Below are positions 1 through 64,000 of a stretch of DNA of 64,000 nucleotides, one piece after another. Under the pieces are notes generated by a model. The model was not told the DNA's origin, searched no databases, and saw nothing but the letters and a program-made list of their open reading frames with translations. The DNA lies in contig JALDTO010000246.1 in the NCBI GenBank assembly GCA_023515725.1, forward strand, positions 92,677 to 156,676, read 5' to 3'. The stretch's first letter is position 1, and each line of letters opens with the position of its first letter. This DNA comes from Amoeboaphelidium protococcarum X5 (Eukaryota; Fungi; Aphelidiomycota). The position numbers were made by a program, and so were the translations under genes.

Positions 1-48
1 AATGATAGTATTTGTATATCGAAAAGAGCGATGTTGAATTCATTATAA

Positions 49-717
49 TCACTTCTTCTTGGCAGCTTCCTCTTCCTCTTTAGCTTTGGCGCGCTTCTCA
101 CGGACACCAACAAGCTTGGCATCACTCTGAGCCTTACGCAGCTTAGCATACACGCTCTCTTCTGACTTAAAATCAGCAACATTACCGTACTCTACAACAG
201 CACCTCTGATTGATATAGCCTTTGCGTGAACATCAGCATTAACTCTCTTCACCAGCTTGTCAGCAGCAGGAACATCGACAGCCATAGGGGAGCCACGCTT
301 GCTGTTCTTGCTGCGCTTCTTTGGCAAGAGAACAACCTTGGCCTTGTAAGCCTTCAATCTATCAACATTCACAGCGAATCCCTCCACGCTTCTACCCGAG
401 CTTCGTCTGCGGTGATCGACAGCGACACCGTAAGTATTTCTAGCCTCCAGAGCGTTCTTGAATCCGGCAGCCTTAATCTCGTCCAGAGAAAATCCACGTC
501 CCTTACGAACTTTCATGTTGTATCTGACGGTTGGGCAGCGAACGATTGGGCGGAGCAGACCATCGACTGGGCGAGGTGCAATGGCAGAAGCCTTCTCAGC
601 ACGAGCCTGACGACGGCGAATCTTTCTAGCAGGCTGATTAAACCAAGTCTTGACGCGTCTTTACCAATCCTTGCGGAAATGGTTGTTTGGCAACATATTA
701 TTGTGAGCGAAACCCAT
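49..717 (-). CDS. RPL13: 60S ribosomal protein eL13
   Basis: MGFAHNNMLPNNHFRKDW(TAA=Q)RRVKTWFNQP...GRGFSLDEIKAAG...VDHRRR; single frame ending in TGA at 49-51. Confidence 0.97.
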
Positions 718-1793
718 GATTAAATACTGATCCTCTTTTTATAATTATTTATTTTTTATTTAGAGTGGGAGTAGCACCTGGAAAATAATGCGAGAATTAT
801 TAGAGGAGTTTCGCTTTGAAAAGAATAATCGCCAAAATGGACTGATCTCGGTTTCGGTTGAAAATTTGAAATCGCGTCGCTTAGACTGTCAACCAGTGTA
901 ACTAACACGTAAATTGCCATCATCATACACCAATATGTTTCGATTATGGTATATAGTAAATGGGTGATGTAGAGTACGCAATTGTATTAGTCTGAGATGT
1001 TTTGATGCGGCTCTTCATGCGTATTTACACCTTGACATAGCGTAGTCGAACCATCAGAGAATGCAATCTTTTACCTTTTGCTCTATGTCAAACATTTTCA
1101 TTGAGCTCGAATGCATGTTCGATTTGAAGCTCAAGTTGTCTATAAACGGAATAGAATATTGATCAAATTTCAGCTCATAATTTTTTTTGTTTTGAATTCG
1201 ATACTGATGTTGATTCCCAGTTGTTCATTCAATTGCAGCTTGAAATTCTTTCCTTGAAAGATCAGCGCTCTGTCTATTCCTTTCTATTTTCTTTTATCGT
1301 CCAAAGTATATTCACTAAAACTATGAGCACATAGAGCGTAGATTATACATTTTAGGGGACGCCAAGTTAGACTAATCCATTGTATGGACTGAATCCTATT
1401 CATGGCAAATGTTTGGGCTTTTTCACAGAATATTAAAAGTGCTACATCTAGGCAGACATCCCCGAGAAGGAGTGCCGTCTGTGGCAAGAGGATTACGCTG
1501 AATGTAAAATGCGAGTCAAAGAGGTAATTTTCATATTACATGTGTATAATTTATTTGTTTTAATTTTGTATTATCGTATGGTAGAAGTCAAGAATTAAAG
1601 CTATAGCTATGGAACGAGAGAAATAGTTGAAATTGTAGAAATAAAGCTCTTGAATGTATCAGCGTTTGTCTTATGTTGATTTCCCTGTGTTGATATCTCT
1701 TCATCGCTCTTTATAGTTTTTACTACATTATCATCAAATTTATTTCACTCATATATAGTTATAAAGTTAATATTTTATAAAGTCAACAATTAC

Positions 1794-3680
1794 ATGTAAT
1801 AATAGATGGCTTTAAATACTACGAGAAGATACACCACTAAAGTTTTGAACAAGTATTCACGCGTTATCACTTAGCCTAGGAGTCAAGGTGCTTCGTAGGC
1901 CATGCTTCATGCAACAGGATTAACTGATTAGGGACTGAATCGAGCATAGGTGGCAATCGCTAGTCAATGGTTTGAAGGGAATCCTTGTAATATGCATTTG
2001 AATGATCTTGCTGGTGTAATCAAGTAGAGTATTTTGGATTACAATCATTAATCAGATGAGGATAAGGATCGGTTGCACGCGATTAGATTCACGACTGTAT
2101 CAACTTCTGATGGAATATCCATGTCAACTTCTGGTATGCTTAACTCGCTCCCATCTAGAGAGATCATTGCGGATAGTATCGAGTGTGTGATGAAGGGTAT
2201 GTGGTATGATGGCCTGGTATGTGTTCCCGGATGTGATAAGAACATGCCTGGAGCATTGATCGGCATGCTCAGAGTTAATCGCCCATCTATGGTCGTCTAT
2301 GGTGGCACTATACGTAAGGGATGCATGTCGGCTGGTGATGACAATGGCTCGTCATAAGATTTGGATGTTGTTAGTGCATTCCAGTCATATGGGGAATACA
2401 TGAGCGGTAAGATTGACGATAATCAACGACGAGCTATTGTGAGAAATGCATGTCCAGGTGCCGGTTCTTGTGGCGGTATGTACACGGCCAACACGATGGC
2501 ATCTGCGATCGAAGCCCTTGGATTAGCACTACCTTATTCTGCTAGTTCTCCTGCAACGTCAAGTGAGAAGATGGATGAGTGTCGACGCGTTGGTGAGACA
2601 ATGTACAATCTATTGGCGACGGACCTCAAGCCACGAGATATAGTGACAAAGCAGAGTTTACAGAATGCCATAAGATTGGTGATTGCTCTTGGTGGATCGA
2701 CGAATGCTGTGCTTCATCTGTTGGCAGTTGCTAAAGCTGCACACGTTCATGATCTCAAGTTGGACAACTTCTAGCGCCTAAGTGATAAGACACCTTTCAT
2801 AGCCGACTTGAAGCCTAGCGGTAAGTATATGATGGAAGATCTTCACGGGGATGGTGGTATACCTGCAGTTATGAAATACTTGCTGGATGAGTAAATGCTT
2901 GATGGCAATTGTATGACCATCACTGGCAAGACTTTGGCAGAGAATTTGTCTTCTGTTCGCGCGCTACCAACTCCAACGTCTAATACAATTATTCGTCCTA
3001 TAAGTGAGCCAATTAAGAGCACTGGTCACATTTGTATTCTCAAGGGAAACTTGGCTCCTCTTGGATCTGTTGCAAAGATAACTGGTAAAGAAGGGACTGT
3101 ATTCACTGGTAAAGCTAAATGTTTCAACTCTGAAAAGGCCATGTTACTCGCGTTGTAGAGATCTCATGTTGCTAATTAACTTCGCGGTAACATAAACGTT
3201 TCAACCGAGGGTGATGAAGTACCAGAACCTATTGGTGATTTCAACAAGGTCGATGAAAATGACAATTCTTTAATCGAGAAAGGAGATGTGATTATAATTC
3301 GGTATGTTGGGCCGAGAGGAGGTCCTGGCATGCCAGAGATGTTGTCACCAACTAGCGCTATTATGGGTGCGGGCCTTGGTAAAGACGTTGCACTGCTTAC
3401 AGACGCGAGATTTAGTGGTGGCTCACATGGCTTCATTGTTGGACACGTTACACCTGAAGCATTCGTTGGCGGACCGATCGCTCTTGTCCAGAACGGTGAC
3501 ACTGTGACGATTGATGCTGAGAAGAGAGAGATTAACGTGCACATTGATTCTGAGGAGCTCCGTAAAAGAAAAGAGAAGTGGCAACCACGTCCGCCGAATT
3601 ACTTTGCATAAGAAGGCCTATTGCGTAAATATTCCAAATTGGTCAGTGATGCTAGCAGCGGGTGCGTGACTGATTAGTGA
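1794..3680 (+). CDS. ILV3: dihydroxy-acid dehydratase
   Basis: LNKYSRVIT(Q)PRSQGAS(Q)[61 protein letters not shown]. All fragments are in one frame joined by UAR=Gln. The start could also be ATG 1806. Confidence 0.96.
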
Positions 3681-3970
3681 GCACTTTGTTGCAACACTTA
3701 TTCATAAATTGATTTGAAGATTTAAGTTGACAATGCTTCTACTGTATGCGAATATCGACAATTTTTCCTTTAATATTTATTTGTAAAAGACTTGCGCTGG
3801 TTCACTTCCAAATGTCGGAAATAAGTTCAGAAATGTTCGATCCGTGCAATACTCTATTCAAAGAGCGGAGAAGAGATCTTACACTGGACGTTTGCCAACT
3901 ATCCAATGATCTTGGACCATCTTTGCGTAAATTGTCAGATGAAGGGAATATTAAAATACACTACAGAGGG

Positions 3971-4600
3971 TCAATCAATTAGCCGTAAATTCATCATTAA
4001 TTAAAGATAAATATCAGAACCGATTCCTACTATCACGACAGCCTTCAGCTTTAAATCCTACTTGCCAACAGATGGTGTCTTCCTACCACCATTTGTTATA
4101 CTAATTGACCGTTACTGCTTCAGAATCTTCTGCTCGTCTTCACCTGCAATAAGAGCAGAATCTATGTACATGCATAGTCCGGCATATTTGGCGCGTAGTA
4201 AATGTTTGAAAGCTTTAGGGTATTGCTATTTCAGCCACTTTCCATACTAAACTTCAATCCCCATCTCGATTTGGTAAAATTCAGAACGAATAAATGATGA
4301 TATAATGGGGGAAAAGCTGGTAAAGATCAAAATAGTGGCGATAGAGAATATTAACATACTTATTACAACGACACTTTTTCCAAAAATGTGGTGAGCCTTC
4401 ATGTCTATGTAGTATAGAAAAGACATAGAGTAGAGCCACTCGTATGAGTTACATGAAACGAAAGCAAAGACGTATAAAATTTACAGAACAGTAATTAGGA
4501 TTGTTCTCTCTGAGCGCATAAAATAGATATTATCGCAAGAAGAAAAAGCTTGAAACTACTTGCGCTGATCTATGAGAAAAGTAGATAGAGCAGGGACCAT
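3971..4600 (-). CDS. hypothetical membrane protein (~209 aa)
   Basis: ATG-to-TGA open frame under UAR=Gln with hydrophobic segments; no family recognised. Confidence 0.4.
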
Positions 4601-6469
4601 AATAATAAATTTCTCTTTTGAACTTCACTTTGTGGCTACTTTAGATATACAATCCTCACGGTACACCGTTTGAATTTGAACTCAAAGTCTAGGCCCGGTC
4701 GGCCCGTTTCAGCGACGAGCGCGCGCTATTAATTCCCAATTGGGACTACCACTCACACTCACGAAGCATGCTCCAACTCAACACTCATTCTGGAGTACCA
4801 TTGATATTAGTAGCAATCGAGAGATCGTTCTCTGATAAGGTAGATGAGCTTATTCCCAAAGTAATCGATCAAGAACTGACCAAGTTGCCATTTGGTGGTG
4901 GCCGTTTCACTCAAGCCCCGTTTCAGATCTGAAACCATCGCACCATATCCCACAATCAAACAATCCCACTCTCACTCTCTTCTTCACTTTTATTATCACT
5001 CTTCATCCAAGAACATTTTCCCATGGTTGATATCTCGCTGTGCATCCTATCTGCGATACTTATGCTACTCGATGGAGGTCTCGGTATCCTTTGCTCATCG
5101 CTCGCTGGTGGTTCTGCTGTCTCTCGGCCTCTGTATGTGAAACGATCCGCTTACTGTCCTGCTCTGGTTGGTCTCAGTCTGCTACTGCCTTAAAGTTTGG
5201 TACACATCCATCTGTATGGTTTCTGTGCATTGCTTGGGTAAGTCCCTCTATATACTGCGATTCTCTCAAGTTTGGTTTGGTTTGGTGTGATGCATACTGT
5301 GTCTTGGTGGTGGCTCTCTCGCTCTCTGCCGCCTCAAAGCTTCCCTCAATCTCTCTTCTCTCTCAAGGCTTACTTTGATTCCTTTTTACTCTCATGCTGC
5401 TACTCGATGACATCTGGTTACAAGGCTTTTATACAAGGTTGGTAGCTCTCTGATGTTTTCCAATACTGCTGTTCCTCTTGTTGCTGGACTATTGTTGCTG
5501 GAGTACAAGGCTTCTAATCATTGGTCTCTTTTATCCGGTAAACTTATTTATACAGACTTGTACTGTTTTGTTTTATTCATTACTACTGTATTTGTGTAGG
5601 TTGCCGCTACGATGTCAGTTTAGAAGAAGTTTTCAAGATTGTAACAGAAGCCTCTCAGTTTATTCAGGCTCTGCGTGTAGTGTCACTCGTTCGGTGTTTC
5701 ACTCAGGTCTAATGTTGCATGAATCGCTTACTAGTATGCTAAAAACTACTTAGTCGGTTTATGGTGGTATGAGTCCGCAAGCTGAAGGCCGATTCAGTAT
5801 AGTGTCCTCATATGAGCTTTTGACTCTATCTCTAATTACCAGGGGACTTCACAAGGCGGTTGATTACAATGACTACGAAGAAATGCTGTAACTCCAAAAG
5901 GTTACTTGTAGCTCCAGCTTAACTGCAGCTTCATTGTTGCTTGAACTGACGCCAAGATCTGTGCTTAATAATGTCTCAATTTACCGTGATTAATGTGCCG
6001 CTGCTCCTTCATGTCGTCTGGATTATCTGCTTTTGCTTCTGCTGCGCCATGTTCTTGCTAAGTGTTTGTGTGTTGGATCTCTGTCTCGAAGTCATATGGT
6101 TTATCTACCCTTTGACATTAATTTTAATTGATGCTGGAAAGGCTTTGTTTATTGGGCCATTGCTTCTCAATGTCGAATGTATGTGCTACACTCTCTCATC
6201 GTTCATAGACCGGGTGCACTGTCTGGTAGTTGCTCTATTAGCTGCCTCTCAAGTGACTCTTAACTGGGTCATTCTGAATTGGTATATACATAGCTCATAT
6301 TTGCCTGACATCAATAAAGACTTGGTCTCGTGAGATAAGAAGTGGAGGCCAAGTCAAGGCTACATAAAAGAGTCTTATTATAAAATTGAATTAGTCGTTT
6401 TTTTAAAGGTCTGCTGGACTGTAAAAAGGACATAGTCCATGGTCTGCACTAATCGATGCCTTAATCCTC

Positions 6470-7300
6470 TCACTAAGAGAGTCAATGGTAAAGAATATCT
6501 ATGAAAGATCTCTGAATAATGATGGCAGTAGAAAGTCTAAAATTTATCAGTTCACCCTAAATACTAATGGGTTTAAAGTTATCACCACATGGAGTCCTCT
6601 GCTCCGTGAAATAAAAAGGTCGTCTAACACCATTTGCTTCTCGATAGCTGGTTGAAATTTTCTCATACTGGTAGTCTCCGTCCTCTGGTTTATGTGCTGG
6701 TAGATGGAGCTTGTGTTGGTTCTATAGTGCTGGTTTGTACTAAGGCAGCAGCAGAGGTCATGCTTACCTTTCTATTGAACCGCAGTTACCAGTTGGGTTG
6801 AGTTTCTTGTCTAATGGCTATGAGAAGGCTAAATGGTTATAAAAAGTTGAGCTAGCCAGCTGGGCATCCTGGCATTGCTCTAAAAAATAGAAATGGTGCC
6901 TAAAGTTAGAGAGCCTCACAGAATAAGTCTTCCTGTGAGTTGGCTCATCCTTATTTAAAGTTGCCCTTATACTAATGGGCGTGAGAATTGATTTGATTTA
7001 GCACAGAGTTCCTCTGCTCTGTGTCGTCTGGTGGCGTCTTGACTTTTCCTATCTTCTTTGCTTGCTAGAGTGTCTCCTCCTGGAAGTCTCCTTCGGCTGG
7101 TTTATTTGCTGGTGGATGGGGCTCGTGCTGGTCCAGTAGTGCTGGTCTGTGCCATGGCGGTAGCAGAGGTTATGCTGTCATTCTATTGGATCGCTGCTTC
7201 TCAGGTTGGTGATTACTCTGGCTATCTGGCGAAGAGGTGCTGGACGGGTTCTTGTCATATCAAAGTACTTATGGTCATAAAAGGGCCATGAGTAGCTGGG
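6470..7300. repeat. diverged tandem duplication of ~410 bp
   Basis: 6661-6790 aligns with 7075-7210 (ggtagtctcc...gcagaggtcatgct versus ggaagtctcc...gcagaggttatgct); 6545-6605 aligns with 6955-7020. Confidence 0.75.
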
Positions 7301-8034
7301 TGTTTGGCTGGTGGGCCGGTGTTGGCCGTAAAGAAAAGCTGGTTGGTTGGTGGGTTGGGGGATGGAAGGTTGGGTCGGTGTTGGCCATAGAAGAAAGCTG
7401 AGTGGGTGGTGGCTGGTGAAGGCCGAAAATTAGATGCCCGGCAAAGTGCTGGGTTTGGAGTGGGCTGCTGGCCCGGGTGGTGTAATTAAATTGGCGCGCG
7501 GGTCTCTCTTATAGCTGAATACCGACAAGGACTGCATAATCTAAATCTTTCTGGCCAGCTGTTGGATAAAAATCTGAATCCACTGTCTGTCGACCAAGTT
7601 ATGGTGGCTGGCCAATGAAATTGCTCTGTCCTGGTGTTGCTAACTACTTGCATGCTTGATCCGCGCGCCGCCTTGGTATTGGTCAAAAAATCCACTGGCT
7701 ATATAAAAATTTTAATACAAGTCAGTGCCAATACCAAGGTTATAAAAATTTGAGCTGGTGGAAGATGACAAAGACTGAGTCTAGATGGCCTTGCAGAGTT
7801 TATTTAATACCTGAGCACTTAATTGGCCTGACTCCTAGATTTGATAATTCTGTCTCTTCCTCTACCATAAGTCTCACACATTTGGATGAATGATAATACA
7901 AGGCATGCTGTATTGCTTCATCCTCGGTTCTCTCACTCGTCTTGCTTGTGTAGCTTTGCTGGTCTTATATCCCATTATCTCTCTTTGACTGGCGAGCTGC
8001 AAAAAATCTCGAAATAGTCTCTTATCTCATTGCC

Positions 8035-8280
8035 GCTGGTGCCGTAGTTTAGATTCAAAGGCATCTTTGGCTGGTCCCTATCATCATTTGTATGTAGCGC
8101 CGCAGTCTATTCTTATTGGCGTTACTGCAAGAGTCATCCTCTCTCTCTCTCTCGCTATTCCCCTCCTCTTCGTAGTCACTGGTGCCGTAGTTTAGATTCA
8201 TAGGCATCTTTGGCGGGTCCTTGTCATTGTTTGCACGTGGCGCCGTAGTCCATTCGCATAGGCGTCACTGCAAGAGTAAT
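8035..8280. repeat. diverged tandem duplication of ~100 bp
   Basis: ctggtgccgtagtttagattca(a/t)aggcatctttggc...actgcaagagt occurs at ~8036-8134 and ~8179-8277. Confidence 0.85.
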
Positions 8281-9549
8281 ACTGTGCTTCCGTAGTTCAT
8301 ATCATCTGTATTATAGTCATTCATTCATTGGAAGCACAGTAGAGTCACATCATACTAGATAATAGATTTCTCCATTCGAAGTTTGTCAAGACGCCTGTCT
8401 GCTCTGTAGTCTACAGTTAAGAGTTGACTAGATCTCCTTGGCAAGAGTTTATATTATTATTATTACATTAAGATGCATTGCTGCTGTGATTCTTCTCACA
8501 ATCGAGTTTGCCAGAAGTTCTGTGTTGGTTAGGTCTGTCTATAACTTCTCTGATGGTCCTCTCAACTACTTGGTAACACAGTCATACGAACTTTTCTCCT
8601 GTTGGCAACTCTTTCTCTCAGCTGCATCCTCATCATAAAAAAACGAAAGTGCTGCTCAGCGCTAAAGCAATGAATATAAAAAACCAGTAAATTTAATTAC
8701 TACCAAATCTCTACTTCTTTACTTGAACATTCTACTGTACTTCAACGCTGCTTTAAATGTTTATGAGTGCTTTATAGACTTGATAAACTGGACCTAGTTT
8801 ACTAAGCAAACGTGCGTATCAGTCTCTTGGCTTCAATTTGAGCAAGCGTTGCAGAAAGTTGATGACCATAAAAGCTCATTTGTATCAACTGGTAAGCATG
8901 GTAAAAAACAATATGCATGATTAACGCAATAGCCCGGTTTGGTTTCACGGACTTTGTGATGGGTGTAGTCATTGAGTGAAGGAAGCGGATCACTTGACCA
9001 GCAATACGACCGAGTATGAGACATCCATCAGCGGGAGAGCCCACATATTGAGACATTAAGGGGACCAAGAACGAGACACAGAAGATTGAACGTCAGATTG
9101 CGCGGCGACTGATGTAGAAGCAGAAGTTTTGTGTACATGAATCTTGAACTAGACTGTATTACATGCACATGTATATCAGAGAATTTACGAGGTTATACAC
9201 AATGATTTCACAGAGTAAAAGTTCAAACGGACTAAGGATCTAGATAGCTTTAAACTTCTAAATGACCCTGATTCAGTCATTACGTATAGTAACGATCTGG
9301 TTAGTAATAATTTCTCGAGGACATGTACAAGCTATGTGAATTTCATATCTACACCATGGGATTGCGATCTTTGGAAATTGGGCTGATCGCACCAAGTCAG
9401 TTTAGATCCGCAATAAGCTCTGCAGGAGATCCTCGACTCATCGCTAATCAAACGAGTAAATACTGCGCAATTAATGACGCGAAATAACGATCGCCCTTTT
9501 TAATAGCAAATAAGCCACTTCCTCAGGTGAAACTAATCTAATCAAAAGA

Positions 9550-10210
9550 ATGGACGCAGCTCATCTGGCAAAAGAGTGCCGTATAGCTTACAGATGGAGT
9601 AGGAGAGACTCTGCATATTACGTGAGTGAATTTTTGGATGCCCTTGAAAGCGTATGCTAGAGACTTTGATGGAACAAGAATATCGCCACCGGAGATTATT
9701 GACAAGGTATGGCTCGTTGCACTATTAGAGACAAAGGAGTATTCTGATTATTGCCTACGGGTGTGAGGAGTCCCATTCATCCACCACAGTTCTAAGCGAG
9801 TATATGATGACTAACGATCGTTATTGGAGAGGAGATAGAACACATTGACCCTATTTGATTAGAAATGGCCAGGTGAACGTGACGCGTCCTTGTGGTACTT
9901 TCCCGCTCATGGATTCTCTACTCGTGTAAGATAAAATGTAGCACTATCAAGTCGTCACTAATCGTAGACATCATAGCGGATTTGTTTGTTCGTGAAAACT
10001 CTTACTGGAATGACATACAATATCTCTTTGCGAGACTCCTCTACAGTTGAGACCTTGAAAAAGAAGATATCTCAAGTGGCAGGAACTCCTACTTGGAAGC
10101 AACGTTTGATCTTTTAGGGCCGGCAACTTGATGATGAGAGAACTTTAAGGTCATTCGATATTAGACAACACTCTACCCTGCATCTAGTATTACGTTTAAG
10201 AGGATGTTGA
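9550..10210 (+). pseudogene. GRDP/DUF1399-like N-terminal domain fused to a C-terminal ubiquitin-like domain (ends LRLRGC); disrupted
   Basis: Paralog of 10591-11262 with an ~8-nt frameshifting deletion at ~9634 and an in-frame TGA at ~9764. C-terminus LFVKTLTG...[16 protein letters not shown]...[12 protein letters not shown]. Confidence 0.8.
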
Positions 10211-10590
10211 AATCTTTATTGTGATTGCGAATGTTCAATCAATATATGGTTTTGCTTTGTTTCATGGTGCCGCAATCGGCTGAATATCGCACGAGGGTGT
10301 TTCCTCAAGTTGGCACCAAAGGCTACGACTATGAGTATAATTCATTTCTATTGGTTGACTAGGCGTCTTTAGTCTTAACCATTTAGCTTCTCATAATATG
10401 CGTGTCTAAGGTTACAATTTACCTTTTCTCCGCATTCCATATACAGTACTGCACTTGCACTGACAAAGTTGGCAACGTCAAAATAGCGCATACGCGCATT
10501 TGTTTCTTCTTGTACTTAATCGTTTCACAATAACATTTTTCACAACTCTTTATATCTCATTACTTTGTAAATCTGTATCACAATCCCAAA

Positions 10591-11262
10591 ATGGACTCTG
10601 GACACTTAGCGAGAGAATGTAGTCGAGTTTACAACTGGAATAGAAAAGATTCTGCTTATTACGTGAGTGAATTTATCAATTATTGGCTCCCACTGAAAGC
10701 GCTTGCAAAGGATTTCGATGCTACAAAGTTGTCACCGCCTTATATTATCGATCAAGAATGGCATCTGGCACTGCGGGATAGCTAGGAATACAGCGATCAC
10801 TGCACCAAGATTTTATAGACAGAACAGCTAATTCATCATAGTAGTAAAAGAGCTTATGACGATATCAAGACCTTGACTGAGAGAAGATAGCGTACGCTGG
10901 ACCTGTATGATGAGCTTTATCCAGGTGAACAGGATGAAACGTTATGGAAGTTGCCCACTGAATCACCAAGTGAAATGGCACCGGGCAAGTCTGAGAAGAC
11001 TAATAAGCGTTAAAGGACCGAACCTGAGGATTTAGTATAGTTTGAAGTTAGAAATTCAAAGGGTGTTCATTTCAAGTTAAACATACTCGGGTCTACAAAA
11101 CTCGAAGCTGTATTATTAGCATTGTCAACTCGCCTGGGTATTCAATACGAAATGATCCGCATGTTTGACAGGGCAGGTTAAAGACTACACTCGCACAAGT
11201 CGCTGCTAGATAATGGTATTGAAGATAATGACATAATAGAAACAAGAATAGAAGTACGCTGA
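10591..11262 (+). CDS. GRDP/DUF1399-like domain plus C-terminal SUMO/Ubl-like domain protein
   Basis: SPPYIIDQEWHLAL...Y..HC...IHH motif; C-terminal FKLNILGSTKLEAV...IRMFDRAGQRL...GIEDNDII resembles SUMO/Ubl. Confidence 0.7.
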
Positions 11263-11405
11263 TGTTGAATATTAAGAATATCTATTACTGAGTTACCAGT
11301 GGTTAAGAAAGTGAAAGTGTTTTATTCGCAGTAGTGTTTATACAGTTAAAAAGTCTCAAAATAAAGCAAATAATGTAATTTCACTTGATCTTTTGTTTTG
11401 GAAAT

Positions 11406-14096
11406 TCAAAGTTCACGGCTCAATGCTTTGAAGCTGAAAGGAGTAAACGGATGGCCACCACCTTCGTAAAACTTTCCATTGAACTCGACCCAATGCAGAC
11501 GCAACGCGTGTAAGAATGCGGATAATCCCTCCATACCTACTAGGATACCCACAGTCAACTGGAACCACATGTAGAATCCGGCTACAAGCATCACACTAGA
11601 CAGAGTGGACTGAATCGTCATCTCCCACAACACTTCAGAGAGCTACGCATGAGCCAGACTCAGAGCCCAGAGACGCAGATAAGACGCCGTGTTAGATATA
11701 GCACCGAGACAGAACTCGATCGTGTGAATTACCTGATGAATAACAATCTCACCAAACTCAAATTTGCCGCCATGCTCTCCACCACCATGAAAATCGCCGC
11801 TACCATCAGTGATTGAGGCGACATCGGCAATTCCATTTCCGTGCTGTAACTCTGTTGCCGTTGGAAGCAGACTTGCACCAGCAGCAGCAGTACTTGCACC
11901 GCCATTGCCGTCCAGATTAACGTGTACATCCGGCTTGATAACTTCGCTGTCATGGGATCTAGCACCAGGACTGTCACCGCCTATTGTGGTGTATCCCATT
12001 GCAATATTGCGTTGATGTTGCTTGTACAGTTTGTAAGGCTTAACACACAACATCCACGGAACACAAATCACTGCGACGAGTAGCAAAATGGTCTACACGA
12101 CAGCCTGACCACCAAACAGCTCGGTGCCTTCCTTCACACCACCCAATCCGAGGAACATGTAAATCAGAGTATTTAGCAGACTAGGAGGATCATCGCCAGG
12201 CACACGCCATGGATACAACCATTTAAAGATGATCAGGAAGGAGAGATAACCAAAAATACTGAGCATGAACAGCAGTTATGGAATGAACTCGTGATACAAA
12301 TTCAATGGCCGCTTGAAGTATCTACTATTGTAGACAGTCAGAATGATACCAAAGCACATGTGCAGCACACCAATCAGAATAGACTACTTCATCTTGTATG
12401 AATTCAGAAAGAGAAGACTATTATCCGCCTATCTCCATGCGGGATCAATACCAAAGGAATAAGGATACAAGAAAATGGAGTTAAAAGATGACACTTGAGT
12501 AGTCTCATTCTTAAATATCTGAATATCCCAGCCAGAATTCTACATGTACAGCGGCAAAGAGAAGAAGTCATTATAAATCAAGCCTACATACATTGAAAAG
12601 AAGCCCATCAGAAGAACTATATATCTTCCACCAAATACAATAGAGACCATTTCACCGAGCTCCATCTATTCCATCTTCTTTTCGTTCAGCACCAGACATA
12701 GGCCGGCAAAGAACACCAGCAGACCATGACCCAAATCACCAAACATGATGGCGAACAGGAAGGGGAAGGTAATAACAGTGAACAGTCCCGGATTAACTTC
12801 TTTGTACGTTGCTACACCGTATGAATCAATAATCGCCTGAAATCCAAAGGTAAACTTGTTAGTCTTATGATAAGTAGGTGGTTAATCGTGAGTCTACAAC
12901 TGATTAACAATAGGCGGCACAAGCGATCCATTACGTTCACTAACAGAGTGCAGTGCATACTGTACAGCATTTAAAGACTTGCTAGGACACCATCCCTCAG
13001 CTATCAAGCACTTTCTAGTAGAATCATAATTAAACATGTCCATAGAAGAGTATATGGCCTTTTCTTTGCGCACAAACGTGGCCCACTTACCTATGTGACG
13101 ACTGATCACTTTTAGCTCTGCAAGACGCGTTGCACTTCCATTATCGAGGACCATTCTCAAGTCATCCAACTTCACTGTGACGTCTCTCAAAGCTGCAGCA
13201 CGTCTACCTTCATCAACATCGACATCATACACTGTACCTCCGAAAGATTAAGTGATCTTCTTGATCTTGTTAATCAATTCATTTCCATGGGCGAATACAA
13301 TGAACACATTCTTCTCAATCTCTTCCTCACTCACTGGATCGACAATACGTTCAGAGATTTCAGCGTAATCCATAAATACATTACCTCTCAATGCGCGCCA
13401 TAAAATACGCTCAAATACCTGCATCCTGCCGCGGGGAAGAGTACCAGTTACAAATTGTAATCCCGTTGAAGCTGTGGATGATCTATTCCCTGCCTCAACC
13501 TGGTCCAGCAGACTTTCTTCATAATCATCATCATAATTAGACGTTGGTGCATTGAACGAACCACCTCTTCTACCACCACCACTAGACTAAGACTGCTAGG
13601 CAAAAAAGTACTCGCACTCGCGCAGTACCTGACGCAACTCCACCAGTTCTAAATATCTCTTGTTCAACTACTCCTACTAACCATTCATCTACTGCAATCG
13701 CTATTCATACTCCTAAAATGACGACTCTAGCTCTTCCATTTGTTGCATAGATCTACCCTTGACGCCAAATTTATCACCAGCAGATGATGTTGACGCTGGC
13801 GACGAATACATACTAGCGCCATTACTTGGATCAGTCAACTTGTACTGAACATCATTCTTATCCAGTTAAGTCTTGAAGAATCTAAGCAGACGCTCCAAGT
13901 CATCAATACGCTTCAGCTCATTAATAAATGTACGCTGGAAAGCATTCAATCCTGCATTCAAATCTTTAAACTGCACCATACCCAGCTCACCAAGTTCAGC
14001 TACAGAGTCATGAGCCAACTCTGATGGAATATAAAGTTGGACCAGCGACATGGTCTCGCTCCTAAACAGGGAGGACTCTTATTCATTAGCCGCCAT
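11406..14096 (-). CDS. VPH1: V-type ATPase V0 subunit a
   Basis: [76 protein letters not shown]; one frame. Confidence 0.97.
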
Positions 14097-14504
14097 CTTT
14101 ATATAACTAAAAAGCGGATAGCTGAATAACAAAGCCTGCTGATCAATTAAATAATTTAGATAAGTCCGAGCGGAAAAAGGAGAAATCAATCGCTCGCTTA
14201 ATTTCAGCAATGCGATGATTATACGGCTCAACTGAACACTTTTCCGGAAAGTTGATGATCGCGCGGATTTTTGAAAAATAGACACGCCGACAGGTTCAGA
14301 GTGTAGAGTTGTCATGACTGCAGTACCAAACTATAATTAAATCCGGTATTCTATTTTAAAACATATAGTGATATTTGCAAAGGATGGACATTGATTATCA
14401 GGACCTCCTTATCTCCTCCACAATCAGGCTAATCGCTATCATTTTACAAAGTCTTTTACATTTCAAGCGGTTAAGTTGATTGATAATTGCTGGCTATAAC
14501 CAGA

Positions 14505-16889
14505 ATGAGTATAAATCCGATTAGATTAACTTTGATTGACACTCGCTAATAACAATAATAGGATTCTTCTAGCCATCTGCTGCTTGACTCTATCCGTGAA
14601 ACTGATGAAGATTAGAGAAATGGCGAAGAAGACGACATGGTCTGTAACAACGCTCAAAGCTTTGCGTATGGTTATAGAGATCAGTCGTTATCGCCCGCTG
14701 AGAAGGAGTACGTATAGAATCAGTTTCGCGCCATTCAAGATCTGTCGCTTTAGAAGTCTGCAAAGATTGTGGACGCGTTTGCACATCACTCGCCATCTGG
14801 TGCCACAGGAACTATAATTGTCAGGCCATCAGTGGCTGGTGTGTCGCTGCATTAAATCTAAAGTCCAGTCGCGTCAAGATCTCAAATCTCTGCACGGAGA
14901 TTCAAGACAAAGGAGCAGATCTGGGTAAGTACTTCTGGAGATGGTGTGATTTCAAATTACAATGATACTGCCGAGTCTATGTTTGGCTCTGACGTTGTAT
15001 CTGGTAAAGGCAGTATATTAGATTTTGTTTAAGGATCTGATACTGTGCTTAATGATCTGCGTAGATTGCCTAATGCTGCTACTGCTGTTTTTGTTGAAAC
15101 AAGTAGAAAATCTGGCAATTAAAAACATCTAATCAAATCTGGTTAAATTGTTCAAGTCGTGCATAATGGTGCAGTATATCCTTATTCTTGTTGGCTGACT
15201 GCTTATGCAGATAATGGTATTATAGTTAAAATGAATTGGGTGTTGGAGAAGGTTGACGGTGAGGTTACTTTTGAATTCAAATTGGATGAGAGAAATCAAA
15301 TCAGCAGGCTTGATTGCAGTAATGAACTCTTTTTAAACCAAGTTGATATCGTACAACTCTCCAAGAATGTCCAGAAGCTGAGCGATGACTACTTGATCGT
15401 CAGAGTACATGGTCATAATGTTCCAGCGCGCAAGATTCGTGATGATTAACGACACGTCATTCATGTCAAGATTGTTCCTAAGATGAGTGGCATGATTATG
15501 CTAGATTCAGCGAGTTTGGTAATTGTAAATGCTAATCAAGCTTTTTTGAATTACATATTTGGATATTAGCTGGCTGATATTATCAAGATGAATGGAGGTG
15601 CATTGTCCGCGATAATCGCGAATGTCAAACAGTTGGAAGATGTGATATCTTTGATAGATTCCAAGTCTCCAACTAGTGCCTCTACTCAGAGCTCCGTCTC
15701 CACCCAAAGTCCCGTTTTAAGCCCTGTATACATTGACTCGGTGCTGTCTGGGAGTAAAGAGGCGCGGTTGAAACTGACTGCTATCCATAAAACTGGGGCA
15801 TAATTTGAACTGACTGCAGATATTAGACTGATTAGCCGCAAATCAAGTCAACGAGTCGCTCTCTGGCTCACCTATGAGCTGCCTGCCATTATAAGATCTA
15901 CAGAGTAGTCTAAAGAGAAGGAGAAAACTGTGGATTAGAGTTTGAAGTAAGAACGATCTTCAGTGGAACCTAAAGAGCCTTAGTTCTCCGAACTGGCTTA
16001 ACTGTAAGGGCTGACTGCTGTATCACCGATTGATGAAATTGATAACAAGAGTAAGGCTTAATCGCTGTCAGACTATGAGATTGTATAGAGATTGGGAGAA
16101 GGTGCTTTTGGATCCGTGTATTTGGTGTAGAACAAGCTTGCCATTGATGGAAAGTAATCAGTATTGAAGTTTATAATATAAAAAAAAGTCAGATAAGAGT
16201 CATGGTATGTTGATGCTGTGACAGGTGAGAGAACTCCATTGGAAGTCTAAATCTTGCAAGAGTTATCCTCGCCCAGATTGCAGCACCCCAACATTGTGCA
16301 GTTGAAGAATGTATTCAAAGATCGACACAACTTTTACCTTGAGATGCCTCTATATGGTCGTGGGATGGACTTGTTTGATTATGTCGATCTGAAATTGCAA
16401 ATTCCTGAATGGGAAGTGCACACAATATTCAAGCAAGTGTGCAGTGCCGTCAATCATCTTCATATGAATGGGATTGTGCATCGCGATATCAAGGATGAGA
16501 ATATCATAATTGACAGTAACATGCAGATCCAGATTATAGACTTTGGTAGTGCGTGTCATTATGATGAGAAATCGCAATTCAAAGCATTCTGTGGTACTCT
16601 AGACTATATCAGTCCAGAGGTGTTGAAAGGCTAATTCTATAATGGACCACCACAGGACATTTGGGCGTTGGGAGTTTTATTGCATATTCTCATTTACAAA
16701 GATAATCCATTCCATTCTATGGACGAAGTGATCAAGAAGACTATAAAAGTCCCGTTCGTACTAAGTGCTGGTAGTAATGACTTGCTGCAGAGGCTACTTA
16801 AGAAGAATCTCAATGATCGTATTAAGATGGCAGAAATCATGAACCATCCCTGGATATAGCAGAAATATAGTGCAATTGATTCAATGTGA
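14505..16889 (+). CDS. PAS-domain serine/threonine kinase (PASK/PSK-like)
   Basis: N-terminal PAS-like segments; kinase motifs LGEGAFGSV, GMDLFDYV, HRDIKDEN, DFGSA, FCGTLDYISPE; one frame. Confidence 0.88.
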
Positions 16890-17085
16890 ATATATAAATA
16901 ATATAGAAATGTACTTGTATTTTTTGCTAGATTTTAGACGTTATAGTAAAAAGAGGTGAAATTGATAACTGATTTCAAATGCAATGCATAGAATATTTAG
17001 GACATATATATATTTGACTAAATAGCGACAATCTCAAAGCACTCAATGTAAACCAGTATAAAAGTAGTGGTGAATAATGATTAGA

Positions 17086-17829
<744 letters not shown>

Positions 17830-18285
17830 CTAATAATAGTAGAATTTAAATGGAGGAAATAGAAAGGAGCTGACTTAATTTTCTTAAATTTTAGGCGGAG
17901 AAGCGAAAGATTTCACGCGACACGCCAACTCAAAGCTTTTAGATTTGATTTATGCGAGCTGTCACACTGATCATTTTCTTCTCTCTCGAGATCTTTAGTC
18001 CTTCCTAGAACTTACATTGATAAGTTGCTCTATGCAATGCTTGACATGGATTGCCAGTTTACATCTAATAGAGGACTACTTGCATGCGCTTTTTAACTCT
18101 CTAATTGCCTATTCATTAATCGTGTGACTGAATGAATGATCTTCCCCTGAAACTATCGTCTCTCGAAACTTTCAAGTCGCTGCGTCGTCGCGTTATCTTC
18201 AGTGAGTGAATTCAAGAATCTTTTAAAATTTGAATATACAAGCAAGGCGTAGAATTTAATTAACCATTAATTAAGTTACAAAGAA

Positions 18286-19473
18286 ATGAAAGACTTTACT
18301 ATTGCAGTGTCCCATGTGGATCGCTAGGCGAATAATGGAAAAGATGCCGTGTACAAGTTGGAGTACAGCACTACAATGGATTAGTATAGTCGTAAATCTG
18401 GGACTGATCTGCCGCGTAGATACTCTGATTTCGTATGGTTGCAGCGTGAGTTGTAGGAGAATTTCCCAGAGTGTTTTGTCCCGCCTGTGCCTCAAATGAA
18501 GTATGCCACCTCATCATCTAGCTCTGGTAGCTCTGGAAATAGTGGTAATGGTTATACTCAGCTCTCTCAGACTGCTGTGGATGAAAAGACGCGTCAGATG
18601 ATGGAAGAATTTTTGAATTTGATTGTAGCTCACCCTAATCTCAAGACATTTCAAGGTTTGTAGCAATTGCTGGAGAGTGGAGCTAATTTTACGCCATATT
18701 CTGCCAGTAAATCTGGTGGCTCATCCTCTCTGTTTTCACGTGTTGCCAAGTCTGTCAAGTCGTAGAAAGATCACGATCCATGGTTTGAATAGCACAAGCA
18801 TGATCTGGAGGTTTACCAGTCTCTGTTGGAGAAGTGCACCAAGTCATTGGAGAAGGTGACCAAGTATTAGCGTTCCCTAGCTGCCAGTTATTAAGATGTC
18901 GCGTTGTTGGTATCTGAATTGGGATCTCAGGAACCGAATATTCACTTGGCTGGCGGACTTCGCAAGCTGTCTGCATCATTTGAAAAGACTTCCACCACTA
19001 TGCATCTCGTCGCGGATACCCAGATTCTGAATATGGGTGAGTACATGGTGGGAGCGTAGCGTTATGCCGAGTGTGGTCAGAAAGCTATGGAGAATCGCGT
19101 CAATGCTCTGGTTGATTATGAATCTGCTGGTAAGAGCACTCTGAAGAAGAAGTAGGCCGCTGACAAGTTGAAGAGTTCTGGTCACAGCACATCCAAGATT
19201 GAGAGTGCATTGTAGGATCTGAATGATGCCAAGACGGCGGAATCAGAGTTGAATGCACTGGTGAAGAAGATTACTGAGAATATTAAGGAGCGTGAGTGGG
19301 ACAACTTTGAGCACGTCCAAGCTGAACAAGTGACGCAGTACATGACGAGATATGCGGTGGCTTTGAAAGAGAATGAACGTAAGTAGGCGGAAGATTGGAC
19401 GTTAGTGTACAATGACATTAAGAGTATTGATCTTTAGATTGCTGGTCATGGTCAAGTGCAGGAGGCAGTTTGA
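18286..19473 (+). CDS. PX-BAR sorting nexin (Vps5/Vps17/SNX-like)
   Basis: PX motif RRYSDFVWL...FVPPVP, HPNL; C-terminal helical BAR region. Confidence 0.85.
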
Positions 19474-19922
19474 AATATGAATTAGGATAAAAATGAAAGA
19501 TTGATCATATGGAAATAAATTAATTTTATTTTAAGCGTTCTCTTCCTCTGGTCTCTCTTGAACTTGGCTTTCCACTTGGCGCCAACAATTTGTGCAACAA
19601 CAAGTGTAATTGTAATCTTGAGCTTACTCTTTTGACGCCTCGTTTTAATTAATCGCGCGGTGGCGATCAATCCGGTTTAAATTTTAATTGGGACTCCTTG
19701 AAATCTATTTCTTGAAACAAGCTCGATCTCCTTGATCAATCTTATTTCCTCTTCCATCTAAACTTGAAATCTCAGTAATTACGATTATATAATTTTATAA
19801 AATTGAATGCGTTTGTGGTTAGTGATATACGTCTGGAGCAAGCATGCAGAGAGCGCCCAATTACGTTTCAAGATGATAAGCAGAAAATAAATTATGTATT
19901 ATTTTCAATACGTTCACTGTCT

Positions 19923-22301
19923 TCAATTTCCATATTACTGTCTTAAAGCTTTTGTTGCATTGACCATGTTGACCAACGAAGGCATCACCTCTTGCCAGCG
20001 TCTAGTCTTCAATCCACAATCAGGATTGATCCAAACTCCGGCAGCATCCAAGAATCCACCATCAATGCACAGTTGAATCTTCTCCTTCATCTCCTCAGAT
20101 GAAGGGACGCGTGGTGAATGAATATCATAAAGTCCCGGCCCAATAGCATTAGTGTACTTGTACTCCTTGAAAGCACGCAGCAACTTCAGATCAGAGCGGG
20201 CATTCTCAATAGTGATAACATCAGCATCCAGATCCTTGATAGACTAGAAAATGTCGTTGAAATCAGAGTAACAAAAGTGGGAGTGAATCTAAGTCTCATC
20301 CTTGACTCCAGTGCTACACAGCAGGAAAGAGTCGACAGCCCACTTCAAGTACTCACCCCAACCGCTCTTACGCAGAGTCAAACCTTCACGGATAGCAGGC
20401 TCGTCAATCTGAATGACACTGATACCAGCCTTCTCCAGATCAACCACCTCCTTACGGATAGCCAGAGCCAATTGGAAGGAAGTCAACTTACGAGGCTAAT
20501 CATCACGCACAAAAGACCACTGCAGCATGGTAACAGGACCAGTCAACATACCCTTCATGATCTTGGTAGTGTTCTGCTGAGCAAACACAGATTCCTTAAC
20601 AGACATGGCGGAAGGACGGCTGACATCGCCATAAATAATTGGAGGCTTCACACAGCGAGAGCCATAAGATTGCACCCAACCATTCTCACTAAAGACGTAA
20701 CCCTTCATCTGCATACCAAAGTACTCAACCATATCGGTACGCTCAAACTCACCGTGCACCAAAACGTCCAAACCAACTTCCTCCTGACGACGGATACACT
20801 CAATAGTCTCCTTCTACAAAAATTGCTCATAAGCCTCAGCAGTAATCTCTCCCTTCTTGAAAGCCAGACGGGTCTTTCTAATCTCAGGAGTCTGCGGGAA
20901 CGAGCCAATGGTGGTGGTTGGGAACAGAGGCAGGTTCAGCAACTGTCTTTGTCTCTCATAACGGACGGCAAAAGGGCTCTGACGACGCATCATCTATGGA
21001 CTAACACGACCCATCTCAGCCTAAACGTTCTAGTCATGGATCAATGAGGAGGTCTTTCTAGCCTAAACAGACTTCTCGTTGGCAGCCAACTCAGCCTTGA
21101 CACTGTCTAGGCCATTGTTCAAAGCCTTGGTTAGAACAACCAGCTCACGCAACTTCTCCACAGAGAAACTCAACCAGTCCAAAATCTACTTGTCCATCTT
21201 GGTCTCGGCCTCCAGAGAGTATGGAGTGTGCAGGAGAGAACAGCTAGGAGAGACGATCAATCTCACAGGAGCAGTCTCATTCCCATTGTTGTCCACAGTC
21301 TACAGAGATGACTTGATCTTGTTCAATAGCTCCAGAGTTGCACCCAGATTGTTCTTCCAAATGTTTCTACCATCGATAACGCCAGCGGACAAGGTGAAGT
21401 TCTTTGGCAAAGCTGCGAGCACAGCATCCAACTCTTAAGGAGCACGAACCAGATCAACGTGCAGACCATCAATTGGTAATGCAGTGACAATCTTCAAGTT
21501 CTCAACCAATTCACCAAAGTAGTTTGCCACCAACAGCTTGGTTGAGCCAGCAGCCTTATTCAGACGAGCATAAGCTCTGTCGTACAATGGCTTGTATACA
21601 GCCAGGTCCAGATCCAGAGACAAGATAGGCTCATCCAGCTGGATCCACTCAGCACCCAGCTAGTTCAACTTCTGAAGCAGCTTCTCATACTCAACCAGCA
21701 AAGAGTCCAACAAAGACAGACGATCAAACGACAGATCTTCAGAGCTAACCTTACCCAAACGCAGCAAAGTGATAGGACCAATCAAAACTGGACGCGTCTT
21801 GACACCCAGAGCCTTGGCCTCCTCAAACTCGCGCACTGGCTTAGGATTAGCAGACAGAGCAAAAGACTGACCCTTGTAGAACTCAGGCACAATGTAGTGA
21901 TAGTTGGTGTCAAACCACTTCTTCATCTCCATGGCAGGAAGATCAACCTTGATGGCAGCATCCTGCGCGCTCTACAGACCACGAGCCATAGCAAAGTACT
22001 TGGTCAGCTCGACCGTCTCAACAGAGGCACTCTAGTCCACTTGCATAGTCTGGTAACGCTGAGGAGTGGCACCAAACAGCAGAATAGAGTCCAGCACCTG
22101 ATCGTAGAAGGAGAAGTCGTTAGAAGGAACAAAGTCAACACCCAAATCCTTCTGCAGCTTCCAGTGCTTCTCACGCAGACTTTTGGCACCGGAGAGCAGA
22201 GCCTTCTCATCAATCTTGCTAGCCCAGTAGTTCTCAACCATCTTCTTCAATTCACGGTTCTGACCGACACGAGGGAATCCCAAATTGCTAGAGTAGATCA
22301 T
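19923..22301 (-). CDS. MET6: cobalamin-independent methionine synthase
   Basis: [71 protein letters not shown]. Confidence 0.98.
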
Positions 22302-22610
22302 CGTTGTATATTTCACGTTCTTTGTTAACAGAGTTTAAATAGCTGTATTAAATTGCACACAGTTAAAGAGAGAAGAAGAGAAGCAGTTGGACTCGGAATC
22401 GATTAAAATGACGCGACGCGACATTGAGCGAAGAGGTGGCGTTTTTTTCGTCTTGGTCGCCCGCCTTTCGAATAGACTTTCGCCCGGGTGGCGTTTCTTC
22501 CATCGAACGTGCGTGCGTGAACATTGCGATCGTTTCAAATTCGATTAAAGTAAATTCACACTCTTAAACAAAACACTGAGATTCAAACTATAAAATCACA
22601 TTGCATATTC

Positions 22611-23618
22611 TCAGTCGTCATCAATCTCCATTTCTTCCTCATCATCATCCGCCTCATCTTTTACGCCAGCAGATATCGAATTAGTCGCGGTAGATGTAAG
22701 TTGAACAGATTATTACTTATTCAAAACTTATACTGGAAATAATGCTTATCTTTGAGCCAGAGGGAGAGATTGCAATTATTTCAGAGACAAAGGAGCTGGC
22801 AGTTGTAAAAATACATCTTGATCGGTGTACTGAATGGTTTGCACAACAGCAAAATCATGCCAATCTATAGCCATAAATTAAATTTTATTCCTCTCCTTCT
22901 ACTCTTCCTCTAGCTTCGCCTTCTTAGCAGCGTATCTATTCCAAATGACGCGTTACTTGCAGCGTTTCAAGACGGAAAACATGTCTTTACTCTGCTGTAA
23001 CAGCTAATCTCGAGCCATTTACGGATGCTCTTTAATCTAACTATACTGTTGTACGTAAGAGTTATATATGGCATGTAAACTATGACTTGGATTCAAAAAG
23101 CCAAACTAAGGGTCGTTGGCATGAGATGACTATAGGTCAATCAGAAACTATTAACCTTTGACAGTAAAGTACTTGGCTGTGAGGAGCATAACGTCTCTAT
23201 CTAACGCAGATATTACTTCTTATTGAGGCAGAAATATTAATTAGGGCGGCTAAGTTGGAATAACCTTCCGTTTACGTTTCTTACTTGTTTTCTTAGAGCC
23301 TGATTTACTCTACTAATGATGGTCTACAGTCTCTTACGCGCCACTATCAGGCTGCAAACTCTCATAAGGCTTCTCTTATATCTACTGATCTGCCTTCTAT
23401 GCTTAATCATTTTGTGACTGCGCGCTACTCTCTTGACCATATTTCTAAAGCATATGCTGGTAGTACTCATAATACGGATCATCCGACTGGAGGAAAGAGA
23501 ATTTCATATTACCAGCTTCTCTATTTTTTATCTTGGCCTCAATTTCACGACCTTTTAAAGCCACATATTCTGCAGTTTTGTCCGCAATTTTTCTAATTTC
23601 TGGTGGTGGTTTGATCAT
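22611..23618 (-). CDS. PRP21: splicing factor SF3a subunit 1 (Prp21-like, two SURP domains)
   Basis: PPPEIRKIADKTAEYV...KFSFL..DDPYYEYY, second SURP with FGFLNPSHSLH, and IDWHDFAVVQTI. Confidence 0.9.
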
Positions 23619-23818
23619 TATTAACGATGCAGGCGAATATTGAATGGAAATGAGAAGGCTCTAAAGGGGAAAAAGACGATGTGGCGGGTGAAGTTGAGTG
23701 AAATCTTATCACATTACAAAACAACACAAAATTGGGATTCAAGTGAGTTTTTTTGTGATATCCATGAAAAAAACTTGGGTGTGGCAACAAAACAAGGTAC
23801 TCTGTATAAAAGTTTATC

Positions 23819-24862
23819 TCAATCTTCATCCATATGTAATCCTTCATATAAATCTTCAGTATACTGATTAGGAGTAGTCGTTGGCGAGGATTGGTATGCC
23901 TGCTGAACGATGTGATGAATGATTCGATAAATCGTGGTGATTTCGCCTTCAACCCATTTGTTAGGTATGTCTAAGAAATACTGACCCGACTGAAAAAGTT
24001 GACCGCCATTATCGATATGAATAAACTTCCAATTATTTCCGTTCAATAGCATTCCCCATACATGTGCATTAATTTTCTTCTTGTTTTTGCGTATTTTGTG
24101 GAGAGTTGCTGCCTCAGCAACGCATTGCCAAATCGATTCATTCGGCCAGTCTTTTTTGGTTTCGAAAACGATTAAATGAGAATCTTTAGGGGGAGAATAT
24201 TCATCTAAAGGCATATTTCCTGCATGTACAATGGTATAATCGATATCGCCATTCAGTTTCCTCTTCCTATTCGCATCCGTCACCGCCATATTCAATTAGC
24301 AAAAAATACGCATCTTATCAAACTCATCACGAGCAACAACATCACGCAGAAACAAATCAATCACAGTTCGTCGACTTGCTTCTCAATTTAGAGACCAAAC
24401 TCTGTTGTTTTTGCGCAACTGAGCTAGAAAATCATCCGAAGGGTTGACTGATTCATCCAGAGTAAAGGGCGGATATGGCTTCGAATGGACATTCACGCCT
24501 GTAATTTCAGCAATTTCTTGAGCTCTGGCCGCAGTAAACGGAATACTTTAGACTCCATTGTCTCCAAGTAAAGCTTATTATTTCTCCGTCAGTGAATCCA
24601 TATATTTGCGCAGGCTGATGAGCTCAGTGGCGGCCGATTCCAATAATGCTTTTGCCCTATAAATTTCAATATCTCCTGATGCATCCAGCCTCTCCTTTGC
24701 TACGTTTCTTTCTATTTTCGCTAAATTGATTTCTTGTCGAAGAGCAGTAATTGCTGCCGTCACTTCGTTAAGTTGCTGTTTTGATTTCATTGTCTTGAGT
24801 GTAGAAAAGAGAATTTGCAAATCTGACCAATCCTTTTGTGAGTGTGTCAGATTTGAAGACAT
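23819..24862 (-). pseudogene. coiled-coil plus PD-(D/E)xK restriction-endonuclease-fold protein (Crinkler-REase-like) with one in-frame TGA at 24383-24385
   Basis: N*EASRRTVIDLFL...LNGDIDYTI...IVFETKK...QCVAEA...VWGMLLNGNNWKF. Confidence 0.65.
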
Positions 24863-25327
24863 GCGCGCGTGGAGAGAGACTCTAAAATCCCTTAAAGCTT
24901 AGTTCTATGCATTTCAATATCACTATCCATATGAGCTTTTCAATTGGACGCGATTGTAAACGTGTGTAGTAATATACTGTGAAGATACTAGCTTCGAAAT
25001 ACGCCAACATAGTAACTAAGGGTAGATTATACTTATTCAAGTTGTTATAAATATACTTCATTGAAGACAAATTTGCTATATATAGTGACTAGCCGTCCCT
25101 GACAACACGAATTTGGCATATGTATTTTGGAACCGATTTTTCTGATAAGCCCGTACGCCACGGCCGTGATGCTATAAATAGCCACACTCCCAACCGCCCC
25201 AAGTCTTTTGCCGCCCACGCCTGTTGAGGTCCGGGATAATTATAGTTTTATCTTTATAAGACAATAGAGTGCACGCCATATTGCTATTTTGATAAACTGT
25301 TATTGTTAAAAATTCAGCCCATCCATT

Positions 25328-27892
25328 ATGAACATCCAATATGTAACAAACTCGTATCATTGCAGCCGCGCGCTAATGCGCGAGTCAGATGGAATGTTAT
25401 TGATCACTTGTGTTGTCACAAATTATAGAAATTTCATTGCTGTTATTAATCCTCTAAGTGGTGCAATTGTTTCTGAATGGACATGGGCCACCGCAAATGG
25501 GCAAGATTATATAAGGGACTTTGCTATTAACGCGGCGACCGGAAACATCATCGCAGTCGGAGGCACGGCAGTTAAGTCGTAAGGTATCCTCTATCCCCAG
25601 TCACAAGTCTCAATTTTGAGTTCAACTGGGTCTCTGCTTGTGGTAAAGTAAATGAGTAGTGGAGGACGAGATACCGAAGTTGCGAAAGCAGTCGCTCTTC
25701 ACCCTTAAAATGGGTCAATATTCGTTGGCGGTTTTACTACAGGACTTCTCCCTTAATCTCAATCGCTTTTAATTAATGGAGGTAATTCATCAGATTTGTA
25801 TTTGGCTAGTCTAGATCCTGTTACTTTGAATATAATTTGGATCAAATAATTTGGTAGTAGTGCCAACGGTGATCTTCTATCATCAATTGTCGCCACTAAC
25901 GATACCGTGTATGTCTGTGGCAGTTTGAGCCTCCCGTCTAGTTATCGCGGCTTTGTTAACGCGTTTGATCTTAATGGTAATCTGAAGTGGAATTACAGTT
26001 TATTTCCAGTAGACTTTGGTTAGTCTTAGCAGTTGACAAAGCTCTAAATCTTTGATGAATATCTGTATGTTTCGGGACACGCTAAAGGCTAGTTAAGTAA
26101 TGTAAGTATGGCCGCGTAGAGCTTGTTTGTGATTAGATTTAATAGTTTAAACGGCTCTATTGATAACACGTGGCAATTCATATCTTAATCATCCGTAGAT
26201 TAGACTAGTGCGGACTTTTAAATCGATCCTTTGACGCGCAATTTATTGATTTATGGAAATTAACTAGGCACTGATCTACTTTTGACTGTGTCTCGGGATG
26301 GCGCTCTTGTAGAATCAGCGTCGCATTTTATCAGTGCTGATGCGCGCGGCTTGGTCATTAATAATAATTAGAAGAATTTGGTCTTGACTGGACAAGATGT
26401 TTCTGGGTTTTATGCTGTTATGGACTTGCCGTGGTAAGAGATTGCTTACTCGTCTATTATTTAACCGATTGCTACATCATCATCAACCTTACCATCTACA
26501 TCAAAATCGACTGTAAATTTCCTAAGCTCTACATCTGTCGATGCATCATACTCGAGTACATTGGTTGGGGTAACTGAAAGTTCCCTTGGCATTATTTATA
26601 ATGCATCGTCAAGTACATAATCCTCTAGTCTTCCCACATTGGTAACTTCGAAGTCTTCTAATTTAGTTACCACCACCGTTCTAGCGTCATCAAGAACGCT
26701 GGTCTCTCCTTCAAGTGCTAGCATTACTCAGAATAATGTGATATTCACCTATGATACTGCGGTTAAGGACAAACTAGTTACTACTAGTGCGGCGACTTCT
26801 AATGTAATTGGCGGATCAGCCGTGAATGTCAATTAGAGCTCTTTATTCCTATATGCTTTATATGCCTCTATCCCTGTATTATTTCTCATTTTGCTAATTG
26901 GTATAATTTTGGTTAGAAGGCGGATTAGATAGAAAAGAGCGAAGAGACATTAATATCCTGAATAAGCAGTGTCTACCGAGTTTAGTGAAGCGAATGGGGT
27001 TTCTATTGTGCCTAGTAATTATGAAGTCATTGCTCTCAATGAATCAAAATACTCTAAAACTGGATATACTGATTTATCAGGGACAACTCTGTTTAGAACT
27101 CAAGGAGAAATTTCCATACCCGCATATTTAAAGATGTAGTAGATCAAGGATTTTAAACGAGGGAAACTAATAGCAATTGGTGGTGGTGGAATGATATATG
27201 AGTGTCAAGTCATCAGCAACGAGCTGAAGCAACTTTCTTCTAACCACAATGCTTTAATTGTAAAAGTGATGTAGAACCACCAAAGTCCAGAGATGATGAC
27301 TGCTTTCTATCAAGAGCTGTCTCTATTATAATATTTCAAAAGCTGTCCTCAAGTAGCACAAGTAATTGCTTACACTCCAACACCTCCATGTATTTTGATG
27401 AAGTATTACTAAGCTGGATCGTTGGCTGATCTCATATCAGGAACTTCAGTCATTTGTGGCAGAGTTGACTAGTGTCTTAAAGCACCAAATTTGTGGCTAA
27501 AAATCATTGGTGATATTGCACGCGGGCTATCGTTTATCCATAATTTACAAGTTGCTCATTGTGATATAAAGTCTGCCAATATATTGCTGGATGTCACTGA
27601 AAATCATTCGATTCAAGTATCCGCCGTCATTACCGATTTCGGTCTATCTCGCATAGTTGACTCGTAATCGTTGCTTGTTAAAGAGTTCAAAGTATCAAAG
27701 GTGAAAGGAGGCTCGTAGTCCTATGCATCTCCAGAAGTATTCATGATACTTCGTAGCCAAAAAGGTGATAATATTTAGAGCACAAATTTTGGACAGTCAT
27801 CCTCCATCGCTTCAGTGCTCAAGGCATCCGACACGTTTGCGTTTGCTGTCGTCCTTAATGAGTGTCTAAATCATAGATTAGCTTGGAAGTGA
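25328..27892 (+). CDS. receptor-like protein kinase: beta-propeller ectodomain, Ser/Thr-rich stalk, TM, TKL-like kinase
   Basis: WIKQFGSS propeller motif, TM ~26845-26915, GGGGMIY, HCDIKSANILL, DFGLS, YASPE. The frame is open back to an ATG at 25169, so the start is uncertain. Confidence 0.88.
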
Positions 27893-28323
27893 TATGATGA
27901 AAGTATTTTGATGCTTTATTTCGAACGTTAATACAATATTTCAGACGGCACTGAGTTTTTAAATCTACAGAGAATAAGTGTCTTTCTATATATAGATGCG
28001 ATGACCGCCTATTGCGTTAAACTAGCGATAGTTTCATAGTTCCGTTTTAACATCATTGTGTGTGACAATAGATGGATGCTATCTCATTCTTCTTATATAA
28101 CATTAATTTTTCATTTATTGGGCTCGTAGATAGCGCAATCAAGTTCCTAAATTTAGACCGGTGATATGTGCAGCTGCGTAGTTGAAGAATTCTATCAGGC
28201 TATAAATAGTGAAGCAGCCCAAATTTCGCGCCTCCAAGTCTGTTGAGTGTCCTCTTTGTATTCTCTTCTATTTTTGCATTATAGACTGCATTTACAAGGT
28301 GCAAAGCGAATATAGAATTGCTA

Positions 28324-31245
28324 ATGAGTGCCATCTAGTTATCGGATACTTCGTCTTGCTCGTCCGTTGCTTATAGAGAAATCGACTCCGTGTTTGTTTT
28401 GGCATGTATGCCCACTCTATATGGTAATCAGTTGGTATTCGTCAACGCTACGAATCTCTCTATTATCCAGCAGGTTAACTGGGCTGTGCTCTCAGAATAT
28501 GATTACCTTTTGTATGTAGCCATTAATCAAACTACCGGTAATGCTGTTGCTGTTGGCTCTTGTTTTACTGGTATTAACTACAACGCAGCGGTGTCTTTAG
28601 TGAGTAGGAATGGTTCTGTGATTTCTACCAGAAATTTTGGCGGTAACGGTGATGGAATTCAGGTGTCAAGCGCAGTGTCTATTAATCCAATTAGTGGCGA
28701 AATATACATAGGTGGTAGTGCCTCAGGACTAATTGCGTCGGCACAGACAGTGTAAGTCAATGGCGGTAATTCTAATAATTTGTTTATTGCGAAATTTACT
28801 GCAGATGCCTCAAGCATGGTCTGGGTCAAATAGTTTGGCAATTTTGCAGGTTCAGATTCAGTTTTTTCTGTAGTAACAGATTCTGATACGGTCTACATAG
28901 GTGGTGGTATATATTAAGGCAGTTACTATAGAGGCTTTATAAATGCCTTCAATGCTAACAATGGAGACGTCAGATGGAATTAAAGTTCATACCATCTAAG
29001 TAGTTCGTAAGGACTAACCATAATGCATCTTCAGCTCATTGGTGACGATTTGTACGCTGGTGGTTAATACAGAGGGGCTTTTTATAGTCTCTCAGCTGCT
29101 GTGGACAGTCCCTTCATTCTCAGATTATATGCTAGTAGTGGTACAATTGATAGCACATGGCGCTATCAAACTAATGAAACAAGTCTTCTTCAGTTATCTG
29201 CATTTAATGTCGATACTTCATTGGATAGAATTATAATTGCTGGCAAAGCCTTATCCTCGGATTTTATTAAGGTGGTGTCCATGAATGGTGCAATGATTAA
29301 CTCTTCCATCGTTTCGTCTAATGGCTATATAAAATAAAGTGCCCTGGACAGTATGCAGTAGAAAATGCTGGTGGTTGGTGTTGACTAGGCTACTTCAAAA
29401 GGATATTTTGCTGCAATTAATTATGTCGATTTTATTAGTGTGCCAACTGCCACCTCTACGTCCTCTATCCCACTGTAAGTAACCGCGTCTGTTCCCACAA
29501 CAACAACTACTACTACAGCTACAACTACAGCTACGACAACTAGTGCAACTACTAGCGTAACGATAATAACGACAGTATCAAGTGTAGCATCTAGCTCTGG
29601 GAGTAGCGTCGCCTCTACGTCCTCTATCCCACTGTAAGTAACCGCGTCTGTTCCCACAACAACAACTACTACTACAGCTACAACTACAGCTACGACAACT
29701 AGTGCAACTACTAGCGTAACGATAATAACGACAGTATCAAGTGTAGCATCTAGCTCTGGGAGTAGCGTCGCGTCCACCACTCTTTCAGACACTGCTGTAT
29801 AGCCTTCTGCGACTAGCTATGCGGCAAATTAATCTTCTGCTACTTTTGAAAGCAACTTTGCATCTGTTAGTTCTACGGAGTCCATCTCTGCATCATTGAT
29901 ATTGCCTCTGACAATTTCATTGAGTAAATCTGTCTAAGCATCTTAAGTAGAGAGCATAAATGTTCTGGAGTTGACAAGCACAGTGTCGATTGTCAAAGTC
30001 ACAACATCCTCAGCCAACAGTAGATCGTAAGTGCCCTCCAGTGTTAATGCAGTTAACACCTAGTCTAGCTCAAATTAGATTGTGTTTCTAACAAATTCAA
30101 TCTAAAATTTCAAGTCTAGCTTAACATCTACAGGAACGATTATAAATGGTGTTCAAGATCAACAACAAGCCAATGGTTTTAACAGTACTATCTGGATTGC
30201 TGCGGGAGCTGGAGGTCTTTTTTTTGTAGTTATTTGCTTCGTTGTAGTTTTGTTGGCATGTAGAAGAAGGTCCAGCGGTAGAAAATAATTCATGAATTAG
30301 TTCCAAAATGTCACAAGTGCGTCGTATTCAGGTCAGGATGCCACTGGATTCACGGTGTAAAATACCAGTGCATCTGAAGCTACGACTGCAAGCAAAGCTC
30401 TTGCTGATAGAACTACTCTTACATTCAATTCTACTTAGATGAATACGACATGGATGTCTGGTACTACCTGGCTGCGCACTGAAGCTGAGATTGCAATTCC
30501 GGGGTATCTGAAATTCTAGTATCTTACTGATTTCAAGCCTGGAAGACTAATCGCTGCCGGTGGAAGTGGCCTCATTTATGTGTGTTAGCTTGTGAATACA
30601 GAACTGCAACAGAGAGCAAATAATGTATCAACCATCGTCAAGGTGATGTAAGATCAGAATAATGAAGGGCAAATGTCAGCATTTTATCAGGAGCTGTCGC
30701 TTCTGTGGTACTTTCGCGATAATCCATACATTGCCAAGATGGTTGCTTTTGCATCTGCACCTCCGTGCATCATAATGAAACAATATTAGTCTGGATCATT
30801 GGTCGATGTGCTATCAGGCAAGTCTGATGTCTGCCGCTATGTTAACGGTCGATCTGTAGCTGGATATTTGAAGATCATTAAGGATGTTTCTTTAGGCTTG
30901 CAGGCCATCCATGCAGCTCAAATTGCTCACTGCGACATGAAATCTGGCAATATATTGATTGACTTTGATGACTATTATGGATTATCTGCGGTGATTACCG
31001 ACTTTGGGCTGTCCAGGATTATTGATCCTCAGTCGATGCTGGTGAGGGAATTTGTAGTATCAAAGTTGAAGGGTGGGTCATTTGCTTACGCTGCGCCAGA
31101 AGTCTACTTGATGCTTGACTAATCGACGTTCACGGTGTCTAATTTGAGTAAAAGACCGAATGGTACTTTAGTTAAAGCCTCGGATGTGTACGCGTTCTCT
31201 GTTGTAATTTACGAATGCCTACATAGAAAATTGGCATGGAAATGA
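28324..31245 (+). CDS. receptor-like protein kinase, tandem paralog of 25328-27892
   Basis: WVKQFGN propeller motif, Thr-rich stalk, TM ~30190-30260, GGSGLIY, HCDMKSGNILI, DFGLS, YAAPE. Start uncertain: a signal-like hydrophobic stretch lies upstream in frame. Confidence 0.88.
29453..29771 (+). repeat. perfect 159-bp (53-codon) tandem duplication in the kinase stalk
   Basis: cctctacgtcctctatcc...gagtagcgtcg occurs at 29453-29611 and 29612-29770. Confidence 0.95.
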
Positions 31246-31368
31246 ATGAATGAAAGTTGATGAACATGTAAGAATGGGAATGAAATAGTTTTGAGTGACA
31301 GAAATAGTTATAGAAATAAAATAGATTCGTAAATATTTTCACATCTTGTCTTGATTAATGCTTAAGAT

Positions 31369-32460
31369 TCATATTCGAATTATCTTTATACAGCTGTGTG
31401 ATCGCGGCTCTATCGATCCTCCACAAACATCGAGTTCCTGATCAAATATTCGCGAACCTGAGCAGGTGGCAATCAATCGCTAACTTTGAGGATTTACTGA
31501 GACACATGAGAGATTTGACTAATGTAGTGTAACAGATTATAACTATTGAGCCTCATCATTTCGAAAAGTAGATTATGTAAGAGCACCGCTATCATCACCA
31601 TAAAGCAAAGATTCACTCCCAGTATACGGGTCCACTTGTATGTCCATAAACAATCGCTATGTTGTGACAAAGTCGCGTTAAAGCTAGTGCAAAGCATCGT
31701 CCATCCATCGCGTGTCAAATACCTTGATGTCAGTTGAATTTCGATATGAGACACATATCTGAGGCGTAGACTTTGAGAACTTTACTTGATTAACTCCATT
31801 ACATGAACCTTTAAAACAAGTAATCAACCGTTACGATACCAAATCCAAAAGTCCCAAGTTACTCTAAGACGGCTGATTATGAAAAGTACCGATAGCACAC
31901 AGATTATGTAATACCTCAATAGAAGACACCAAACCTTTGACTCCGTCTTGACACTTGCGATTCTCGGTCAATTTTATAACGCCATCATCAGGACCGTACT
32001 TGCCCGGTCGTTATAGATCCAAGAGGCGAATATGATTCTCGTAACCAGCAATAATCTTGCCTCCATCAGAGTTGAATTTCACTCTCAGAGGTCCGAACAA
32101 TTCATCATACTAATTATAAGTGGAATACGAGGCGCGCAAATATCCACCAGATGCATCATATAAACGAACAGGCAGCCTGTTAGAGCACGACATAAAGCAG
32201 CAAGTTTCGGGTACACTACTGTCCATAAGAGGAAACCAATCGTAATCATACACAACAGATTCACCGCGTATCTCCACTACATGAGACTCATCCACACACT
32301 CTATAAATTAATCAAATGGCCGATAGATCCTCACAATTCCATCTTCAGCATTGCTCAAGAGACGTTGCCCATCTGGCGAAAAGTCGACGCGGCTAAAGAA
32401 ATTCTATTGATCCAAATCTAGTGGCGCATTTATCTCTTTAATCGTATCCCACTACATCAT
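31369..32460 (-). CDS. WD40 protein, WRAP53/TCAB1/Swt21-like
   Basis: FSPDGQRLL, GESVVYDYDWFPLMDSSVPETCCF, RASY, QRIYFD-like segment, IATCSGSR. Confidence 0.85.
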
Positions 32461-32644
32461 ACGAGATTTAAGTTGGTTACTCTTAGGTATATTTCAACAC
32501 TGTAAAAACAAAAAAAGAACTGGTATCACAATTGGTATAAATTCAATTGTATCGCAAAATATAATTTTATTATTTCAACTAAAAATATTCCACCTAGAGT
32601 ACTAAATCGCTAACTTCCATATAACCGTAAGATCAATCAATCAA

Positions 32645-33130
32645 TCAATCAGCCTTTGCAGTGGTAGCGGTAGATCCCTTGGACAAAAGCACAGGTCTTA
32701 CCACAGTCTAGTACAAGACAAGTGCACCCTTAGTCTATGGCCATAGCAAGTAAATCAAAGCTGCCAACTTGACAATGTAATAGAAAGGAAACCATTTCTA
32801 GATCATCTCACTAAATACATCCAGCATGGACAAGAATGAGTACAGAACCCAATAGACAAGCAGCTGGCCCTCAGTGTCCTTGTCAGCAGACTTGCTAGTC
32901 AGCAGAGATTCAACAGTGCTGAAAGTCAGAGCAGCAGGGTAGATAAAGCCAATAACATTGACAATGAAAGCTGGTGCGACATTCAGAAAGATGAGGGTCA
33001 GGAGAATGAAGGCAAGAGCAACCACAGCATACACCTTAGGAACTCCAGTCTATTGCTCCAACTATTTCAACACTGGAAATTTGGACAATTCAGCATCCAA
33101 TTTGCTTTAATACATCTAAACTTGATCCAT
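32645..33130 (-). CDS. YOP1: Yop1/REEP ER-shaping protein
   Basis: LDAELSKFPVLKQLEQQTGVPKVY, IGFIYPA, LVYWVLYS, PFYYIVK, GALVLY. Confidence 0.93.
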
Positions 33131-33350
33131 ATTGAGCGATTAATTTTCTTGAAATCAATATAATTTTCTAATTCTGAACAATGAGTTGTTGGAGTAAAAA
33201 TCCGTAATGGAAAGAATGAAGATTGTGTTGTTTGCCACACAGAACAGACAGTAAGGACGACAACGTTCGCGATTCGCCTGACGACCACTTGCGCTCTGAT
33301 TAAGCGAACGACAAAGAACGACAGGGGAAATCAGGGACGCGGTCACATTA

Positions 33351-36195
33351 CAGTTCGTTTCAGTAAAATGTCCGATCACGGAAAAGTGTTTTGGGCACAA
33401 AAAATAATGACGAAGTTTTAAGCACGATACTTCCCTACAACAAATAGTATTAGAACTCGTAATGCGAAGCATACGTGTAATTTGAACAATTATAAGTAAC
33501 TTATGTGACGTCTGTTTAGATAATGCCGCAAAGTTCTCTATTTCATTCTCCAGTGATGGAAAGTGCCAATTTCAAAGCCATCGATTTTAGATTTAAGTAA
33601 TCAAGTGATGGATTATAGTAATAAGAATACTTTTCCTATATATTATGTAGTTTTTGACTTTAGAAATTTTCAAACAGTGCCAAGTAATGAAATTCAATTT
33701 CATCGTTACTAAAAGCGGCTCTTACAGCGGCTAGCAAACTCCAATAACTGACTTGTTGAAAAGGCCTATAAAAGCGCCAGACAGTTCACTATTTCTTCTT
33801 CCTCTTTCTTATCTAACTTCTCATAGATAAGAAGATATGGCAAAGAAAGTAACACGTAAATGCAAACTAAATACTGTCTTGAATCTTAGCGATGGTGATA
33901 AAGAGAGATTGATACCACAGATTCGACTGAGCTCAGTGCACCTCACCTTTGCATCCCGTCTGATCTATCTCAGTCTTAATGTATGGAATGAAGCCGGCAA
34001 GGCACTACCTGAGCTATCTCATTAGCAGTATTTCGCGTCAATGCTGGAGTATCTTTGCAACTCTGCGTTTCATCGTGACAATGAACACACACGAATACTG
34101 GCTGAAACAATCGCTCCTGAAGTGCGATAGAGATTGAGGCACGAAAGCCTGATTGGTCCAAATCCTAACCTGTACGTGTTTCAAGCGCGTAAGATTATTT
34201 AAGCTATCACCTGGCATCTGACTGAAGCTATATGGGTCTACTAGAAGAAGGTGATTAAAGCTTAAATGGAGGCCTTTAATGTAAAAGGCCGAAGGCTTAC
34301 CGTGTTTCTATAGCTGCTCAACTCTTTGCTGACTGAAGAAGCTGTTAACACGATGGAACACTTTGGGGGCGAGTACTTGGAGATTAATCCCGCGACTCAG
34401 ATACATTTGCCTCCTGATTACGATGCTGGTGAAGATGAGGAGACAATTGCGCAATAAGATGCTGCTATTAAGGACGAGTTGCTGCAATTGTTATAAGTTG
34501 AAGAAGTTCGGCACTTGGTCTCAATGCATCGTCACCATTTATTGGATATTGTCACCACTTCTTTTAAAGACAGAGCTCCAAGAAGGAGATACAGTAAAAG
34601 AAAAGCATAATCTCCTAGTCAGCTGCATGGACTCATCGGTTTCAAGCGATAGAAATCGGGTAAGATGAAGTAGCGTGATACCCATCAAACATACATGCCA
34701 TCAAGAGCACACCATGCATTTCAGAATTAGGAGGGCTAGAAAGTTTTGGTCCAATATCTGATGTATTAGCGTTAAACTCTCAAGGAGCTAGGCTTGCCAT
34801 CATTCAAGATTTTCCCTACTGGTACCGATGTTCCGCGCCACATCTGCTTTGACAATAAAGTTTTGGCTCAGTGGGGATTTGAACAGTATCGCCTGGGCAA
34901 TCAGTTGGGGGAGGAGTCGAAAGAGGAGGAGGATCAACGGTAATGTATCCTAAGGCTTAAAGTTTTGGGTCTTTAACAGCGGATGGCTCAATCTAAAAAC
35001 GTCAGTGTCAGTATCACCTCTGATGGTTTTGCGTGCTCCGTGTCTGTTTCAGATTAAGGTGGGAAAGCGTATGCAAATGAAGCTTCAGACCTGCAGAGAA
35101 AAGCACGAAGCATTGACGTGTCTCAAGTAATTGTTGGGGCTTTTGCTTTGGAAAACTGTCGGAATCTCCAACAAAGATTAGATGGCTCTCGATTGATTGG
35201 CGTTGACCCTGGTAAGAAGAACGTACTGGTGTGGGGCGACGACGCGGACGTCGATGGTGCAATTACGCTAAAAGAAGCCAAGAAGGAGCTAAAAGAAACG
35301 GACCACATATCTGCTGGATACTGGTAACGTCTTGCATTGACTACAGAGTCTGAAGCCCATCTGTTGCATATCAAACCAACTGAAATCACGCTGATGGAGT
35401 AAGATATGGCCTAATCAAACACTTGCCAGTAGTATCTCGATGTTTACATCAGATATTTTGAGGACGTCTATGCCTTCTACTCAAGATCATTCCATCGTAA
35501 TTGGAGATTCCGACGATTTTGCGCGACCAAGTCTGCGTTTGGTAAAGTCATCAACATGATGTATGGCAGACCAAAGCCACCAGTGCCTAAAATCAACGAT
35601 CGGCGCCGAGGTAAAGCTGCAAAGAAGAGGAAACGCGAACTGCGTAAATCTAATGGCAAGTTTTCACCTCCAGATAAGCCTCCGGTAATTGCGCTTGGTG
35701 ACGCTGGTGTGAAGCACGTGCGTGGTAATCCTCCTGTTCCGGTGAGAAAATTCGCGTTTGAATTCAGTCGTCGGGCATTGGTAGTTATAACGCCGGAGTT
35801 CCACACTAGCAAGCAGCACTCATTATGTCATGCAGATCTTCAATGGGAGCATGAAGTGGTGATGAGGTGCCGACACAAGAAGGCAAAGAAGATACTGCCT
35901 GGTCGTCGCCGGGCTTAAACTGTCTGCATCAAAGCTGATGGTCCAGAAATCCTATCGTACGAATGTCCTGATCGTTTTAACCGAAGAGTCCAATCAAGAT
36001 TTGGAGTTTGCCCAAACTGCCAAAACACTGGATGTGACGTCTTTGTAGATCGGGACGTTAATGCTTACAGGAGTATGGCTCAAATAGTCCGCCATTACGC
36101 GATGCATGGTAGCAGACCTTAATGGAATTGCCGCGCCGAAAGGCGCGCCTGATATATACAGTAATGTTTGTCGGACAACCCGATGAAATAGACTG
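33351..36195 (+). mobile_element. non-autonomous Tc1/mariner-type TIR element carrying Fanzor1, flanked by TA at 33349-33350 and 36196-36197
   Basis: Left end CAGTTCGTTTCAGTAAAATGTCCGA versus reverse complement of right end CAGTCTATTTCATCGGGTTGTCCGA: 16/25 identical without gaps. Both ends abut TA. No transposase inside. Confidence 0.7.
33837..36152 (+). CDS. Fanzor1 RNA-guided RuvC endonuclease (771 aa)
   Basis: Uninterrupted frame under UAR=Gln. SFKIFP, HICFD, SITSDGFACSV, RuvC-I IGVDPG, IALGDA, RuvC-II PEFHTSK, CPNC, RuvC-III DRDVNA. Confidence 0.93.
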
Positions 36196-36215
36196 TACAG
36201 TATGGAGTGATAGCA
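36130..36215 (+). ncRNA. candidate Fanzor1 omega-RNA (scaffold plus flanking guide)
   Basis: GAAA-tetraloop hairpin CGCGCC-GAAA-GGCGCG (36132-36147) and a long hairpin at 36157-36197 ending at the element boundary; position matches known Fanzor omega-RNAs. Confidence 0.6.
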
Positions 36216-36311
36216 ATAAATGAATAATGAATCCCCGTTACTCGACACGCTTAATAATAATCGTATGACAATAGTTAAAGATTTTAATAAATTGCAAATG
36301 AACAACTCGAT

Positions 36312-38235
36312 TTATTAGCCGTTTACAGACTTACTATTGGCAATATTCAAACTTTTATCCGGCCTATCCAGTTTCAACCGGCGAAGAGACGAGTGAATAG
36401 ACCTGCCTACGCCAAAACGTAATAGAGTAATGAGCACCTGCAATTGGCCTTTAGTCAGACTGGATGCAAATTCATCAAATGTCTAATCAAAATTATGACT
36501 ACTTAGGCGATTGTCGAATAGCTTCTTCAGTCCCAATTTAATTGCATATTTGAGCTAATTGTCAGATGGAGTAACGTATCGCCATTACGCGTCTTGTTGC
36601 AACTGTCGATATTACGATCGTTTATCACTCTTCAAGTACGTATCTACAGCTTTAAGAACAAAATGCAGCTTGTTCTTATGAATCGGAAGGCGAATTTAAT
36701 ACTGAGCTTTAGTGGTCTTAACCTTGCAAACTTTAATGGCCTCATACATCGAAGTGGCAGCGGTCTTTTCAACCACAATCATACTCCCGTCCAACATATT
36801 CAGCACGTATTTCTCAGCTTCCACTTGGATCCAGGCAAGATTATTCATAGCACTTAAAAGTCCACTTTAGCTGTGACTTTCGTTATTAGCTGAAAACAAT
36901 TTCCACTCATCGCCAACCTTTACTTGTTTCAATAGAGTAAGCTAATCAGCTAATTCCTGCTTAATGTCATTAACATCCGTTGTGGAGACGACTTGTTAAC
37001 GTTCGGAATCTAAATTGACACCATCCTCAGTATCAGAGTGCAATCCAAGCAGAGATGGAGAGGTGTATGCCTTATTTCGAGTACAATTATCAACAAAGTC
37101 GAGTACGGTGCAAACTTACTTGCTAGCATGCAGCCTCATACCGCGGCCTACCATTTACTGAAACAAGGTGGCAGATTTGGTGGGACGTGCCATTACTATG
37201 CAGTCAATGTTAGGAATATCAGTTCCTTCAGTCAAGATGGCGCAATTGATTAACACTGGTATTTCGCCAGCTTTAAATTGTTGAATCGACTAAAATCGTT
37301 CTACATTATGTGTCTTGGCAGTAATTACGCGACATGGAATATGACAAAGTTGAAATTGCTGCTGGAGTGCCAAACAATGACCAACATCAACAGCAAACAC
37401 AATAGTAGACTTCAACTGCTTCTCACTGGACACCTATTACCATGACTGAACGACAGCTTGATTTCTCTCTTTAGTATTCACAAGACGAGACAATTCACCC
37501 AAATCATAATCCTCTGCCACCATCTTGATCTTAGCTAGCGATTGCTCCAGATCCACCTCTGCTCTAACACTTTGCACGTTGATATCACACAGCCACCCGT
37601 CCTGTATCATTTCGCGCAAGTCTTTATGATACACAATCTCTTGGAAGACTTTACCAAGACTGATGGCATCGTGTCGCTAAACTGTGGCGGAACATCCCCA
37701 TAGAAGTAGATGAGAATCATCTTGCAAAGCACCAAAATGATCAAAGATTCGCATGTAAGTTGAGGCAGTTGCATGATGAGCTACCTAAACAAAGCCACTC
37801 AATTATAGATATTAATTATGGAACTATCGAAGCGCGTATAGTATTACCTTCATCAATCAATATTGCCTTAAAGTCTAGAGGGTTATACTTTAAGATTCTT
37901 GAAGTTCGGGAGCGTGAAAGAGACTAGACACTTGCGACAATGACATCAGAATCCAAGACATTAGCTTTTCGATTTCCAATATCGATATCGACACGCAAAT
38001 GGGGAGCGAACTTTCTAATTTATGTGTAAGCTTAGCTTATAAGCTCCTGACGATGAGCCAAGACTAATGTTTTAACTGCAGAGGGGGTTGGACTAGGAAT
38101 TTGAGGTATCAGATTGCTAAAGATGACCGTCTTACCAGCGGCAACAGGCAGACTGACAATCTGTCTTTTAATTCCACGCCTAAAAGCAGCCAGCGACTCT
38201 TCAATGCATTACAACTGGTAATTTCGCAACTACAT
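36312..38235 (-). CDS. IRC3: Irc3-like SF2 DEAH helicase, two exons (intron 37781-37847); 3' end uncertain (TAA-TAA at 36312-36317, first in-frame TGA at 35994-35996)
   Basis: [28 protein letters not shown] across a 67-bp intron, [29 protein letters not shown]. Confidence 0.88.
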
Positions 38236-38366
38236 AACTAATCAGATAAGGATGTAGTCTCGAGATGTTTCAATTAAAACGAAGAGGAAAACGATCAAGA
38301 GAAACGCGCAATCTTTAGTGGAAACGGAATCATCACTCATTTAAAGTACAGTATGACAAAAAGTAC

Positions 38367-39539
38367 TCAGGATGTAGAAATGAAATGTTTAGCACGCTTT
38401 AGAATCAGTTCCATGGTGATGACAGCGTCTTCCACCGGGTCGTGTCCTTGGAGCGATTCTTGGATAAACTTTTGCAGATGATCTTTCGACAGCTATTTGA
38501 GAGAGTATCGATATGGTAAACCTTTTGGATGCTTGAACAGAATAGATGTGTCTATACAGTTGCGGTGAATTAACCGTAGAGCTTGTAAATCATTCTCCAG
38601 GGAGTGAGCAGCTAGAATAGTCTCTTTATTCATTAAATGGAAAAGATCTTGTCTCACCTAGTACAAAGATTTCTTTGGTAGTTCATACTTTTGGGGATCA
38701 TCCCACATCTCTTACGTAAGACCACTATATCGAGTGTTAAAATCTACAATATCTCCCTCGGTTTCCACAAGAGTGTTGATCACAACTTTGCAATCGATAT
38801 CAACCGCAACCAGTCGCATAAGTTCCACTCCTTATGTGGTGTAACCCATTTCGCCATCGATAGATAAGATACGATGATCATTCTAAGTACCACATGAATC
38901 TTTCAGATGAGAACTAGAATCTATAAAATCAAAACGCGCTTGCAACTCTTCACATGATTTATACTTGAAAACATGAGGTCCCAATTCACAACCTACCGAA
39001 CCAACAGGAGCATTACAGCAGCCGTACGTTCTGAGATTGCTGCGATTTTTATAAACTTTGGCAGTATGAAATCTGCAAGCTTCCCGCTCACTTGCAGTTA
39101 AAGTCTCTAGTCCTTTGGGAATGAAATACCGCTGACATCTCTCGCATAATCTAACCAATGGATCCACCAGGTGTTACCTACCAAAGGCAGCAGACGGGTA
39201 ATCATACTCGGACATTTGGGCATCAGATAGCTGAAACATCTTTAGTGTATTTATAAGCGATTTATCGGCCAATTTCGCAACTACCTGATTACCACCTTTA
39301 GATGGACTATATTATACTGGCTACTTGCGCAACTTGACCAGAGCCAGAGCGCAATTGTTTCTATATGTCAGAGCGGTTGACGCGTCATGTATCATTGACT
39401 CATGTTCAAGAGATTTTTCGCCCGCTTCAGCTTCATCCTTATCATACAGCCTCAGATACTGCTCATAAAGTTTATTCACAGTGTGCTACCTTTACTTCAC
39501 AGGACATTTGGTCTGTTTCACCACAAGTTTCGGTTACAT
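38367..39539 (-). CDS. REX3/REXO1-like DEDDh RNA exonuclease
   Basis: CERC...CRFH...CC...GC...HVF region; IDGEMGYT, DFNTRYSG, HSLENDL, DTS, GHDPVEDA. Confidence 0.9.
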
Positions 39540-39798
39540 CGATATATTCACTGATGATGATTTTTCTGAAAACGCTTTATCGCACAGCCAATATGGTGAG
39601 AATACGCGCTGTGAATGCCTTGTGCGATGATCGCCTTCGTTCGTTTCGGGGACTATCTGAGATTGAAACACACGCAATCGGCCGGCGCGCGTCTTAAGGT
39701 TAAGGTTCTCGCGCATGAAAAATTATGAACAAAGAATCTTTGCCGTTTTTCTCTTCCCGGTTGAAAGTGAGTAGACACTATATCTATTTAGAGTATAA

Positions 39799-41193
<1,395 letters not shown>

Positions 41194-41660
41194 GTTGAAG
41201 GGAAAAGGAATAATGAGTAGCAGTGAAAGGAAATAATAGTGAAAATTTATGAGACTTGTTGTTTTGAAATTTTGTGTTTAGTCTAATAATATCTCTTCTC
41301 TAGGCTAGAGTGACACACGGTTCTAGTTATTAGGGACTTAACTTTGCGTTTCTAACGCTAATCATTCTAGCAAATGACGCCTATACATTTTTTGGATGAT
41401 CCAAAGCCGCAACAATGCACCTAGGGACATATACTTCTTTGTAAACGTTAAAATTTTGATATTTTATTAAGAAGAGAAGGATTCAAACAACTTGTCACGC
41501 GCTCCGTTTTACTGTCAATGCAAATGTGTGCGATTAATGTGCGCTGCACTAGTAGTGTTATACGATTCTTCTATCTGATCTCGCATATAACCAAATGTGG
41601 ATAAGATTTTGAATTATAAAAATTTGAAGTAAAAAAAATTAATTTAGTTGTTCAAGACCA

Positions 41661-42101
41661 TCAATCAACTTTCCTCTGCTCCAAAACTTAATGAAGCAGG
41701 TTCAAGACATCTTAAATGGCCTTCCTATCCACCTCTCTCTCCTCGTCCGCCTTCTTCCTGTAATTGTCGGCCCTCTCTCTCTCCTCGTCCGCCTTCTTCC
41801 TGTAATTGTCGGCCCTCTCTCTCTCCTCCTCGCCCTTTCGTCTCTCCCCTTCCACCATTCCTCGTAAAGTCTCAATATTACCAGCCAGTTGCGAGACTTT
41901 ACTTTCCAACTCACTTACTCTTGCCACAATCGATTCCAAATTGCGGCTTTCGGCTGATGGATACGTCGCCTGAGCTATTGATGATAGGGGATTTCTAAGG
42001 TTGACACTCAATTAGATAGAGTCGGGATTGACAAAGTCCCCAAAAAAGCTCTCTGAGCTGTCGGACTAATTCGGCGATTGTGTAGGTACAGGTGCAGGCA
42101 T
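41661..42101 (-). CDS. hypothetical coiled-coil protein with a 12-aa repeat (EERERADNYRKKAD)
   Basis: Open frame of 146 aa; 36-bp tandem repeat at ~41735-41830. Confidence 0.55.
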
Positions 42102-43183
42102 TTGTGATATTCTGGCGTAAGGACGACATTGTTTAGAGCGCACAGGAAATACATATACCAGTTGCTAAGAAACCATTTTTTAGAGTAAATATGTGAATTA
42201 TCTTCGCTTCAATGGTTGTTAGGAATTTCAATCACTCAGTGGTTGGTATAAAAGAAAGTGTGTGGATGAAGTCGTAGAAATATTACGACATTACTTTCCA
42301 TTACGCTGATTGGCTAATTGGTCGTGGATGTCATAAATTAGTAACACTTTGCGGCAACTCCAATCCTACTCTGAACTTGTCGCTATTTAAAGAAACTCGA
42401 AACCATATAATATTTGTAAAGATAATTCAGTTTGTCCGCCGTCATCTCTAAAATAAACAAAGACGGCACCTACGGAACTATTAGCAGATCTTATCTTTTA
42501 CCGGCCCAATACGTTTGAAACTGCATATTTGCTGAAGTCTTTTCACTATAATGAGGTGGCCTTACTGAACATCGTTCCATTTTAGTGCGCTTTGGCAACA
42601 ATCCATATTTAAAATGGAACTACTGTCGCGAAAACTTTAGACTCTTGTTTCAAACATCCACATCAATCTATCTAATTGCCATCTATCTATTATTTAATTG
42701 GATGGATCCAAAGCCGTAGATGGCGCGCAGCGACATGCCCCCATTGTTTACTGAGGCATTAAAAGACGCCTATACACACCAATCTGAAATCAGTTAAATC
42801 AACAAACTTTGTAACGCGTGTGATGCTGCGTGTAACTATCGTTTACTGTCGGTCAGAATGACGAACTGCGGATATTTCGATACATAACACACATCAATGC
42901 ATCCGTGCGAATATAATGTTTCTGACCAGTATGGAGTCGATTACATTGAAAAAATCCAGCGCGCGCCGGTATAATGCCTTTTCATCTTCAAGCTTAGTTT
43001 GAATCCACATGCTCTGATTAAACAGGCGCAGTTGATTTCGAATCAAAATTCAGGGGCTTTCTCAGCCCCGATAACATCATCCAGTGTCGACGCCTCTCGT
43101 TCACTCCCACTCTCTCTCTCTGTGTCGCTTATCATCTATAAACAGCTTTGATTTGCACATAATCTAATTAACAATTGCACACA

Positions 43184-43876
43184 ATGAAGATTTCTCTAAT
43201 CAGCTTAATGGCCATGGGAGCTATGGGCTCTTATATCAAGTTTTAGGAAGCTTTGGGCCCAATCGTTGAGCTAATGGAGCAGGACGCGTCTTCTCCTGCT
43301 GCGATGGCATTCCCTGGTGGATCCCGTCCTAAGCCACCTCAGTTGTGCTGGAAATCATTTGGCAAGGCTGTCAAGTCTCAGTGTGCCGCCAACGAAGAAT
43401 TCTCTGCTGGTGCGTGCTACCCTGCTTGTAAAGAAGGCTACAAGGGATTCGGTCCTTACTGTGTTGCCCCAAAGCCTACCGACTCAGCTGGTCTGGATAC
43501 TTATGAGCGCGTCGCCACCGTCATGGATCTGCCAGTGTCCACCACCACTGAGTCTGCCACTGCTGTATGCCCAGCCAACATGCTGATGGCCACTGACAAT
43601 GAGACGTGTATCTCTGCTCAGTGTCCAGCTGCAGTTCCTTTCGATTGTGCTCTATTCTGTTCCAAGAATGCTTACACCTGTGCTGTCCAGATGGGCGGAT
43701 TAGGTACTGCTATCTTTAACATTATCAAGGATGTATCTTCCGGAAACTGGCCTTCTGCTATTAACAAGGCTCAGGCTCTGTACCAGCAGGTCAGAGCTAT
43801 CCCAGCATGTGCCGAGTCTGCTTAGGCTTAGTCCAATGACATTCTGGTTGAATTTATCCAGCTGTTCAAGAACTGA
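43184..43876 (+). CDS. secreted cysteine-rich protein
   Basis: Signal-like MKISLISLMAMGAMG; CWKSFG...CYPACKEGYKGFGPYC...CP...DCALFC; codon usage like the highly expressed genes. Confidence 0.8.
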
Positions 43877-44238
43877 TCTTTGTTCTAATAAATGACTAGT
43901 TTACAACAACATTATTACTTTTTTATGCGTTTCTTGAAGTTTATCTATGTTTATGAAGAATCTTCATTGCATTCAACTTAAGGGAGTATTACAAATGTTA
44001 CTTGCTTCACTAAGTGCACATCAGTACTGTGTGCCTGTTATGATCAGTTTACTAACCCTATTGGTCAATTATCGTTTCAGTTTCAGTTTCGCTCTTTACG
44101 TTTCTCTTCCTTCGTTATTAATACCTAAAGCCAGTTACTATCAAGTCTGTGATTGTAGTAGAATTATAGTCTCATATTTACTAATTCAAGTTTATCTGAA
44201 CATTCTACTGACTATCATAGAACTGCAGTATAGAAAGA

Positions 44239-45348
44239 ATGTCTTTTAGAAGGCGATTGATCAGTTTTATATGGTTTGTGCTGTTTGTTACTGTTGTAGT
44301 ACAAGTATTGCGGATTGCATTCTACTTTTATACTCTGATATACTTTCCATATGACAATCTTCAAATACCGTTAGATACTGATATTAAGTAAGGGAATGCT
44401 GAGAAAACGTCTCCTGGTGGCCAACACAACGATACTAGATTCATACCCAAGATTATACATTAAATGTACAAGTAGAATCACTCGCTACCTCTCCACTGGG
44501 CACAGGCACGGTAATCGTGTGAAAGTTTGTACTAGCCTCTTGGATATGAAGTCAAGCTGTGGACAGATGATGAACTCGATCGCTTTATGCTTTTAAATTA
44601 TCCTGATGCTTATCATGGTTTATTCTAAACATATAGATATTAGATTTAGAGAATAGATGCTGTGCGATATTTCCTACTGTATCATTATGGAGGAATATAT
44701 CTTGATCTTGACATTGGATGCAAGAAGGATATAACTGATTTGCTCTATACAATAAACTTATAGCAGGCGACTGCTGTACTTCCAATGACTGCACCTTTTG
44801 GCGTCAGTAATGATCTGGTTATATCTCCAGCGAGACATCCATTTGCCAAGTTGATGATGGATCAATTGGAATCCCACAACTATGATCTAATGCTGAAAAG
44901 TATGACTGTCCTGCTCAGCACCGGCCCCGCGTTTGTTGATAGATGTATTAGATTATACGCTATGTAGTACGGTTATCACAGTGGCCTCGCTATTCTGCCT
45001 CATGAATGGTATGGCTCCCACGTTAATTCACATTTCTATCACGTCACTGGTAATAGCTGGCACGAGAAGGATTCCACCATGATGAATTACTTGAATGAGC
45101 ATCGGTTCACATCATTCCTCACGATTTCTCTCTCTCTCACGTCTGTCTGTCTCTTTGGGTTCCTCCTGTGTACCAAACGCAGAAAGTTATCTAATTTTGA
45201 ACGGAAAGTGAACGTAATTTAAACATTGATTATTTCCTTAATATTTCACACTTTGCATATAAGTTTGAAATTATTACACGAATCATATGATTTACCTTGT
45301 TCAGTTCTCTCCAGCAATTTCTTCATCATTTGCAAAGTTTACAATTGA
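44239..45348 (+). CDS. GT32 mannosyltransferase (Sur1/Csh1 MIPC synthase-like); may end at TAA 45220-45222
   Basis: N-terminal TM, IPKIIHQ, LWTD, QRIDAVRYF, GGIYLDLD, GVSND, STGP, HVTGNSWH, C-terminal TM. Confidence 0.9.
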
Positions 45349-45377
45349 AGTCGGATCTTATCTATCGCTAGGTGAAA

Positions 45378-46211
45378 ATGTATTTGACGCGCGTGTTGAG
45401 ATAGTAATAGTAACCAATGCTGTAATCAGTCAACAATATCAGTAGTGGAATGCGTATGATATTACCTTCATTTACCAGAAGCCCGACTGTGCAAGCTTTT
45501 GTGTATGAATTCAATAATACTCAGCCGATTGGTGTCGCTCTGCTGCAAAAGTCAGTGTTCGCTGCACCTATTCGCTCGGACATTATGCACAAATGCGTCG
45601 TGTATTAGCAAGGACAAATGCGCGGACTAGTGAAGGCACCGTATGCTGATATTAATGATCGATACTCTCCCGTGGGAAAGTCACGTAATGAAATGGGATT
45701 CAGCGGCAGGAAGATCCTGAAGTAGAAAGGCAACGGTAGAGCGAGATAAGGCACCAGAGGAAGTCCTTCGCGTTTTGAGTCTGGTCTTGCATTTCCCAGG
45801 AAGTTTATCGATTTTAGGATTGAATTGCCTAAGAAGATGTAGTAGTTTGGTCTTAGAAGCTCCCTGTCTAGCAAGTACGCGTAGGATCAGTTGCGACTCG
45901 TTGATGGATTGGAGAGTATCATGGAGTCATCTAATTTCAGTGATCATAATCAGTTGTAGCGCGAAAGTCTACCACTGACAGCTGGTAATTTATAAATTGA
46001 AAATCCATTATTGGATAATTCTAAATTCTTGTATGTGTTGGGCGATGCTGCCATGGTAGAAAAAGCTTCTGGAATATTGCCTGAAGATTATAAAAGAATT
46101 CAATTCAAAACTGCTAAAGATTTGACTGCATATGATGTTCTGTGTCATGACTATTTGCTCTTGTCGCAGGAAGCACTGCAAGTACTGGAAAGAAAATTAC
46201 ACGTGTACTGA
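45378..46211 (+). CDS. mitochondrial ribosomal protein uL4m
   Basis: VFAAPIRSDIMHKCV, KSRNEM.FSGRKILKQKGNGRARQG, LPKKM..GLRSSLSSK, YDVL. Confidence 0.88.
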
Positions 46212-46255
46212 ATTTATTATAGACCAGTTTAATATCTTTCTATTTATCTTCTTTA

Positions 46256-49200
46256 TCATTATGATTTCATTTTGAGATTGTAAAATGTAAAGCACTGCTG
46301 CATCTTCACAAGCTCCCTATTGAATAAGAGATTAAGGTCTTTGATAGTGTCAGGTAATGTCGCCGTGCTTTTGAAACCATCATTCTCACTATCCAATTGA
46401 GATGGCAGCAACTACTAACTGTTCTGCTAGAATGCATCACTGGTACTAGAGATGTCTCTAACTTTACCTTCAGTTTGCAGCAGTGATTAGAAGAGATTCA
46501 GACGATCAAAACTTTCCAGAGCTTTAAAGCATTTTAACGCGACAAATGCACCAATAACCAAGCTATCATTAAACAGTTGATACTCTAAAATACCGCGTTT
46601 AACATGTTACTCAGACAGAAGTTATCGCGAGTTACGAAATTACAGGATAGAAGATTAAACCATCAGCAAAGCGGCCAAGTAAGCAACTTCTTTGCAATCA
46701 TACGAACCGAGTTCCAGGATACTTTTCAAGTTTTTGCTATAAGTTAAACTCAAAACAGGGTCGTTAAACTTCTCCAAAGAATCAGGTTGATCTATGATTG
46801 CAAATAGTGAGAATACGTAACCAATCTTGTTGACCGTAGACGCATACTTGGCCAAATGAGGTTCTACTTTATGCATAAAAGACAATATCACATCATACGG
46901 TACTTTCATGTCATACTTGATACATTTGTCATTGTATTACTTTGCAAATGACAGAATGCAACTGTACAAATACTCATCACGTACAAAATCACCAATCGAC
47001 TAAAGTAATTAATCCATTGTAGAATAAAGCGCCGACAATAGCGTGTTTTTTATCCCTAAGCCATGAACTTTAGAACAATCATTCATGTCGCGACTACTTA
47101 TCACTGTCAGATTACCAGCCTGCAGCGACTTTGAGACAAAGCTTTGAGATACCCAGTCAAACTAGAAATCACTTACAAAATATTCCAGCCTACCATCAAC
47201 AATGATTTAGTAGATATCAGTATCGACCGAGTAGTAACTCTCAAGTCTAGGCAGTCCATAAGGCACTTTGTCTACATTTATTCCATAGTAGAACAGTGCC
47301 AATCTCTTCATCTCTGTGTATATTTCTGCATCTTTAGGAAATGACATTTGATAATCGTAAAAAGATCGAATCATACACTACTCCACTTCTTATCTCAAAA
47401 ATATACGATGATCTTATCTCGCAATAAACTATTCATTGTCAAATACACCAAATACAAAATCAATGTCTTGTTTAAGGTCAGCATTCGAATCGCCCAGGAC
47501 AGCCGTAATACGTAATTCATTCTCAATCTCCAAACTAATAAATTTGACAAAGTCTTTCCACAGAAGCTAGATAGATCTCTTAAACTATTCAACAATTTAG
47601 ACTTTAACATCCTGGTGAAGATGTACACAAGAATTGCTTAAATATTCGCCTGACTTACGCGCAACCGAGAGCATATCAGGCAGTAAAGCACACACTTTCA
47701 TATCCCTCTAGGATTATTGAAATAGAGCATCAATGATTACATTGTTAAAGTAGAAAACCTCTGCCAGATCAGCACTTGCCTCAAGTTGAGATGTGAAATC
47801 CATAAATAGTTCCAGCCGGGAGAGAAGCAATCTAAACTACTACACCAAGCTCTTTTTCATCACCCCAGGTCCAGATATTAAATCAAATCCAAATTTAATA
47901 ACATCTAAAGTAGCAAGAGAAGGATTGTTATAGAGACAGGCAATCATCAAATCCAGCAGTTGACTGTACTTGGCATTCTTTGTGGAATTGGATACATTCT
48001 TCTTGACTTGATAAAGCAATACGGCCAACTACACGGATAGATGTCTTACAATGTACACTTGATATATCACCAATTGAGAATTGCTTATTAATCCATGAAC
48101 CCTTTAGAGAATCTAGACTAATTCACATAGTCGTACAGCATTCTCATAACTAATAGGCTGTTGACATGCACAATGAAGACCAATAAAGTCACATACAGTC
48201 TTTTTAATGAGCACACAATATCTCAAAGCTTCCATATGAACTAGCAGCTTAGAGTCCAAATAATCTTACGCCGACGAATTATTAGAAGGCTTTCGAGATA
48301 AATGCAACTAAAGAGAAGTTACGCGTTTCTACCACTCTGTGACTGATTTACGCAAATCATCATCAGAAAATTGACAACATGCACGGAGTAAATTCTGACA
48401 CTATTCCGCAGTGATTTTACTCTTTCTAAATAGGAGTGGACACTGTTGCATTAAAAGTTCATACGTAATTAAGGGGACTTCTTCGCATAGATGCAAGTAC
48501 GGAAACTTGGCACAAATTTCGAGTAAAGCCTTGTTGATCTTTGCATTCTTATACTGCAGCGATGGATACATTTGCCATAGAAGTAGAATTAACTACACGG
48601 CGCCAATTAGACGCAGGCTCTCATCAACTGAGATTGTGACGGCAGATTTGGACTATAGCAATGATCCCATGATAGAGCAACTGGTCTACAGCAGTGACTC
48701 GGCCAACTTTACATTTCCCAACAGCTCAAGCATTGGATCATTAGCTGACTGAATATCATCAATAGTAAACAACTGAGCAGTGCACTTTATATAATCAGCT
48801 CTAAATAAACACTCATCAATACTCACTACAATGGAGCGGATACTCTGATTCTGCATCAACTCTAGCTTTGCAATCTACCAGCAAGGACGCAAGTAATCAT
48901 TAGAGATGACCAGTTCTTCCACAGTCAGTTAAATATTCATCAAATCCATCAATGTCTTTAACAAGTTAATCGGACGCGTCAACAGGCCCAGATCAAACTT
49001 GTTCTTATGTAAAGCATTCAAATGCAACAGCAAATCTTTAATAGTTACACGTATATTCTCCATCACTTTGGTAAAATCTTCCAGAAATGGTAAATATTAC
49101 CACATCATTCCATATATCACCTCTTTATCAATTTCATTAACACTAACATCAGGTAATCCCTCTCCAAAGAGCCTTAATTTACCATACAATTCAATAGCTG

Positions 49201-49330
49201 TAATCTTTAATTAAGACGCTGCAGTCATTGATTTCGAGACACTGAGCACACACCCACATGCCTAATCTTGCTCATAATCACCAAATTAACAGGAATTCGA
49301 CAATGCTAATTTCAACTAAATGAAACTCAT
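46256..49330 (-). CDS. WASH complex subunit 4 (SWIP/KIAA1033)-like, divergent
   Basis: 1024-aa frame. VHGLGIKNT...DFVRDEYLYS resembles SWIP THGTGIMNT...FLYDEHIKS; FNDSLVIG...LK...FDRL resembles FTDDGFAMG...LK...FDSL. Confidence 0.7.
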
Positions 49331-49598
49331 CCTAATTCCTCAATGTTAATCGAGTCTAAGGTACTAATAATCTATCTCAGGAAAATCAAAGCTCTAGAAT
49401 GAACAATAAAGCTCTTATAGGGAGAAAAGAAAGAGTGAAAATGAAGAGTTCTTCCAGCCCGCCGCTCTTTCAAACGATCCGATGCGATCCGGCTCTTTGT
49501 TCCCTTCTTTGTCTCTCTCACCAAACAAAACAATCACCTCATCATCATACGACTTAGTCATTGATTTATCTGTACGTTTGGCATAATTTATTAGTAGA

Positions 49599-50384
49599 AT
49601 GTCTTCTTAAGAATTGAGCGAATTGGCAAGATAGACTGCGCGAGTGTCTCTGCAGAATAGTATGTAGATGACTAATGCTCAGATCAATAGACTCGCGGAC
49701 AATGGCGCAAATAATAATGGTGATGTTGGTGGTAAAATCCGTTCATCTTCCGTTGAGCCGGATGGTCTCTCTTGGCCGAGCATTGGAACGCGGGAACGTC
49801 TGACAGAATCTGAAGACTAGCGGTAGGAGAGAATTAGGTAGATTGCTGCGTGCGTGTCTACTATTTTACGGCTGATCGGCGAAGATCCAACCAGGGAGGG
49901 ATTGTTAAAGACACCAGAGAGATATGCCAAAGCTCTGATGTACTTTAGTATTGGCTACGAGTCTAGTGTGACTGATGTCGTAAACGATGCCGTGTTCATG
50001 GAGGAGAATGATGAGATGGTCATTGTGAAGAATATAGAGATATTTAGTCTATGCGAACATCATATGGTGCCATTCATGGGCAAGGTTAGCATTGGTTACA
50101 TCCCTAATAATAAAGTGATTGGTTTGAGCAAGTTGGCACGTTTGGCCGAGATGTTTAGTCGTCGGTTGTAGGTGTAGGAGCGTCTCACCAGGTAGATTGC
50201 AATGTCTCTAATGGACACTTTGAATCCACAAGGAGTTGCCGTCACCATGGAAGCTTCTCATTTATGCATGGTCATGCGTGGTGTGCAGAAGCCTCATTCC
50301 TCAACCATCACATCGTGTATGCTGGGTGTATTTAGATCAGACTCCAAGACTAGAGAAGAATTTCTCACTTTGACGCGTAAATGA
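49599..50384 (+). CDS. FOL2: GTP cyclohydrolase I
   Basis: [35 protein letters not shown](Q)V(Q)[13 protein letters not shown]. Confidence 0.98.
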
Positions 50385-50649
50385 TATTCTTACTATATTA
50401 TGTCTATTCTTTATTATATTGAATTTTCAGGTTCTGATTACATTAAGTTATGTAAATTAAAATCAATAGTATATTACAACTGCTATACACGGTGCTTGAG
50501 AGATCAAATACCTTTGCCTCGTTTCAACACTCGCGGTGTAATGTCTCCGAATATTGTTCTCTCTGTATACGGTTTCAGTTTGAGGGAAAAAGTCTAAATT
50601 GTTTCACTCGATAAAACGTAAATCATTTATAATAGAGTGACACTTCAGT

Positions 50650-51004
50650 ATGGGAAACATCGCTGCAGGTATAGCTGATGCTTAGAAAAAGAATATGGAA
50701 GATGATCGCTATGCAAATGGCCGCCTCTAGAGACTTGTGCATGTGGATTGGTGGTGTTTGGTCAACTTTACTGGCTGGCGCAGTGATTAGCAGAAATCAA
50801 ATGGTACTTGCTCCACTGAGTGTCGTATCTGTAGTGTTAGCATATAATCTAGATATGGCATTTGGTGGTAAAATGGAGAGAATCAGGGCGGAACACTATC
50901 GCATCATCAACAATGAACAGCACTGGTTCAACTTGAAACAGAATGATCTGCAACTGGAGCAGAAAGTGAAGAGTGAATTATTAGAGCAAAAGAAGTAGCA
51001 ATGA
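50650..51004 (+). CDS. PLGRKT (plasminogen receptor KT)-like membrane protein with an apparent frameshift near 50700
   Basis: MGN...QKKNME lies in one frame; MIAMQMAASRDL...AYNLDMAFGGKMERIRAE lies in the next frame. Confidence 0.65.
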
Positions 51005-51050
51005 CTATAGTGAATATGTTCAGATTATTATTAATTAGCTTACGAAACTA

Positions 51051-51875
51051 TCATTATTACTATTAATTTAACTGAACTTGTTCTTGTTCAAGCAACTTGG
51101 TGTTCTAGTCCAATTACTCTTTCAACACTTGTAACATGGCCTTACGCAATTGAACAACACTATCCAACTTGGTTGGATCCTACTTGAGTATGGCAATCTT
51201 ATTGGTGGCTTCAATCAACTTTTAATACTCAACACACGAAGCCTATTGCTACTGCTTAAGTGATGCCGATGATGTTGAAGTATCAGATTCAGCTTTTCGC
51301 TTCTTAGAACTACCAGCGGCAGAAGAGGATGATGTTGATGATGAATCTTGACTACTATTGCTGAGCGGAGCATTAGATGCACCTGGCTGTATTGAACTCA
51401 ATCCACCAGCTAATGCTTAAATATACGCGTCATTGAATATTTTTCGCTCCTACCAAACGTTGAATAGCCGTTATACTTTCTAAACTATGGAGTCCACCTT
51501 CTTTGCATATTCAGCATGATTCTATAATCTCAACTGCTACCACTGCGAATAGAGCTTCTGCATAATTTCAGGTAGAATTGGTCTAAGAGCATCAAAGAAT
51601 TCTGGGCCTTTATTACGACTAGTCTGCAAAATGTCATTTACCAAATACAAGAGATTTATCTAACTTATCAGCTTATTTTTCACATCATTCAGTATGACAT
51701 CCTACCATATCTGAGCAATTATAACCGCTTTTCGTCGATAGAACACTAGATAGGCAGAGACTGTCTGAATCTGCGCAGTACTATCATTAAGTGAATTCAT
51801 TTTCTGTTTGCACTGCTCTTCCCATGACGGCCGCTTAGATTCATCGTTAGTATTTTAGGGTGATTACTCAGACAT
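51051..51875 (-). CDS. CTD-interacting-domain protein (Rtt103/RPRD1-like)
   Basis: KMNSLNDSTAQIQTVSAYLVFYRRKA, LLYLVNDILQTSRNKG.EF, RLFNVW.ERKIF. Confidence 0.88.
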
Positions 51876-52081
51876 CTCTCCTGCTGTATTATTAGCAGCA
51901 ATGGAAGAATGGGCTAAATAGGTAATTTCTCTCTAGTTCAAAGCGAACGGAAAAGTCTCGCTGAAGTTGTGTCTGAACGCGCTGTTGTTGATCTGCTCGT
52001 CTTAACGGTTTCAATGATAAAAATAGACGCGTCCTTTATTATTGTTGTTGTTAGTACATTAACTATGTGTTAATTATCGTA

Positions 52082-53170
52082 ATGGCACCGGATAATTTAA
52101 ATACTGAATAATTGAAGCAAGAAATCAGATACGAGTTAAAGCGAATTAGGTATCCTATCACTTTGGATGATTTCATTTGGAAAACCATTGTGCTTCAGGA
52201 CGTGAATGGACCGTGCCCTCTGATTTCAATTGTGAATTACCTAGTGATTACTGATAGATTTGAGTTTAAGGATGAACAATTGAAGCGCGGTGTATCTAAT
52301 TTAGAGTTATACGAGGTTATTATACAGCGAATGTATTCTAATCAGTCTGCTGATAATGACGTTGATGCTTCCATAATGTTCCCAGTTGAAACTCTTAGTC
52401 AAGGTTTGCACGTTAATCCTGATCTATACAATGTGAGTTGCTTCGAGCCAACTAATGAAATTAAATTCTTTTAATCGCTTGGTGTGAAGTTGGTCCATGG
52501 TTGGCTCATCCCTAAATGTGATGGTCTTGATCAAAAGTCCTCCTTGTTCTATGATGAGGCTACTATGATGATTGTACAAGGTGAGGACGTTGAGGAGAAG
52601 TTGTAGAAACACTACAGTGTTGAGCCGTAGGCAGAAGACAGAAAAGTTGATACTTCATAAGCTCTGACTGATGAGCAGATTTAATCGTGTGAGTCTCAAG
52701 TGAAGTTGGCACATACCGTACAAATTGCACTTGATGCATCGCGATCTTAAATTACAGTTGAAGGCATATATGAGCTTTTGCAATCTTTACAGCTTTTTGA
52801 ACCGGCTGTATTATTTAGGAACAATCATTTCTCGATTATAGTTAAAGTTCCCATTCCAGGATAGGATGAAGAGTGTAGATTGATCAATCTAGTTACAGAT
52901 ACTGGGTATCGTGAGAGTGATATAGTGTGGGAAGCTATCATGACAGAGGATGGTGACACTCAGTATTTGGACTATCGTATTATTCCTATTAATACGTTCA
53001 AATCTGTATAAAGCTTATCCGAGGAGGAGCAGGATAGGATTATCGCGCAAGAGCTGGCTCAGAGAGAATAGGATCAGTATCAGGCTTAGTAAGAGAGGCG
53101 TGCTAGATAGAATCAACAGAGTCAGTCGGCAAGTTCCTCCAGTAAACGCGATAAATGTTCAGTGATGTGA
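52082..53170 (+). CDS. MINDY-1/2 family deubiquitinase
   Basis: QDVNGPCPLISIVN, LVHGWL, FRNNHFS, LVTDTGY; C-terminal CAAX (CSVM) followed by TGA. Confidence 0.93.
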
Positions 53171-53268
53171 TAGAGATAATTTAAAGGTTTAACAATCAGT
53201 CTCAATTAAAACAATTCTATTTCTATTTCTCTTTAAATCAATTCACTACCATCGGCCAACTGGAATGA

Positions 53269-54438
53269 TCAAACATTGTTCGTTGCGGCAGGCTTAGACT
53301 CCTCAGAAGGTTGTGGCATTTCAGTGCCGTCATAATTTCGCTTGTAATATTTATCAAAATCGTCAGTTGTCTAAATTTTTGCTGCAGTGTACAGCTCCTT
53401 TTCAGGCAGAATATTCAACATTGCAATTTCCACAATGAACACTGCGACACGCGTCAAAGCCAGAGAAGCCACTAGATTAACAAGCAAAGCCATGAAATCA
53501 AACTTTCCGATAGAACCAGTCTACTGTACTACGATTCTTAATCCATGACGGTTTGCAATAGTAATCGTATTACCATTAGCATTGTACAGAGGTTCTTGCC
53601 ATTTGAATTCAGTCTGATCAACAGGTTTCACCTGGTAGGTGTACTTCAATTCACTAGGATTTGACTCACGTACACCATAATTGATGTAAATGATAATCAC
53701 TTTCCCGTCATAACGAATAGTCGACGAAGTACCAGGTGCAAGACTTGACTGATCAAGACCCTGAGATCCCAAACCGGCAGCCTGGATTATTTCAGCCAAA
53801 GTGACAATATCTCCGGGAGAGTTGACATCAGCTGGAAACTCCTTGATGACATTTCCATTCTAATCGACCAACTTACCTGGCATTTGCTAGGTACGCTAAG
53901 CAACTCCAGTCTCTTTACCCAACACCACATGATCAATCAGCATGGTATAAGACTCAATGTCTGCAATGTAATACGGAGTAGACGGTTGTGCAGTAGCCAG
54001 ACAGCTTGGATCAGTAGGTGGAAGATTCTGGGCGATTGAAGGCGATGCACAACCAGGGGGGTAGGTGAGATTGAATAGACTCACTCTGGTGGTGGCCAGT
54101 AATGAACCATCTTCCAGCGTTGGAGCAACGACATCACTCGGCAAATAAGCACATTGAACCGAAGTGCTGCAATATGCCAACTGAGTAGGTGGTCTGATCG
54201 TACTCGGAGCCTTCAAGTTCATACGCACACTACCAGAGGACGGCGGCTCAATGCTCAGGTATTTCTGATTCAAAATTATGGATATTATGATATATAGGAA
54301 GATCGCCAACGTGGATACATAGTAGAAGGCACCCAGACGCGCATCTCTGATCTTAACAATCTTGATCGTGGAATATGCAAGAGCATCATCCCAATCGGCA
54401 ATGCCAAGTTTCTCTTACAACTCGTTTAGAAATCCCAT
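53269..54438 (-). CDS. P2X purinergic receptor-like ion channel
   Basis: YSTIKIVKIRDARLG before TM1; RHGLRIV..QTGSIGKFDF, TM2, YxxxK tail motif. Confidence 0.9.
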
Positions 54439-55053
54439 ATTCAATGTTTATCTCAAGTGTATATCGTGAGAGGTGTGCAATAGCAGAAATGGGTTTCATA
54501 TTGATATAATTAGCATGTTGTTATCGACAAGTTCACCAGCTGTCAGTCACCATATCAACAAATCACCAGATCTATTCAGCCAGTAGTCAAGTCAATATTG
54601 TCGCTGAAATCACACGCGTTTTAACACTTAAGTATATAAGTATTGCATTCTATAATTGACCCTGTAAAAAAATAACTACTGTACTTATTATCCTGAGCAA
54701 TTTAGTCCTCATTAGAATTCACTGAAACGTGCTGATGATTTTGATACGATTGATGCTACCGAATAACCGGTCGACCTGAGAACCACTGCGAGTAATATAC
54801 TCATTAACTTCTGCAATTCTACTCCGGCAACTTCTTCACTGCTGCAATTAATTTCGGATTTTTACTCATCTCTGCCGTTCTAAAGAGCTCCATTGATCGC
54901 TTGTTGGAGCTGCAGTGTAAATCTCAAACTTTGATCATCTCCGCGTTCACAAGTCAACTTCCACTTTAAAGCGACAAGTTAAAACTAAAACTTCTTGTCC
55001 AATTTACAAATTCATTTGCATAAATAAATAATAAATAAAGTGCAACCTACAAT

Positions 55054-55941
55054 ATGAAGCTATTCGTGGGATTGAGAGCACACCGAAAGTCAGTCACATA
55101 AGATGAGGATTCACTGCGAAAGATTGTTTCAAAAGTGGAGAGTTGTGTACAGCATTTATCAGATGTCTTTGTACAGTTGAAAGATCATGTTTAAAATGTG
55201 CTGTTATATATAGCAATTGATGGAGCAGATTTAAAACTTTATGAAGCTCTATCCACGATGAATACATCCGCCGGAATACAATGTACTGTGATCAAAGTCT
55301 TGCCATTTGAAAGTAGTGTATTCACTCCGGCTTTAAATCAGCTGCTCAATCGCGCACTGACACTGTAATGTTAACTGATCTATTATTAAAGTTTAGAAGT
55401 TGAAATCACACCCCGTGGCCTGTTGCAACTCATCAACTGCATATAGGAAGACAGTAATGTTCTCTGCTGTGGTGCGGCCCTAAGCGGCCATGAATATCTC
55501 GATTCAGTAGGATCAACTCATAACGTACAATTCAAGGGAACCACCATACCATGGAATACTTGCTGCGTGTGGAATGTTGCGAAATTAGGAATTACCGGCT
55601 TTCTGCCCGTCTCTGATGGTCATCTCTAGGTGTTGCAATGTAGTTAACAAGGCGACAATAACACGCTGCAACAATTGTCCAGTGAGCGATTAATAGGAAT
55701 GGGCGGTATAGAAGAAGGTAGTGTTATTGCTGTGCACCATCGCCTAAATCAATCAATAGCCGTTCTGAAGAATTTGGCGCCGACTGACGTTTCATGGAAC
55801 ACTGGGAGTTTTGGCTCTGATTAGACTCGCGTAAAGTATCACCAAGACAAGATGGCAAGTAAAAACGAACGTCTTAGAATCCATTTGAATGTCCTAGGCA
55901 TAAGCGAAGACTAATTATACAACGCTGTTAGACACTAATGA
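55054..55941 (+). CDS. conserved-looking hypothetical protein, possible GT-A-like fold
   Basis: 295-aa open frame; motifs FTPALN, SLE, GHE, GTTIPWNT, GF...DG, GGIEE, HQDKMASK. Confidence 0.65.
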
Positions 55942-56005
55942 TAGAATAAATCAAGCGATAGTGAGCTAAAGAACGATTGAGTATGAAAATTGTAAGAGTA
56001 TTCAT

Positions 56006-56833
56006 TTACATCAATGAGCAAATCGAATCATCACTCCATCTGTCTAACCCTCCATTTTTACGCCTGATTTGTTCAATTAATCTGTAATCTTCAGGACATA
56101 TAGTTCCCATCAGTGGCATCTTTGTCCACAACGACTATGCCCTCCGCGAATGGAAATAGTAATCTTGAGTTGCATCGTGTCTGTGGATTATTTTGATCTG
56201 CTCATCGGTTTCCATATCGATTTGAGACGCGTTAGTTACACCTCTGACTTTATTAAGGATGGGCAGCGATGTGGCGGGATGACACTTGAGAAATCCACTA
56301 ACATTGTAAACTTTATCTCTTACAATTAGCCAGCAAGAATGTTCATGATTATGAGTAGCAATTTCTTTCAAAAATAACTGCTAATTTACAATAATAGAAT
56401 CAGCATTAGATGAGATTTTATTAAATAGAGGTAATCGCCATTACATTTTATTATTATGAGCGGCAGTAGATCTTTAATTAAAGTCAACAGATTTGGAATA
56501 CTCTTTACGATCCAGCACTGAGTCATTCCGCCTTTAAATCGGTAATAGCTACATCTAGCGCTATGTATGTGGTGCTTATTCATCTGGCTTATGCAAAGAC
56601 ACCGAGTCAGCGGTCTGATTCTTGGTTGACAACGTCGGAGCTGATTAAGATGCGACTTGCGAATGGATACACAAACAGTCTCTCGGATGGGATATGAGTG
56701 GACAATCCGCAAATCTTTTCACATCATTGGATAGTTATCTCGAGCATCGCCGGTTGGAATCAGTTTACGCAAAACTTTTATTATTATTACTACTGAGCCG
56801 CCTACTGGGCAAATCTTCAATATCCTCAATCAT
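56006..56833 (-). CDS. cytochrome b5-like heme-binding domain protein with C-terminal CAAX (CSLM), apparently ending at TAA
   Basis: EIATHN...CWLIVRDKVYNVSGFLKCHP...DATQDYYFHS..A..LW; the frame reaches ICSLM-TAA at 56006-56008. Confidence 0.8.
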
Positions 56834-57310
56834 GACTTAATGTCTTTAAAAGTGTGCGAATAAAAGAAACGCTCAAGCGAAAATCATTGCGTCGAATTGA
56901 TCGAAGCCAAGATAATTCCGTTTAAATGTTGTGGTCCATTCATGTTTTCAATGATCTGGGATCACTAACTTGAATGCGTTTATCACGTCATTTATCGCAT
57001 TCAGTTTTTAAAGCTTTACACGATTCATTAGTTAGTTGTGCAGTAAAATTAATATTAATTTCTCCCCACATGATGTATATAAAAAGTTACGTTTCACTGG
57101 CTATGGCCCATTTACTTCTGTTGGACGTGAATTTAGTCACTCTGTACACCCAAATCACATTATTTATGGACTAATGACGAATTAGAAAAATGCTTCTTTA
57201 TTTCTGTTTTAAGCAGAAGGTATCTTTGAGTTTCATAATCAACCACACGTCTATTCAGTTTCTCGCTTGTTTTTGAACGCCTCTTCCCACATTTTGATCA
57301 GTTGAACATA

Positions 57311-58012
57311 ATGTCAACATCTATTACTTTAGTTTTATCAGTTCTAGTGCTATCGTTGCTGTTACTGCTGTATCCTTTTGTTTTAATACTGCTTTATGCA
57401 GTCAAAAATGGTCACAATGCCTTAGCAATATGGAATTATACCTCTGTCACGTTGAATCGCTATTATCCACGCGTCATTATAGGTGGTATAAGTGCGTTTC
57501 TTCGAATGTGGTTCCGCTTAAGAAAAGATCTGTTTGAAAGCGATGTACACTGCGTATAGTCTGTCATATTCAGTCGCGTTCTTCTGGTGAATGCGAATCC
57601 CTATTCCAAGTCGGCAATGATGTTTGTCACGCGACTGCAATACGATCAGTCGACTGAAACTGGTAATTGTCATGTTGTGCTCCGTGCTCTGCCCGCTGAC
57701 GTGTCATCCAGTATTGGTAATCCGTTCAAAAGTGTCCATGCCGCGTGTATCGCGTTATTGGGTGAAACTTGTTGTGGATTGGCCTTATTTACCACTCTGA
57801 ATAGGAAGTCTCGCTGCATAGTCAGTCAACTCAACATTGAGTACTATGCCAAATCGAGAGGTATTGTTCATGCGGATTGCTCCGTGAAAAAATCGCATCA
57901 AAGTGGACAGTTGGAAGTTGTTAGCGTTATTACATCGTAATCTCAGGGAAGTGATGTTCAACAAAAGGTTGCTAAATGTACAACTGTATGGGAGTTGAAG
58001 GTTGACTAATGA
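57311..58012 (+). CDS. hotdog-fold thioesterase-like protein (DUF4442/PaaI-like) with N-terminal hydrophobic segment
   Basis: NPYS, NPFKSVHAACIALLGETCCGLA, LNIEYYAKSRG. Confidence 0.8.
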
Positions 58013-58164
58013 CTTCCTGACTATATAATGTAGATCGTTTCTCCTACCATCACTATCCAATACTAATTCAAATTTGGTCAACTGTGCAAAGTAAAACATT
58101 AGCAATTATTAATCACGGCATTTCAATTCCTAAGTCACTCATTATTACTTTAACTATCAGTAAA

Positions 58165-59847
58165 TCAATGTTTAGCCTTCTTCTTGGCAGGACTCTGGCC
58201 ATCGACTTCTGCAGAGTGGCCATTAGCAAATTAACTCTCAGTCACTCCTTTACCCATAGCGGCAGTGGAAGCCACACCTCCCTGCACCACCTTGATCATC
58301 TCATCGTAGTAGTTGGCGCCACTCCATTTCTAGTGCTGCAAAGTCTCAACTCCATTCTCACGCTCCTTACGCTAAATACCTTCCACGTAGGCCAACATAC
58401 CGCGCTTAGCATAGTCTCTTGCAAACAGATCCACACCCAGAGCATTAGAGTGGAATCCACCCAAAGTGATAAACTGCCACACAATTCCCAGCTTACCCAG
58501 ATCCTTAATGAATGTCTCAATCTGCTGATCATTCATACCGGCAGCATCCCAATTAAAAGATGGAGACAGATTGTACGCCAACATCTTGTGAGGATTCTTG
58601 GCCAGGACTCCAGCAGAAAACTCTTGTGCCTGCTCAAAAATTGGCTTCTTGGTCTCCATCCACAGCAAGTCTCCATACGGTGCAAATGCATTAGCACGGT
58701 TAATGGCACACTTGGTACTTCCCTGGTAGCGATAGTATCCCTCACGAGTGCGCGGAGTGTCCCAGTTCCACTACACTTCGACATTCAGCAAAGACTTGGC
58801 TAATTTACGAGCATCAGCATTAGATAAGCCAGCCGATTACGTGTTCCATTTAGTGATCAAATCATTCACATTAGCCTGCTTGCTCTACTTGGCAGCCTCA
58901 ACCACAGCCTCGCCAAAAGTCTTCAGACCAGCCTACTCAATCCACCTGTCTTCAACAGCCTACAAGTCAGCACCAGACTTTCCCTGCTATTCAGCCTCAT
59001 TCATCACCTGGACCAGAGAAGGCAATTGTGTGTTGGTTGCACCAATAATAAATGCGTGATCACGATAGTCAATGTTTGAAGTCAACAACGTGGCAGCCTC
59101 AGAGTCAGTTCTTGCAACCAGAATAGTCTCAACACCCATCACATCCAACTACAGACGCATAGCCACCAGACGATTGATGTGCTCAGAGATTGGGACCAAT
59201 ACTTTACCAGCCATGTGACCACACTTCTTGGTGCCAGCAGCCTGATCCTCGATGTGCATACCAGAGGCACCACGCTCCACCATCATCTTGGCCAACTTCA
59301 TATTAGCAGTGATACCACCATGACCAGTATCTGCATCGGCAACAATAGGACGCAGGAAATCAATCGGCTACTGCTTGGCTCTCTCCTCCTTACTCAGAGA
59401 CATGCGATCTTGAAACTGCTTGCGGTCATGAAACTACTGAGCCAGCCACAGATGTTCAACCTTGTTTGGCACAGTATCCATAGGATAGTCCGCCAAATCT
59501 GGGCCAGGCTCATTGGAAGTAGATGCAGTGGATGAACACTACCAACCACTGACATACACAGTTTCAATGTACTTGGCCATCTGAGCAACTTGGATAGGAT
59601 CCAACGCACCAAAAGTATGACTTGCAGTCTTGTTAGCATGATGCTACTTCAATAAGGACCACAGCTTCTTTGCCTAAGTGTTGGATGCATACTCCTGCTT
59701 AAATGTGCCTCTCAACTTGGCCACCTAATCTGCAGTATACGGACGCCTGATACCCTTGAATCTATCAGATTCCCACCACTTTTTAATCTGAGCAACCTGA
59801 TCATGGAAAGCCTTCTCCTCCTACTCAACGTACTTATTAGTAGCCAT
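58165..59847 (-). CDS. ICL1: isocitrate lyase
   Basis: [51 protein letters not shown]. Confidence 0.98.
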
Positions 59848-60396
59848 TCTTGAAAACTCACTTAATGGATAAAAGATAGAGTGATGTTATATCTTGAAAA
59901 TACCAAATGGAGTAGATATTGTACTGTTGTTGTAACAAGGAAAGAAGAGAAGGTCGGTCGGGATTCTGTCAGTTTCAGTTCAGTTTCAACGGCCAAAGGG
60001 AAAGTTGTTGATCGCGCGGCGAGAGATTGGCCGACGACGACGTTCTCTCGGCACTGGATCAACTGGTTTCTTCAATTCGTCAAATTCATACGGCTATATC
60101 ACGCAGCGTGAGAGTTTTGTGAGTCATTTGTTTCACTTGAATTTAAGGCCATTTAGTGATCTAGCAAAGTTCTGTCAACAGAAAGACATTCTAATATATG
60201 TCGGTTAATCATCACGCGTGTTTATGCAAAACTCTCTAGATTATGAAAGTAGTTGTTGACTAGCTTAAGTACTCTGGAGACGAATTATTAAGCCTGATGT
60301 TAAGCGTATAAAAGGCATTTATTTTGCACATTTTAACTTACTGCAATTAAGCATCAATAAAAAATTCATAAAACACGCTAATATCCAAATACATAA

Positions 60397-61037
60397 TCAT
60401 TCTTCAGTAGCATTACTAAGTGTTGTAGTGTCCTTATTTAAATTCCCATCTTTCACAATGCTAGATATTTTTACAGCAGGTGAAAATGACATTCCCAGGT
60501 TCTAAAGTACTCGATTGACACGTAGATCGAAATTCCAAGCATTGATGTACCGTCGCCCCTTAAATAGTGAGAGGAATCTGCTGATTGAGAAGAATGCATC
60601 CGGTGCCACATGGTCCTCAGCTCCACTCTACTAGGTCCATTTAGCAGAATTAATGACTGATGCAAACGTGGAAGTGGACGGAGTAGTCCTAGTAGACGGA
60701 CACGTAGGCCCAGTCCATAATATGATCAGGAGTAGAATGAAGGTGCAGATGAACATACAAGACTCGAAGGAATAGTCTTTTGATGGTGCAAAATATGGCC
60801 TTGTCCGCCTGTCAATATAAGAGTAGTATCCAAAATATATACAAGCGATTAAAGTCATAATCAGTAGACCTACAAATCATTAAATCGTTACTTAACTGAA
60901 TGCTTTTGACTCGAAATCTTACATTACCAATACTATTTCTACTGACGCAATAGTCTTTATTGATGCAATAGCCTCTATTCGAATATTCGTAAATCATTTA
61001 ATCTTTATTTTTATTTTATGGAGTATGTTAACGTCAT
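60397..61037 (-). CDS. Spo7/CNEP1R1-like regulatory subunit, two exons (intron 60870-60922)
   Basis: NDLRIFEQRLL...two TM segments...VNRVLQNLGMSF; a 53-bp GTAAG...TAG intron restores the frame. Confidence 0.65.
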
Positions 61038-61122
61038 TACGTAATTTTATATGCTGTAACTGGTTTTTTAAGTGGAAGAAGAGGATTTCTCTAACGAATC
61101 ACTGTTTATCACATCAAATGAG

Positions 61123-62055
61123 TCAAAAATAATCTTTGAATTACTCTAGGTGCGCCACCATCATCAGTTTCAAGTCGCGCCAGTATAAAGTTTAATTTCT
61201 AAGATATTGCGTATGTGACTCAATCAGCTCAACTTCATCAATATCCTCTCCCAGTTTAGGATTTCTCACACTGCACAAAGCCTCGCGCAAAACTTGTCTC
61301 CTAATTTCTTCTTTTGTACGAGGCTATGTTTACTATGAATTTTTCCTCTATCTATTGGCGATCTACTACTTAACGAGGTGTTTATAGTCCAACAGATTGC
61401 AATTGAGCATTTTCTCAAGGTCAGACTATATCTTATGAGCATAAGAACTTTATACAGACGCGACATAAGCGTCGATCAACTTGTAACAGCCGTCTAATTC
61501 TCGTCTAAGATCTTTCGCAACCATCTGCATGTCTTCACACCTGTTTTTGATTAGTATTTGCTTGGTATCCACAGACTAATTCGAGCTATATTATTACTTT
61601 CTGTCAACATGAGACTAATTGAATTTAATAAAGTTCCTCTAACTATCAAGGCGGTGAACATCGTTAATCAGTTTCAGCGAAGTGTTATCTTGATATTAGA
61701 AATTAAGTGCTCCTCCAGGTCGGCTCGGTAAGTTTTGTCGAGGGGACGCGTTTTACCGGGACGCCAATACAGCATGGGTCAATTCAAACAATATATCCAC
61801 CAACATCTCAACATGCTTTGGATCACCTCTTAGAATTGAATTAATATCTATATAACTTAAATCCTCTTTTAATAACATACTGAGCATATCCAGTTAGTTG
61901 CTCATTGCATACTCACTGACACTCTCAATATCAAAACTTGAATCTGTACCAGTGATACAGCATAATATATCGTATACTAAACCAATAGTACTCTCCCCCG
62001 AGTAACATAGTCCAAATAACTGACACAAATACTCCAGCTTCTACAAATAGCTCAT
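61123..62055 (-). CDS. hypothetical protein with a CEP95/DUF5745-like N-terminus and coiled coil
   Basis: 310-aa open frame; LSMLLKEDLSYIDINSILRGDPKHVEMLVDIL resembles the CEP95 N-terminal domain. Confidence 0.55.
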
Positions 62056-62109
62056 AATTTCATTCAAAAACTGAAACACTATGTCAGATATCAATTATAA
62101 GACAGAAGA

Positions 62110-62371
62110 AAATATATATATAGGTAAAGTTGAAACAATTGCAAAAGTTTTAGAGCGAGAGAACGATTTCTCTCCATCTCATCATGTGGGTTAATCGATC
62201 ATTGGTACACTTTAAAAAAGCTCCAGCAATCTTTTCATTGGGGTCCCCACATAGCCCCTTAATAGCAGAGTAACAGTATAGTACGAGCATAACGATAAGC
62301 AATTACAAAACACTTCTATGATTTAGTGATCAGATGTTAAGCAAGGCGCAATAGAGTCTCTTGCAAGACCT
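62110..62371 (-). ncRNA. candidate Fanzor2 omega-RNA region
   Basis: Directly 3' of the Fanzor2 stop; perfect 7-bp hairpin at 62157-62174 and long-range pair ATGTGGG (62184-62190) / CCCACAT (62246-62252). Confidence 0.4.
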
Positions 62372-64000
62372 TCATATGGACATCACGAACTCCTTGTATA
62401 GTGTCTAATCCGCTTAGTTCGCAGTAACCAATTTCACTTCTTCCTTAGAAAAACTTCGAGACATAACATTATATGATCCAACATTATCCCGATATGCACG
62501 AAAATCACCCAACATGAAGTACTCATCAGCACCAAGACATTTATGTAGCACATTCTGAAACGGATGTTGTTTCGACGTAAACTCCTCCGTTGTCACGAGC
62601 ACTTACTTTCCAGATCTAAATATATTAGCTTATGTCATTGCAATAAGTTTCATACGACACTTGTAATGGCTAAACGCCAATAGAGTCTTCCGCGTATTTT
62701 TATGGAGAATATGCCCAGAATTTTATTAACAACGCGAGTGTGTTACCAGTACATCGGCCGTATCACTTAGAACGGGAGGTAGATTCAAACGCTTTCTCCG
62801 TTTCTTCACCATCTTAATAGTCAGAAACTCGGGAAGAATGATTAGATCATAATGCCGCATCAAAAAGTTGCCAATTCGGTTATGCAAATTCGATACATAT
62901 GCAGAGAATTTGGTGTAAGCACGACTAATGCCAATATCAGTGGGAACAACATTATTCTTTGATTACTTCCATGTGTGCCATAATTCTTTCTTCTACGCTT
63001 TAAAGTCCTCCAGACTCAATTGTCCATTCTGTAAAGCAGCTGCGCGATTATCCATCTAATCTTTCAGAGACTATGCATTGGAAATTTATTCACTCTTATT
63101 CTTATAAAGCTACTTGAAATCAGGCGCAATCGCAATGAATGACCTGCGATCCAAATCGAAGACGGTCATGCTCACTCTAACACCTGGATCCACCGAGCAA
63201 GTGTTTCCAGTTTAACGGCAACGCGCATCACGGCGGCTTATAAATGATCTAGCACCTTCAAGATTCTCATCTGCATTATTCATATCTTGCAGTTGCTAGT
63301 AATACCAATCAGTGAATGGACCTTATATACAGGAGGCATCATACGAAACAATCACAAAGAACTTTTTTCTTCTTTTCACGAGCTTGAACTCTCTTCCTCT
63401 GCCATAGCCAAACTTGATGAAACGGGGCCAGTAGTCAATCTTGCCAGGCTCTTAGAATAGAGGATCTTTGGCATACAGTTTCCCAAAGCTCTTGAGGAAT
63501 GAAGGCAGTAGGCGGACGCGATTGCTATCTGGATCTACACGGGCATCTTACGCTTGAAACTGGAGCATCTGAAACTAATCATCATCTCTATTTGGCATAA
63601 AATTGTAGTCTTTGATATCACCCTTTGTATACTTCTCATGAGCCGCATAGTAATACGTGCGAGTCGCATTAATAATCTCATCTTGCACTGTAGATGGCAT
63701 TCGCATCCAACGCAATCTTGGGTCGTCATCAGGCACGCGGCACTTTTTGGCTTTGACTTAACTTAGCGCAACATGGTTCCTTGGCGCTTGTATTGACACC
63801 TTTTCTCCTTAATCTCTGGAATCATTCAAAATGTTAATGATGAAATTGACCATTTGAAACTTGAGATCCAGCCATACATTGAATTTGTGTATGAACTTCT
63901 TATCAGGGAATATATACGAATATTAATCGAGCGTGTCTGATCATACTGATTCAGTTCGGCAATCTCTCGCCGATTTTTCATCTTGCCGATTTTTGGTTTC
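62372..64000 (-). CDS. Fanzor2 (IS607-TnpB-like) RuvC nuclease; 5' end at or beyond the window edge, frameshift at ~63910-63916
   Basis: RSINIRI/FPDKK, RuvC-I CSVDPGVRVSMT, LHNRIGNFLMRHYDLIILPEFLT, FSHYKCR, RuvC-II TEEFTSK, RuvC-III YRDNVGSYNV. Confidence 0.88.

Follow-up and report, generated by a model that had tools for sequence, protein, structure and literature searches.

A Tc1-type non-autonomous element carrying a Fanzor1 gene and a predicted omega-RNA in Amoeboaphelidium protococcarum

The algal parasite Amoeboaphelidium protococcarum harbours a 2.85-kb Tc1-type non-autonomous element with a TA duplication and a Fanzor1 gene as cargo, located at 33351-36195 of the 64,000-nucleotide stretch of DNA analysed here (the window). 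Taken together, the data very probably describe an element mobilised by a Tc1 transposase that combines an intact Fanzor1 with its omega-RNA and would be restored by ATTA-guided cleavage. A one-sided preference for ATTA insertion sites is also evident, and its source is weighed below.

An intact Fanzor1 gene in the host code

The Fanzor1 ORF lies on the plus strand at 33837-36152, from an ATG at 33837 to a TGA at 36150-36152, and encodes 771 amino acids under translation table 6. Its frame contains 14 TAA and 10 TAG codons and no internal TGA, and its translation is identical to the 771-aa database protein P0002, which bears out the claim of a first-pass annotation that the 771-codon frame is broken only by TAA and TAG. 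The window is gene-dense under table 6 and has almost no ORFs under the standard code, and A. protococcarum reads UAR as Gln (PMC5304391). Six long host ORFs contain 177 TAR and 163 CAR codons, and the Fanzor ORF 24 and 26. Relative to a subfamily at 86% identity, 14 of the 24 TAR codons remain TAR and seven become CAR (TAR aligned to TAR or CAR at 21/24 positions), with a dN/dS of 0.17. The TAR/CAR interchange and the dN/dS value therefore point to a gene under purifying selection in the UAR=Gln code; the read-through proposed at the outset agrees with both codon comparisons, which show a gene that, judged by its codons, has long been adapted to the code of its host.

The system had also been described as hidden by this code. 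Standard-code ORF calling on the DNA does fragment the frame (longest piece 161 aa), but the full protein and its paralogues are already present in NCBI nr in the correct code, labelled only as hypothetical. A database search with the 161-aa stop-free piece as query returned the full-length P0002, whose cluster consists of hypothetical proteins of A. protococcarum. The Fanzor1 is visible to protein-level mining and merely unannotated. Our literature search found no mention of an aphelid or Amoeboaphelidium Fanzor in the text of papers; the accessible part of Saito et al. includes a mined table with two A. occidentale proteins, and an earlier listing of the present family is possible (PMC10432273).

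An in-frame N-terminal extension at 33609-33836 was rejected, as it is not conserved in the 772-aa subfamily. A start upstream of the ATG at 33837 is ruled out, since a conserved TATA-like block precedes this ATG, at which all sister proteins also start in the alignment.

All RuvC and Fanzor1 motifs named in the first reading are present: VDPG (D457, 35205), PEFHTSK (E654, 35796), DRDVNA (D740), FKIFP at residue 323, HICFD at 335 and TSDG at 394. The catalytic triad is D457/E654/D740 and the zinc site H661-x2-C664 ... C725-x2-C728. The RuvC signature comprises D457-P-G, E654 followed after six residues by H661, and R739-D740; a glutamate six residues ahead of the zinc site is the Fanzor arrangement (PMC13565253). 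DPG and DRD are kept in 19/19 full-length proteins checked, the E654 motif is seen in the alignment, and the three RuvC acidic residues are conserved over the 771-, 772-, 759- and 802-aa families. In the TNB zinc site (H-x2-C ... C-x2-C), the first ligand is His in the 771-aa family; the 759-aa sister retains C-x2-C.

An AlphaFold2 model built from a 40-sequence alignment reached a pLDDT of 80 and a pTM of 0.77. Foldseek returned seven matches below E 0.001, all of them Fanzor1 structures (SpuFz1, PpFz1 and GtFz1; E 5e-16 to 3e-10), with the next match at 1e-3. VIA-align Z scores were 19.5, 17.3 and 15.1 for SpuFz1, PpFz1 and GtFz1, and at most 11.4 for Cas12, TnpB and Fanzor2. The family profile matched the same three proteins in the PDB with E values of 2e-19, 2e-16 and 7e-12, and TnpB with 0.009; in the profile alignment, D457, E654 and D740 fall opposite the SpuFz1 motifs DP, E-x-x-TS and RD. 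By predicted fold and by profile, the 771-aa protein is a Fanzor1, closer to SpuFz1, GtFz1 and PpFz1 than to Fanzor2 or TnpB, as first proposed, and its location in a DNA transposon of a eukaryote fits this class. A Pfam search of six stop-free pieces and of full-length P0002 gave no real match (PF07282 does not match P0002 and matches 16 of 40 relatives), and phmmer with the single protein found no match in the PDB; the family profile did.

A mobile element with young copies

The element ends are TA/CAGT at 33349-33354 and ACTG/TA at 36192-36197, with the flanking TA at 33349-33350 and 36196-36197. The left Tc1-type terminal inverted repeat (TIR; 33351-33376, plus strand) has the same start in all copies, and the right TIR (36170-36195, minus strand) is identical to it at 16/25 positions; on their own these TIRs are too weak to be detected by a repeat finder. 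Boundaries, TA duplication and TIRs had been proposed from this single copy, and they were confirmed by ten full-length copies elsewhere in the genome, which share the first and last bases, are 98-100% identical, and each lie between two TA with different flanks. The TIRs and TA duplication are those of a Tc1/mariner non-autonomous element, and the empty sites agree. Homeologous empty sites with a single TA were found for the window locus (on contig C136) and for copy L010 (inside the window near 42200). The latter site, at window positions 42057-42220, is the homeologue of the L010 locus on contig C181, is ~74% identical to it and has a single TA after GAAT.

The 771-aa ORF is intact in eight of the ten full-length copies and frameshifted in the other two, and copies L008 and L009 are identical across 2,849 bp at different loci. 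Recent spread in A. protococcarum, and hence recent activity, is likely, in keeping with the initial view of a potentially active element. Further copies carry an internal duplication (L011/L014) or an internal insertion (L013/L015). The former (G000 C264:380-384k) is an 884-bp internal tandem duplication that could have arisen by slippage during gap repair, and its right flank reads TA-CAG-TA, as at the window copy. The 771-aa family would represent a strain-specific burst, because all members of its cluster come from the assembly under study. Decayed remnants are present as well. An older 772-aa subfamily predominates in the assembly of a second strain, and L012 and L068 represent one 772-aa subfamily insertion common to both strains.

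Besides other copies and an empty allele, both of which were found (the allele as a homeologous site), the first-pass annotation had envisaged MITE derivatives. No MITE or ghost copies with these TIRs were detected in the genome, where 30 of 30 perfect TIR matches are Fanzor copies or the C98 Tc1 element described below. A metagenome TIR scan gave six matches, of which the five checked are without Fanzor or Tc1 similarity and were judged to be chance; the sixth (L070), which comes from the assembly of a human-gut metagenome, was excluded from all analyses.

Within the 490-bp leader, conservation with the 86% subfamily is limited to 33767-33836 (plus strand), which comprises a TATA-like box (33767-33774) and a pyrimidine-rich leader and is likely to function as a Pol II core promoter and 5′ UTR. 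The leader contains no transposase relic; its origin as such a relic is ruled out, and the unit is without a transposase, as originally stated.

A predicted omega-RNA that closes on the right TA

The predicted omega-RNA scaffold spans 36110-36197 (plus strand), with its 5′ start at about 36110-36125, and overlaps the last 9-14 codons of the ORF. This region folds with z = -4.9 (0/200 shuffles as good) into a GNRA hairpin within the last codons (36133-36146) and a terminal hairpin (36157-36197), for which the right TIR provides the 3′ arm. The 5′ arm of the terminal helix tracks the transposon end in each sister family (CAG-TA and TTG-TA instead of CTG-TA). Two-sided changes occur in 4/11 pairs across three families, and slid controls fall to 19-53% paired; the comparison comprises only three independent families, its shuffle control ignores relatedness, and the first hairpin is also coding. 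Folding and covariation thus support the structured 3′ RNA that had been suggested, and the scaffold has no match in Rfam.

The terminal helix closes on the right TA (36196-36197, plus strand), and therefore the target-site duplication would be paired within the scaffold, as in Fanzor1 structures (PMC13565253), and the guide would start at 36198, 2 nt downstream of the start of 36196 predicted earlier. The predicted guide of the window copy (~15 nt, 36198-36212, plus strand) is locus-specific, being variable over 14 right flanks; its length is set by analogy to SpuFz1 (PMC10432273). A conserved and apparently structured RNA at the right end that includes the 3′ duplication and is followed by a variable guide is the arrangement characteristic of Fanzor1. 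A search of the DNA examined turned up no perfect target for a guide, and an apparent target of the L010 guide in L048 proved to be a chance 13-mer.

The scaffold covariance model detected 30 scaffold-like sites, about eight of them outside the three families (G000 C264:1907k, C98:638k, C146:664k, C154:430k, C244:442k, C200:106k, C264:102k and C212:57k). Several of these have a short Fanzor RuvC-II fragment in inverted orientation 2.4-3 kb away, and the sites are possibly ghost loci or further families.

Candidate helpers and sister families

A degenerate TIR pattern matches only Fanzor copies and Tc1 elements in the genome. The DD34E Tc1 on contig C98 has perfect TIRs that are identical to the left end at 22/26 positions, and its transposase is split and frameshifted; the Tc1 on contig C155 is 1,186 bp long, retains both TIRs, gives HTH and DDE matches, and has a TIR identity of 20/25. 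By this comparison, the Fanzor1 element shares its TIRs with DDE/D transposase elements of the same genome, and Tc1 elements with such related TIRs are likely candidates for the helper transposase. The two halves of the C98 Tc1 (G000 C98:185,525 and 191,912; L048 and L049) are permuted and separated by 6.4 kb, and their TIRs face outward. A decayed Fanzor end of the 759 type, complete with its scaffold, follows the N-terminal half, and an empty site for this Tc1 is found in L058 and L059.

Two sister Fanzor families occur in the same species, with proteins of 759 aa (42% identity) and 802 aa (39-41%). The element of the 759-aa sister is 4.56 kb long and encodes a pogo-type DDE_1 transposase of its own in an open frame (~390 aa with HTH). 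It has short CTG/CAG ends, a TA duplication and the same scaffold, and is found at L062:264-4819, L066:1764-6319 and L067:1767-6319 (second strain), and at G000 C207:293k and C249. From this gene content, it is apparently an autonomous sister system. The third family, that of the 802-aa Fanzor1, is ~3.28 kb long (L063:1665-4940 and L064:5166-8440) and has a TTG-TA right end that is not directly mirrored at the left. A metagenome contig from ENA (L069, 3,572 bp) encodes a standard-code 939-aa relative with 39% identity over the RuvC piece, and shows a Fanzor1 clade that, on this similarity, reaches beyond UAR=Gln hosts; the 3′ end of L069 gave no score with the scaffold covariance model.

Probable excision footprints and target-site preference

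To the right of the element, an extra CAG-TA at 36198-36202 (plus strand) is probably a footprint of Tc1-type excision, left when this site was occupied before. The homeologous empty site reads CACAT-TA-TGGAG, and the window copy is followed by TA-CAG-TA-TGGAG. When the flanks are joined without CAGTA, the frame of the neighbouring helicase gene ends in HSIM-stop, like its counterpart in the homeologue; this end is lost when CAGTA is retained. If an element starting with CAG is excised by a Tc1/mariner transposase, TA-CAG-TA is the expected footprint. On the simplest reading of CAGTA, an excision would have been followed by a second insertion at this ATTA; alternatively, another insertion may have nested in the right TA and been excised later. 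The empty site predicted earlier (...ggtcacat-TA-) was off by 5 nt: the homeologue lacks CAGTA, and the site as predicted is thus a footprinted allele and not the ancestral one. The same 5-nt footprint follows L011/L014, which makes 2/14 right ends (P ~4e-4, post hoc).

The neighbouring gene (36198-37856, minus strand) is convergent and encodes an Irc3-like helicase, with the element inserted within the last two codons of its table-6 frame. This frame now reads on for ~67 codons, crossing the omega-RNA in antisense and entering the Fanzor ORF. Beyond a tandem TAA-TAA located ~40 codons upstream, the homeologue is less well conserved, and the helicase tail may be weakly constrained or untranslated.

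Among 15 independent left junctions, TTA is present at 15/15 and ATTA at 13/15, against backgrounds of 0.30 and 0.11 (P ~1e-8 and ~2e-11, respectively). A mirror-image bias is absent from the right flank (AT 0/14). In Spu-1, the conserved CA-TA upstream is its measured TAM (PMC10432273). By this parallel, the left bias predicts ATTA as the TAM of the window Fanzor1, a refinement of the TAM ending in TA put forward earlier. At the window site the predicted TAM occupies 33347-33350 (plus strand), including the left TA duplication at 33349-33350. The base before ATTA is C at this site, and A or C at 13/15 sites.

The bias does not extend to transposase-only relatives. The six ends of four Tc1 elements are preceded by CTA, ATA, ATA, ATA, CTA and CTA, with TTA at 0/6; the difference from the Fanzor copies (Fisher P 2e-5 by ends and ~3e-4 by elements) rests on small numbers and on four Tc1 controls that are not proven helpers. 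The 759-aa pogo-type sister lies behind AATTA and GATTA at its two sites. With no TTA bias in the Tc1 relatives and ATTA in the pogo-borne sister, the bias would follow the Fanzor and not the transposase type. Among copies less than 0.5% diverged, the ATTA bias is already near total.

Because the preference is absent from transposase-only Tc1 relatives and common to the pogo-borne sister, we tentatively entertain the idea that it is imposed by the Fanzor, through homing that retains TAM-adjacent copies or through steering of the transpososome, and not by the transposase, with the footprinted sites recording excision and re-occupation. If true, this preference would be direct genomic evidence of the use of a Fanzor to a cut-and-paste DDE element, with both partners at hand for reconstitution.

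Two more specific accounts of the bias compete with the favoured reading of a Tc1-mobilised, ATTA-restored element. Under the first, which we consider unlikely, the Fanzor steers insertion itself: the RNP or protein would bind ATTA and, via the shared right end or a protein contact, bring in the Tc1 transpososome always in one orientation, and footprinted sites would be revisited for that reason. A bias that is one-sided, near total at less than 0.5% divergence, absent from the Tc1 ends (0/6) and recurrent in the pogo-borne sister is what this account expects, as are the 2/14 sites that look re-occupied. The same pattern, however, would result from retention selection or from the own preference of an unseen helper, the four Tc1 elements used as controls may not be the actual helpers, the pogo sites number only two, and we know of no precedent for a Fanzor steering transposon insertion.

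Under the second, which seems very unlikely, the true helper transposase prefers ATTA when acting on asymmetric ends, and the Fanzor cuts little or not at all in vivo, acting as an RNA-guided binder (for instance to regulate transposition) or travelling as a passenger. The TIRs differ at 9/25 positions, which may make the transpososome asymmetric; His is atypical as first zinc ligand; and DDE excision already breaks DNA, to which a nuclease adds little (PMC13565253). On the other hand, related Tc1 elements are without ATTA bias, and the RuvC acidic residues conserved in the 771-, 772-, 759- and 802-aa families argue for selected catalysis.

That the locus is a pseudogene with premature stops, or its copies assembly duplicates of one locus, can be virtually dismissed: the 24 in-frame TAR codons and near-identical copies invite the idea, but TAR and CAR are about equally common in host ORFs (177 vs 163), TAR or CAR stands opposite TAR at 21/24 sister positions, every copy has different flanks, and the UAR=Gln code is published (PMC5304391).

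Proposed mechanism and its implications

In the mechanism we favour, a DD34E Tc1 transposase, presumably supplied by one of the candidate helpers, would recognise the TIRs, move the element in trans and duplicate the TA. Pol II would transcribe the gene from the conserved TATA-like block. The omega-RNA, whose structure is backed by covariation, would be transcribed through the ORF end and the right TIR into flanking DNA, with subsequent processing of its 3′ end. The resulting RNP would cut double-stranded DNA at 5′-ATTA followed by the first ~15 nt of the copy's right flank, that is, at a cleanly vacated donor site, and repair from the sister chromatid would then restore the element, by analogy with the TnpB and Fanzor1 literature. 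Copies would be found almost only behind ATTA if only these can be restored, or if the helper transposase has co-evolved to choose such sites. Such restorative homing may be rare, because the footprint usually left by Tc1 excision would stand in the way of the guide.

What a Fanzor naturally contributes to a DDE transposon is not obvious, as DDE excision makes its own break and footprint (PMC10432273; PMC13565253). The genome studied here provides a young family with intact members, 15 mapped insertion sites, homeologous sites that are empty, probable footprints, Tc1 elements as candidate helpers and a sister that combines pogo and Fanzor and is apparently autonomous. With candidate helpers, controls and footprints available, this contribution is therefore testable by reconstitution. 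The distant Fanzor1 clade (14% identity to SpuFz1), with its compact 75-90 nt scaffold and predicted ATTA TAM, is also a candidate for editing.

Comparison with known systems

RuvC-TNB core, right-flank guide and proposed restorative homing are common to the window element, the TnpB of IS200/IS605 and IS607, and Fanzor2. TnpB and Fanzor2 match the window Fanzor1 much less well than Fanzor1s do (Z 9-10; profile E ~0.009), and IS605 differs from Tc1 in being without TIRs or target-site duplication and in its scarless excision.

PpFz1 (Parasitella parasitica) and GtFz1 (Guillardia theta) match the Fanzor1 fold at 12-15% identity, with reported TAMs of ATN and TTAA. The GtFz1 omega-RNA likewise overlaps C-terminal codons, whereas GtFz1 is without inverted repeats and carries Asn as its third catalytic residue, unlike the window Fanzor1.

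SpuFz1 is the best fold match (rmsd 4.5 over 531 residues), with window-specific inserts in REC and TNB (771 vs ~635 aa). Its element, Spu-1 of Spizellomyces punctatus, is likewise a single-ORF non-autonomous element with a TA duplication, ~30-bp TIRs and many young intact copies (PMC3627910; PMC10432273). In both, the dinucleotide before the left TA is conserved (CA-TA in Spu-1, AT-TA here), and the omega-RNA runs over the right TIR into a variable guide. The window element differs in its asymmetric TIRs, table-6 coding and His as first zinc ligand, in a scaffold that overlaps the ORF end and does not follow the stop as in Spu-1, and in having no ghost or MITE copies with its TIRs in the genome. 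Candidate helpers with related TIRs are present for it, whereas none were found for Spu-1 (PMC10432273).

PUl-4, PGv-1 and PUl-1, from other hosts, are Mariner/Tc1-borne Fanzor-only elements that have TA duplications and share TIRs with confirmed Mariner members (PMC3627910). The accessible portion of that source describes no omega-RNA or TAM for them; it does describe autonomous relatives with transposase plus Fanzor, a place taken here by the 759-aa pogo-type family. The architecture of the window element is that of Spu-1 and of the Fanzor1 elements on Mariner transposons described by Bao and Jurka, and its type is already known.
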